Positions 1 through 64,000 of a stretch of 64,000 nucleotides of DNA are shown piece by piece. This DNA is from Phyllosticta citribraziliensis. Lineage: Eukaryota. The DNA lies in contig NW_027117342.1 in the NCBI RefSeq assembly GCF_038025025.1, forward strand, positions 1,116,001-1,180,000, in the 5' to 3' direction. The first letter of the stretch is position 1. Every line of letters begins with the position of its first letter. The notes under the pieces were generated by a model that worked only from the letters and a program-made list of their open reading frames with translations, was not told the DNA's origin and searched no databases. Both the position numbers and the translations under genes were made by a program.

Positions 1-1
1 C

Positions 2-73
2 ATCGTCGTCGAAAACCAAGACACGGTGCCCCGCTTCGACCAGGACTCCGAGGACGAAGGCGACGAGGAATGA
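2..73 (+). CDS. 3' end of an upstream gene (partial, acidic C-terminus IVVENQDTVPRFDQDSEDEGDEE*)
   Basis: Open frame with GC3-rich codons ending in TGA at 71-73, followed by T-rich UTR-like sequence. Confidence 0.55.
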   Translation: MVVENQDTVPRFDQDSEDEGDEE

Positions 74-326
74 GTGGGTTCCTTTCCTCCTTTCCATTTC
101 ATTTCGACGGTCGAAGATGCGAAAATGCTTGGTGTCTGCCCAATTGATGGATCTGGTTGGACACATTACCCCATTGGGTACTTTCCCTGTCTTTTGGTTT
201 CCCCCCCTTGACGACTTGCCTGCACAAAAGCTTTAACACTTTTCTTCTTTTCTTTTTTGGTTTGGGGGGACTTATTCTGGTCGATTTTTGCTTGCTTCTG
301 GTTCCCACAAAAATTTGGCACAGGCC

Positions 327-356
327 GGGAGGGAGGGAGGGAGGGAGGGAGGGAGG
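327..356 (+). repeat. (GGGA)7 microsatellite, G-quadruplex-capable
   Basis: Seven perfect GGGA units at 327-354. Confidence 0.95.
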
Positions 357-674
357 TGCTTGCTTTTGCTTCATTTGCTCAGCTCTACTCAGGTGGACGG
401 ATCTATTTGCGACGGATATCAATCACGGCAGGCACGAGAGGAAGTCTACGGTTCTCCGGGAGCCAGAGGAGGTCTCTGGTCACTCCCCACTCATGGGGTA
501 GTCAAAAAGGGGGTGGGCTCAGGGGACTGAAAGCCTTTACTAGTGGATAGCTCTTGCTCAGGTTGCTTCAAACAAAAAATGATGATTTGCTTACAATGGA
601 TGGCTCAGGACGTAATCTTGAGACGAGGGCAAAGAGTGTGTTGCGCCGGGCCTGAACGTGTAGAGAGAGACCGT

Positions 675-1490
675 AAGCGACGTCGTCGCTGCGTCCGATC
701 TTGTCCGTCTTGTAAGGGACGGCGCTGCTAACCACCTGAGTTACCCTTTTTGGCCATTGCGTTCAACGATCGTTTGAATGCTTCCAGTCGGACCTTCCGG
801 CTGCAGCGGCATCGTCGCTGCGCCCGATCTTGTCCGCTTGGAAAGCCGTTACCCTTTTTGGACATGACGTTTGACATTGAACGTCTATTGAAGAACGAAC
901 GGTCGAATGCTCCCAGGCCGGATGCTCCGTCCAAGCGCTGGCTGTGTGGACGCCAACCGCCACTACCTGAGTTACCCTTTTCGGACGTGACATTAAACAT
1001 CGAACGTCTATAAAAAGACGAATGCTCGAACGCTCCCAGCTGGAACCCGCCCTGCCCATTACCATCCGAGTTACCCTTTTTGGAAGTGACATCAACTTCG
1101 AACGTCTATTGAATGGCAAACGCTCGAACGCTTCCAGCTGGTACGCGCAGCCCTGCTAGGCAACCACCACCCAAGCTACCCTTTTTGGACGTGATATTTC
1201 ACACCAAAAGTCTACTCAAAAACAAACGGTCGAACGCTTCCAGCCGGAACCCGCACCGCAGCCTTGCCCACTACATGTACGGACCTACGTACCACCCGAG
1301 TTACCCTTTTTGGCCAGGGAATTCATTTAACATCGAACGACTGTTGAATAACGACCGCTCGAATGCTCCCAGCCGGAACCCGCACCGCAGCCTTGCCCGC
1401 GACCACCAACCAAGTTACCCTTTTTGGCCATGCCATTTAACATTGAACGTTTATTCCAAACCGAACGCTCGAATGCTCCAATGCCGGACG
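675..1490. repeat. Degenerate tandem array: 7 units of 99-125 bp, each a ~70-bp conserved core plus a variable linker
   Basis: Anchor (t/c)TACCCTTTT at 741, 849, 972, 1071, 1176, 1301, 1415, each followed by TGGAC/TGGCC..ACAT(C/T)GAACGTCTA..CG(C/G)TCGAA(C/T)GCT(C/T)CCAGC (unit 1 has a shortened core). Confidence 0.92.
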
Positions 1491-2954
1491 CACCAGCAGC
1501 TGGCTGCGTGAGCCGAATGCCTAATACGCCCCGCTCTCTCTCGAACGACCTTGCCGTCATTTCAGACCAGCACAACCACAGTCGCGGCCCACATCTCCTG
1601 GCTTACCAGGCTCATGTCAACCTCCACATTTACTCTCACCACCTCAACATCAACATCGCTGCTCACACTTTGCCGCCGCGCCAACCACCAGAACGCCCGC
1701 CCAAGAACGCACCAACGTTGACCGTAATTAGAGTACCGCTGCCGCAAAACGTAGCGCCTGCAGCACGAAGGCGACTATGCAAGGACATGGTTGACAAGCA
1801 CCATTATGTTTACGGAGCTGGCGAGCTTAAGAACATGAGAATTGAGCAATCAACGTGGCTCTCTCCTACCGCTTGACAAATCTCCTTTTGGACTGAAATC
1901 TCAGCGTGACAGTTTCATTTTTATTGTCAAGACGTTTCCTCATGCTGGATCCTGCGGAGATTCTGGTGTTTTTGCGAGGTGGTCCTTGCTTTTGGCATTC
2001 GGTGACGCAGAGCGAAGATGTTGTTGATTTGGGCCTCCCAGATGCAGATAATTGTACAGGAGAACTCTGAACCTCTACAAAGTCAGCCAAGTCAATTGCA
2101 ACGGTGCTATCGTCTAGTTCTCCCAAGACGATGCAGAAAATGCACAGCCCAATGGCATGCTTGCTTTTGTCAGCCTATCACCGCGCCTAGATAAGCCTTA
2201 TCCAAACAAAACGGGTTCTGCAGGAAAGACTGCCTAGTGCTCTTGAGGTTGTGTCTGCTGGCGTATGAGAGGTCAAGCCAGCTGCCAAACCCACAGGGCT
2301 GGGCAGATAGGCTTCATGTCTGGCATGTTGTGCCGCCCTGCGCTGGCGGGCCATCTCATAGGCTCGATGGACGGCCGAGGAGGGCTTTCAAAAATACCGC
2401 ATCCCGAAGAAGCAGAGCTGAAAGTCGAAAAGAGCGAGTGGTAGCTACGGGGTCTGAGGGAGAGCCCGTGGTGTTGAGAATTCCAGTGGCCGGTGGGGTG
2501 ACGTGTGAGAGCCAGGCACGTCCTGAGATGGCGCACGACGCACAAGACGATCTCGTGGGATCCGCAGAATTAAGGTACGGCCAGGCGCGCGGCAGGTCCA
2601 AGTTGCCGAAGCGGCCGGTAGTGTGCGGGTGCGGAGGAGCAGCAGGGAAAAGCAGTCTGGGGTTGTGGTGTTTGCTGATAAGGCGTGGGAGGAGCGAATG
2701 ACTGCACACGGCCACAATGATGTACGGCTAGGGACTCTGCTGACAAAATCTCAACCCTCATCCTTCGATACCACGCCATGCTCGACCAGCTGTTGTCACC
2801 ACATTCGACACATGAGCGGACAGCCTGCGTCTCTGCGTCTCGCACTGCTCCCCACCTCCGCTGTTCGCGCCCACGTCCCGCAATCCCCGTCCCGCTGGTA
2901 GTACCCACCTTCTCCCGCCGACCTGTGTGAAGAGATCTCACGCAATGCGAGTCA

Positions 2955-5900
2955 ATGGACTCGGACTCGAGGATGCTCTCTCGCGAGATCACAACCCAGT
3001 CGCGCGGCCCGACCACCGATGAGTCGCAGCTCGCCGTCGCCGCAAAAGCCGCAAAGGTGCGGCCCAGGAACAAGCGCAAAGATGCCATGGACGACCAGGC
3101 CAAGCGCCGCTGCGTGAGCACCGCCTGCATAGCGTGCCGACGCCGCAAATCAAAGGCGAGCTATTACGTCCATGTTTCCAGGAGATCGTCGCTGACTCTG
3201 GCGCTTGCAGTGCGATGGCAACACTCCCGCCTGCGCCGCTTGCGCTTCCGTTTACAACACCGAGTGCGTTTACGACCCAGGCTCCGATCATCGACGCAAG
3301 GGCGTCTACAAAAACGACATTGACCAGCTGCGCACCAAGAACTCGACCCTGGAAACCCTGATACAAGCCATCCTAAACTACCCCGAAGATGAGGTTCCCG
3401 GTTTGGTTCGGCAGATACGGACCTGCGAGAGTCTGGACATGGTCGCAGAACAAATACTCATAAAGGAACAAGGCCTGCCCGATGTGGACGAGGAAATATC
3501 ACCATTCAGCGACTCGCCGCCAGGAGCTCAGCCAACGTTTGAAACGCAGTTGTCCGGGAAAATGGGGCATTTGAGGCTGGAAGACGGGTCACAAAGATAT
3601 ATTGGTGGAACGTCGAACCTGATATACCTGAATCAAGGCGCTGAGGACAGCGACAACGAGCTATCTGCATCGATGCTCGACCAATACGCGCAGCAAGAGG
3701 ACCCCATCACCTCGTGGACCCGCGTCACCACAGATCGAGAACTTGTGATGCACCTTATCAACATGTACTTTGTCTGGCACTATTCGTTTTTCACGACATT
3801 GCCAAAGAGTCTCTTCTATCGAGACTTCCTACTTGGAAACCCGCCGGGGGAAAATGGGCGCAAATACTGCACTCCGCTTCTTGTAAATGCAATGCTGGCC
3901 CTCGGGTGCCATTTTACCTCGCTACCGGGCGCTCGCGCAAATCGAGAAGACTCAGCGACGGCAGGAGATCACTTTTTCAAGGAGGCCAAGCGGATCATCA
4001 TGGAAAATGACGAGCACGAAAAACCCAGAATGACGACCGTTCAGGCGCTTGCGCTCATGTCGGTCCGCGAGGCCGGCTGTGGCCGAGAGGCCAAGGGATG
4101 GGTTTACAGTGGCATGAGTTTTCGAATGGCTTGTGACCTTGGTCTAAACCTAGATTCGGGAGGGCTCTCTGGTCAGCGCTCGCTGGACGATGACGAGGAA
4201 GATGCCCGCCGAGTCACGTTTTGGGGCTGCTTCCTCTTTGACAAGTAAGTTGGCTACCGACAAAACTTTGAGTTTTTCAGTCATTAGGCGTTCAACCTTT
4301 GCTGACTAGCACACAGGTGTTGGTCAAATTACTTGGGACGATTGCCTCAGCTGCCAACAAGTCTCATTACCGTTCCCAAGTTTGAAGTTTTCCCAAACGA
4401 AGACTCGGAGATCTGGTGTGCCTACACTGATTCCGGGTTCAGCCAAGCAAATGCGCAGCCAGCTCGCACCAGGGCTGTTGCGCGCCAGATATCCTCTCTG
4501 TGTGAGATTAGCAACGATTTGATGAACGCCTTCTACAACCCCAGTGACATGGACAAGGCAAAAGGCAAGCAAGCAGAGCTCAAGAAACTGAGCGAACTCC
4601 ACCAAAGGCTCGAGGCTTGGCGTCGCGATCTCCCAAGAGAGCTTGAGCCCAAAGAAGGCGGGCTGCCATCAATGCTCGTCATGCAGTAAGTCATCAACTG
4701 CTTTTCAATGGTCTTTGCTAAGCAGATCGCAGCATGTTCTTTCAACTTCTATACATACACCTTTTCCGTCCTTTCCTCAAATACAATCAGCAAAGCTCGC
4801 CTTTGCCTCCTAATGTTTCGCCCCGCAAACTATGTACGCAAGCGGCTCAATCGGTCTCGAAGCTCTTGCGGCTGTACAAGCGCTCCCACGGTCTGCGTCA
4901 AATCTGCAACGTGGCCGTGTACATTACTCACTCGGCCTGCACCATCCACCTTCTCAATCTCCCTGAAAAGAATGCTCGGAGAGATATCATTCATGGCCTC
5001 AAACATCTCGAAGAAATCGCCGAAGGCTGGCTCTGCGCCCGGCGGACCCTAAGCATCCTCTCGATTCTAGCCCGCAAATGGAACGTGGAGTTACCTGAAG
5101 AGGCTTCCGCCGTCCTTGCCCGCACAGATTCCAAGTTTGGATCATATTCGGAGAACATCTCGAGGAAGAGTCTCAGCCCACCAACTCAGCCAGCGAAACC
5201 CAGACCTGTGGCTGTGCCTAAAAATCTGGCAACTTACGGCTACATGGATCCTACTGGATTTCCATCCACGAGTCCAAACGGCATCTTTGGTAGCTCTACC
5301 GTCAACGCAGCCTTTGAATCCCTTACACAAGAGACGGACCGCAGCCACACGGTCCCGCCTCAAACAGCACCCGACATGCAGTATTCACGACCTGGAGCGG
5401 TCCAGCATGCGCAGATTCACACGCCACAGCAGAACCCCGCGACGCCCGCGTCTACGACCACAAACGCCTCACATCAGCAGCAGCAACGGCAAGCAGGCGG
5501 CTCACCTTGCGATCTTTTCGGCGGCGTCGACGCCCTGCTGCGCGAAAGCCAGGACAGCTGGTGGCTCCGCGATCAGAGCGCCCTGGCTCTCGGCTTCGAC
5601 AACTGGGGCGTTGGCCGGGCTGGCTCGGGCGGCGGCGAGGACGCATACCTCGGAGCGTCTGGCAGCGGCGCCAGCGGGAATCTCAACGCGACGAGCCCTA
5701 CCACGACGGCGGGGCCTTTTGGCGCCAGCTTGAATGGATTGCCGGCGAGCACGAGGACAACAGGACCGCAAGTGGGTGCCGATGGTAGCGTGAACACCTC
5801 GGCCGCGACGGCGGCGGGTTCGTCAGGGATACCAGACTTTGGCGGACTGCGGTTTGGAGCGTTGGCAAATCTGTATAACGAGGAGGAGTGGTATCAATGA
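2955..5900 (+). CDS. nirA: Nitrate assimilation Zn(II)2Cys6 transcription factor NirA/NIT-4
   Basis: KRRCVSTACIACRRRKSK|CDGNTPACAACASVYNTECVYDPGSDHRRKGVYK matches the NirA DNA-binding domain; fungal TF middle-homology region follows. Introns 3156-3210 (GC-AG), 4245-4316, 4686-4732. Confidence 0.92.
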
Positions 5901-8128
5901 GGAGTTTTGTCGTCGGTCGATGGTCTTGGGTCTTGCCTCCGTTCCTGAATTGTTTGTCTCTTTGTCTCGAGGCCGATTTACCTTTCTCCGTGTTCATATC
6001 CATCTTTTCTTCTCTGCCTTTCATGAACCAACGGGCCCAAGCCCTTCTGTGTCGAGGTCAGCCCCTGCTACCATTTTTGAAGCGACTCAGGAGAAAGGAA
6101 GGAGGCAAGCCGAAAACGAAACACGCAATGATGATGAAAGTTTCAACAAAACACATTGAGCACATGGCGGGCGGACGGACGGACGGCCAAAGTGCGAAAC
6201 TGGGCCACTAGTCTGCTTAGTTGTTGGCTGGCTTCGGGAGAGCAAAAAGAGTCACTGGCTATTTGGCTGGGTCGGCGTTCCTTGCGGTCGGGGGAAGCAG
6301 CTCTGTTTGATTTGCTTCATACATACCTAAAGACGAAATTAGATACCGTTGTTTGGCATGACTGAATTGGGACGCGCTCCGCCTGCTGTCGTTGACAGTT
6401 CAGCCTCTTGAGGAGCCTTCAAACCGCCTTGAGTATGGGGGTGGAGATATCCAAACGGTTCGTGCGCAGAGGGCCAACGTGCATGCCTTGCAAAGCACAA
6501 AGATGGCAAACGTGCAGAGTGTCTGCGGCAGAGTTGCGAGGAGCCGCGACTTTGGCCAACCTGGAGTTTTTTGAAGTATATATCTTTAAAACTTTGGTCC
6601 AAAAATCATGGACTAAGGAAAGGGTCGGATAGCGAAGTTGGCTACGTCTACATACCGGGTTTGACTACTTGGCCTCTGTGCAAGATGAACTAACTTACGC
6701 TCCTCAGTTCGAATCCCCCCTTGGTCCTAATTCATTTTGCTTTTTTGTCGGTTCGTGTCGGGTGACTGCGCAAGTGTTGGCAAGGTGACTGCCCGCTTGA
6801 CTTCATCGACGTTCAGTGTCAATTTTCTGGCGCTCCACGCCGGTCATCGTCAAGTCAATATTCTTCATTTTGAACGTTTGAAGAGTGCTTGGACTCGACA
6901 TATCGTCAGACAACAGAGGGTCTCGAGAAGCACAGGAGCCTCAAATGTTGAAGTTTGCATTTTGAGTGACTACTCCTCTTGCAGACATGCCTCCCACGCT
7001 CCCATCCTCACTGATCGCCCACGCTTACACAACTCTCAGACTCAAAACTCACATCCTCTTGCTCTCTCTCAGAGTTCTCAGCCGCACGTCATGGTCTAGA
7101 TTTCGATGCATCCACCGCATCCAAATTGCTGCACGACTGCTTCACAGGGTCTAGCGTCGCCGCGACCGTCGGGCGATGAAACCATAGCCACCAAGACGTG
7201 GGAGAGAGCGTTTGGATAAGCAGCGTACATCTTTTCTCGATGTGTTCATAATGGCATTGGCTGATGAATCGGCGCCGGTCTGTCAAAGGTCGGACTTCCT
7301 TGTTTTTGGAAGTGGATTTGTTCTTTGAGGTCCAGGCTGGATCTCTCAGAGCGGGAAAGCGATCTTCTTGCTTGGAAAGTCTGGTTGACCTTCAAGGCAA
7401 CTCCATGAAGTCTTTTTCCAGGTCGATCGCGACCGGTCATCCATCGACATGGCAGTTTAGCAGACGGACCAGCAGGGTCGGATCTTTGAAGAAGTCGAAC
7501 GGCTTTCGTGGTCGGCATGTTGGGTGGCGAGCAGATCTCACGTCTTCGAAAAGAAAAGAGCTGTGCATCTTCTCTCTACACAGTGCTCCTCAGACATACA
7601 ATCCGCTCTATCAGGCAGAGCAAAGCTGAAAAATTCCTAGACACATGACGCGTAGAAACCGGTGGCGATTCGGTATCCTTCAGTCCTTTACCGTGGTCAA
7701 AGGGACGGCAGGGGACCGGCGGACTGTTTCACGATAGGTCTGGGAGCAGGTTTGTTGCGTTTGAGGCGAGACATGGATGCATGCTTCTGTCTGGGGCGCC
7801 GGGCTAGTGACGTCATAGCAGCCCTTGCGACGGGAGCGACACCTTTTCGGACCCTGGATGTTCAAGATACATGGTGTTGTGGCTGGACAAGCGAGGAACT
7901 CACGATTCTCCACTTCAATGGGAGAGGCGCGCAACGCGTTGAAAAGGCGATTTTTACTGAGAACGTGAGCCTTGAAAGTAGAGACAGTTGATAGAAGACA
8001 TGAGAACAACCGTAGCATCATTATTTTCCACAACGAAAACATCAAATCTACCCTTCCTTGCGAGTAAACTATCGTAAATCATAACCCTGTCCTTCATCCT
8101 CTCCCAAAAGCTAACCATTCTCTCCTAC

Positions 8129-8782
8129 TCACGTGAACAATTCCTTTCCCACCCTCCTCTCCACCTCCTCAAGCAGCGCAGCAAGCGCTTCTCTCCTTCC
8201 CTTCCCCGGGTCGTCCTTGGAAACAATCACACCTGGCCCCTTGAGCACGAGCTTATAGCGGCTCGCCTTGGACTCTTCGTTCTTGGGCGCAGCGACGACC
8301 GCGTGGCACAAGCCCGACGGAGCGACTGCGGTCGATACGCGCAAACGTTGCGTGGCGGGGAAGATGATGGACGCGGATTCTGTGGCGCCGTCAGCGACTG
8401 CAACTTTCTAGGGACGATTAGGAAGAAAGGGACAGGCGTGAGCAGATCTTCAAAGAAGTCCCCATGGAGCACAAGGACTGAGATGGCTCTCGGCTTTGTG
8501 ATTGAACAAGACAATTGGTCTGAGCTAGTTGGAGACGTTACCTTGGATACGCTCGACCAGATCGGTCATTGTCGTCACGTCCAAATACTTTGGCAGATGA
8601 ATCTTATTTTCAACCTTGGGGGCCGGTAAAGGCGCAGGTGCAGCAGCGGGTTCCGGCGGCGGAATGTACTTGGGCGTGTAGCCATTGGACGCCGGCTTAT
8701 AGGCGCCATTCGTGTGGTGATCAGCAGCAGAACCGTTGGCGGTGGACGGTCTGGCGGGCATCTTCGATTTGTTGCCGTTCAT
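8129..8782 (-). CDS. Hypothetical protein (~163 aa, Pro/Ala-rich N-terminus)
   Basis: Exons 8782-8542 and 8379-8129 join in frame through a GTAACG..GCTGAC..CAG intron (8380-8541). Confidence 0.65.
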
Positions 8783-9501
8783 TTTTGATTTGAAAGGAAC
8801 AGGAAAGTTCTTGAATTAGGAGGATGTTGTAGAACAGAGGTGGTTGCACAACAAGAGGTAGCTTGTGCCGGCAGCTACAGCTTATATTTAGTTGTATGCT
8901 ACTTGCAAGGCGGTTGGCCTTGTCAGCGTCATATTCTGGAGCTGTTGCCGCAGCTTCTTGGAGGGATGGTGCGGGCTGCCGGTGTGGGCTGGAGGGGTGG
9001 CACGCTGTGACGTCGGTTTGGCCAGGGTGACAAGGATGGGGAGCTGGGTTGTTTGCCTTATGCAGCCAGCCAATTGAGAAACTTGACGGATCTCGCGCGC
9101 TGACGCCAAATGCAAAACGACGGTGTGTAATCAGGCTGGATCGGGGAATCCGAACGCGCTGTCTGTTCGCCCCGACATTGTGTAGAAACTGGATAGGGAG
9201 GCGAATTTCCGGTTCAAGTAGACACCTTCCATCTGCATTGGTCATGATCAAGACTGGTTCGAAAACTCACATTAAACAGTCCGCAGGGTCCAACGCGCAT
9301 AGTCTGACTGCTTGTTCGTCGCCTCCCTTCACTACCAGTCCAATGCTACGACGAAGCTTATTAACAAGTGGTCCAAATGACATGGCTCTGTTTACCGTCA
9401 AGGTGATTTGAAGCCTCCCGAAACGCCGTTGCTGCTTCTCCCGCTATGCAAACCCGCCTGTTGCCCAAAATCCCAAAGGCCTTGCTTGAACTTCCATGCT
9501 A

Positions 9502-11928
9502 TTACGACTTGTACTTCTTTGATGAGAAGAAGTGGTGTTTTTTCTTCTCCTTCTCCGGCTTTCCACTCGGTGCTTGACTCACAGCAGGACTCGGCGCTCT
9601 TCCATTGAGGTTCATATTTTGCATTTGAGCTGCTGGCGGTGTTGGCGGAAGCGGTGCCATGGCCTGCAATTCTCCCAATTTCTTGTGGGGTGGTGGGGTT
9701 GGTGCTGGGGGCGTGGGCTCCTTCTCAAACAAGTGCTCTGGGGCCTTTGGCTTTGGCAAGTCTGCCGGGATTCCCAGTCGTCGCCTGTCCGCACTGAGGT
9801 CACTGGCTTGACGCATGAAGAGTCCAGGAGAGAGCATGTGCGAAGTTGCCAGGAATACTTCGCGGGAAGTTGTCTGGCTGATTTCATAACACGCGCGCGA
9901 CTCTGAATACGTTGCGCCGCCGGCCATGAAGACGATGACGCGCTGGCGCGGCTCGACGTTGTTGAGCCGGGATTTGGCCCAGGTTGGTTTGGCCGAACGG
10001 AGAGAGGACGCGGCCATGCTCTCTTGCGAAGCGGCGAAATCTGCTGCGGCACCGGTTTGCGGTTTGGTGAAGGGGAAAACATTCTCGTCGAGCACACCAC
10101 GGATGTGGTCCTCAAGCATGCGTTTGAGACTCGTCTCAAACCGGGACAGCGCATACTCTTCATCGACGGCACCATTTCGTTGCTTGGACGGGAAGAGCGG
10201 CGGAGGCGGCGGCTCTTTGTCCTTCAAGGGTTTCGCCACGCGAGCCCCCAGGAATCCCAGGTTCTGAAGGACCGCGGTGTCTTGAGGGGGCAATTGTGCA
10301 TGCGCGAGTAGCATCTGAAGATCCGAAGGCAACAAGCCGTTTTTGTAGAGCAGATATAGGGCAATCAGTCGGAGACGATCAGAGTGTTTGATGGTGTCCT
10401 CGTCGAGAAGGCGCACCAACTGGTCCGCCAAGTTCTTCGGTTTCTTAAAATCTTCGTCCAGACCGGTGGCCAAAGACTGCGACAGGTTAGCGCAAATATT
10501 ACTTGGCTCATGATCCACTTGCCTGCTCAACTGATGATACATCGGGCAGCTTGTTCCTTTGGAACAGATTCATACACTCTTGCGCCATGCTAAGGTGCAA
10601 CGAGTAAGCGCCCTTCATCTCTTGAAACTGAGGTAGGCCAGCAAGCATGTCTTTGATCGCGTTCAGATTGTTGGCGTTGTTGCTGTCTGCCTTGGTGAAG
10701 TGAGGATTTTCGTCAATGAACTTTTGAAAATCGCTCATCAACTTCTCAATCGTATCCTTCATATGTCGGTGGCGGTTTTCGACCCAAATCTTGTCCTTTT
10801 CCCCAATTTCCATTTCCTTCTCTTCTTCGTCTGCCTGGCCTTCGTTGAGGACTGTTTTGTATGTGACTTTGTCGCCATCTTTGACGGGGAGGAGATCGTG
10901 AACCATGGACTGATAGGAGAACTCGTGGATCAACGGCGCATACAAGTCCATAGATCTGTCCACAATGTAGAGAATTCCGGTGGGTCGATTCGAAGGAGGC
11001 GGGAAGTTTTGATGATATTTTGCGTACTTGTCAATTTCTTCTTGAACGAATCGGGCCAGATGCGCGCAGAGGACGCTTGCTTCGTGAAGCGGATTTCTCG
11101 GCTTGTAGTAGCGGATCGTGGGGTATTCTCCGAGCGATACGCATATGGATACAATCTCAACACAAGTCAGCTCCACCTTCAAAATCCATATAATCGTTTC
11201 CCATACCTTCTGAGCCAGCTCCTCCATGTGTCGTCTGATCAAATTGTTGCATTGCGGATGGTAAAGGACTGGAAAGCTCCACGGGTCTCGGAACGTGACT
11301 AGATGCGACTCTCGTGGAAAGTACTCGGCGCTGAGGATCTTGAACAGTACAATCTGTTCCCGTGCCATTGCTGATCTGTCAATCCGCTCTCGCAAAGGTC
11401 CCGGGAGCACTGCTGGGGCGTTAGCGCGTTTTGGGCTTGGAGGATGCATGCATGAGGGAAGATGACGAACGCGATGTCCAGACTAGATAGGTCTTTCTGT
11501 AGCGTCGGCGCTCAAAATCTGCCATGAGACAGTCCACAATGTGTGGCTGTGGAGAGAGTATGTATATGACGTCCATATCTTGATTCATGGGCCGGCGGTC
11601 CATGATCTGCTCGATATCTGGCGGCAAGTCAGGCGCGGAAGCCAGTGGTCAAACCAGGAAGATTGCGTACTCGTAATGTTCTCGTTCAAAATATCATCCT
11701 CGTTGACGACATTGTCAATGAGCTTGCGACTAGCCTCATCGACGACCAAGACTTTCCACTGGGCGTGTTGTTAGACGGGGTAGAATGCAACGGTTCGAAG
11801 GCGCACCTCTTTGCGGGCAGTGTTGCGAATCGTATCGAGTATGACTGGACATGTCAGCGGGATCCGCCAACAGCAAGTCGGGTGCGAAGCATACTGTCGC
11901 GCTGTATGTCAATCATGGAGGACGCCAT
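9502..11928 (-). CDS. sec1: Sec1/Munc18 (SM) family exocytosis protein Sec1
   Basis: WKVLVVDE, IVDRSMDLYAPLIHEFSYQSMVHDLL, YALSRF, RVIVFMAGGATYSESRACYE. Introns 11845-11894, 11759-11806, 11618-11670, ~11411-11470, 11156-11206, 10477-10522 (GC-AG). Confidence 0.93.
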
Positions 11929-12403
11929 GTTGAGCGAGGGCGCGAGGCAGCCGTGTTGCGGGTCAGAAGCGTCGGGGATGGCGGGGCGCGGGGCGCTACG
12001 TCAAAGCGAAGCGCAGGAAGCCAGAGTCGCAATGGGCCGGCGGATGGGGTGAGCAAGAGGAGGTGAAAAAGAAGGCAGGGCGACGAGCGACGCGTTCAGG
12101 GAGCTTCCAGACGGGGACGGAGACGGGGGTGCGGATGTGGAGTTGATGTGGATGCTCAGGCACCGAGTACGGTAGCTGTGCTAGGACCGCAGTCTGCTAC
12201 TCGCCTTACCTAAGGAGCGGAAGGGAAGGGTGATGACGGCGACGGCGACGGCGCCACCTAGGCATCGGCGTTGCGCGCCACTTTTTGCCGACACAATTTC
12301 AATGACCATCTTCATGCTGGACAATTGACCGCCGTCCGCGCTGCCATTATTCGTCTCGACGCCTCTTCTCGCCCTCTAAGCCCACCAATTCTCCTGCTGG
12401 CCC

Positions 12404-15031
12404 ATGTTAACGACCGCCCGCCGCCCGCAGCCATGTTTGCTCTACAACCCCGTCCGCCGTAGCCTGCCGCGCCCAGCGTGTGCCCTTTTTCACGTTTCCT
12501 CTTCACTCCAACGCGTTGCGGGCGCTCACCGCAGGTCTCCCAATGTCAATATACGCAAACCGCCTCCGGTGGCCTCTCCACAGCTCAAGGACAGGGCCAA
12601 TAACCCCATATTTTTCAAGAAAATGGTCAACGCTCGCCTTCGAGATCAAGCTGAAGATTTGAAAAACACCACTGTCTTCGATGGCATGGGGTTGGACTCG
12701 GCTCGAAAGCATGCAGCCTGGGCTAGTTTTGTGAAGGCCGTCGACAGAGACTTCTATTCTTATGCACGACCTCAAGATGGCCAAGCCGAAGAATTGGGCC
12801 ACATGTGGAGAACACTGCAGCAAGCTTTCCAGGAAAGAGGTCCCACTGGTCTTAACAAACAAATCGAGACAGCCTTCCTAGGCCACCTTGCTGCCAGCAA
12901 ATTAATCGACAAGGACTTGTTCAGCTCCCAAAAGGCCATGGCCGATCTGCGTTATCCCACGGAATGGTTCTCCAAGACTCGGTCCAGCCCGAGGAAAATC
13001 ATCATGCATGTTGGTCCTACCAACTCCGGGAAAACCTATCATGCTCTCAAACGACTCGAAGAACTGGGCGGTGTGTATGCCGGACCTTTGCGGCTTTTGG
13101 CGCACGAAGTCTACACGCGCATGAATGCAAAGGGCATTGTTGCCAATTTGGTTACTGGCGAAGAAAGAAGACGTTCACAACACGAAGGAAACTTGCAAAT
13201 CACGGCCTGCACTGTCGAAATGGTCCCTCTCGCCAGCAAAATCAAGGTGGCTGTCATCGATGAGATTCAGATGATTGGTCACATTGAGCGTGGGTGGGCC
13301 TGGACTCAGGCTGTTCTAGGTGTCCAAGCAGATGAGGTGCATTTATGTGGAGAAGCTAGGAGTGTTCCTCTCATCAGATCACTGGCCGCTTCAATGGGCG
13401 AGGACTTTGAAGTTCGGAATTATGAGCGTCTGACACCCCTGGAAATGGACAAAAAAGCCATTGGACCGGAGCTGAAGGGCTTGCGACCTGGCGATTGCAT
13501 TGTTGCTTTTTCAAAGATGGACATCCACATGATCAAGGCCAACATCCAGAAGAAATACGGCCTTCAAGTGGCCATTGTTTACGGAAGTCTGCCCCCAGAA
13601 ACCCGTGCCCACCAAGCACGCCTGTTCAACGATCCCGACAGCGGTTACGACATCCTGGTGGCCAGTGATGCCATTGGCATGGGTCTGAATCTGTAGGTCG
13701 AGGCTCGCACGAATTCCACTGGCACAAGTTCACTAACACCGTACAGGAGCATCAAAAGAATCATTTTCAACTCGACGTACAAATTCAATGGCTTTGAAGT
13801 CGTGAGGATGTCTTTGCCGGACTTCAAACAAATCGCAGGCCGTGCGGGACGTTTCAAGACTGCGCACGAAGCCAACAAAGATGCCCAGGCTGTCAGCGAT
13901 GGAACCGCAAGTAAAAAAATCGAGAAGCAAAACCCTGGCGGACTCGTAACCGCTGTAGAGCCATCAGACTTCAAATGGATCAAGGCAAACCTGAAAGAAG
14001 AGCCACAACCGTTGAAAACGGCCGGCATCTTTCCTCCGGATGCCATCGTCGAGCGTTTCGCCACATTCTTCCCTCCAAGGACACCATTCAGCTTCATTCT
14101 CCTACAGCTCGTGGGGCTTTCCAGGGTTCATGGTCGGTTCCACATGTGTGTGTTGAAAGAACAACTTGCAATTGCAGATGTTATTCAAAGCGTCGAGGGT
14201 CTGTCAGTGGCCGAGAGACTCACGTTCGCGATTTCTCCGGCCAACACCATGCCGCGATCTAAAAGCGGTGAAGTCCCCCAGGACAACCAGCTTTTGATCG
14301 AGCTTGCCAAATGCGTGGGCGAAAATAAATCTGGGGCTCTGCTTGATATTCCAGGTTTCGGCTTTGAAATTCTGGACGAGCACACGTCGTCCAACCCCAG
14401 AATGAGACTGAGCCAACTGGAAACTCTGCACAAAAACCTCACCCTTTACCTGTGGTTGAGTTATCGATTTTCGGGCATTTTCGCAACTCGCGCGCTTGCA
14501 TTCAAAGCCAAAGAATTGGTCGAGGAAGCGATTGAGAAGCATCTGGAGGAACAGAGCCAAGGAGCTTACCAACTCCTTGCACGGAGGAGAGCTGCTTTGA
14601 AGAGGAGCTCGGAGGCGGTGCAGGAGCGATTCCAGGAAACACTCGATGCTGCCGAGGCCTCCGACGACTCTGGCCCAGTTCTTCCCCAAGGGAGCTTCAA
14701 CGAATCAAATGAAGCCCTTGATGTCCCTCAAGAGTCTGGCGTTAAGCAGGACTCTGAAGCTTCTGAGGGCTCGGAGACCATGTCGAGAGATGCAGACGAA
14801 GAGCCTGGTGTCGACCAAAGTACTGAAGCTCCTGAGGAATCGGGGGCAGTGTCCGGAGATGACGCACACGATTTCTCGCTGCCCGAGGAGTTTGCTGAAC
14901 GCAGCAACCAGCAAGGAGAAGAAATTTCGGAGCCCACAAAGGCTCGATTGCCGGAAGACGGCGCTGACGAAGGTAGCCAGCAAGTAAAAGAGGAGGATGG
15001 ACAAAAAGCCTCAAAGGCCGATTCCTCGTGA
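12404..15031 (+). CDS. suv3: Mitochondrial ATP-dependent RNA helicase Suv3
   Basis: HVGPTNSGKT, YAGPLRLLAHE, VIDEIQM, QIAGRAGR; Arg-rich presequence-like N-terminus; intron 13693-13746. Confidence 0.93.
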
Positions 15032-15502
15032 ACACGATGATCTCTTGGATTGAATTTTACGCCAACATGGCTAGAAGGAACTGGCGTTAAGCGGAGATGG
15101 CGGGTTCAAAAGCGCATGCAGCTCAGCTGTATTCTTACATATTCCCTGTATTTTTAGCCGCGGCAAGCGAGGCATTGACGAAGCAGATAGAAAAAAAGCT
15201 CCACTCTACCTACCTTGCCCGCATCACGACGAGGAAGTGCACGTCCGGGCTTAGGTAAGCGTCTGTGGTGGCGCCGACGGATCAGTCGGGAGCCGGATGC
15301 TGGAAATTGCCCAGCCACGGAGCCACTGCAGCCCGCCGGTTAGGTCAGGCTAGGTCCTAGCGACTCCCGCGCCCAGCCAGACCTTTACAACACCACCGCT
15401 CGCCATCACTTCTCCCTCACACCTGCGACTCCTCTATTCCCACGCCTGCGGACTGTCTGGAGCCACCGAGTCATACGGTCGCGACGGCCGCCTTTTCACA
15501 AC

Positions 15503-16586
15503 ATGGCAGCCACATCACTTTTCGAGATGCCCCGCCCCAAGGTGAGCGCCTACTGCCTGCCCGTCGACCCACGCTCCATGTTCCCGCCGACTGACCTCGC
15601 GCCCACAGACATTTCTCTATGCCATGTCCCTACGAACAGGTGTAGAGCTCATCGTTCTTACCATCCTTGTAAACAAAATCACCGGCTTTTACGGCATCCT
15701 CGCTCTCGCAACAGGCTACCACGTCTCGCCGCTCCAGCTCTCAATGTACATCTACTCCATTCTTGCCCTCTTTTTGACCGTCTACCTCGCGCAATATATC
15801 CGGAAACAAGATCCCCTCCGCTGCCTGGCGCTGGCTTGGGTCTACGCTATCGATACCGCCATCAATGCCGCGTACACGGTCGCCTTTGGATTCGCGTGGT
15901 TCCTGGTGCTGGCGCAGCACCCGCACGAGACCAAGCCCGACGGCGCCCCCGGCGGTCCCGGTGGAAAGATGATTGGCGACACGTCCGGCTTTACGAACCC
16001 CAAGTACAACGTCTCTGAAGTCGGCGTCGTTGCGGAGCCTGCATCAGGCTACAAGGCGGGCCAGGATGCCGTCGCCGCAGGTGTAGGCAGCGCCGATTCC
16101 TTCCCTGCCGCCGGCCTCGGGGGTGCCGTCTTCCAGAGCGGCAGCATCACGAGCATCTCCATCATCAGCGCTCTCTGGGCCGTCCGCATCTACTTCGTCG
16201 TCATCATGCTGGCCTACGCGCGCAGCGTCTTGCGCCAACACATCATGATGACATCCGCCTCGCAATACGCGCTGCACACGGGCAGCCCCTCGGACACGCT
16301 GGCCGAAAACCCCTTTGCCGACTCCCGCGAGGAGGGCCAGGGCTGGCAGGGCAAGCTGGGCCGCTTCATGGTGTCGTTTGGCAAGGAGTACTGGCTCGGC
16401 AGGGACGAGGACGGCGAGTGGATGCGCGGCATGGGCGGCAAGTTCAAGAAGAACACCAGCAGCCTTGAGCCTCCAGGCGTCCACGAGAGGGAGAGGAGGC
16501 GACGGAGTGGAACGGGCCCGCCTGCTCCCCCGCCGCAGCTGCCTAGGATCGCTGGCCAGGACCCTGCTCCCAACGAGAGCCACTAG
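15503..16586 (+). CDS. kei1: Inositol-phosphorylceramide synthase subunit Kei1 (DUF1753)
   Basis: MPRPK|TFLYAMSLRTGVELI..NKITGFYGILALATG..LSMYIYS; several TM segments; intron 15542-15608. Confidence 0.85.
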
Positions 16587-17282
16587 CTGTTTAATGGCCA
16601 CTGCTACAAGACTTGCTTGTGTGCGAAAAATTCTTAGCTTTGGGGACTCGCTGGCGCGACTCGGTGTTTAGAGGAGACGAATTGGATGGTCGTTGCCTTG
16701 GGGTCGATTTTTCCTTTTTTCGTTTGTACTCCTCTTCCTTCCCCCTTTATTGCATCTTTGCATTGGAGCGGCCCGGTCACTCTTGGGATACGATTCGTAA
16801 TGACATTTGGGGCAATCTCCGCCTCTTTGCTGGCAATCTTTCTCTTGCTCTTTTTTGCATTTGAGGTGCGGCTGGAAATACCCTCGCTATGTATGTCGCA
16901 AGTAGTCGATTAATGTTTATCCTTTCCCTTTACGCACTCATGGCTCGACTCGTGGTGGGCTTTGGCTTCGATTGTTGGCTTCTTTGGTCGGCGAGCATGT
17001 GACTTATATGATTCGGGGAAGGTGGAGCATTCGGGTTCTAGTCAAGAGAAACTAGACTATAGTGAGAACAAAGACCACTCTCGTTCAAAGCTTTTCTGCT
17101 AGCATGCAGGAATCTAGCTGTACACAATTGCGATGTCTATTAAGTATTTCTCATCTCAGTCCTCAAGTCTAAATGCCCCCATCATCGGTCTTGTAAGACA
17201 TCGGATTCTATTCTACCCAGATCCGAGGAGCTGGAGTGTCCCTAGTCCACCTCTGCTTCAAGAGACGAATGCTCCTTGAACC

Positions 17283-19518
17283 TCAACCGCGCCCCAACTT
17301 CTTCCTCAAATTCTCGTAGCGCTTCAAGTCGCTGACACTTGGCGTGACGTTTTCCTTGGCTTTTGCAAAGTCCTCCACGGTGACGGTACCGCTCTCTCTT
17401 TCCAGCGCAGTTTGGCCTGCCTTCCTAATCAGGCTGCTCAAGTCGGCACCGCTGAATCCTTCGCAAACACTCGCATACTCCGCAAGGCGTACGTCGATGG
17501 GCGTCTTTCGGAGGAGAGCGGCCATGATCTCCACGCGCTCGTTAGCCGCCGGGAGACCCACATACAGAAGGGTCTCGAGACGGCCAGGCCGCAGCATGGC
17601 GTCGTCAATCATGTCCGGACGGTTGGTGGCCGCGATGACGTAGATGCCTTCGCGGTCGCTGAGGCCGTCGAGCTCGGTGAGCAGCATGTTGACGACGCGC
17701 GCGGATGCTTCCGAGAGGGCGTCGTTGCGTCGGGGCACCAGGGCGTCGAGCTCGTCGAAGAAGATGACGCAGGGTACGGAGCTGCGTGCGCGCATGAAGA
17801 CCTGGCGGACGGCACGTTCCGACTCTCCCACATACTGTTTTAATCATGTTAGTGTTTGTCCATTGGGTGATGACAGGGAGGATTCGTACCTTGTTCAGTA
17901 GTTCGGGGCCCTTGACGCTGATGAAGTTTGCCTTGGATTCGGCCGCCACTGCCTTTGCCAGCAGCGTCTTTCCGCAGCCTGGTGGGCCCCAGAGCAAGAC
18001 ACCGGTGGGAGCAGTGATACCAACGGCCTTGTACCTCTCGGGGTTCTTGATGGGCTCCACGACGGCGGCCTTGAGCTCTTTCCTGATGTCGCCGAGCGCT
18101 CCAATATCCTCCCACGTAGTGTCGGGAATGGTGGCAAAGCCCTCGCGTTTTGACGACGGTTGAATGTGTGGTAGGACTTCCAGGAAGGCCTTCATGGTGA
18201 TGGCTGTGTTTTCGTGCCCAGAGGGCCGCGGGAGGTCGGTCCGCTTGACGCGGTGGATGAGGCGGGTGATGGACTTGTCGACCTCGGAGCATTCCTGCGC
18301 GTTTTCACCTTCGTCAACGTCCATTGCAGCTTCCGTTTCTGCTGCCTGGGCCTCCAGCGCCTCCCTAAAGCGGTCCATTGACCAGGTGCCGGCCTTGCCA
18401 ACTAGGTCCCTGAGGTCGGCACCGACGAATCCTCCAGTCATCTTTGCAATCTGGGCAAAGTCAACGTCGTCGGAGAGGACAGTCTCTCGAGTTTGAGCCT
18501 TCAGGATGAGTTCCCTCATCTTCTCGTTTGGAACGCCCATGTTGATTTCAGTATCAAATCTACCACCTCTTCTCAAAGCTGGGTCAAGACTGTCGGGTCT
18601 ATTGGTGGCAGCCAGCACAATGACGGGCTTGCCCTCGTTGGCTTCCATGGCCAGGCTGTCCATGGAGATGAGCAGTTGAGCGACAATGCGCTTTTCCATT
18701 TGACTCTGTGAAGTATCGCGCTTAGGAGCAATGACGTCGATTTCGTCAATGAAGATGAGGCACGGCGCCTGTTTTCTGGCTTCCTCAAAGTGCTCTCGCA
18801 CCTGCTTTTCAGACTCTCCAGACATGCCAGAGACGATTGAGGGACCAAGGATTTCAATGAATGGAACCCCGAGCTTCGCCGCGAATGCTCTTGATATGAC
18901 TGTTTTACCGCATCCGGGAGGTCCATGTAAGAGGATACCCCGTGGGATGGGTATCTTGCGTGATTCGTACTCTGACGGGCAGAGCAGTGGCAGTACCAAC
19001 ATATCCTTCAACTGCTGCTTAACGTTGTCGACACCACCAACATCCTCGAGTCGAATGTGCGTGGGTGGCGCCGAGTTGATCTCCTCCGTCCTGTCAACCC
19101 TCTTCTTCTTTTTGGGAGGCTGTCCGTCTGGCTGTCGCTCCTTGTCCCTCTTCTTGACGACAGCATCGCTGACTGCGCTCTGTTTTGCGAGGTCTCCGCG
19201 TAGGGCCATGTTCATTGAGTTTGCCGCAGAGGGCTCTTGCTCCGGGTCACCAAAGTTGCCTTCAATAGGTCCCATCTCCTCGTCCCCGCTATCTTCGTCC
19301 TCTTTGATAACCTCGAGAACCCGTTCAATGCTGTCCTCAAGGAGCTTTCGTGGCTTGCGCGCAAGGCTCGAGTTGGAGGACTTGATCCATGTAGAGACGT
19401 CGGAGACGGAGAGAGGATTGCCTGGGCTCTCATCAATGAGCTTGCGCACTATTTGATATATCTCCTTGTCGAGGCCTTGTCTAAGCGACGGGCGCCCTTT
19501 TCCACGCGCTGGGGGCAT
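17283..19518 (-). CDS. rix7: Ribosome biogenesis AAA+ ATPase Rix7/NVL
   Basis: Two AAA modules (GPPGCGKT x2, IFIDEID, IFFDELD), [27 protein letters not shown]; intron 17835-17889. Confidence 0.92.
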
Positions 19519-19877
19519 GGCTTTAGTGCAGGAAAGGACAGGTGGATGGCGAGGGAGGCTCCCTTTGCGAGGATTGAGGTGAGTCAAATAAGAGCAGAAG
19601 GAGGGGAGCCAGGGAGCATTCAACAGGCTGGAGGTTGGCTGGTGGGGAGCAGTCGTGCCTCATGACGACCTCTTGTCCGAAGTCGCCCAAAATTTCGCGA
19701 CAGAGGCCGGGGCCGGGGTGCAGGGATGGCTTATCGATTGGGCGCCACCTTGGCGTGAACATCATCGCGACCCGAGCCGTCGGTGCTGCGCCAGCCCATC
19801 CCACCCCATCTGTTGCTCACAAGCTGTGACTTTTGCCGCAGAAGGTTTATGGATCCGTCCGACGGCATCCATTTACC

Positions 19878-20650
19878 ATGGGGAACACGTCCAGTTCCCG
19901 CAAGATTTCTGCCCAAGACCGGTAAGCTCTGCCCTCTACTCAACACCTGTGCACCCAGCTCACGGACCTCCGCCCGCCCGCAGTGCCATCTTGGACCTGA
20001 AGATTCAACGCGATAAGCTGCACCAGTACCAGAAGAAGATCACGGCCATCACGACCCGCGAGACCGAGATCGCCAAGGAATGTCTGAAGCTTGGGGATAA
20101 GCGACGTGCGCTGCTGGCTCTTAGGAGGAAGAAATATCAAGAGTCACTGCTCCAGAAGACGGACGCGCAGCTGGCACAGTTGGAGATGCTGACCAGTGAC
20201 GTTGAGTTTGCGCTAGTGCAAAAGGACGTGCTCTTTGGCCTACAACAGGGCACCAATGTCCTCAAAGAGATACACAGGGAGATGGGAGGCATTGAGAACG
20301 TTGAGAAGCTGATGGGCGAGAGCGAGGAGGCGCAGGCCTATCAAAAGGTCAGTGACTCATTGCTCGGACAGGGCGTGCCTGAGCTGCTAGCTGACTTTAC
20401 CAACCAGGAAATAAGCGAGATGCTCGCTGGGAGAATGTCGAACCAGGACGAGGACGAAGTCGAAGACGAGCTCGACGCTCTCGAGGCCGAAATGTCTGGG
20501 ACCAAGGTTTCCGAGCCACTCCCAGACGCCCCTACCAAACTTCCCGAAGGAGAAGAAGCATCAGAAGCAACCCGAAGATCGGCTCGAGACAGGGCGCAGC
20601 GAAGGGCCCAAGAGCAGGAATCAAAACAGGCCGAACCCATGCTTGCTTGA
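19878..20650 (+). CDS. vps20: ESCRT-III Snf7-family protein Vps20/CHMP6
   Basis: Myristoylation-type start MGNTSSS; AILDLKIQRDKLHQYQKKI; introns 19922-19983, 20348-20407. Confidence 0.9.
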
Positions 20651-21183
20651 CTGGAATCGCATTGAGCACGGCGTTTGGAGTATCGCGGAGGGCGGATTGC
20701 GCTCGTGGCATTTTTCTGGGCTTCCTGTAAAGATATCCTAACAACAGCAGGAGGATTTGAGCACACCAAAGAATACTGCATTCATCGCCAACCACCCAGC
20801 CATTGCCTCAATGGGCGCACGTGAGAGCGTGGCAGGGAGCTGAGGTGCATGATGGGTATCCTGATGGAGGTGGGGTTGGTCTCGCGGGCGGGCGGCCTGG
20901 CCTTGCTTGCACCCTGCGTCATCGCGCCCGAGTCTCACCCCTCTCGATCTTTTCATGCAGACCTCAGGGTTTTGTCGTTTGCAACAACACTGCGCGATCC
21001 CGGCCATGTCTTGATTGCCCTATGCCCTGGTGTTGCATTTATGACGTTACTCCCGCACCGCGCACGTCCGATCGCCAGGAAAAAGCACCGTCTTGTCACT
21101 GCCCCGCCCCCGCAGTGAAGCTGAGCGTCGAAGCCCAACAATCCAAAGAAACCAAAGACTTTCGGAGCCGACCACACAACATC

Positions 21184-21927
21184 ATGTCCCACCACTGCCA
21201 CGACGAGCATTCGGGCCACGGCCACGGCGACCACGATCATGACCACGCGCACGACCACTCGGACGACATTACGCCGGCGCTGCAGTCGCTGCTGTATGAG
21301 CAAGTCGACTTTGGCGCCGTCAACACGCTGAACGAAGCGGAACCGCGCTCAGGAACTGCCATTCTACAAAAAACATGGGCCCAGCGGCTCGAGTCGGAGC
21401 CGGAACTGCAGAGTGACGCGGACGAGCAGCTGCTCATGTTTGTACCGTAGGTCCACATTCCACAGCGTAGCTTGATAGAGGCTAACGAGATGAACAGCTT
21501 CACCGGCCAAGTGCGCCTGCACTCCATCCTCCTCCGCACATCAACGACAGACTCGGCGCCGCGCACGCTCAAGCTCTTCCTCAACCGCGACGACCTCGAC
21601 TTCAGCACAGCCTCAGACCTCGCACCGGCGCAAACGCTCGAGCTCTCGCAGACCAACGAGGTGCAAGACCTCCCTGTCAAGCGCGCGCTGTTCAACACGA
21701 CGCGCTCGCTGACGCTCTTCTTCGAGGACAACTTTGGCGACGGCGACGAGGACGTCACACGCGTCAGCTACTTGGCCTTCAAGGGCGAATTCATGCGCCT
21801 GAATAAGGAGCCTGTCAATTTTCTTTACGAGGCGGCTGCTAACCCTGGGGATCACAAGGTCAAGGGGACGGCGAGCTTGGGCATGGGGAGTAGCATTGGT
21901 GGGCCAGGTGGTAGAGATGGAATGTAA
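21184..21927 (+). CDS. PITH domain protein (PITHD1-like) with His-rich N-terminus
   Basis: LQSDADEQLLMFVP|FTGQVRL..YEAAANPGDH; intron 21447-21497. Confidence 0.88.
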
Positions 21928-22643
21928 TAGAAAGGCAGTTGTTGAGATCAGGCGTCTGGAGAAGCGATTCTTTGACTTTTGATTGGATGTTCGGGAAGGC
22001 GTTTTCATCATTCGGTCCCCAACAGTGGCTTGGTCTGTCGAGAAGGGGTCAAACCAAGAATGGCTGCATTGTGCGCACCAGCAAAAGGAAAGCAGCCTCG
22101 TGGGATTGCTTGTTGATTCAAGCCCCGGACGCTGTTCAACCACCATTTTTCTTTCTCCAGTGGTTCATGATGGATTCACTCTCCTCTAAAGGAGAGCGCG
22201 GTCTTGTCTTTCTAGAGAACGAGGCGCGGCTGTAAGCCCAGGCAGGTGCATATGGGGTTGGATTGAAGGAAACCTACTTTAAGAAAGTACTTTTTTGCTC
22301 CTCCCATGGCCAGGGTGGTCTTCCTACCCTCGTGATTTCCCCCATCTTGCAGCGCTCAATGGCTGCTTTAGCGCTCCGTGATGTGCACCATGCCGTCGTC
22401 GGAGCCCAAATTTCCCTGTCACGTACTTTCCAGCCTGGCATATCGACCAACATCTGCCTCGCTCAGTCCCGCAACGGAGCTGGCAATTGCTCAAGCGCAG
22501 CCTCCGTCATGAAATCGTCACCATCGTCCTTTTCAGCACTCCATCCCCACGCGCCGACCTCGTATTCCCTGTCTCCGAAGCCCAGGCACGTCGGGCTCAA
22601 CCTTGTCCTCACGCAGCAGCGATGATGATTTCCCAAGCATCTC

Positions 22644-23043
22644 TCATACATGCTTGGTGCCGCCAATGACTTCGCCCCTCACCTTATTCCAGTCGATGCT
22701 GTCGTCGAGCTCCTCGTCAACGAGGCCGCACAGCGTGACGTTGTCGCCGCGGATCAGATACAGGCCGTGCTGGATCTGCTGGCTGGGCTCCGGGTCGTCG
22801 TTGGGCCGGATGATGCGCTCCCACGTGTCGCCCAGCACCAGGTTCGTCATTTGGTCGCAGGAGAGCAGCGTCCCGACCAGCGTCCGCGAGTCTGCTGTTA
22901 TGATGAGGATTTTCTCTGTGAGCGTAGTGATGTTGTGTTAGCTTTGGTTCTGGGTGCGCGTGTTGGATTGATGGAGGGAGGAGCGAGGGACCCGAGCGCG
23001 AAGGTTTAGAAAGCTTACTGTTGACGTAGGATTGGAGAGACAT
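22644..23043 (-). CDS. lsm8: U6 snRNP Sm-like protein Lsm8
   Basis: MSLQSYVN|KKILIITADSRTLVGTLLSCDQMTNLVL..GLYLIRGDNV; intron 22916-23018. Confidence 0.9.
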
Positions 23044-23694
23044 GGTGGCGGTGGTTGCAACAGCAAAGCCGGGCGAGAGATGTAGTTATGGTGTTGCGAC
23101 GGTGGTTTGTGGAGAGGGTGGGCCGGGGCACCCAATCGATCGTGACGTGGATGAAGGCAGCGACGGATTTGTTTTTATGGGCGTGAGGTGAGATTGGGGA
23201 GGAGTTGAGTAGATTGTGGATGCAATGCGGTGTTGATGGCAGCATGTTGCGCGTCACCGCCCGGCATGCCGACGATGCACCATCGATCGCCATCCGAGTC
23301 GGCTTCCCGAACGCCGGTTATGAGCTCCCACGCTTCAGCTGGGCTGTTTGCTCCCCTCGCACTAAATCACGAAATTCTGACGCTGTCACACGGTGATCAT
23401 CTCAAAGGTAACAACTCGTTGGTTGAATTGTAGTCCAATCCCATCCATGTTCCAGAACGCCCCAAAGGATGACCAGCAAGTGCTCTTATGTACAGCGCGC
23501 CTGCCAACCCATCGACGGCCTCAGAGAGCAAAGTCAAAAGCCGCGCCATTTCAATCTGAGCAACCACCTAACCAGCCCGTACGTCACCAGTGCCACCACC
23601 ACAGGACCAACTCATGGAACGCTCCAAGGTATCTCTTTGCTGAGGAAGGAAAAGTCGGAAAAGAGAGAGGTATTGAAAAAGCAATTCTGTCATC

Positions 23695-26670
23695 TCATGG
23701 AACGTACAACCTCGAGTAAGCCGCAACATCCGAACGGCAGCAGACGCACTTGTCAAAGTTCCGAGTGGCGAGACCCAGCCTGCACTCATCGCACAGGCTG
23801 AGACATCCACACGGCCACACCAGAATTGTCCGCGGGCTCGCCTGGCAGACGACGCACTGAGGACCTCCAGAACCCATGCCCTCGGCGCCCGATTCCCAGT
23901 CTCCACTGCTGCCGCCCATGTGCTGTCTCTGTTGCTGATGCTGGAGCTTGGAGTTTCGGCGTTCGAGAATGAAGTGCTCGAGAGCGCGCTCCTCGGCCTC
24001 TGGTGATGGATAACCCTCGCCTTGCGCCATTGCCGTTGCCGCCGCCGAGCTCCGGTAGCCATGGGACGAGGTGAGAAGACGGGCGCGGTCACGTTCTACA
24101 GACTTGCGGTACTGAGCACGTGTCATGACGCCCGTACTGCGGAGGTGCGAGGCTAGCAGCTGTGCATCGTTGCGATCGTCCTCGGTTTTGGGGTCAAGGA
24201 GGCGGGCCAAATGCGACGGATCTATGGGGTTGTCGGCAAAGGGTGTAGACTCGCGCGTGAAAGGGGTAAGTTGACGAGAGTAGTCGGCTTGTGTGGGTGT
24301 GCGACGACCCGACGAATCTGCGTCCACGTCGGACCAGTCCTGGTCATCGTTGGATCCTTGAGTAGTGGTAGAGATGACGCTCGTAGCGTCGTCCGCGTCA
24401 GATGGAGCGATGGAAGGCTCGTAATCGCCGCTATTGTCCAATTCGCCCCACCAGCCACCATTCTTCCACCAGGAGTAGAGTTGAGAATTCAGGCCCTCCT
24501 CTGTCACTTCTTCTCTGAAATACTTCTGTCCATTATACTCGAGCCGCCGTCGAGTTTCCGTCTCCACATCGACCTCAGAATTCGAAGGTGTGGTGAGCGA
24601 GCCGTCTGGCTTGAGATACCAAAAATCGAGTTGCCTGAATTGGCTTCCCTCTGTTTGTTGTGCTTCTGGGGTTTTCCTGATGACAGACTCGCCTCCAGCC
24701 AGACTGACAAGCCACATTGGCCGGAAGGCAATGCCCACCTTTTCAAACAAGGAAATCAAAAGCCTGGCCTGAATGGATGCCAAGAGGACGTGGATTCCTT
24801 TGATGAACTCAAACGTCATGACCCACCGACCACGTCGTTGAAGTAAGCCAACTCCGCTATGCGCAGAGCTCGCCTCGGGCAGCGTCTTTTGGCCACGAGT
24901 CTTCCTCTCCCGAGCATACCCTGAGCGGAGGGAGTTGTCGTCATGCAAAACGTCATTCGACTTGACTCCTTCTGCCACGAAGTCTTCGCGAATCTCGAGA
25001 GGAATGGTGTCTACCGTGCGCTGATGTAACGAGCGAAACCGTGACAATTCCTTGATGCGCTTTTCTTCTAGCCAAGTCATCTCACTGACGCGGATGCGAG
25101 TCCCTTCGTTGAGAAATACCGCCTCGCTGGCAGCTGTGAGAACCGTGAATCCGACCTTGAGCATTGCCGTGTAAAAGTCGTCTCGCCAGTTGATGCTGAT
25201 GGGGGTACTACCCGAAAAGTGAACGTTGGCTTGAAGGTTTCCATGCGCTGCAGTGAATCGCTCCTTTATCGACATCGACTGGCCAGGCTGTGACTGCATG
25301 CTAAGGGCAGTGAGCACCAGAGCCAGCCCGTAGATTATGCCGCATGCTGCAACTCCAAGTACAATCAGCAAGTGTGGCAAAAAGCCAACAATGCACACCG
25401 TCGGCACACGCAGGAATCCCAGGTCAGATATTGAACCCGATTCGTTAGCAGTCGAATCGAGGATGTTGGTCATCCGTATGAAAGCCCATGTGAATACAGC
25501 CATGTAGGCCAGTGCCCATATTCCGGTGTTGACGAGGCGGAAGCGGGACCTCATGTTCAGTATCGCCAGAACGTTGCTGCTCAGATGCCCAAGACAGGAC
25601 ACCAGTGACATGATGATGACCTCCGGAGGGACGTTCAGAATCTGCAAGAGCATGGACCTCGACAACTTCAAGGACATGCCATCTGACCGAGTAATCGAGG
25701 CAGTGGAAGTGCCTAGGTCGAACGGCTTGGTCAACATGGCCTCCGTCTCCGAGTAAGCAAGCGAGTGTTCGAAAATAGTCATGCCAGTCTCAGGCATGGG
25801 CCTTCGGCCCTGCAGAGCACATGAGAGCGTCTCAACAAACTGGCTAAAGCATAGGCTCAAGAATAAAGGCCAAAGCCGAGCCAGAGAGCCCGAGAGAGAC
25901 AAGAACTCAGCCTCGGTCGAGGCCATGTTGACCGCACTGCACGAGGCCAAATCATCTTCCCAGTACAGCAAGGTAGACGCAACCTTGTACACCAACCCGC
26001 CCTCCCCAGCCATGTCGACGGCCAGTGGTTGTTTCGCATCGTGGTATCGTAGCTTGGACCACTGCGGGGATGTTTGGCATCGTAGTGCTTGAAGCAAACA
26101 CTGCGCCTGGTAGAGAAGGACGAGGACCGAAGGCAGATATACGGCCAGGCGAACGCGCCAATTAAAATGCAAGGGGATTCGAGAAGAGGCGTAAAACTGG
26201 GTACGGTTTAAAAGAATGGCCTATATTCAAGATTAGCGCCAAATGGACACTGAGGCAACCGGTTGGTGATCTAGTACCCGAACACATACCACAGTAAAAG
26301 TTGCCAGCGCCCACCTCGAACTCAGATAAGCAAAGACACCACCAGCCTTTCCAAATCGCCACAGGCTATCTAGGCTGAAGTAGCCCTCGGAGCCATCCAC
26401 AGATCTTCCGGATGTTGCAGCGGCTGCCGATGCGCCTGGACCCGGTATAGCTGACGCGCTCTGTATGAATTTCCCAACGGACGACGACGATGACGAAGTA
26501 ATGTTCCGGGTGACGTTGGCCGCAATCGAAGTAGTAGCCTCAGCGATAACAGATCCGCCGGTTATGGCTTTGCCAAACATGCCGTCCAATTGTTCGAGAG
26601 GATACATTGCGATTTGGCCGACGCGGCGGGCCGCGGTCGCCGCTTGCGGCAACGCCCCGAGGATGTCCAT
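23695..26670 (-). CDS. asi3: Multi-pass membrane RING E3 ubiquitin ligase, Asi1/Asi3-like
   Basis: Several TM segments; C-terminal RING CVVCQASPRTILVWPCGCLSLCDECR..CVCCR; intron 26221-26289. Confidence 0.8.
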
Positions 26671-27932
26671 AGCAAAGTGGGCAAGGCGAGTCCCAGAATG
26701 TTTCCCTTGCCAGTCTTGCTGCGTCCTGGACAATCAGGCAGTGCGGTCGAATCGGAGTGTTGTTGATGGCACGCGGGCACTAGGCAGGTACCTGGGTGGT
26801 GAAATCGAGTCGCATTTCCGCAATGAGAGAGGGTTGGGAGAGTCGGACGCCACCGCCGTGTTCACTGCATCGTCGCGAAGGTTGGAAGAGGCCAAATGTG
26901 TTGCCTGGGGATTGTGAGTTGAGCGTGTAGGTAGGTCAGGTCCCATGGGGCAGAGGGTCTTCCGTTTGCTGGTGCGCTTATGTCATTGCCCCCACAGGCC
27001 CACTCTCTTTATCCTCCAGCTTTACGCTCCGATGCTGGAGAGCAACAGTCGCAGCACACACAAGCACAAGTTCAGCCCTGCGCAAGTTATCTGAATGCTC
27101 CCTATCAATCATCTTCTAAGGTGTATGAATGCTCCCTAGTATTTAGCGCGTGCCACGGCTTTTGCGACCAAGCCTTTTGCCCTGCAAAAAGACCGACCTG
27201 CTTCGATGACTTCGACCACATCTAACCACAGCTTTGGAACATCGCCATCGCCATCAATCATGCCAATCAAGTCTTCAATTTAACCAAGTATTCAATCCTA
27301 TGACACCGTATCATTGCTGCTGATGCTACCACCAGTCTCACCCTGCTTGCAAGTAAACGCTTCTGGCAAACGGTCGCTCAACTTAGCGCATCTGACTTGC
27401 GTGAGAGTCGAACGCGAATGCGAGGACGAACATAATGCTTGGAGCCTTCCTGAACGTTCCACGCGTACATCTACCGCAAGCGGCCTGTATCGTTGCCGTC
27501 AAAGTGCAAACTTGCCTTCCAACGGACTCCTATCTCCAAGGGCCCTACTGCGTCGTCAACTGCCGAGACGACCATGTCGGCTACGGCCAGCTAAATGCTT
27601 AGCGTACTCAAGGCTCGGAACAATCCTGACAACCACTCCGATCCAGTTGTGCGCGATGCAGCGAACTTGAGACGATCGGGACCTAGAGTAGGACCAAATA
27701 TGGGACAGGCTTTGATCTCAAGCAGTTCTGATCTCAAGCTTTCAGATACCCGGTCTTGTATTTGCGTTGAATTCTGGGTGGAAAATTCGTCTCCCCGCGC
27801 GTACTACTTGGAGTTGGTCAGCAAGTATGGTTTATCGGATTGCAGCCACCTGCATCAAAGCGCTCTCTCGACTCTTCCTTGTCTCAAGCGCTTTCTACTG
27901 TTAAAAAGAGGAGCAATGATTGATTGTTGCTG

Positions 27933-27974
27933 CCCTCCGCAGGTCCCTCCGCAGGTCCCTCCGCAGGTCCCTCC
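27933..27974 (+). repeat. 12-bp tandem repeat CCCTCCGCAGGT x3.5
   Basis: Perfect copies at 27933, 27945, 27957 and a partial copy at 27969. Confidence 0.9.
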
Positions 27975-30165
27975 ACGGCACGTGCCCTCAGGATCATCTA
28001 TGGCCATGTTGATTCGTTGGACTTGAGTAGCGAAAAACTTTGCCTGCTCTTAAAAACAAAGACACGAGTATTAAGAATCCAAAAACTAACTTTTCCCCAC
28101 TAAGATCCCGGTAAAGATCCTGCAGCTGCTTCGACAGTCAATGGTGTACTGTCTCTTCATCGACCACGGCACTGCCCGAAAAGAGGCGCCTAGAAGCAAG
28201 AGCTAGGGATTCCTTGAGTGGCGGAAAAGGCTGCATTTGAAAGGTGTCATAGACCGGGCTGAGTGACGAGCGTCGGGGCACACAGGCATGGTCCGAGAGA
28301 GTTGCATCTTGAACGCTCCAGATTGTCGCCCTATGTGCATGCATCAAAGCTCCTGGATGCTATGGATCGAGGCGGCTTGAATACTTCCTGTTGACGGCCA
28401 GTCAAAGCACGCATTTCCCCGTCTACTCCCTTGGTACTCCTCACTGTGTGCGTGATACAGCTTTTGGCACCAAGCCTTTGGCAAAAGCAAGTATTTCAGG
28501 TCGGGGCGACAGTGGTCGCCACGTTTCTGGACCCGCCGTTGAGTGTCAGCTCAGACCTTGCACTCGCACTGTACGAAATGCCTCGCAGGCAAAACGGCTG
28601 CGGCAGTACACGCGATAGCGAGAGATAAGGGTGTAGGGCCAGCCTACGACAGCTGTCGACAGCACCCGCACCACGAGAATGCGGGTCGCCAGCGGATTGG
28701 AATCTGGGGAGGACGAACGCTCAAGCTTCAGGAACAATTTCCATGACGAGCAAAGATCAACAAGGCAGGATTCTGCAGCACAACACATGGGATAGCCGGA
28801 AGCGACCGCCGCGGAGTTTTGCACAGTAACAGCCGAGCGCTTCAAAGGGATGCTTTGCAGATCCAGATCAAAGTGATTGGCTCGCTGCAAGCTGCGGTGT
28901 AACTGCTAGCACCAAACCAGCAACCCGGCGTCAGGCCCCCGGCATTCCTTGGAGACCCCATGGGGTCAACTCCACGCTGAAGAACGAAATCCCCAGAGAC
29001 CCACTCGGACATGGCCGATGAAAGACCACTCGGCGTACCGTTGAACATCATATGACCTGGCGGCCAGACGCCATATCTTCGAAAAATTCACGCTTCTAGC
29101 CTAGCTCGGACCATTATCGTGGCTGAAAGCGGCGGTTTAGCCGCCAGACGCCACGCCGAGCCTTGAAAGATGTGTGGTAGCTTGACAGGCTTGTTGTCAC
29201 GACGCTCTCCAAGCCAACGAAAGGGCCAGATTTACTTTGTACCTCGTGTCTACTGCTGACGGCGCCCAGCATTACACATGGCTGCCTGGGTACTCGTCTG
29301 CCTCGTCAACACAAGCAACAGCCGACATGCATGGGTACGGGAAGAGTATGTTTGTCACTCTGATATCAAGCAATGACAAGAGTGGGACCGAAGCCTTGAG
29401 GCATCTCCAAGCTCATCATGGCGCGATACCAAGCCCAGGACTGCGAATGTGGTCGACGCCAAGATCAAAGGGAAAATGCGGAGAAGGACTGGTGAGGGTC
29501 AAAGCTTCGGGCTGGGGCAAGAGCTGAGGCTTTCAAGACATGCAGTCATTGGTTCAACCCTATCAGTTTTTCGACGCTACACGGGGCCCTGTTCGCCTCG
29601 CTGGGCCCAGGCGTTTTTACATGCACATTTCTGGCTAGATTCCGAGAGCCACACGAGCCTCTTGGCCGTTTGCACCACCTTGGCCCGAGTAAAGTCGATA
29701 TGAGCGGATGACGGAGCAACACCAGTCATTGATCTGCTACACAGGTTAGCGGAGCAGTTATCTGCCTCGTCACGCGCACGGTCATAGATGGTATAGTGAG
29801 ATTGTGGTTGCGGCGTCAGCCACCCTTGCCATCAGTCCGGCCTCCCGTCGATGCAACCATGCATCCGGCTGTTGTACGGCGAGTATATAGAGTACTTGCA
29901 CGTCCCGGTTGAATTCTGTCTTTTCTACTACCCAGCCAGCCTCATCTCCATCTGTTCTACCGTTCCTGGTGATTCGGTATACATCTAGACCGGAAGCAGG
30001 TGACCAGGTGACACGCCAAAACCGACCCTCTGAAGAACTCTTTGTCTCTATACAGCTCTTCACGTGGAACACGACGTCACTGGAAGACGCAAATAAAGAC
30101 TCTCCACTGAAGATAAAATCCAAGGCTGCCCACTAAGACAACGCCATCAATCAATCGCAACCACC

Positions 30166-32499
30166 ATGGCGGATACCTTTATCGAAAAAGCGACAGCCGA
30201 GCATATCGACGCCGACGAGCGCGCTTCGGAAGATGTCAACCTCAACAGCAATGTCGAAGCAAAGTAAGAATTCATCTGCCAGCTAATGAATGCTCCCAAT
30301 GCTAAACTCATCCAAGAATCAAGAACCCCCTTGCCGGCCTTTCCAAGAGCCTCCTCCTGGCGCAGGTCGAGGACTTTGCCAAGGAGAAGAACATGGTCGA
30401 CAAGGTAGATCTCTTGAAAAAGGGTGCTCTTGTCGCTCAGAACCCCAGCGAGTTTGAAACGATTGAAGGCCTGTCCGATGATGAGAGGTCTGCGCTTCTC
30501 CGGGAGGTCACTCACAAGTGTACGTATACTCCCAAGTCGCTGCACGAATCATGACAGCGGTTACGCTGTCGCCCCCGGCTTGTTTGAACAGGAAAGATGG
30601 GGTGCTGACGCGTGGTCCACGCGTTGGTGGTCGAATTCCCGCGCCACCGCCCCCCAACCCTTGACCTCCCAACCCCTACCCCTGACCCCATCACTATTCT
30701 TCATGATCAACTGACGGTTCCTGAGTACTCTTGCTTGCGCTTTAATGTGTCTTTCCAGTCGTTGAGCCGGAAAAATTGAAGATTGGCTCAAACCTCATCA
30801 GTGAAGTCCTTTTGGCTAATGTTTTCCAGGGCATCAACCCACAACACTCTATTTCACCGTTATTCTCTGCTCCATAGGCGCTGCCGTGCAGGGCTGGGAT
30901 CAGACTGGGTCCAACGGTGCTAATTTATCATTTCCTGTGGCCTTTGGCATCCCTGATAGTAAATATCTGGATGATGCAAAGACAATTCCCAACCCAGACT
31001 ATGAAAAGAACCTCTGGCTTGTCGGTGTCATCAACGCAGCGCCCTACATTGCTTCAGCGTTTCTGGGATGCTGGCTCTCGGATCCATTGAACAACTGGTT
31101 TGGCCGCCGGGGCACCATTTTCTTCTCTGCCATCTTTTGCTTGCTGCCCGTCATCGGCTCAGCTGTAGCCCAAACGTGGCAGGAGCTCTTCGTTACTCGT
31201 CTCCTTTTGGGCATCGGCATGGGCTCAAAGGCATCTACAATCCCAATTTATGCGGCAGAGAACGTACCGGCACTCATTCGAGGAGGTCTTGGTCAGTCAT
31301 CCCCCGCACCCCTGACAGTGTTCTTCGGCTGACAGACTCCCCCGACAGTCATGAGCTGGCAAATGTGGACAGCTTTTGGCATCTTCCTCGGTTTCTGCGC
31401 CAATCTCGCCGTGTACAATACTGGAGACATTGCGTGGAGGTTGCAGCTGGGCTCTGCCTTTATCCCGGCGGTCCCCCTCGTTGTCGGCATCTACTTTTGT
31501 CCCGAGTCTCCCCGCTGGCTCATGAAGAAAGGACGCTACTCGGAAGCCTTCAAGTCCTTGTGCCGCCTGCGCAATACTCCACTCCAAGCCGCCCGCGACC
31601 TGTACTACGTCCACGCCCAACTCCTCGTCGAGGCGGACATCATCGGCAAGTCCAACTACGTGACGCGCTTCATTGAGCTCTTCACCATTCCCCGCGTCCG
31701 CCGTGCGACCTTGGCGTCGTTTGTCGTCATGCTTGCCCAGCAAATGTGCGGCATCAACATCATGGCCTTTTACTCGTCGACAATCTTCTCGCTGGCGGGC
31801 GGAACCAACCTGACGTCGCTCCTCGCGTCGTTCGGCTTCGGTCTCGTCAACTTCGTCTTCGCGTTCCCGGCCATCTGGACCATCGACACCTTCGGCCGCC
31901 GCAACCTGCTCCTCTTCACGTTCCCGCAGATGGCGTGGACGCTCCTTGCCGGCGGCTTCTGCTTCTACATTCCGGAGAGCAGCAGGGCGCATCTGGGCAT
32001 GATCGCCTTCTTCATCTTCCTGTTCGCGGCCTTTTACTCGCCCGGCGAGGGCCCCGTGCCCTTCACTTACAGCGCCGAAGTGTTCCCCCTGACGCATCGC
32101 GAGGTCGGCATGGCGTGGGCCGTGGCGACCTGCCTGGGCTGGGCGGCAGTGCTGTCCATCACGTTCCCTCGCATGCTGGCCGTCATGACGCCCACCGGCG
32201 CTTTCGGCTTCTACGCCGCGCTCAACGTGACGGCGCTCGTCATGATCTTCCTGTGGGTGCCCGAGACCAAGCAGCGCACGCTCGAGGAGCTCGATTACGT
32301 GTTTGCTGTCCCCACCCGCAAGCACATGCACTACCAGGTCACCAAGGCCCTGCCCTACTTTGTCAAGCGCTGGGTCCTCCGGCAAAAGAATGCCACGCTC
32401 GAGCCTCTCTACCACTTTGATGAGCATGTCGCTGGCGCAACTGTGGCGCCTGCCGTCACGCTGAGGGGGAACAGCAAGGTGTCGGAGGATGAGAAGTAG
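30166..32499 (+). CDS. MFS sugar-porter family transporter (polyol/myo-inositol/pentose-type)
   Basis: [16 protein letters not shown] x2, [25 protein letters not shown]; introns 30264-30316, 30520-30829, 31292-31348. Confidence 0.92.
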
Positions 32500-33303
32500 T
32501 CGCTGGAGAACAGTAGAGTGTCAGAGAGCGGGGAGGTAGTCGCAGCATTGTTTGGTAGAACATGCGCGGTGCGGTGCGCCCGCCGCCGGCTACGGAGTTG
32601 GCTAGACGTGGAGACTCGCGTTCAGGCTTGATTTCTTTGATACACAGACAGATAGTCACGCGGTGCCATTCACGAATGGCTCACGCGAATGAGTAATGCA
32701 CCAATTTGCAGACACTGAAGAATCCACAACAAACACGTGTGATGGTCGAGGAATGTAATGAAGTCTGGACTACACCATCGAAATGCATTTGGCGCAATCT
32801 CAAGGTCGCATGCGCAGCGTGGAGAGCGCGTGTCCATAACTGACGTCAGACGAGCAGCATTTGACTTGCGGCAGTTTGGCTCAGGATCAGAGTCGAATTG
32901 GCTGTGGGAGACAAACAGAACTGGTAGGAACTGAAGGGGACTAGACAAAGTCTTCAAGACCCAGCCTCCCTCTCTCCGCATAATTACCAGCTCATAAGAA
33001 GAAATCACTTTACCACACTTGCAATACTGAGGACTTCGCCGACTACGCGCTTGTACACAACCCCGGCACCTCTTTTTCTTGAGTGTCCAATGGGAGAGAT
33101 GAAATTGAGATGATGGATAGATGCTCATGCCCCGTGGATATGCCCCGTGCCCCGTAGATGATGGTGCCTTACCGACCCGTACCACCGATTACCTACATAC
33201 CCTGTTGTGACATCTCGTCCGAGCCGCATCGACCGACGCCGTGGCCTTCCTCTACCTCTATCCGACAAAAAAGATCCTACCGCACGCCCTCTCTTATGTC
33301 AAC

Positions 33304-33991
33304 CTAAAACACCTTGCCGCCCTCATCGGCCATAGCCGTCAAGCGCTCCTCAATCTCCTCGACTTCCTCCTCGCTCCCAATCTCAATGATGCGATTGACC
33401 TCCGCGGTATTGCGCAGCAGCTCCTTGGCGCCGGCGTACAGCATCTTGAGCTCGGCGTTGCACGTCTCGGGCAGGTAGTTGAGCATGACGTAGGGCACCG
33501 ACAGGCGGCCCGACGGCAGCGTCAGCGGGTACGACAGCAGCACGAAGCGCGGCGAGTGGTCCGGCAGCGCGTCGGCCAGGTCTTGCAGGTTCGTGTACAC
33601 GTCGGGCGAGGCGGGCGCGATTTCGAGCGTCTTCTTGTCGATTTGGTCTGTGTGTGGAGGCGCGCTCGCGGGCGCGCAAGGGTCAGCTACGAGTAGTCCC
33701 TGAGAAGTGTATTTCTTGGTGTTGCGTCATGGCGTCTACATACGGGGTGGGGTGTTGGGATGGTGGTGGGGTACGGCGCGCGAGCAGGAGGATAGAAGCA
33801 GATGCGGCGAGCATACAAACGACGGCCTGGGGGTCTTTGGCGCGGCTGGTGCCCAGCCTAAACTTGCGCAGCTTGTCCTTGGTGTCGGGCGAAAAAGTGT
33901 AGAGCCTAGCTTCGGAGGCCTCTCTGGGCGTTAGCATGAGGGCGATCGGCGTGGGTGGTGCGGGAGATGATGACAATAAGACACTGACCAT
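33304..33991 (-). CDS. aim7: Glia maturation factor (ADF-H/cofilin superfamily, Arp2/3 debranching; Aim7/GMF)
   Basis: M|ASEARLYTFSPDTKDKLRKFRLGTSRAKDPQAVV|Y..LPDHSPRFVLLSYP..MLYAGAKEL; introns 33920-33988, 33648-33816. Confidence 0.88.
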
Positions 33992-34317
33992 GTTGCGGAC
34001 CTGCTCCTGGGCGAGACAAAATTTTCAAGCGATGGGGTTTGATTGCTGCGCAGTGGTGTCGTGTGCAGGTCGACAACAGAGCTCCAGGCAGTATCCGTGA
34101 AGATGCCAAGCGGTCAAGATGGATGGAAAGATGTCATGATGCGGGGTGGGGTGGGCAGCCGACCTGACCCCTGGCTGCGCTGCGAGACCCACGCCCGACA
34201 CCAGCCAATGAATGACTCGCTCTCATCGTTGCCGGCAATCGACAGCCGACGAGACAGGCCTCCATCTCTCTCAACACCACTTGACCCATCCACCCGCTCC
34301 TCCGACGCTCATCTGTA

Positions 34318-35383
34318 ATGTTCGCTAGGTTGAACCAGCTCGCTCGACACCTGTCCCGCCCGTTGCCCAACTACGCCCATCGCTCCGCCGCCGCTTCGCC
34401 CGCAAGATTGACCCCATCAGGAATCTTGAGCGGGATACAGACGTCATCGGTCATGGCCACCACCAACGCACAAGGAAAGAGCATGATCCACACGGCAGCC
34501 TGTCTGATCATAGGCGACGAGGTGCTGGGCGGCAAGGTGAGCTCCGCAACGTTGCCATTGGCGCTGCCAGTCTTGTTGACTGAACGAACCCACGGCTTGA
34601 TGGCAGACTGTCGACACCAACTCGGCCTACTTTGCCAAATTCTGCTTCAACCTCGGCATCGCGCTCAAGCGCATCGAGGTCATTGCCGATGACGAGGATG
34701 AAATCGTCGAGGCGACGCGGCGCATGTCCAAAAACTACGATTTCGTCGTGACCAGCGGCGGCATCGGGCCCACGCACGACGACATCACATACCAATCAAT
34801 TGCCAAGGCATTCGCGCTGCCATTGGTGCTTCACGACGAAGCGTTTTCGCGGATGAAGAAGCTGTCACGGCCGCATCCGTCGCAGCCAGACTTCAGCTGG
34901 GACAAGCCGTCGGCGGCGCTCACGGCGAAGAAGCGCATGGTGGAGCTGCCGTACGACGACAAAAAGGCAGACGCGGATCAGGTCGTCTTTGTTGACGACG
35001 GGCTGTGGGTGCCGATTGCCGTGGTCAACGGCAACGTACACATCCTGCCGGGAGTGCCACGGCTGTTTGAGCGGTTGCTGGAGGGGCTGAAGCCGCAGCT
35101 GCTGCCGCGACTGACGGACCCCGAGGGCAAAGGGGTGCATAGACTTACATTTTCGACGCCCATGGCGGAGAGCGCGATTGCGGGATACCTGAGTGAGCTG
35201 GCGGCCAAGGTGTCGGCCAAGGGGGTCAAGGTGGGCAGCTATCCTCGGTGGGGCAAGGCTCACAATACGGTGACGCTCGTGGGACGCGACCTGGAGTACA
35301 TGGAGAGCCTAGCCGGGGAAGTGGAGCAGGCGGTGCAGGGCAGAAGGGTGTCGGTCGAGGGCGAGGACAGCGAAGCCGAGTGA
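34318..35383 (+). CDS. Molybdopterin-binding (MoCF/CinA N-terminal) domain protein, FAD pyrophosphatase Fpy1-like
   Basis: ACLIIGDEVLGGK|TVDTNS, VVTSGGIGPTHDDIT, ILPGVP, GSYPRW; intron 34537-34605. Confidence 0.85.
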
Positions 35384-35602
35384 GGGCATGTAGCGGTGGC
35401 ACCGGTCGTTGCGAATTGGAAGCGATGGCCAGTCCAGAAGCCGAGGGGATCCCCTGGCAGTGCAGCACGGGAGTGGTACCCGCTGGCTGCATGGCGTGGC
35501 GTGGCGTGGCGGGCGGGCGTGCATCTGGCATCAGCAACATGACGGATGAAGTCGTCGCCATGGATGAGTATTGTACAGAGATGATTACTTTTGGCTGTTT
35601 GT

Positions 35603-35660
35603 GGGATGGGATGGGATGGGATGGGATGGATTGGGGATTGGGTTCATTGGGGTTGGGCTG
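35603..35660 (+). repeat. (GGGAT)5 microsatellite followed by further G-runs
   Basis: Five GGGAT units at 35603-35627, then GGGG/GGG tracts. Confidence 0.85.
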
Positions 35661-36511
35661 GCGGTGCTAAGGCGGCGGCTTCATGATGCCAGGACCAAGC
35701 GGCGGTACCTACATGTACAGTACAGCACCTGTGCGTTTGCAGAGAGCCGAGAGAGAGTGAGGTCCCTACGGTATGTAGTTATCCGTACGTACTATGTATG
35801 TAGTCGTAGTCGTGTTCTGGCGCCTTGTCGCTGCTCTGTCTGGCCTGCTTTGGCTGCTGTCCCACGTCTCGTCTCGTCTCGTCTCGTCCCGCCCGCCCTC
35901 CCTCGGCGAATTGGACTAGACGCAAAGCAGAAAGCACAAAACAATCCGTGGACCATCGTCCCATCGCGTCCAGTCTTATCGAACGCTGTGGCCATCACTC
36001 AATTAACTGACTGAACATCGACAAAGCAAAGATCGCTTTCCCACCGCCCAACCTGTCGACCCCCCGACGCGCAGAGCTCCAACCTCCCGCCGCCTGAATC
36101 CGCCGCCTTTCCCTTCCTCTCACTCTCGCTCGCTCGCTCGCTCCCTTCTCTCTCTCTCTCCTCTCTCTCCTCCTCCGTCTTCCCTCCCTCACGACCACCA
36201 CACCCACCACTACCCCGAGGCCTCTCCATCCCGCCGCAGCCATCGACCTCTGCTGCTCAGAATAAAAAAACTTCTCTGCCAAAGAATCCCCTCCCGCCGC
36301 TCCGACCCTGTGCTCGTCGTGTGCGTGTGCCGCTCGACGCTTCCGCTCTTTTCGCACCACACTTGTCGCGCCTCCTCCACCATCCCCTCCCCCCCTCCCC
36401 CTCAAAGCGCGACCACCCTTTTAGCGACTCTGGTCTACGCCCGACACCACTACCGCCGCCGCGCATCCCGCATCCACTCCTCATCCCTTCGCACCCCGAT
36501 CATCGTCCACA

Positions 36512-37403
36512 ATGGCCTCCAAGGTACCGCCGCCACCCCCCTGTGCCACACCGCTCCCAATTGCAATCCCATGGCTGACCCACCCGGCCCGCTGCAGTTT
36601 CTCCGAGAATACAAGCTGGTCGTAGTAGGAGGCGGAGGTGTTGGTAAATCCTGCTTGACTATACAGCTCATTCAGAGCCACTTCGTAGACGAGTACGACC
36701 CCACGATCGAAGGTACGTCCGTCGGCCCATGACACCATGCTCCTCCGATCCACCGCCTAACCCGACGTGCCTGTGTCGCAGACTCGTACCGCAAGCAATG
36801 CGTCATCGACGACGAGGTCGCCCTTCTCGACGTGCTCGACACGGCTGGCCAGGAAGAATACTCGGCCATGCGCGAGCAGTACATGCGGACCGGCGAGGGC
36901 TTCCTGCTCGTCTACTCGATAACGTCGCGGCAATCATTTGAGGAAATCATCACCTTCCAACAGCAGATTCTGCGTGTCAAGGACAAGGACTATTTCCCCA
37001 TCATTGTCGTCGGTAACAAGTGCGATTTGGAGGCCGAGAGGCAGGTGTCAACAGAAGGTGCGTTTCCCCCCTCCTCCCCGCTCCCCCTCGTCCCTCGTCC
37101 CTCGTCCCTCGTCCCTCGCCCGCCAGCCCCCACAGGAATGCTGATGCGTCTGGACACCAAACAGAGGGCCAAAATCTGGCCAAGCAATTCGGCTGCAAGT
37201 TCCTCGAAACCTCGGCCAAATCGCGCGTCAACGTAGACAATGCCTTTTACGACCTCGTCAGAGAGATTAGGCGATACAACAGGGAGATGTCGTCGTACGG
37301 CTCAGGCGCCCCGGCGGCAGGCGGCAACGGGCCGTCCGGCAAGATGGAAATGGACGGCGACAATGAGAACAAAGGCTGCTGCAGCGCTTGCATCATCATG
37401 TAA
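36512..37403 (+). CDS. ras1: Ras small GTPase (RasA/Ras1)
   Basis: [39 protein letters not shown]-terminal [12 protein letters not shown]; introns 36524-36597, 36713-36781, 37058-37164. Confidence 0.96.
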
Positions 37404-38411
37404 AAGGGACTTGCCTGCGAAGGCGACGACGACGTCTGCGGCGGCGGCAGCGACATGAAGCAGCCAGCACCAGCAACTTCAGGAACGACGACAACAAACA
37501 CGAAAGACCTATACCACCACCAACGATCCACCGTGCCGCACGTCTCACGCGTTATTTCTCTTGTTGGTTTTCTTTTTTTCTTCCTCTCTGGTTGGGAAAT
37601 TTGGGAACGGGACAGAGGAAGGGGATGGAGGCAGGAAAAATATCATTTGCATTGGCTCTGCTCTCTGCCTTGGCCTAGCCTTTTGGGGAGTAACTTTGCG
37701 GTCTGCGTTCTCAAAAACACCACCCACCACCACTACCACCACTACCACCCTCTACACAGAGGCGGCCATGTGCAAATCATGCGCAGCAGCGGCACTCTCG
37801 CTCTCAGAAGACCACGTCACCACCACCACCGCTACTATTTTTACTCGACTTTTCTTCTTCGCGTTTGTTTGGTTCCGTCACCCGGCGCAGTATTTTGGAC
37901 GGACGGGTGGTTGAAAGAAGAGCAAAGCTATCCCCCATTCCTGTCTTTCTGATCTTTTGTTTAGTCTAGAGGCAACTGTCCTCTTTTTTTCTTTCCTTTC
38001 TTTCAGACTCCGTCGCGTTCTTGCTCCTCACTGCTGGCACGACGGGCTAGTGGCTGTGTGGGCGAGAAAGAGGATTGTGCGACTGGACATGCAGGTTGGC
38101 TGGCAGGCAAGCAGGCAAGAAGGAGGCAGATAGGTAGGTAGGTAGGTAGATGAATCGGCGGTGCTGAGGTGCGTGTGCTGCGCGGCATTGCGGTATTTCA
38201 ACAGATTGCCTATTGTCATGGCGTGGACTGGACGGACGTGTGTGGATGTGTATTCGGTATATGTGTGTTTGTGGTGTTGTTGTGTCGTCATGGGGTTGTT
38301 GCGTCCATTTTGGGGGTCGGTGGAATGTACATGTGTCGTCTCACACAACACCATGTGCATTCCTGTCTGACATCTTCTTTCTCACCGTCCTTCTTTTCCC
38401 AAATTGGGGGG

Positions 38412-38433
38412 TTTTTTTTTTTTTTTTTTTTTT
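38412..38433 (+). repeat. Poly-T tract (22 nt)
   Basis: Direct reading. Confidence 0.95.
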
Positions 38434-40581
38434 GCTTCTTTCTTTTCCGTCGTGGTCTCCCTGTTGTCATATCGCTGGTTGTACAAGAGGCATCTTGGCT
38501 TCTCTTCTTTTTTTCTCTTTCTGTCTCTTTCTTCGTATTCTTCTTCTCTGTCTTCTTCTCTCTTCCCCCGACGCGGACTTGGAACTGTTCAACCCATCAC
38601 TACCACTACTACTAGTACTATTTAGTCCTCCTATTGCTACTACCACCAACTATTACCACCTACCTACCTATCTATCCTCCTCTTACCAGTTTATGGAACT
38701 TGAAGTGCTGCTTGCGTATTCTTCTTTTCATCATGGCTTTTCGCCTGCTTCCGCCGTTATCCTGACCGTCTGGCTGGCCGGCTGGCCGTTCAACGCTTGT
38801 GGGGTGCGGTTGGTAGGTATGTGAGCACGCCGTTGCCTTTTAAGCATGAAGGGCCACTTCCAACATGTCTCCTGCTTGCTCGTGGAGAGTAAATCATTTC
38901 ATCCCACGTTTGTGTGTTGGGCTCATCATTGGGCAGGAAATGAGAGCGAGCGAGCAGGAGAGAGAGGAGGAAGACAGACAAGAGCATGAAGCGCGGCAAC
39001 CGCCATAGGTCGAGCTTAGCTACTTGGTCTCGCAATCCATCTCAAGATTCGGGCTTGCTCCCGTCTTTTGCTTGGACTTTGCTCTTCATGATGGCGACTT
39101 CTTCTACTTATCGTTCCTTTCTTTCTTCCACGGCTTTGCCGCCTCTGTCTGTTCATTTAGAGAAGCATCGAATACGCGCGCGAGCGCCACTTCAGAACGT
39201 CTCATGGTCCGTCGTCGTGGACTGACAAGCTAGCCGAAAGACCATTCTACGCGTACATGCTGCTGGGAATTGAGCACACAAATTGGCAGCTGGCAAGCCG
39301 TCAATACCATTTCTACCTACACACTTACGGCGCGCCATCACCAATACAGAGCAACCGCTGCAACAAGACCACCCAAACCAAGCAGCGTGCATGCGAGCGA
39401 ATCGTCCCGACAGACAGAGCCGAAAAATGGACGGAAAAAGAAAGAAGAAGGGGGAAAAAAAAAAGCAGTCCAGGATATCACAGAGCAAAGCAATCGCGTG
39501 TGCGTGCTTGGCAGCAACAGCATCAATGTACATACCCATTACCTCATCTCCTCTACCCACGGACACGGACACGGAATTTACCGGCAATTTGGCAATCTGC
39601 AATCTGCAATCTGCAGAATGGGAGATGGGAGATGCCGCGGGAGACGTGAGATTGATGGGAGACCAGGGCGAGGAGAGAAAGAGAGGACCAATTATCTTCA
39701 GCATGCTGTGTTCGGCGCTTGGGGAAATTCGTCCTCTGCGTTGCGTGGTTGGTCGATTGGCTGTGCTTCCTTTTCTTCGGCGCGAGAGGGATGTGATGAG
39801 GTGGATGGATGGGTGGATGAACGGTATACTGTAGGCAGACAAAACAAGCATCCAATGCATGGTCGACTAGGTCTGCTCCATGTAGCGGCCCCGTCCCACG
39901 TGGGAGCATGCATAGAAACGGACGGGAACAACATCGACGCAACGCAGGGAGGGAGGGAGCCATTGCTTTTTCTCATCGTCGCCTTCTCTTCCCCCGAGGC
40001 AACCCCACGAGGAGACGTCAAGGTGAGCAAACACCGCAATGATCAGCGCACGAAAAAAGACAAGAGCATCTCGCATTAACAGCCACCCTATCGTGCCATA
40101 CCCTCTTGCTACACACCACGCTCACACATAAACATGATGCCACTGCCACTGCTGCTGCCATTGTCCATTGTTGTTTTGGCAAAAGGAGAAGAAGTTATAA
40201 GTATAGAGTGCTTTCTCTCAAAGGGGTTGGTTCGGCAAATCATCACGGCTCGCCGCCGCCTTCAATGCTGCCGTGCATTGTCATTGTCCGGGATTGATGA
40301 TATGGTCGTCGTCCATGTGGTCCAGGGGGGTTGCCATGCCAAATATTAAAAACAACAAAAACACGCAGCAAGAGGTCGTCGTCGGGTCCCAAAAAAACGG
40401 TCGGAGAAACGCTCTTCAAAAAAAGTCTCTTCTTCCACTGGTTCCAGATCTCTCTCTGAGCAAAAGGAAGAGTGTGAATATAGTCGTGACAGACATGGAT
40501 GCGCTGCTCCTGAACGCCCGCCCTGGCCCTCCCTTGTGGATCTTTTTTGTAAACCCCCGTGTTCTTTCGGTTGCGAGGCGT

Positions 40582-41846
40582 CTAGAGGAAGTAGTCCGGT
40601 GTCCTGCGAGAGACCATTGGCTCGCCGGCCCGAGGGCATGGGTCGAACTGAAGGCTTCAAAATTCGTTAGCTCAGTAATACTTTCGGTAGACCAACAAGA
40701 CTTACAAGGTGTACTTCAGGTGCTCGTCAATCTCCATTATCGCGGCCTGGTTACCACACCTGTAACAGTAGTTGGGCGCTATTTCGCACGAGTCAGCAAG
40801 AGCTCTTGGCCTAATGTAAAGTGGACCCGGCATACCAGAGAAGATGGTCACCACGTTGCGGTCTTGAGACCAGTTGTAACCCTCCATGACCAGCTGATGT
40901 GCACGCGCGACCAAGTTCAGGCCGTTGTTGTGGTTGAACGCCTCGGAAATGTCCTGGCCAAAGGTGTAACCGGCACCTCTGGGAGAAATGCCCCATCCGC
41001 ATCTGTCATCGGGATCCGACCAGAGCAGATCGCACATGGGACCTTCGTGGGGGACCTCCTGTATCCTGTCCAAAGCGCGAATGTTGTCGAGGGTGTCAAT
41101 GCTGGGGGAGAGACCGCCGTGAAGACAGAAGATCTGGCCGTCGATGAGGGCGGTAAGGGGGAGGTAGTCGAAGAGGTCGGTGAAGTACTTCCAGACATTG
41201 GCGTTGCCATACTTACGAAGGCATTCGTCGTAGAAGCCGTAGACTTGGGTAATCTGGCGCGATTCGTGGTTGCCGCGCAGGATGGTGATGCGTTGGGGGT
41301 AGCGGATCTTCAGAGCAACAAGAAGAGTCACAGTCTCGACGGAAAAGTAGCCACGGTCGACATAGTCACCTGCGCTCATTAGCCTGCAGTTATCAGCCAA
41401 GTCCAGAGGACTACTGACCCATGAAAAGGTAGTTGGTGTCAGGGTTCGGTCCACCGATTTTGAAGAGCTCCATCAAGTCATGAAACTGGCCATGAATGTC
41501 TCCACAAACAGTGACGGGACATTTCTACCTTGCAGTGAGCAACAGCTATGGCCAAAGGAAGCAAATTGAGCACATACCACGGGCTGAACGTTGGACTCGT
41601 CTTGGAGCACCTCCCGGGCCTACGTCGCAGCTCGTCAGCTCTTGGTCCCAAGCTCCGTCAACAACAGCGTGTCGATGTGCATACCTTTTCGCACAGCCTC
41701 TGCACATCTTCCTCCTTGAGCTGTTTGCAGGCCATCAAGTTCTCGATCCAGCCGTCCAGCGTCGGGATGGTCATGGGCTCAGACTTGATCGAGGACAACT
41801 GACTCGGCTCGGGCAGCTTGCCCACGTCCTCCATGTTGGTGTCCAT
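40582..41846 (-). CDS. pph21: Serine/threonine protein phosphatase 2A catalytic subunit
   Basis: [31 protein letters not shown]-terminal TPDYFL; five introns. Confidence 0.95.
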
Positions 41847-42756
41847 GATGAAGGATCTGGTCTGTGATTCTGGGGGATGCAAAGGTCTTTGAGTAGGAGC
41901 GGCGCGGGGCAGCGTGTATCCAGGCCCCGGATTGGGAAGAAATGACGTTCAGGTCGAGGACGGAGAGGCGAGAGGGGCACGTGGGGGCGCGCGGTGTAGG
42001 TCAAGGAGGCGGGATCAGGGCGTCGGGCGGGGGGGATTGTTGACGAGTCGGACAGGCGCAGAGTCGCGGGGGTATCTCGTTGCAGGTGGAGGAGAAGGGA
42101 CAAGAGGTGGGTGTGGGCTTGTTGACGACGTGTGGAGGTACCTGGTAGGCGCTGGTCGGCCTCTCGAAGGTCTTGGAGCGGAAATCAGGCCAAGTGCCAA
42201 GCCCCACCGCCCGGACTCCGGCGCCAGCCCGCATCAATGGTTCTTCCGGCCTCTCCTCCTTGCCTGGTTCCGTTGGGTCCGTCTATTCAAGACATGCCGT
42301 GCTCTCTGACACCTCGCCCTGTCGCAACCAGCGCCCATCTCCGATACCGTCCGTCATCGACTCCATGCACCTTCAAAGACCGTGGCCTGCTACCCACGAG
42401 CCAATCTCCATCCGGACCGCCCACTCCTCCGCCCACACCGGCATGCCTATGGCTTCGTCTGCAGCTACTGCGACTCAATCTCACCTCTCAATCCAACTCT
42501 ATTCCGGGCCCTGTCCGCGGCAACCCTGGCCTGTTCGGCTTTATGCCTCCAGATCGCCTCGACGACTTCTGTAGTCCCCGAGGCCGCAGGATAAGCGGCT
42601 ATCGCTTCTCTCGCCCATCCCGCATTGCCATGACGAATTAGCCCCACTGAATCCTGTCAAACAAACATATAAGACCAAGTGCTGACCTCGTAGGCTACCG
42701 TCTGCGCTCTAACCGATTTTCCTGAGACCTCCTTCCAAACCCTTCTGATAAACACA

Positions 42757-43494
42757 ATGCCTCCACCAGTCTACGAACCCAACCCTCTCTGGACTGCCGT
42801 CGACTCTTATACCACATCGCATCTACATACGCAACCCTCCTCACTCCATGAGTCCCTCTCCCGCGCGCTGTCAGCTTCAGCCGCCGCGTCGCTCCCCAGC
42901 ATCGCGGTTTCCCCGGTCCAAGGGAAATTCCTCATGCTACAAGCGCGACTTTTGCGCGCACGCCACATCCTCGAAGTCGGCACGCTCGGTGGCTACAGCA
43001 CCATCTGGCTGGCCCACGCGAATCCCACTGTTCGCATCACGACCGTCGAGCTCGACCCCCACCATGCCGCCGTGTCTCGGCAGAACGTAGATGCTGCGGG
43101 CGTAGGCAACCGGGTCGAGATTGTGATTGGGACCGGTCTTGACGTCCTGCCGCGCTTGAGCGACGAGGTGCAGCGCGGTGAACGAGACCTATGGGACATG
43201 ACCTTCATCGATGCGGACAAGCAGAACAGCTGGAACTACCTTGATCTTGCGGTGAAGATGAGCAGAGGAGGAGCTCTCATCGTGGTAGACAACGTCGTGA
43301 GGAGGGGCAGGCTGGCTGATGAGGAAGCTGCTCGGAGCGACAGTGAGCTTCAGGGAAATCGTATCATGGTTGAAAAGCTGCACGGTGACGAGAGGGTCGA
43401 CGCGACTGTGACGCAGATGGTGAGCGAGAAGAGTTACGACGGGATGCTGTTTGCAGTTGTCAGGGACGACATTCGGGACTTCTTGGCGCAGTAG
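42757..43494 (+). CDS. Cation-dependent O-methyltransferase (caffeoyl-CoA OMT/COMT family 3)
   Basis: ILEVGTLGGYSTIWLA, FIDADK, IVVDNVV, YDG; intronless. Confidence 0.9.
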   Translation: MPPPVYEPNPLWTAVDSYTTSHLHTQPSSLHESLSRALSASAAASLPSIAVSPVQGKFLMLQARLLRARHILEVGTLGGYSTIWLAHANPTVRITTVELDPHHAAVSRQNVDAAGVGNRVEIVIGTGLDVLPRLSDEVQRGERDLWDMTFIDADKQNSWNYLDLAVKMSRGGALIVVDNVVRRGRLADEEAARSDSELQGNRIMVEKLHGDERVDATVTQMVSEKSYDGMLFAVVRDDIRDFLAQ

Positions 43495-44222
43495 ATACAG
43501 CTACGAGCAGACAATAGCACCTCGAATCCAGAGAATTCAGTATCCCTCAACTCCCACTCCTAGTACCTGTCTTACTTGGACCCTCCAAACCCTGGGGAAG
43601 GTTGCTCTCCAGTGATTTCTCGTGTATTGGGCCCTCGGGCGCATTTATAGACACAAAATTTCTCGCATCCCTCCAATCTCACAGCTCCACCTGCCACATT
43701 GAAGGAAAAGCCAGCGCGACAAGTAGATTCAGAGCACCACACCGCAAGTCTTGCATGGACAGAGAGGATCACCAGTAGGTTTTTTGGTATTCATGACGAG
43801 AGGAAGGCGGTAACGGTCCATTCTCCACGAAAGGTCTTTTTTCGAACACATGACGCGTTCTACGTGATGAAGGGTATCTCGTTTCGAGAAGAGTGTGTGA
43901 TAAACATGATATGAGAGGAACAGGAAAAGACGCCCCCGAAGGTAAGGAAATTTTTAATGGCTGAAGCATGGCAGAAATGAGGATATTTTCGTGCTTTGGT
44001 GAGAAGGATCGGTCTATTCGTGGTTGGATTCGGCGCCTGATCCGCAAGGAGACTTCGAGCTTCGAGCGCTACCCCGTTAACAGCCTGCGGCTTCGAGCGT
44101 CATCAAGCTCACGCGCCTGGAAGGCACAATAGATTCAAGGTTTACTCCAAGCGGACGTGAAAATCTCGCATCTGCCTGTACTCATACCTCAACCGCCGAG
44201 GCGACAAATGATGCGAAACTCC

Positions 44223-46971
44223 TCAGTCACGCAACGGCCACGAGGGCTCCGTCGACCTCCTCTCATGCCACGAAGCCCTATTTCCATTCGTACTGGCAGC
44301 CGGCTGCGGCGCGGCAAGCTCAACACGCGTCGTCGGCACCGATGGCCGCCTCTCATGAGCAGCCGCAGCCGAAAGCTGCGCAAACGGCGCCAGGAACGGG
44401 TTTGTGGTGCTTTGCGGCCTCGAACGAGGACGTGGCTGTGTCCCGGGTAGGGAGGGCGACTCCGCGCCCGAAATCTGCATAAATGGCGCGAGGAACGGGT
44501 TGGTGGTGCTTTGCGGTCGTGGACGATGACGCGGCGGCGGTGGCTGCTGCTGCGTCGGTGATAGGGAGGGCGAGTCTTGCGGGCGCTTGACTGGGACCTG
44601 GCTCCAGTGCATTGAGGCAGGCCTGTTCGAGGTGTATGCCGGACTAGGCCCTGATGGCGTGTGGGGCGTTTGATCGTGGTAAGCAAAGTTTACTGTGGTG
44701 GGTGATGTCGAGGTGAGCGTCTGGGCATCGGAGGCAAACGTGCGGTAGGATGCCGGAGTCAAAGGACTCGGGCTCGAAGGGGCATTGCGGTGCGCGTAGC
44801 TTTTGTCGTTGGAGCCCCAGGAGCGTTCAGAGGCGAGCGACGATTTCCGAGGAGGGAAGCCCGGCGAGCTGGGCGGCTTTGATACTGTGTTTTCAATGTG
44901 ATGCAGAGTGTCTCTCCGTAGCTGCTCCGATTTCCTGCCTTCTTCGCAGAGTCCACTCTGGCAATCGTGACTGTGGCAGTTGGACAACTTTGTAGACAGC
45001 CGCGGCGAGTCGGGAGATGGCTCGCTGAAGCTGACGACGCGCGAACTGCGTCTTTCGGAATTCCTCCTGGCGTTTGGCGGTACGTCAATCACCACTGGGC
45101 TGACCTTGCTTAGGCGGACTGCAGTCACAGGCCGGCCTTCACTCGGCTTCAGTAGCTCCCCCGTCTTTGCTTCTTGTGCCTGGACATCTCCTGCTGGTTT
45201 TGGTGGTTCCTCGGTTTTACCCGTTGGCTCTCTGCGTAGGAAAGCAATCGTCTTTGAGCACTGCTGCTGCATTGCCTCAGTGGGTTGTGGCGGCTCAATC
45301 TTGTTTTCAGGCTCGCCTCGGAGAAACGCTATCGTTTTGGAGCACTGCTGTTGCATTGCTTCAGTTGGCTTGGGTGGCTCTATCGGAGGTGGCTCTCCCC
45401 TGAGAAAAGCTATCGTTTTGGAGCATTGGGTCTGCATTGCTTCGGTAGGTTTTGGAGGCTCAACTGGAGGCTCCTCTCCTCGGAGAAAGGCGATTGTCTT
45501 TGAGCATTGCGTTTGCATTGCTTCAGTCGGCTTCGGAGGCTCTGCCCCAGGCGGATCCTTCAAAAATGCGATGGTTTTGGAACACTGTGACTGCATCGCC
45601 TCATTCGGCTTCGGAAAATCCAGTTCTGGTAGTCCTTTGAGGTCTGCTATCGTCCTTGAGCACTGCGACTGCATCGCCTCGGTTGGCTTGGGAGGCTCCA
45701 TCACTATACACTCGACATCGCTGTCGAGTTCCTTTCTAGAATGATGACGTGCGAAACATTCCCGAATCATCCTTCTGTATTGATCACGAGAAGTCTTTGT
45801 TGTTCCGAAGATGAAGGCAAGCAGGATGCTGGGCATCAGTGCCGGAATGCCGACTCCAATTTGAATGCGCGCGGTGTGAGCGGTGAAGTCTGGTCCCTTG
45901 GGCTTACCACCGCTGTGTAGCCTCGTATAGTAGCCGACCATTTGCATCGCAATGACGGAGGCCTCGAATATTCTTTGTCTTTGTTAGAAAGCCAGAGAGG
46001 AATGTACCGTCGACAACGTACATCAAGATCACTATGATCAGAGCGAAGCGAATCGCTAGTGATAACCCCGCGTGTGTCGAGCTTTTGCGCTTTTTCGATG
46101 CCACGCTTGACCTCGGAGTCTGTGTGGGTGTCGCTGCCGCAGAGCTGTTGAGTCCCCGCGTGATGGTAAGATATTTGTACAGCACAGCCAGCACCATGGC
46201 AGAACCAACTGCTAGACTAATGACGCCTGAGAGAGTATGTCAGTGGTATGATTGAGAACAAAGTTTCAGGGAGAACGTACGTATGATGTTTGTCAAGACC
46301 AAGTAGGCTGGAAGATTGTTTTCCACAGCGTCACTGCAGTAGATACCGACTACTATAGCTGGTAGGACTGGCGCACAGATCCGGCTTGCAATGAAAAACG
46401 TCTCCTTGGTCTCCGCTCTAAGTCGAATGTCGTACGAGTCGATGAGCAACGCAGCAGTCCTGTATGTCCCCGTCAGCTCGGTAGCGTCCAAGGAACGAGT
46501 CATACTGACCACGATGCAACGATCAGAGACTCTACATCGTAGAAGTAGAGTACTAAGCTTGTGTCAGCCTTGTGTCCATGATTGTACAATGCGTCACGTA
46601 CGGAGATAATCGATGGCCATGCGCCATCCGCAACCTGTCGTCCCGACCAACTCGAGTGCTAGCTTGGTGGGATCCTGGGATTCTCGGAATCGTTCTATCA
46701 TGATGTATTTCCAGTTCAACGTATAGTCGAGATGGCGTACGAAGTTGACGATGGAGCTCAGAACGCAAGTAGCGCTCAGGAGCATGATATCTACGAACCA
46801 CGTCAGTTGCAAGAAAGAGCAAGCGTAGAAACAGGTCCACTCACGGCTGAATCTTTCCCCACGTATCCATAGCATCAGAGTGAAGAGGAGACCGATTATG
46901 ATAGCAAGACCGCCCAAGGTGTCGACGAAGATGGCGAGACCCAGGACTGAGTCTGGGACGGTTCCCGCCAT
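44223..46971 (-). CDS. Predicted 7-transmembrane GPCR-like protein with a long repeat-containing C-terminal tail
   Basis: Six exons joined by canonical introns give seven hydrophobic segments, ending IQIGVGIPALMPSILLAFIFG, then a Pro/Ser-rich tail. Confidence 0.75.
45195..45701 (-). repeat. Six coding tandem repeats of 26-28 aa (EPPKPTEAMQxQCSKTIAFLxG)
   Basis: Visible in both DNA and the translation of ORF 44223-45947. Confidence 0.95.
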
Positions 46972-48948
46972 GATGAAGTCGCAGGAGGGTCGGTCAACGA
47001 TGGGATGATTGGGGTGGTTACTGCGACTTCTTCATGACCTTGATGCAACAGACGAAGTCACAAAAAGTGGCGTACAAACGGGCGTGGATGCTCTGTGGGT
47101 ATATAGCGCATGTCCGAGGAGCAGTCAGTGCAAATCTCTGGCTGCATCAACAGCAAGGCTGGATCACGACCATCAGTGGACGCCAGCAGGTGAACACTTC
47201 AATGGGGGCCACTGCCCCACTGTCAAAAGAGTGAGATAACTGTGGGTCTTCTGTAGTTCACCTTTCCTTTGAATACAAGGATCCTTTGTATATGCACCTG
47301 GGCCGCGCGACAGTAAGGAAGATCTTGTCTTTGGACCAGCTATACGATCATGGTGGAGGGACTTCTCTGATCGAGCACACAACTCTGTTGGCTGCTCTTT
47401 CCATTTGGCAATGGAGATGGCGAATGAGCCCGCTGCTAACGGCAACATTGAGCATTTCGATTTTGTACACTTCCATGTCTTGGGCAGGAGTCTGGGGTGT
47501 GGCGGCAGATCGACACAAAATGCCAGCTTAGGCAGAGAAGTTCCTTTCTGCTTTGGGAGAGAGCCGCGTGGACTCCCACGTGAGTGAACCGGTCAGGCAG
47601 ATGATCGAATTTTTACGGTGTTGCACGGCTGCTTTTGGCTGCAAAGGAGGAAGTTTTCCTGGCAACGACGAAGTCGGCCGATGGTGTGCACGTCATTGGC
47701 GACATCGCAAATACGGTGCTGACTTGAGAGTTGGATCAGCATCTCGCACTGCAGCATTCAAGTAATTCGACCGATCAAACTCCCTTCTGCCTCGCGCAAG
47801 TCCGTTTCTCTTCCACCTAAGTTGGTTTTCCAATAATTGACACACTGAAAGAGCGTTTAGGTCGCATTCCAGCTGCGATAGGCGACGCAGAGATTCAGGG
47901 CAAGGCCGCCGAGCAAAGGGCTTTTGCTGCATCACCGACGATGAGGTGGGAGCGAGGGGCCGTCTGGAGATCCAAGCACTCGAGAGGCACAGACATGCCA
48001 AAAGACAAATCACAACCACGGGCAGTTTACGTAGCCATCACAGATCTGCTCCGCTAGGATCCTTCCCACGACCTTGTGACTTGTGTTTTTGTCCTGTTTG
48101 GGGGGGCAGGTTCGCGGGTATCGGAGTAGGGCGATGCGTTGGTGTGCTGTGCAGGAGTTGACTTGGAAGTGTCCATGACCGAAAGAAAGATTGGTAGCAT
48201 CTGCAGGTTGAATTGGGTTCCTGTCTCTCCCTGCGTCACAAGCACCTTGATGTCCTTCGTGTTGCAGTTGTGGCCGCGGCTCGTTTCCTTCATCATGGAA
48301 GCTTCTGTGCCGTGACACCGTCGTTGGCAAGCGTTGAGATTGATGCTCGATGATACTCCTAGCTCGGGGCGACGACACCCAGTACGGATACAATGGGGCG
48401 AGTTGGCGGACACAAGGCAGCCAGCGCGTGGTCGCTGAAGATCAAAAGGAACTGAGCGGCCGTTGAGATTCCTTGCCATGCAGGCACTCAGGACGGGAGC
48501 TGATAGCCGAAGGTGAGGCGCATCTGCAAGCCGGAGTGGATTCGGCCCGTGTTTTGTCCGTGGGATCCCAGTTTGGCTTAGCGCAGGGCGAGGTTCCTTG
48601 ACCCCGAGAGCGAGCTGCTCTCCAGCTTCGGCCCATGCTAACTCCGGGATAGACATCCGCTGCTCTAAATCGGCCTGGTTGGACTCAGCCGCAGTCTTGC
48701 AGCGCCTGGCTTTGCGTCGATCTCATTACTCACCTTCTGAAAGCGGCTGATGGCGGGCCGCGCGAGAGCGTTTGATGGTGCTTCCGTCCGCTACTGCGGC
48801 GTGGCATCGAAATCTGGAGAATTGGCTATCGTCTTTTCGTCATCCTTCAACGGCGCTTGGGCGCATCAGTTGCAATCATCTTTATCTCTATCCATCGCCA
48901 GCTCCAACCCCTCAATTCCTGTCTGCATCAAGCCTTTGTGCCAAAACC

Positions 48949-50408
48949 ATGTCTGAAGAGCAACATCAGCCCAGCACGGTTGCAGCTGCCACCCCCGCCG
49001 ACCACATCGTGGGGGAAGAACTTTTGGTAGACGTGAGAGACGCGCCCCGCATTTCCTTTTGAGCCACGTGCAGTTGCCTTGCTCGCACAAGCACACTGCC
49101 ATGGCGCTGACCTGCGCAATGTCCTGCAGTCCTCTACTGACAGCGATTCCACGTTTGGGGACGCTGTCGACTCGTAAGCACTTTGTTGATACTGTCTAAT
49201 CTGATCCCCCAAAACTCTAAAAACTCTAACAGAACGACCACATCTTTGGCATCTAGTGTAACCAACTACCGATACGAGCATGGTCGTCGATATCATGGAA
49301 TCGAGGATGGACGTGAGTACTCTGCACCGAATCACCTGCACAAAGTTTGACCATGGCCCAGGGTATTCTCTGCCAAACGATGAGGTTTGTCGGTCCCTTC
49401 CGTTTTCAAACAGTTGTTGACTTGTTTCCAAGGCAGAAGTAGATCGCTTGAGTAAGCTTGAGACCCGTACTTGTCTCTTCAGTCTTGCTGATTATCCCTA
49501 GATCTTCAGCACAGAGTGTGGGAAATTGCACTCAACGGCCACCTCTACGTTGCCCCTATAGACCATGATTCCTTGAATGAGGTCCTCGATGTTGGCTGTG
49601 GGACTGGCGGTAAGCTCTTTTCTCGTTTCTCTCGTTTTCATCGTCCGAACGCTCCCTGTGAGCTGACAGTGAGACGAAGTTTGGTGCATCGAATTCGCCG
49701 ATGCTCATCCAGGGGTTCAGGTCCTGGGGACTGACCTCTCGCCCATTCAACCTCACAATGTCCCGGCAAACTGCCAGTTCATCGTTGACGACGCCAACGA
49801 TGACTGGGTCTATGGAGAGCGCTTTGATTTCATCCACACACGAACTCTACTCTTGGGAGTGAAGGACTGGAAAAAAGTCATGAAACAAGCATTTGATTCA
49901 CTCAAGCCGGGAGGGTGGATCGAACTGCACGAATTCCACATTCCAATCGCTTGCGACGACGGCAGCGCCGGCCCAGACTCCGCTGCGATGAAGTGGGGTA
50001 ACTCCATGTACGAAGGTTTCCAGAAATTTGGTGTTGACAGTATGGCGACGGCGAAATTCAGAGAATACCTCGCGGAAGCTGGCTTTGGAGATATTCGAGA
50101 GACTCATACCAAGTTCCCACTCGGCCCTTGGCCACGAGGCGACAAGGAAAAGGCCATGGGTGCACTCTTCCAGAAAGACATTGGCGACAATTTGCACGGT
50201 CTGAGCGTGAAGACGCTTACCCAAGGACTTGGATGGTCAACAGAGGAGGTGGAAAGCTTTCTACCGCAGGCCAAAGCTGACATGTACAATCCCCAGGTGA
50301 GTCCTGGCCTGGAATTTTCCTCCTGCTTTCAATGCCTGACAATAAATAACTGTGCAGATTCACACATATTTCCCCATTGACATTTTCTGGGCTCGGAAAC
50401 CTCGGTAA
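48949..50408 (+). CDS. LaeA-like class I SAM-dependent methyltransferase
   Basis: YRYEHGRRYH, LPNDE, DLQH, VLDVGCGTG, GTDLSPIQP, LKPGGWIEL; 8 exons (introns 49033-49129, 49174-49232, 49313-49361, 49385-49432, 49452-49501, 49610-49679, 50297-50357). Confidence 0.9.
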
Positions 50409-50895
50409 ATGTCGTGCGTTCATACCGGCTTGTCTAAATAGGAGATCTTCACGCTGCAGTCTGCTGGATATGTGTCCAATTAGCAGAGAACTCTGATTAC
50501 GCAGCGTAGTGGGTGTCGAGAGGAATGAGACCTCCTGGCAACGCGAGTGCGCTTAGGAAGCATTGATTTGCTACCGTGGTTACGCTTTCGGAGCATTCAT
50601 TCACTGTTACAGTAGCGCTTAGGGAGCGGTCATTCATCGCCGCAATCAGACTCAGGGTGTCCCATTTCTTTTGACTGTGGCTACTCATATTGAGAGACTG
50701 GATGCCTTTGGTTTCAAGTGACTCGCTCGGTCGGCCACCTCTTTCATCGAATGGTTGCACTTGTCATTGCAGCACTTTCAACTTGACTTGCTCAATGAAT
50801 TCACATCCAACTATTTACACGGAATGCGGAACAACTTTTTAGACAAAGCAAGACAGCGCCTTCATCCCACCACGCCTAGAATGCAAGCGGGACAT

Positions 50896-51855
50896 CTAGC
50901 TCTCCTGAGTGGTCAATTGGTCCTCGTCAATCTTGATGGAGTCAATGTGCCAGGTCAGGCCGTCGTCGGAGGTGGTCATGCCGCTGGAGGTGGCGTTGGT
51001 CAGGGTCAAGGTGGAGTCGTACTTGGCGTCGGCCTCGTTCATGTGGAGGGTGATGTTGGACCAGCCTACAAACTGTCAGAATTGTCTTCACCGCGATCAA
51101 AGCCGAGAATCAAACTTACTGTAAGAAGCGAGGGTGCCACAGCCGTAGTCGTAGCACTCGTTTCCAGAGTAAAACACGGAAGGCTTCATTCCCTGGGCTG
51201 GAGGACTGTCAGCGTTTGGCCTGTCGACGACACTTTGTGGGCTCTCTTACCGTCGGACTGCTCAGACTTGAGCTCGCCGTTGATCCAGACCTTCTGGTCG
51301 ATCTTGTTGGTCTCGGAGTTCACGGAGACTGGATGCAATCAGCAAGTTGGATAGTGGCGGAGCAAGTGTTGAAAAGTACCTTCAAAGTCAAGGGTGGCAT
51401 CGGAGGGAATTGCAACGTAGTTTTGTCCGTTCTGGCCCTCTGCTCAATTGTTAGCAACAGAAGCAGCTTCAGGTCCATGGAGACGACTAACGAGGAGTGT
51501 ACGTGCTCGCCGCAACACACCAGTGGTTGGCGTCGGCACTGCAGCCCTGAGATTCCTGGTTGGGAGCCCAGTTCAGGAGCGGCTGCACAAAGTCCATGTC
51601 CAGGACGTTTGCGTTCGTGGGGTCACCCTGAATGCCAATCCAGAGGGAAAGCCAGGTGGTGTCGGCCTTGGATGTGACGTAGTCGGTAGGCGGGCTGGGC
51701 GGGACCAGAGAGTAGGTGGCTTTGGTGATGTACTGTCCGCCAGTGGTCGGGCCAAGGTAGAACATGTTGCCATACTCGTAACCGTCATAACTGCTGAGTT
51801 CGGCCTTGGCTCCCAGAGCCAGGGCGGCAGCGGAGAGAAGAATTGAATTGAGCAT
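50896..51855 (-). CDS. Secreted protein, probable ConA-like/peptidase G1-like beta-sandwich
   Basis: Signal peptide MLNSILLSAAALALGAKA; LWIGIQ, FVQPLLNW, WCVAAST, YSGNEC; four canonical introns. Confidence 0.75.
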
Positions 51856-53643
51856 CTTGAAATTTTCTGGTGTTGTTCTGAGATCCGGTCTCTGGAATAA
51901 AGGAGTGTGAGTATGATGAAATGCTTGCCAGCCAGAAGTGCGGTTCTGGGGGACCACCTAAATAATACCACCTTTCGGCGGGTAGCTCCGAGCATCGCAG
52001 GTCCGTGTGGGTTTCAAATGACGGAGATGGATTCATGAAACATTGTCGAATCCCCGGAAGGGCGTGTCCCACGGTCAGCCAGCAGTCCACGCTGAAAGCC
52101 ATGTTACGATTCGTGTCAGATCTCTCTTTCTCTTTGTTAATACTGCTCCAACACTGGAAAGCAACCACGACAACTTTCGAGAACTCATGGAAACGTCCTC
52201 ACTCCAGTGACGAGGCTCTCCAGATACCGTACGCCATTGATGTCAAGTCTTGAGTCGGGCAAATGGCCGGATCGCCACTGCAAAATTACGCGTCATAGAA
52301 AAGAGGCAGCAACTCGGGGTAATGTCCATGGTGCCTGAAAAGGAGCTCAAGTGAGTGATGAGAACAACGGGGTCCAAGCTGTAAATCCGAGTGGACGGAG
52401 AAGTCAGCTCTTGGCCAGACTCGCTGGTGGCATCATTGGAGCCAAAGCAAACACGAGAAACAAGCCACCTGTAATGCAGAGTGCTGCTCAATATGATTCG
52501 GCAGCGTGTTGAAGCCGTTGCACGAAATTCACGCGCCACTTATTCGGCGTCCCTCGAAGTGCGTCTCAAAATTAAAGCAGGAGGATCACCCGCAAGGTGA
52601 CGGCCAATAGGAGTTGGTACCTCCCGTTCCTCGAGTCCTTACGCGCCTGAGGGTGGGTCGTGAGGCTCGCTTGGCTGTTTCCCCGTGTCACTCCACTGTC
52701 GGTCCGATTTCCTTTTTGGGTAGGTCTCGGTTGGATGTACTTGAGAAATAGGTCTTATAGGCCTCTGCATATAGGCTTCTGCATGAATGCGTGGCGGCAC
52801 CTTTTCGTTTTGAAGCTTCGACTTGATTAGACACATCTGGTCAGTCAGATGGAGGTTGACTGCTATACGAAGAACGAGTGCCCGCCGCGATTCATTCGAA
52901 ACTTGAGCCTTCTAGGCCATATTGCACCATATCGCATGGGAAATCAAATCAAATCCCCTGCGTCATGGAAGAATCAACTGCAGTGTCGTCCTGTTCTTTC
53001 GAAATGTAAGCTCGGGGCTAATTGTAGCTTAAGTTGAAGCTTAAACTTAAATAATCCGGCCAGCATGATCACCACAGCGAGTACTGCCTTTGTCGGCAAT
53101 TGGTCCCTCTTGTTATCACAGCTTCAGCCTGAAGAAATTGAGCGCAATGCAGTATGAGCGCTGCTGCTGTTCCGTCAGCAAGAAGCTCCGGCAATCAAAT
53201 CGCGCTTCCTGAAAACATCCCAGCGCAAAAAGTGGTACGCACCATCATTTTCACCACAACCCAGCAAACCGCTCCACAACAACGCAAAGAACATGGATTC
53301 AGCAACCAAAGCTGAGAGAAGTGACATCAAAACGGAGCTCTATCCGCGTGTCCGCCTCCTGAAGCGCTTTTCTGCTGACCGAAATCCGTCCGAGTCGTCC
53401 GTGTGCAGGCCACCAACCAACGGCCGCGCCACAGACCGCATCCCGTCTCGTGCACCACGCACAACACCATCGTCAACCGAATTCTGTCTCCCTTTGCGGT
53501 CCTAGAGCGCTCTCAAATGCGAAAAATTGCGGAACGGCAGAGCACGTCGCCAGTTTCGAGTCAGGATCTCGACCTGCAGATTTCTTTTTGCTCATAATGC
53601 AACTTCTCCGCCCTTTCTCTTCATCTACCCCTGAACAGGAGCA

Positions 53644-53715
53644 GCCCCTTTAGCTCAGTGGTAGAGCGCGACACTAGTAATGTCGAGGCCATCGGTTCGA
53701 CTCCGATAGGGGGCA
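53644..53715 (+). tRNA. tRNA-Thr (anticodon AGT)
   Basis: Acceptor stem GCCCCTT/AGGGGGC, D arm GCTC..GAGC, anticodon arm CGACA-CTAGTAA-TGTCG, T arm ATCGG-TTCGACT-CCGAT; T5 at 53760-53764. Confidence 0.97.
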
Positions 53716-54722
53716 GTGAAGTGAGAGAGACGTCTGAACACGGTTCGGCAGGACATCTCTTTTTGCCTGTGAATCTGTTTTGTCGTTTCCCTGCCAGGCG
53801 GAGCTGGCTGACCGGTGTTGCTGCGAGTCGGATCGAGTTCTTGGTCCTTCTGTATGCTGGGTGGTATGTGAGGCTGGCTTCAGACGGTCTACTTTTGGGC
53901 TGCAGTGAATAGAATGTTCTGTTTCGTGTGGCGCCAGGACAGGTGCCGAAAAAAATGGTACTCCCTGAGTCTAGCTGTAGTGATGGATAATAGCTCGCTG
54001 GGCACAGCTGTAGCTGCAAAAGACAGCTACATTGATGAATCATCCACATTTATGGATGAATGCTCCGTAGACGCGGCCGGAGTGCCATGAGGTACAGTGT
54101 CGTTTCTTTTGCCCAAGTTAATAGTTCCTTGTGAAAACGCCGGAAGCATGATGGGTTTAACGTACTGTGATCACAAACGAAGTCGTTTTCACGTTCAAGA
54201 GTACCAGGGAAGGCTGGCCGATGAGGCTTTCAAATGCAAGCAAAGACATGTTTGGTATTTCTTTTCCCCATCTCCATCTGGGAGAGTAAACCGCAAAGAT
54301 AACCAGGGAACTCCATCGACTCCAACTGACACGCAAGTAATACCCTGTAATAGCCCTGGGCTACGCAGCGGTGAGGTTGTTCTTCCGATGTCTGGCTGGA
54401 AAACGCTTTTACTCCAGAAACAGGGAGGCGTTGCCGCACATCAGCATGAATGCTCCCAAGACCGACAGCGTAGACTGGATTTCCCCTGTTTTCTTCTGGG
54501 CAGCTTCGGAGACGCTCGAGCTGGTCCACATTCTCGAGGCTTGTCACCGATATCTTCGTAGAGTATACTGCGAGGCGGAGACTTCGTAGTGTCGCATGAG
54601 GGGTTCGAATGGCTCAACGGACTTGCGCATGTCGTGAATTTAAAATTGAGAAACAAACAAAGGATGTCAAAATCCGTGTCTTCGTTATTTGTACTACGCC
54701 CAACGTCACGCTTCTGATGGAA

Positions 54723-55499
54723 TCATACGACGCGTTTGACCTGTTTGGCAACGTGAGTCGCTCTCTCATTTGTGATGCGATGCTGAAGTTAGCGTACCTC
54801 GAAGAATCTCTTCAACCACCAGACCTGGAAAATGCCCTCCCCAACCAGCACGAGGAGCTGGAAAATGCTCCACCACTTGACTCGGGCATTGGTGCTCTCG
54901 GCCGTGTTTCTGTGAACCGTTTCTCTGACCACGATGTAGCCTTGTTCGTCCTTGACCTGTGCGACGAGCTCGGAGAGTTGGCGAACTGCTTTGATTAGCG
55001 CAGATCCTTCATTTTTCCCCGTGTCCAGTATGCTTACCCTCTTTCTCGAGCGGATCCTGAGGAGCCTCAGACTCTGGAACGTAGACAATCCCGTGCACGT
55101 TGAAGGAGACCTCCTTTGTGTTTGCCGACCAGTGCTCGTTGCTGAAGCAATAGGTGTACGTGCCATCCATCTTGGCCACGAAAGAGTGGTCGCCGGAGGA
55201 AACACTGCGCTCGTGGACTTGCATGCCGTTGCTCGGGTTTTGAATCTAAGGCGTGTCAGCGCATTGATCAGTGTGGAGCAGGTGAACCCTTCTCAATGTA
55301 CCCAAAAGTCAATGTCGAGATTTCCGCTGCCGCCGAATTCGCGATCTCCGACTTGGAATGTGACCGTCATCGTGTCGTCGACATGGAGCTGTTCGTGGAA
55401 ACACTCGCGCGTATGTGCCTTGAGCTGGATGTTGTGGGCAGACGTCGCGCTGAACATGCAGCTCAGAGCCGCGACGGCGGCGGCGGCGGAGAAGCGCAT
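54723..55499 (-). CDS. emp24: p24/GOLD family ER-Golgi cargo receptor Emp24
   Basis: Signal peptide, RECFHEQL, YTYCFSNE, HRNTAESTNARVKWWS, C-terminal LKRFFEVKRVV; three introns. Confidence 0.92.
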
Positions 55500-56610
55500 T
55501 TCGCGGAAGCCAATTGGCAAGGAGGTGAACGCAAAGGTTGGGCAAGTGGTGGATCTGGACAGCTAGCAGGTCGGGGTGTTGATCGTTGATCCCTACAGCT
55601 CGACGCGGCAGTTTCGGAGACAAGTGTCTCCGCCGCCGATCCCTGTCGCAGATCAAAAACCTCACTTCACGCCATCGGTAAGACTCTTTCGCTACACCAC
55701 GTTGCCATCGTTTCGACCTCAGCCTTGTCGTTCGCTGGGAGACGGGTCGAAATCCACCATGGACAAATTATGAGTTAAGTTGGGGCAAACTGCCCGCTGA
55801 GCAGCTTCCCAGATTTCATCGCAACTTTCAATACGTCGGTCGTCGTCAGACGATGTGATCTTTCCTCGGTTTTAAATCCTCCAGTCTTTCGTCTTCGCAG
55901 CCACGAGTCATCCTCAGTTTTTCATTCAAGTCTTCTGATCTTTCCACTTTCAAGCCCAAGGCTGTATCGTGGCGGCTCGAGGCTATATTTTTCATTCTCA
56001 AGGTCCACTCTTCTCCTTTGGCCCAAGCGGATATCAAAGTCAGTCTCAACTCCAAGGATTCTGGGTTGTGGCCACAGACTCGTTGGAGCTGGCTATTGGA
56101 GCAACCTCAATAACGCTCAAAATCCGAGGAGCCGCCATATCCCACGGCGGATGAACTCAAGGAGCTGTCATTGCTTTTGAGGGCGACTGTGCTGTGGGCA
56201 CGAAACCACCATGTCGCTATTCGACCTTTGAAATTGCACGACATTGGTACCAGGTGGCAAGACGGCGTGGTGCCCATGACTTCGCAAAGTTGGGGCTGCA
56301 AAGTTTTGGACTGCATGGCAAGTTGTCGTGGACGCCGTGGAGTGAAAACACGCCAAGCAGTTCTGGCGCTGATGGGATTACAGTAATAAACACCAGGAAT
56401 GGTTACGAATCTACCGCCAGGCCGTGTCGAGGGTGGGCGCAGGCGGTGCGTGGTGGGCGCAGGCGGTGCCTGGTGAGCGCCGCTCCGATTTTTGGCAATG
56501 AGGGCAACCGCCGGACCTCCCTTTATAGGCCTTAATTGCGAACAAGTATCCATCCTGACGATGGGCGAACAACTCTCCTGCATTGAGGTAATACGCATGA
56601 GGACTGGGGC

Positions 56611-56800
56611 TTCCAATATGGCGTAATGGCTTAGCATGTAGCTTGAGGCTGGATTTAGGACCGAATCACGCACCCAGTGGCGAGGCTTAGGGAACCTTCC
56701 TAGGAGGTAACTGAAGGTCCTCGGGTCGAATCCAGCTACGTCCTAGGGCTACTCCTTGACGGGGGAGAGATGTAGGTCACTGGCCCGGCCGAACTCTTTT
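56611..56800 (+). ncRNA. Putative RNA polymerase III-transcribed structured ncRNA (not a canonical tRNA)
   Basis: A-box-like TGGCGTAATGG 56619-56629, B-box-like GGGTCGAATCC 56723-56733, T-tracts from 56797, extensive internal complementarity. Confidence 0.6.
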
Positions 56801-57374
56801 GTCTTTTTGTCTCTTTTCCTTCGCCTGGTTCGCTTAGCCACCATCGTCAAGCGACGATGGTGTAGTGTTTGCTTTTGCTGCCTCCAATGCTCGACAGCGC
56901 ATGCGGGAGCGGCGACTTAGTCACGTCCACGCCATTTCGGTGTGTACACTGCCCAGATACTTTTGTACCACTTGACGTCGCCGCCCCCCTTTGCCTTGGA
57001 AAGCTTTCTATCCCATAGCAGACCGCAACAATCTCATACGTGCAGACAAGACAGCCAAGCACACCAGATTAGTCAATCGCTTTCAGTTTGTTTTGCTGCG
57101 CTGATTCCGGCCGCCTGCACACCTCATTTTATAACGTGCGAGTTTCACGTCGCCAATGGCACCCGACGACATTAGCCCGCAAGAGAAAAAGGCACTCATG
57201 AGAGGCCACCTGGTCTACTGGCTCGCCGGAGGCCCTACCTATGATAGAAGGGCAAGTAATCCTCCCCAGTTGTGTGTTTTGCGCCTGCGGCATGTCGGCC
57301 AGATGGGCACGTGATGGTGACCGCCGCCATATCAACAAACCCGACCGAGACCCTGGGCCAAACCAAACAACAAC

Positions 57375-58213
57375 ATGGACAGAGTCAAGACCTTTGTCGG
57401 CCAAAACTTCAAGACAGATCCTGAAAAATTCGGCTACTGGGAGGCATTCGGATCACTCTTGCTGACTCCATTCGAAGTGCAGCAGCGCAAGTACGCCTAT
57501 CCGAAGCCAAAGCCCGTCGACAATACTGAACCTGAAGCGACCGCCGCCAACGAGACTCCCGCTGCCACCGAGACTCCGACCGTCGAAGCGAACATGGCCA
57601 AGAAAGCCAACAACTCCAAGCCCGCCGGAGGCAAACCGGACTTCAGCTTCACCGCTGAGGAGGACGCGACGCTCAAGGAAATGAAGGACAGAGGAGACGA
57701 AATCAAGAATATTGCGAAGGCTCTCAAGAAGCCCAAGGAAGTCATCCAGAAGCGCTACGACGAGATTGCCACCCCCGCGCAGAAGGCTGCCGCCGCCAAC
57801 AACGCTGGTGAGAAGAAGGGCGAGCAAGCTAAGAAATCCCATCAAGCCACCAAGGCCAATGCGTCCAAGGGCAAAGACAACAAGGCGTCCGAAGCCAAGA
57901 AGGGTCGTGAGCCAGTCTCCTCGGCTCCCCAGATCAGCATGCCGCAGTACATCAACGGTCTACAGAATATCACTGTGTTCCCGGACGAGATGTTCAGCGC
58001 CAGCGACGTAAGTTTCAAGTTCGCTCAGCCGAATGAGCCCAATGATGGGCATGGCTAACAGGTCTTCAGCTTGTCTGGTTCTGCAACGCATTCATGTACG
58101 ACAACGAAGAGCGTTGGATTCGCCTGGCCAGCCGCTTCTACGACATCACCGGTCGTCGCATCCACCCGCATACCATCAAGCAGAAGCTGATGCAATCCGG
58201 CTTGTCGACTTGA
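57375..58213 (+). CDS. Lys-rich protein with Myb/SANT-like segments
   Basis: FTAEEDATLKEMK..IAKALKK..IQKRYDEI; second exon WIRLASRFYDITGRRI; intron 58008-58069. Confidence 0.72.
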
Positions 58214-59498
58214 GTGACAACATTCGCACGGCTCGAAGCGCAGATGAAATTCGCCCCACTCATCTAACATTTCTAAGTCGACATGGTACAGCAGTCTCGA
58301 AAGCGACACCCAGGCATTGGAGAGCGATGGAATTTTGAGTGTGACAGGGCTGCACTCTGGAGCATTTCTCTCGGCCAAATTGGACTCTTGCGCCAAACTT
58401 GGTTCTGCTCTGCTCTTGAGCGTTCCTGGTTCCTTGCCTCTTGCTCGCACTTACAAGCACGAGTGCAGATGGTCCATAGACTTTACTTGACGGGAGTACG
58501 GCGTCTTCAAAATCAGGTTCAGGCCTGAAGATCGAAGCGCCAACACTTCAGCTCCTTGAAAAAATGGCTTCCCCTACTTTATCTCTGTTTGCGCACCGAT
58601 TTCTTTGCATCTGTACTTGTTCCACCCATCAAAGGACGGAAAGTGTCGCCTTCAAGACAAGAAACACTGACTGCAATGGCCACGAAAGCAGCTAACTCCA
58701 TCAGAAGCATTTCGTGCCGTCGAATTTGAGTAGGACGACTTTTCCAAAAGTAGCTAACCCTCGCCAGGGTCCACGAGGGCAAAAACCGGCACGACTGCTC
58801 CGTGCAAGCCACACCTTGGCATACTGGAGCTCATGCAAGCAATATCCAGCATTGAGGCTCAGCTGCGCGTTTGATTTCGGGTTGGCGCTGTGGCATGGAT
58901 ATGTGGGGGAGAGGGGAGAAGCAAGGACCTCCCTCTCGGCTCCACCCCACCACAAACCCGCAACACGATGTGGTCCCGAAGACCAAATCGGCACACCGAC
59001 GCTACCTGCCCGATTGGACGACAAATCCAGCAATGATTACATCGCCTTTCATGGCCTCGTCATGACAACCTCTCGCGCTTTGACAACCTCGTCTCGTGAT
59101 CAGACGGGCTGTTGGATGCGGCTTCGGAGTTGCCGTCCACCGGGAGAGCTGGAGCGCGGAGCGTGCGTGCGGCGCATCGCAAGGAGCAGACCTCCCGTGA
59201 TACCAATCTCGCCATGTGGAGAGCGGACGGCTTGGGCGGGCCTCGCTGTGTAACACGGTTCCAAGTGGCCGCCATGTGGGCGATTTCAACAAATGTCTTT
59301 TCCAAACTTGCAGCTAACTCAGCGCTTCTCCATTGCCCGAGCTCTTGTCCTGCCGAGCATCTCTTTATACCTCGTTCAGACCATCTGCCATTGTTTCGCT
59401 TGTAACCACCAGTCTAGCTGCATCGATTGACGTTTCCGCTGCCGCTCCTAGCATTGATTGACGCTGGACGGATCTTAGCTTGTTGGACCTGAAGCAGC

Positions 59499-61899
59499 AT
59501 GTCTTACCACGGCAAGTTTGGTGATCTGAATGGCTTTACCAACGGCGATTCAATCAACGGCTCGAACCACGTGAATGGAACAGCAGACGATGGTTTGAAG
59601 ATTCTCATTGCCGGAGCTGGCATTGGAGGCTTGACTGCAGCCATATATCTAAGGCAAGCCGGCCACAAGGTGACAGTAAGTATCACACGTGTAGGGAAAT
59701 GAGATAGGATGTTCTAACGTTCAATAGGTTTTTGAGCAATCATCTTTTGCCAATGAGTTGGGCGCTGCAGTGCATATAGCCCCCAACACCAACGGCGTGC
59801 TCAGACGCATTGGAATCAAGGCAGACGAGTTTGGCGCAGTGGAGACCCAGTTTGTCAGTACCCTGGAGCATGACATGCTGCCTACAAGCACATGATGAGA
59901 TTGCTAACCATGCTCAGGTTGCCGACTATGACACCTCGGGGAAACTCATCCGATCATTCCCCACTGCAGGCGTTTCGCAGCTCTTCCAGCACAAGTGGCT
60001 CCTCTGTCACCGTGTTCATCTCCACGAGCACCTAATGCAGAAAGCGACAGCCCCTACTGATTTGGATAACCCCGGGGTCCCAGTAGAGGTGCAGACATCT
60101 TTGCGCGTCGCTGACATCGACCCTCACGCGGCGACGGTGGCGCTTGAATCTGGAGTGACTTTCCATGGAGACGTCGTCATCGGTGCAGACGGTGTTCACT
60201 CTCGCGCCAGGAGCAAAGTACCAGGCGGCGATTTCAAAGCTTTTGGCAGCGGCAAGAGCGCGTACAGATTCCTCGTGAGCAGGAAGGCTGCGCTCGAGGA
60301 CCCCAGGACCAAGAAGTATGTCGAACAGCCTGGACAGCTGTCAATCTGCTACGACAAGGACCGGCGTGTGGTCATCTACCCGTGTGCAAACAACGAGCAG
60401 CTTAACTTTGTCTGCATCCATCCAACAGAAGAGTCTGGCGCGAAGAAAGAAGGTAAGAGAGGCGTGAAGGTTCTCACGAGTACCAAAGGCTGACGGTGGA
60501 CAGCCGGGGCCGAATACAATCAGGTCGGCCACAAGAGCAAACTGCTCGAGATTTACAAGTCGTTTGATCCGGACATGATTGCCCTTCTGGACAAGGCCCA
60601 TGAAGAAACTTTGAAGGTCTGGGAGCTTCTGGATTTGCTGCCACTCGAGACGTGGATCAACGAAAGACTTGCATTGCTCGGAGATGCTGCGCATCCATTC
60701 CTGCCGCGTGAGTAGAATGTGCAACTCCAGAGACTACTTTCTGACAACTACCAGATCAAGGTCAGGGCGCGGGACAAGCAATCGAAGATGCCGCCGCGCT
60801 GGGAGTAGTCCTACCCAAGGGAACGAAGCCTGAAGAAGTTCCTCAGCGCCTGCAGCTCTACGTCGACTTCCGCTACGAGCGTGCGACCAACATCCAGTCC
60901 TTCTCTCGCGAGATGGGCAAAGACCAGACAGCCGAGGATATTGACATGCAAGCGCACATGGAGTATAACTTCGGTCACGACGAATGGGACAGCGCGACGG
61001 ACAAGTTCCGACGCTGGCAATGGGCGCAGAATCCCAACCTCTATTGGCGCATGCCCATCGCCTTTGGGCCCATGCCGGGGCCGCGCCAGGACTTTTACGG
61101 GCGGCCGCGCAAAGCGACGCACTCGACAGCTACCACGGCGGCGATCAAGATCAAGACATCGCGCACCGTCCTCCAGAACCTGTTTCCGTCAACGCAGTTC
61201 CGCTTCCGCAGCCCGGGCACGGTAGCGTACTGCAGCTTTTCGCAGACGACGCTCGACAAGATGGACTGGCTGGGCGGCGGAGGGTATCGGCACTTTGGTC
61301 TCTACGTACACGGCGTGCAGTATGTCAAGAAGGACGGATCTGTCATCGACGGCACGTATATGCCGCTGCTCTTTGAGAGTCTGGCCGACCCCATAGTCAG
61401 TGGCCGCGAGGAGCTCGGCATGCCCAAGCTGTACTGCGCCATTGACATTCATCGTCGTTACAACAGCTACCGTTTGCAGACCAGCTGGCAGGGCGCGACG
61501 TTTGGCGAGCTGGCGCTCGAAGACCTGCACGAGGTCGACGTCGGCGCGGAGAAGGGCACCATTGGCGGTGAGGCCGACGACGGGATCATCGTCTACAGAT
61601 ACATCCCGCAGGTGCACAATCGCGGCCAGGCTGCCGAGGAACACGCCGTTTTTGTGCCGCATGCTGAAGAGGGCAAGGTTGTCCCCACGACCGTCAAGAG
61701 GATCTGGAAGGCGGACAGGGCAAGCGTCAAGTTTGATCCCAAGGACTGGGATGCGCTGCCTACGCTTCACCATGTCATTGACAGACTGGCGGAGATTCCA
61801 GTGTACGAGGTTATTGGAGCCAAGGTGGTGGAGTCTGAGGGCGTCCCTGATGTGTCAAGTGCGAAGCGGGTTGACGAAGGCGTGGTGCTCAAGGGATAG
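59499..61899 (+). CDS. FAD-dependent monooxygenase (salicylate hydroxylase-like) fused to an acetoacetate decarboxylase-like domain
   Basis: GAGIGGL, IGADGVHS, LGDAAHPFLPHQGQGAGQAIEDA, then in the same exon WRMPIAFGPMPGPRQ..SGREELGMPK; introns 59676-59727, 59854-59917, 60453-60503, 60708-60754. Confidence 0.88.
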
Positions 61900-62270
61900 T
61901 TTGCTACAATGCGCTCGCTTTGCTCTGATGCCAATGGACTCTTTGATATGATAGCCAATCGAAGCGATCGTAAATGATCTGCCAAGCGCATGGTTGAATT
62001 AACATTTTTGGTGCACCAAGACCTCAACCTCTCCGCAAAAAGGGCATTTTTTCACGATCCCGCAGTGGCGGCAGGCATGCAAGAAAACAATGCCGGTGGA
62101 TGGTGGCCCTCCACATCGGCTCCTCGGATTACCCATGATGCAGCCAAAAACATCCCGCTGCGGAATCTCGGTTTCAGCGGGAAGTCCCTCGGGACTTGTC
62201 ATTAGTTAAAAGTCATCGTTGCTGTCTCTTCGTTCAGTAAGCAACCAGCAACTCTACTACGATCAGCATT

Positions 62271-62816
62271 ATGTCGGCAGGCAAAGATATCCGTCACCCG
62301 AAGCGCTATATTACCGGCCACGATGCCTCAGGCAAAGAAATCTTCGAGAACGAGCTCGACGAGACCCTTCCCTTCACTCCACTTCCAGGCGATGCGGACT
62401 TTGGCCTTTGCTACACGACCAAGGGCTTCCCCGTCGAATTGAACGGCAACGCAGACATTCAAGTCTACAAGAGCTTTCTGCAGAATCCGCCCGGAATCAC
62501 CGTCTCGAATGGTTCGGTCATCCGCATGGTGGACATGCCTCCAGGAGCAACGTCGCCCATGCACCGAACCGTCAGCCTGGACTACGGCGTGGTCCTCGAG
62601 GGCGACATCGAGCTCATTCTCGATTCGGGCGAGAAGCGCCTGATGAAGCGCGGCGACATAAGCATCCAGCGCGGAACAAATCATGCGTGGAAGAACATGA
62701 GCGACGAGCACTGGGCACGCATGCTGTACATTTTGCTGCCCGTGCATCCGATTGAGATTGGCGGTCAGAAGTTTGGAGAAGCATCCGACATTCCAGGCGT
62801 CAGACCATCGGACTAG
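62271..62816 (+). CDS. Cupin_2 domain protein
   Basis: RYITGHD, SPMHRTVSLDYGVVLEG, QRGTNHAW; intronless. Confidence 0.9.
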   Translation: MSAGKDIRHPKRYITGHDASGKEIFENELDETLPFTPLPGDADFGLCYTTKGFPVELNGNADIQVYKSFLQNPPGITVSNGSVIRMVDMPPGATSPMHRTVSLDYGVVLEGDIELILDSGEKRLMKRGDISIQRGTNHAWKNMSDEHWARMLYILLPVHPIEIGGQKFGEASDIPGVRPSD

Positions 62817-63328
62817 GGAGGACGACGAGGCCCGAGTAAGGTGGTGGAGTGGATACCATGATGTACAGAGGCATGGAGGATGTGGGTCTATGGGAGAAGC
62901 GCAGGCCGTCGGTATCCGGGTGAAGGACAGTGTCGACGTTGTGTTGGTGGGCGACGAGGCTGACAATTGGCAAACTTTCGATTAGTTGACAGCAGGAGAA
63001 TAACAGAAGAGAGTACCTAATAATGCATCATGGGTTCTGGACAAGCAGACATGTGGCGGGGACGGTTAGAAGGACGGACCAGGATGATGGTGGGAGAGGC
63101 GTGGAGGGGAAAGAGGGGCGGCACTGCAGTGCAGGCACAGGGTCCGTCACAGCTGCTCGACCTGACCTGACGCTTAAAACCAGACACCCCCTGCCACCTC
63201 TCTTTTTGCGGGGAACAACTTCGACGTCCTCTCGACATCTCTCAGGTACACGCGCTCCTTCGTTGCTCGGTAGCTATCCGTCGATTGCCGCCGGATGCCT
63301 ATCACCTCCCCCGCCGTACCGCTCTCCC

Positions 63329-64000
63329 ATGGAAACGTCGGCCGAACGTCCAAAAGGCCTCTTTCAGTGTACAGAATGCAAGCGCAGCTACACTCGAGTT
63401 GACCACCTTGCCCGCCATGTCAGATCTCGTTTGTGTCTCCTCCCCCGCTGTAAACGTCGTACAAATTCTCATCCAGCCTCTAGATCTGCAAGAAAAGCCC
63501 TTCCAATGCGACGTCTGCCACAAGGGCTTTGGGAGGCCGTACGTCCAACCCTGCCTCTGCGTCCTTCGAAGCTGACGGGCCACCCTTGCCAGCGACTTGC
63601 TCAAAAGACATGCAACGTGCCATGACACCGACGCAAACGGAGCAAAGAGACAGAAGCGCACCTTGGTCCAGAGCTCTCGCGTCTCACAGGCCTGCAAGTC
63701 TTGCGCCTACGCCAAGTTGAAGTGCGAGGACGAGAAGCCTTGCAAGCGCTGCCGCATCAAGGACATAGAGTGCGAATCAAATTCCGACCATCGAGCAAAT
63801 GCGGCTACGAGTCAGCCCTCGGGTATGCTGCCCTTGCCTCCTAGTTGTGTTGGTCGAATGCTCCTCTGACACTCGCCTGCAGTTCTCTCCCCACCAAAAC
63901 CGCTGAGCCATACAGAGACCACCAGCTCCATTATAGATTCAAACGAGAACCAGATGCCCACGCCCACTACTCTGCTAAACGCATTTGAACTCAGCAGCGA
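63329..64000 (+). CDS. Transcription factor with two C2H2 fingers plus a Zn(II)2Cys6 cluster (3' partial)
   Basis: FQCTECKRSYTRVDHLARHVRS|H..FQCDVCHKGFGRP|DLLKRHATCH..ACKSCAYAKLKCEDEKPCKRCRIKDIEC; introns ~63429-63483, 63539-63592, 63823-63882. Confidence 0.88.

Follow-up and report, generated by a model that had tools for sequence, protein, structure and literature searches.

tRNA genes with an upstream TATA element (RF00005) combine that element with an A box, a B box, and a T-run, and all of these signals are shared by the element described here, which lies in a 64,000-nt stretch of Phyllosticta citribraziliensis DNA, positions 1116001–1180000 of contig C5 (called the window, by which the whole stretch analyzed is meant). 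The tRNA-Glu-type heads of this genome also begin with the same 5' TCC..TA-TGG head as the element. Compared with tRNA genes, the element has no cloverleaf, no 3' acceptor strand, and no anticodon arm; its A box and B-box-like motif are 93 nt apart, the latter has one deviation from the tRNA consensus (G in place of T54), and its RNA is predicted to be ~250 nt long.

Helenus TRIMs, together with a tRNA-mimic family of the same genome, share a TGGCGTARTGG..GCATGT head with the element, as far as the available text on Helenus goes (PMC10886601), in which fungal members are named from Pucciniales and Agaricomycetes only (Kojima, 2024). An upstream TATA+YGCRA module is common to the tRNA-mimic family and the element, whereas the element differs from both groups in being single-copy, in lacking a primer-binding-site-like (PBS-like) motif and a closed cloverleaf, and in having no body similarity to them. 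AfuSINE2 of Aspergillus fumigatus, in the accessible part of its description, likewise has a tRNA-related, non-cloverleaf head joined to an unrelated body, measures 140–493 bp, and is in some cases single-copy (PMC5063351); the element departs from it by the absence of a target-site duplication (TSD), by showing no LINE-like tail, and by conservation above flank level.

The pri-milR-1 to -4 of Neurospora crassa are, like the element, Pol III units that lie between genes and have TATA-like elements and poly-T, and milR-4 has a tRNA precursor as its source, according to the available sections of the report; the element differs in having no long Dicer-type hairpin (PMC3547838). RNase MRP (RF00030) and nuclear RNase P (RF00009) may resemble it in P2a–P3 geometry, in AGnnAU before P2b, and in a possible P4 with fitting offsets, while the element misses CR-I and most of CR-V and obtains no Rfam score. 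"Conserved intergenic structure 2" of Pezizomycotina, averaging 144 nt and without known function, is stand-alone and single-copy, like the element, in the portion of the paper that is accessible (Gao, Jones and Rivas, 2021; PMC8216456); likened by description only, it may be a family that matches the element. A literature search reaching few subscription papers found no description of the element, which is probably a new variant among tRNA-headed Pol III RNAs and a small RNA without earlier description.

Judged by its sequence, the locus is very probably a genuine Pol III transcription unit, and the element is probably a conserved Pol III gene, uncatalogued in Rfam, whose RNA would end at the T-runs. 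It sits inside a 1.65-kb gap between two divergent protein genes of a 31.35-Mb, 22-contig genome and is upstream of both, by ~1.0 kb for emp24 and by 0.35 kb for the Myb-like ATG:

54789..55499, (-) strand: emp24/gp25L/p24 gene, left neighbor (PF01105, E = 3.8e-23; ATG at 55499; the left end is the limit of the scanned exon)
57156..58058, (+) strand: fast-evolving right neighbor, with relatives that bear the name of Myb-like domain proteins (its ATG is at 57156, and its right end is approximate)

Four relatives of the right-neighbor protein were found; the three that have names come from Phyllosticta and show 97, 66, and 42% identity. A 20-nt tandem duplication (95% identical, 56432–56471) lies in the gap upstream of the element.

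All 16 motifs quoted in the earlier note are present where it had placed them, including its A box TGGCGTAATGG at 56619, its B-box-like GGGTCGAATCC at 56723, and its T-runs from 56797. The signals that bear on transcription are as follows:

56524..56541, (+) strand: upstream Pol III module, TATAGG (TATA at 56524) then TGCGA (at 56537)
56552..56611, (+) strand: conserved 5' segment, which would make up the initial 60 nt of the transcript from a presumed start (one listed X6 substitution in 61 nt)
56612..56637, (+) strand: tRNA-like head, acceptor-like TCCAATA plus a D-arm-like part, with the A box TGGCGTAATGG at 56619–56629
56658..56668, (+) strand: putative degenerate B-box-like GGACCGAATCA, read off the sequence and spaced from the A box as in ordinary tRNA genes
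56723..56733, (+) strand: B-box-like GGGTCGAATCC, which overlaps the robust helix on its 3' strand
56797..56817, (+) strand: T4-T5-T4 terminator cluster in the TTTTG..TTTTTG style, as after the genome's tRNA genes

Internal A and B boxes, oligo-T downstream, and a TATA module upstream make up the arrangement of a type 2 Pol III gene. For A box, B box, and T4 together, 150 Markov simulations predict 0.07 occurrences per 64 kb with both strands counted, and three such sites occur in the window, namely the tRNA-Thr gene, the element, and a weaker one at 21909. The 21909 arrangement is probably a chance match of the kind expected per window. In a pattern search of the genome, the element was the sole match with its A–B spacing. 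The TATA+YGCRA combination occurs at two places in the window (both strands, 128 kb), one of them at the element, and the module recurs in 13 of 19 tRNA-mimic units and in the SRP gene of the same genome; G56528 is A in three relatives, so that their TATA element reads TATAAG. Because the SRP and U6 genes begin ~30 nt past their TATA, the transcript probably starts near 56552, ~28 nt after the TATA; the 5' boundary first drawn at 56611 is probably wrong, since it falls near 56552 when judged by the upstream module and by the extent of the conserved block. A long 5' segment is plausible in view of TATA-to-A-box distances of -34 to -83 among the other Pol III units for which a TATA was scored in this genome; against the reading stands the -95 of the element itself, which is longer than any of these. 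Among 43 Pol III-type units, the best matches to the head were four tRNA-Glu-type heads, followed by the tRNA-mimic family.

Two observations touch on these signals. In an intron-containing tRNA gene (L036, G000:C6:1367133), which may serve as a precedent for long 5' leaders, a TATA-like element precedes the A box by ~95 nt and the leader is hairpin-forming. Directly past the terminator of the element lies a perfect 10-bp hairpin (56839–56862), which overlaps a second A-box-like TGGTGTAGTG and has one pair broken in three relatives.

Known RNA families were searched with three search windows against Rfam at E <= 10, which returned just chance matches far below gathering scores. The U6, U4, SRP, and MRP genes sit at other loci, and the RF01502 covariance model for SRP RNA gave no match at the element; among snRNA and snoRNA features, no Sm site, C box, H box, or Rfam match was found in it. 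The earlier remark that no cloverleaf closes is confirmed: ARAGORN calls no tRNA here (only the tRNA-Thr at 53644), and the complement of the acceptor-like TCCAATA is absent downstream. Other identities were tried and rejected. For a C/D snoRNA, the CTGA at 56711 is CCGA in three relatives; a permuted or long-intron tRNA (anticodon-like CTGGA/TCCAG stem, 70-nt insert) was rejected for want of a T arm and a 3' acceptor; and for a telomerase template, TTAGGG occurs just once, with no 1.5-repeat template. An HDV-like ribozyme of the fungal variant, whose hallmark in the accessible text is a nested double pseudoknot with P1.1, gave no Rfam match and by eye has no CC in the would-be L3 loop (PMC5640933).

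The element is single-copy in the 31.35 Mb, with one match each in DNA searches with the whole unit and with its 5' part, searches that are word-based and that old copies can escape. Allowing three mismatches, a pattern for the 3' block gave one extra match, which was unrelated, compared with two control matches. No direct repeat of >= 6 nt was found at either candidate 5' edge, and the PBS-like motif present in 15 of 19 tRNA-mimic units is absent at the element. The earlier suggestion of a tRNA-derived SINE thus finds no support as a mobile element, given one copy per genome and the lack of a target-site duplication; being single-copy, the element is not an active SINE. The body of the element has no similarity to the 43 Pol III-type units (nhmmer, best E = 0.27).

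The tRNA-mimic family emerged from a genome search with an A–B box pair pattern, which gave 65 matches compared with 10 in the control, 19 of them belonging to this one family. It comprises at least 19 units on nine contigs (L043–L046, L054, L057, L058, L065–L067, and L078–L086) that have an extended anticodon-like stem and, past the terminator, the PBS-like motif, which may be read as a primer-binding site. The family is Helenus-like, in an ascomycete. Several of its units are miscalled as tRNAs by ARAGORN.

Part of the stretch is contained in 11 of 17 listed sequencing runs, which carry seven organism labels and one metagenome label and none of which is recorded as RNA. The conservation comparison took in four of the 17, including X6, X8, and X9, of which X8 covers just 56982–57225 and is uninformative for the element. 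Run X6 differs from the window at 67 of 1080 nt, with four listed substitutions in the 262 nt of 56551–56812 and 63 in 818 nt of flank (p = 9e-5), figures that rest on 40 of 212 recorded differences, assumed complete for X6 up to 56925; within the listed range alone, the counts are 4/262 nt inside and 36/564 nt outside (p = 0.0015). Run X9 holds two versions, or haplotypes, told apart by depth and overlap. The first shows 4/190 differences inside versus 68/968 outside (p = 0.008), and the second is weakly more conserved inside (13/190 versus 47/397, p = 0.08); the haplotypes appear to share single records over 56516–56626 and 56757–56808. The strongest conservation is found at the 3' end:

56757..56808, (+) strand: most conserved 3' block, comprising AGAGAT-GTAGG (CR-IV/P2b-like), GTCACTGG, and the first two T-runs

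No X6 change is listed for this block, and the X9 record of its 52 nt does not differ from the window. The conserved region as a whole spans from about TATA+28 to the T-runs and includes the body beyond the boxes, and the element occupies the same position in relatives; past the terminator (56817–56863), conservation is not significant (p = 0.25). Constraint on promoters may contribute as well, since the locus lies between two divergent genes. With the full signal set in the right order and conservation in excess of the flanks, the reading as a Pol III unit is strengthened, and the earlier proposal of a Pol III ncRNA gains further from the TATA+YGCRA module. Homologues were sought farther afield with exact patterns, which miss diverged homologues: viral contigs gave 2 + 0 matches, both read and unrelated; all 23 matches in metagenome contigs were unrelated, as was the one match in prokaryote genomes. 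Within the collections scanned by these low-reach patterns, the element is known from close relatives only.

The description of the RNA as highly structured did not stand, as the minimum free energy of 56611–56800 is -63.6 kcal/mol and that of shuffled sequences is -63.6 ± 4.3 (z = 0.01). The longer 56552–56800 segment gives z = -0.47, strong helices are in no excess over 200 shuffles (3 versus 1.8; 9 versus 6.8), and a hand-picked 96-nt core reaches z = -3.1, a value to be set against the -2.5 to -2.8 reached by 96-nt flank windows. RNAs that fold together with proteins often fail the shuffle test, and for this reason a z near zero removes support from a structure without disproving it. The strands discussed below are the following:

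56647..56656, (+) strand: 5' strand of GGCTGGATT/AATCCAGCT, the sole robust helix, partner at 56728–56737 (probability 0.89–0.98 in three fold windows)
56674..56681, (+) strand: CCAGTGGC, 5' strand of a possible 8-bp pseudoknot, partner at 56776–56783 (no listed X6 change in either strand)
56569..56578, (+) strand: ACAACTCTCC, 5' strand of a possible closing stem, predicted partner at 56764–56773

Of the nested helices proposed earlier, the GGCTGGATT/AATCCAGCT helix held, with a pairing probability of 0.93 in the 56611–56800 fold, while GTAGCT/GGCTAC (0.05) and AGGACC/GGTCCT (0.0) did not. In the same fold, the claimed CTCCTT/GGGGAG helix came out halfway (0.51), and CTTAGG/CCTAGG is not formed in the register given for it (0.0). 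The complementarity behind the proposed pseudoknot is real and is at chance level, 84% of shuffles holding a helix as strong; pseudoknots are unscorable by the pairing-probability program. T56712 is C in three relatives, a change that abolishes a pairing competing with the pseudoknot strand and is therefore compatible with the pseudoknot, but is no covariation. The closing stem pairs with probability 0.88 in the 56552–56800 fold and 0.09 when the fold is extended to 56866, and the longest perfect helix in the element has 10 bp.

These results bear on several rival explanations. The block between emp24 and the Myb-like gene might act at the DNA level, as a TFIIIC/Pol III-bound or promoter block that serves as a boundary or cis-regulator with the RNA as a by-product. 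TFIIIC-bound boundary sites exist in yeasts, and the position of the element upstream of both genes, its retention at that position in relatives, and the lack of a folding signal above shuffles are all consistent with such a role; the conservation, however, takes in all of the body as well as the 3' block, far outside the boxes, and its edges match the start and the terminator, which makes this explanation unlikely. A tRNA-derived SINE or Helenus-type element that survives as a neutral, slowly decaying relic would explain the head like that of the 19-unit tRNA-mimic family and the shared upstream module, and single-copy degenerate AfuSINE2 are described in the accessible part of the Aspergillus fumigatus paper (PMC5063351). 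It is nevertheless improbable given substitutions three- to five-fold below the flanks in two comparisons, one copy with neither a TSD nor a PBS-like motif, and a body unlike all 43 units. The same small probability attaches to a precursor, made by Pol III, of microRNA-like small RNAs, comparable with Neurospora milR-1 to milR-4, whose genes are of the same intergenic, TATA-like, poly-T kind in the available text (PMC3547838): the 56552–56800 fold is a predicted irregular rod joining both ends, but no long hairpin is present, and the conservation covers 260 nt and is not confined to a 20–25-nt pair.

The remaining rival is a third RNase P/MRP-type RNA, derived from that lineage with P2, P3, and CR-IV retained and the A box placed in the 3' strand of the P3 loop, for which the modeled evidence leaves a quite low probability. 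The 250-nt RNA would be a catalytically dead scaffold or decoy, or the core of a new RNP, without the CR-I/CR-V core and binding Pop1 and a Pop6/Pop7-type Alba pair; a version with a 310-nt, very divergent RNase P RNA extending to 56860 is extremely improbable. Two features belong to these versions:

56577..56634, (+) strand: segment drawable as P2a + P3, a post hoc lead (7-bp lower stem with six pairs, 9/14-nt internal loop, GAGG/CTTC upper stem)
56840..56860, (+) strand: CR-V-like ACCATCGTCAAGCGAC, beyond the predicted transcript and relevant solely to the RNase P-like version

The apparent likeness of 56577–56634 to P2a and P3 of RNase MRP agrees with several features of the MRP consensus (Rfam's), namely CCTGC, a GAG at the start of the upper stem, and an AGAGAT that precedes GTAGG, the P2 partner, and the P3 loops have 9 and 14 nt at the element versus 9 and 13 in the genome's MRP. 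In yeast telomerase RNA, a P3-like module reportedly acts in the way proposed here for the scaffold. A 29-nt MRP P2a–P3 consensus motif scores 11.5 here, among the top three of 128,000 positions, compared with 9.0 in the genome's own MRP, although the element is absent from the 11 window matches of a model built on that MRP's P3 and is not among the top matches of a 13-nt CR-IV motif. GCTTGA (56641–56646, 6 nt after P3) can pair with TCAAGC (56847–56852, 7 nt after the AC at 56840) at the offsets of MRP P4, yet this partner lies beyond the conserved T4/T5 runs, where conservation is not significant. In RNase P, the CR-I consensus has GGAA and a bulged U and pairs with CR-V as P4; the element has GCATGTAGCTTGAG in its place and a 6-bp helix without the bulged U, and P8/P9 are absent. 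A descriptor made of P2, P3, CR-IV, and a positioned 6-bp P4 is satisfied by the candidate as well as by the MRP control and has 28 matches in 125.6 Mb of simulated DNA; it is post hoc, composed after the candidate had been seen, and the number of chance matches expected in 320 nt, 8e-5 for the full descriptor, becomes 1.4e-3 and 2.7e-3 with one motif set dropped and 0.28 with geometry alone. At E <= 10, the element has no match to RF00009 or RF00030, and the forced P/MRP fold lies 24 kcal/mol above the minimum. If the P3-like reading were true, the RNase P/MRP lineage would gain a new member that is non-catalytic, and the shared Pop proteins a new partner; P3 is a hub for Pop1, Pop6, and Pop7 in the accessible text of PMC4536320.

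This rival also draws on the genome's own inventory. Two Rpr2/Snm1-family genes are present, from which the genome should have an RNase P RNA, and the RF00009 search located none (15 of 1791 candidates scored; no control detected). A CR-I pattern search of the genome gave nothing, 20 of 47 matches to a looser CR-I pattern were scanned with none proving to be RNase P RNA, and patterns from CR-I to CR-V gave 3 + 4 matches, at control level and none recognized by Rfam; a P3-based pattern had 79 genome matches. From 82 CR-I/CR-V pairs filtered to eight, four loci were scanned, none recognized by Rfam. A candidate for the unlocated RNase P RNA, chosen out of these 82 motif pairs, is G000:C7:1577129–1577420 on the (-) strand (loci L160/L195), in which a CR-I-like/CR-V-like pair forms a P4 of 8 bp that includes a bulged U, CR-V is followed by a P1-like helix of 9 bp, and downstream come a B box and T-runs; Rfam gives it no score. 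This contig C7 locus fits CR-I, CR-V, P4, and P1 better than the element does, which counts against the RNase P/MRP-like reading of the latter.

The explanation put forward here, which we hold at about even odds, is that the element is a single-copy, tRNA-headed Pol III gene kept by selection on its RNA, with a predicted non-decoding, protein-binding role. In such a gene, TBP/TFIIIB would bind the observed TATA+YGCRA module and set a start near 56552, and TFIIIC would bind the internal A and B boxes, as in type 2 promoter biology. Pol III would halt at the T4/T5 runs and leave a ~250-nt RNA with an oligo-U end. Because it has no acceptor stem, the RNA would escape tRNA-type trimming and retain the 60-nt 5' segment; the fold predicted for it centers on the GGCTGGATT/AATCCAGCT helix and has the 5' end paired with the 3' end. 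In the weakest step of the scheme, the RNA would neither decode nor catalyze and may act as a scaffold or a decoy toward proteins involved in handling Pol III transcripts. If transcribed, the element adds to the signs of a layer of non-tRNA Pol III genes outside Rfam in Phyllosticta-like fungi and offers a testable case of a tRNA-headed unit turned into a conserved single-copy RNA gene.

The other small RNA genes of the genome include the SRP gene on contig C7 (133.6 bits), the RNase MRP RNA on contig C2 (L003:1501–1954, (-) strand, 454 nt), and two diverged U4 snRNA genes (L008 and L009, 100.9 and 84.5 bits). The MRP RNA carries a ~200-nt insertion in domain 2. The U6 gene (L010, G000:C13:588044–588142 and downstream) appears to hold a spliceosomal intron (GTAAGC ... 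CTAAC ... TAG).
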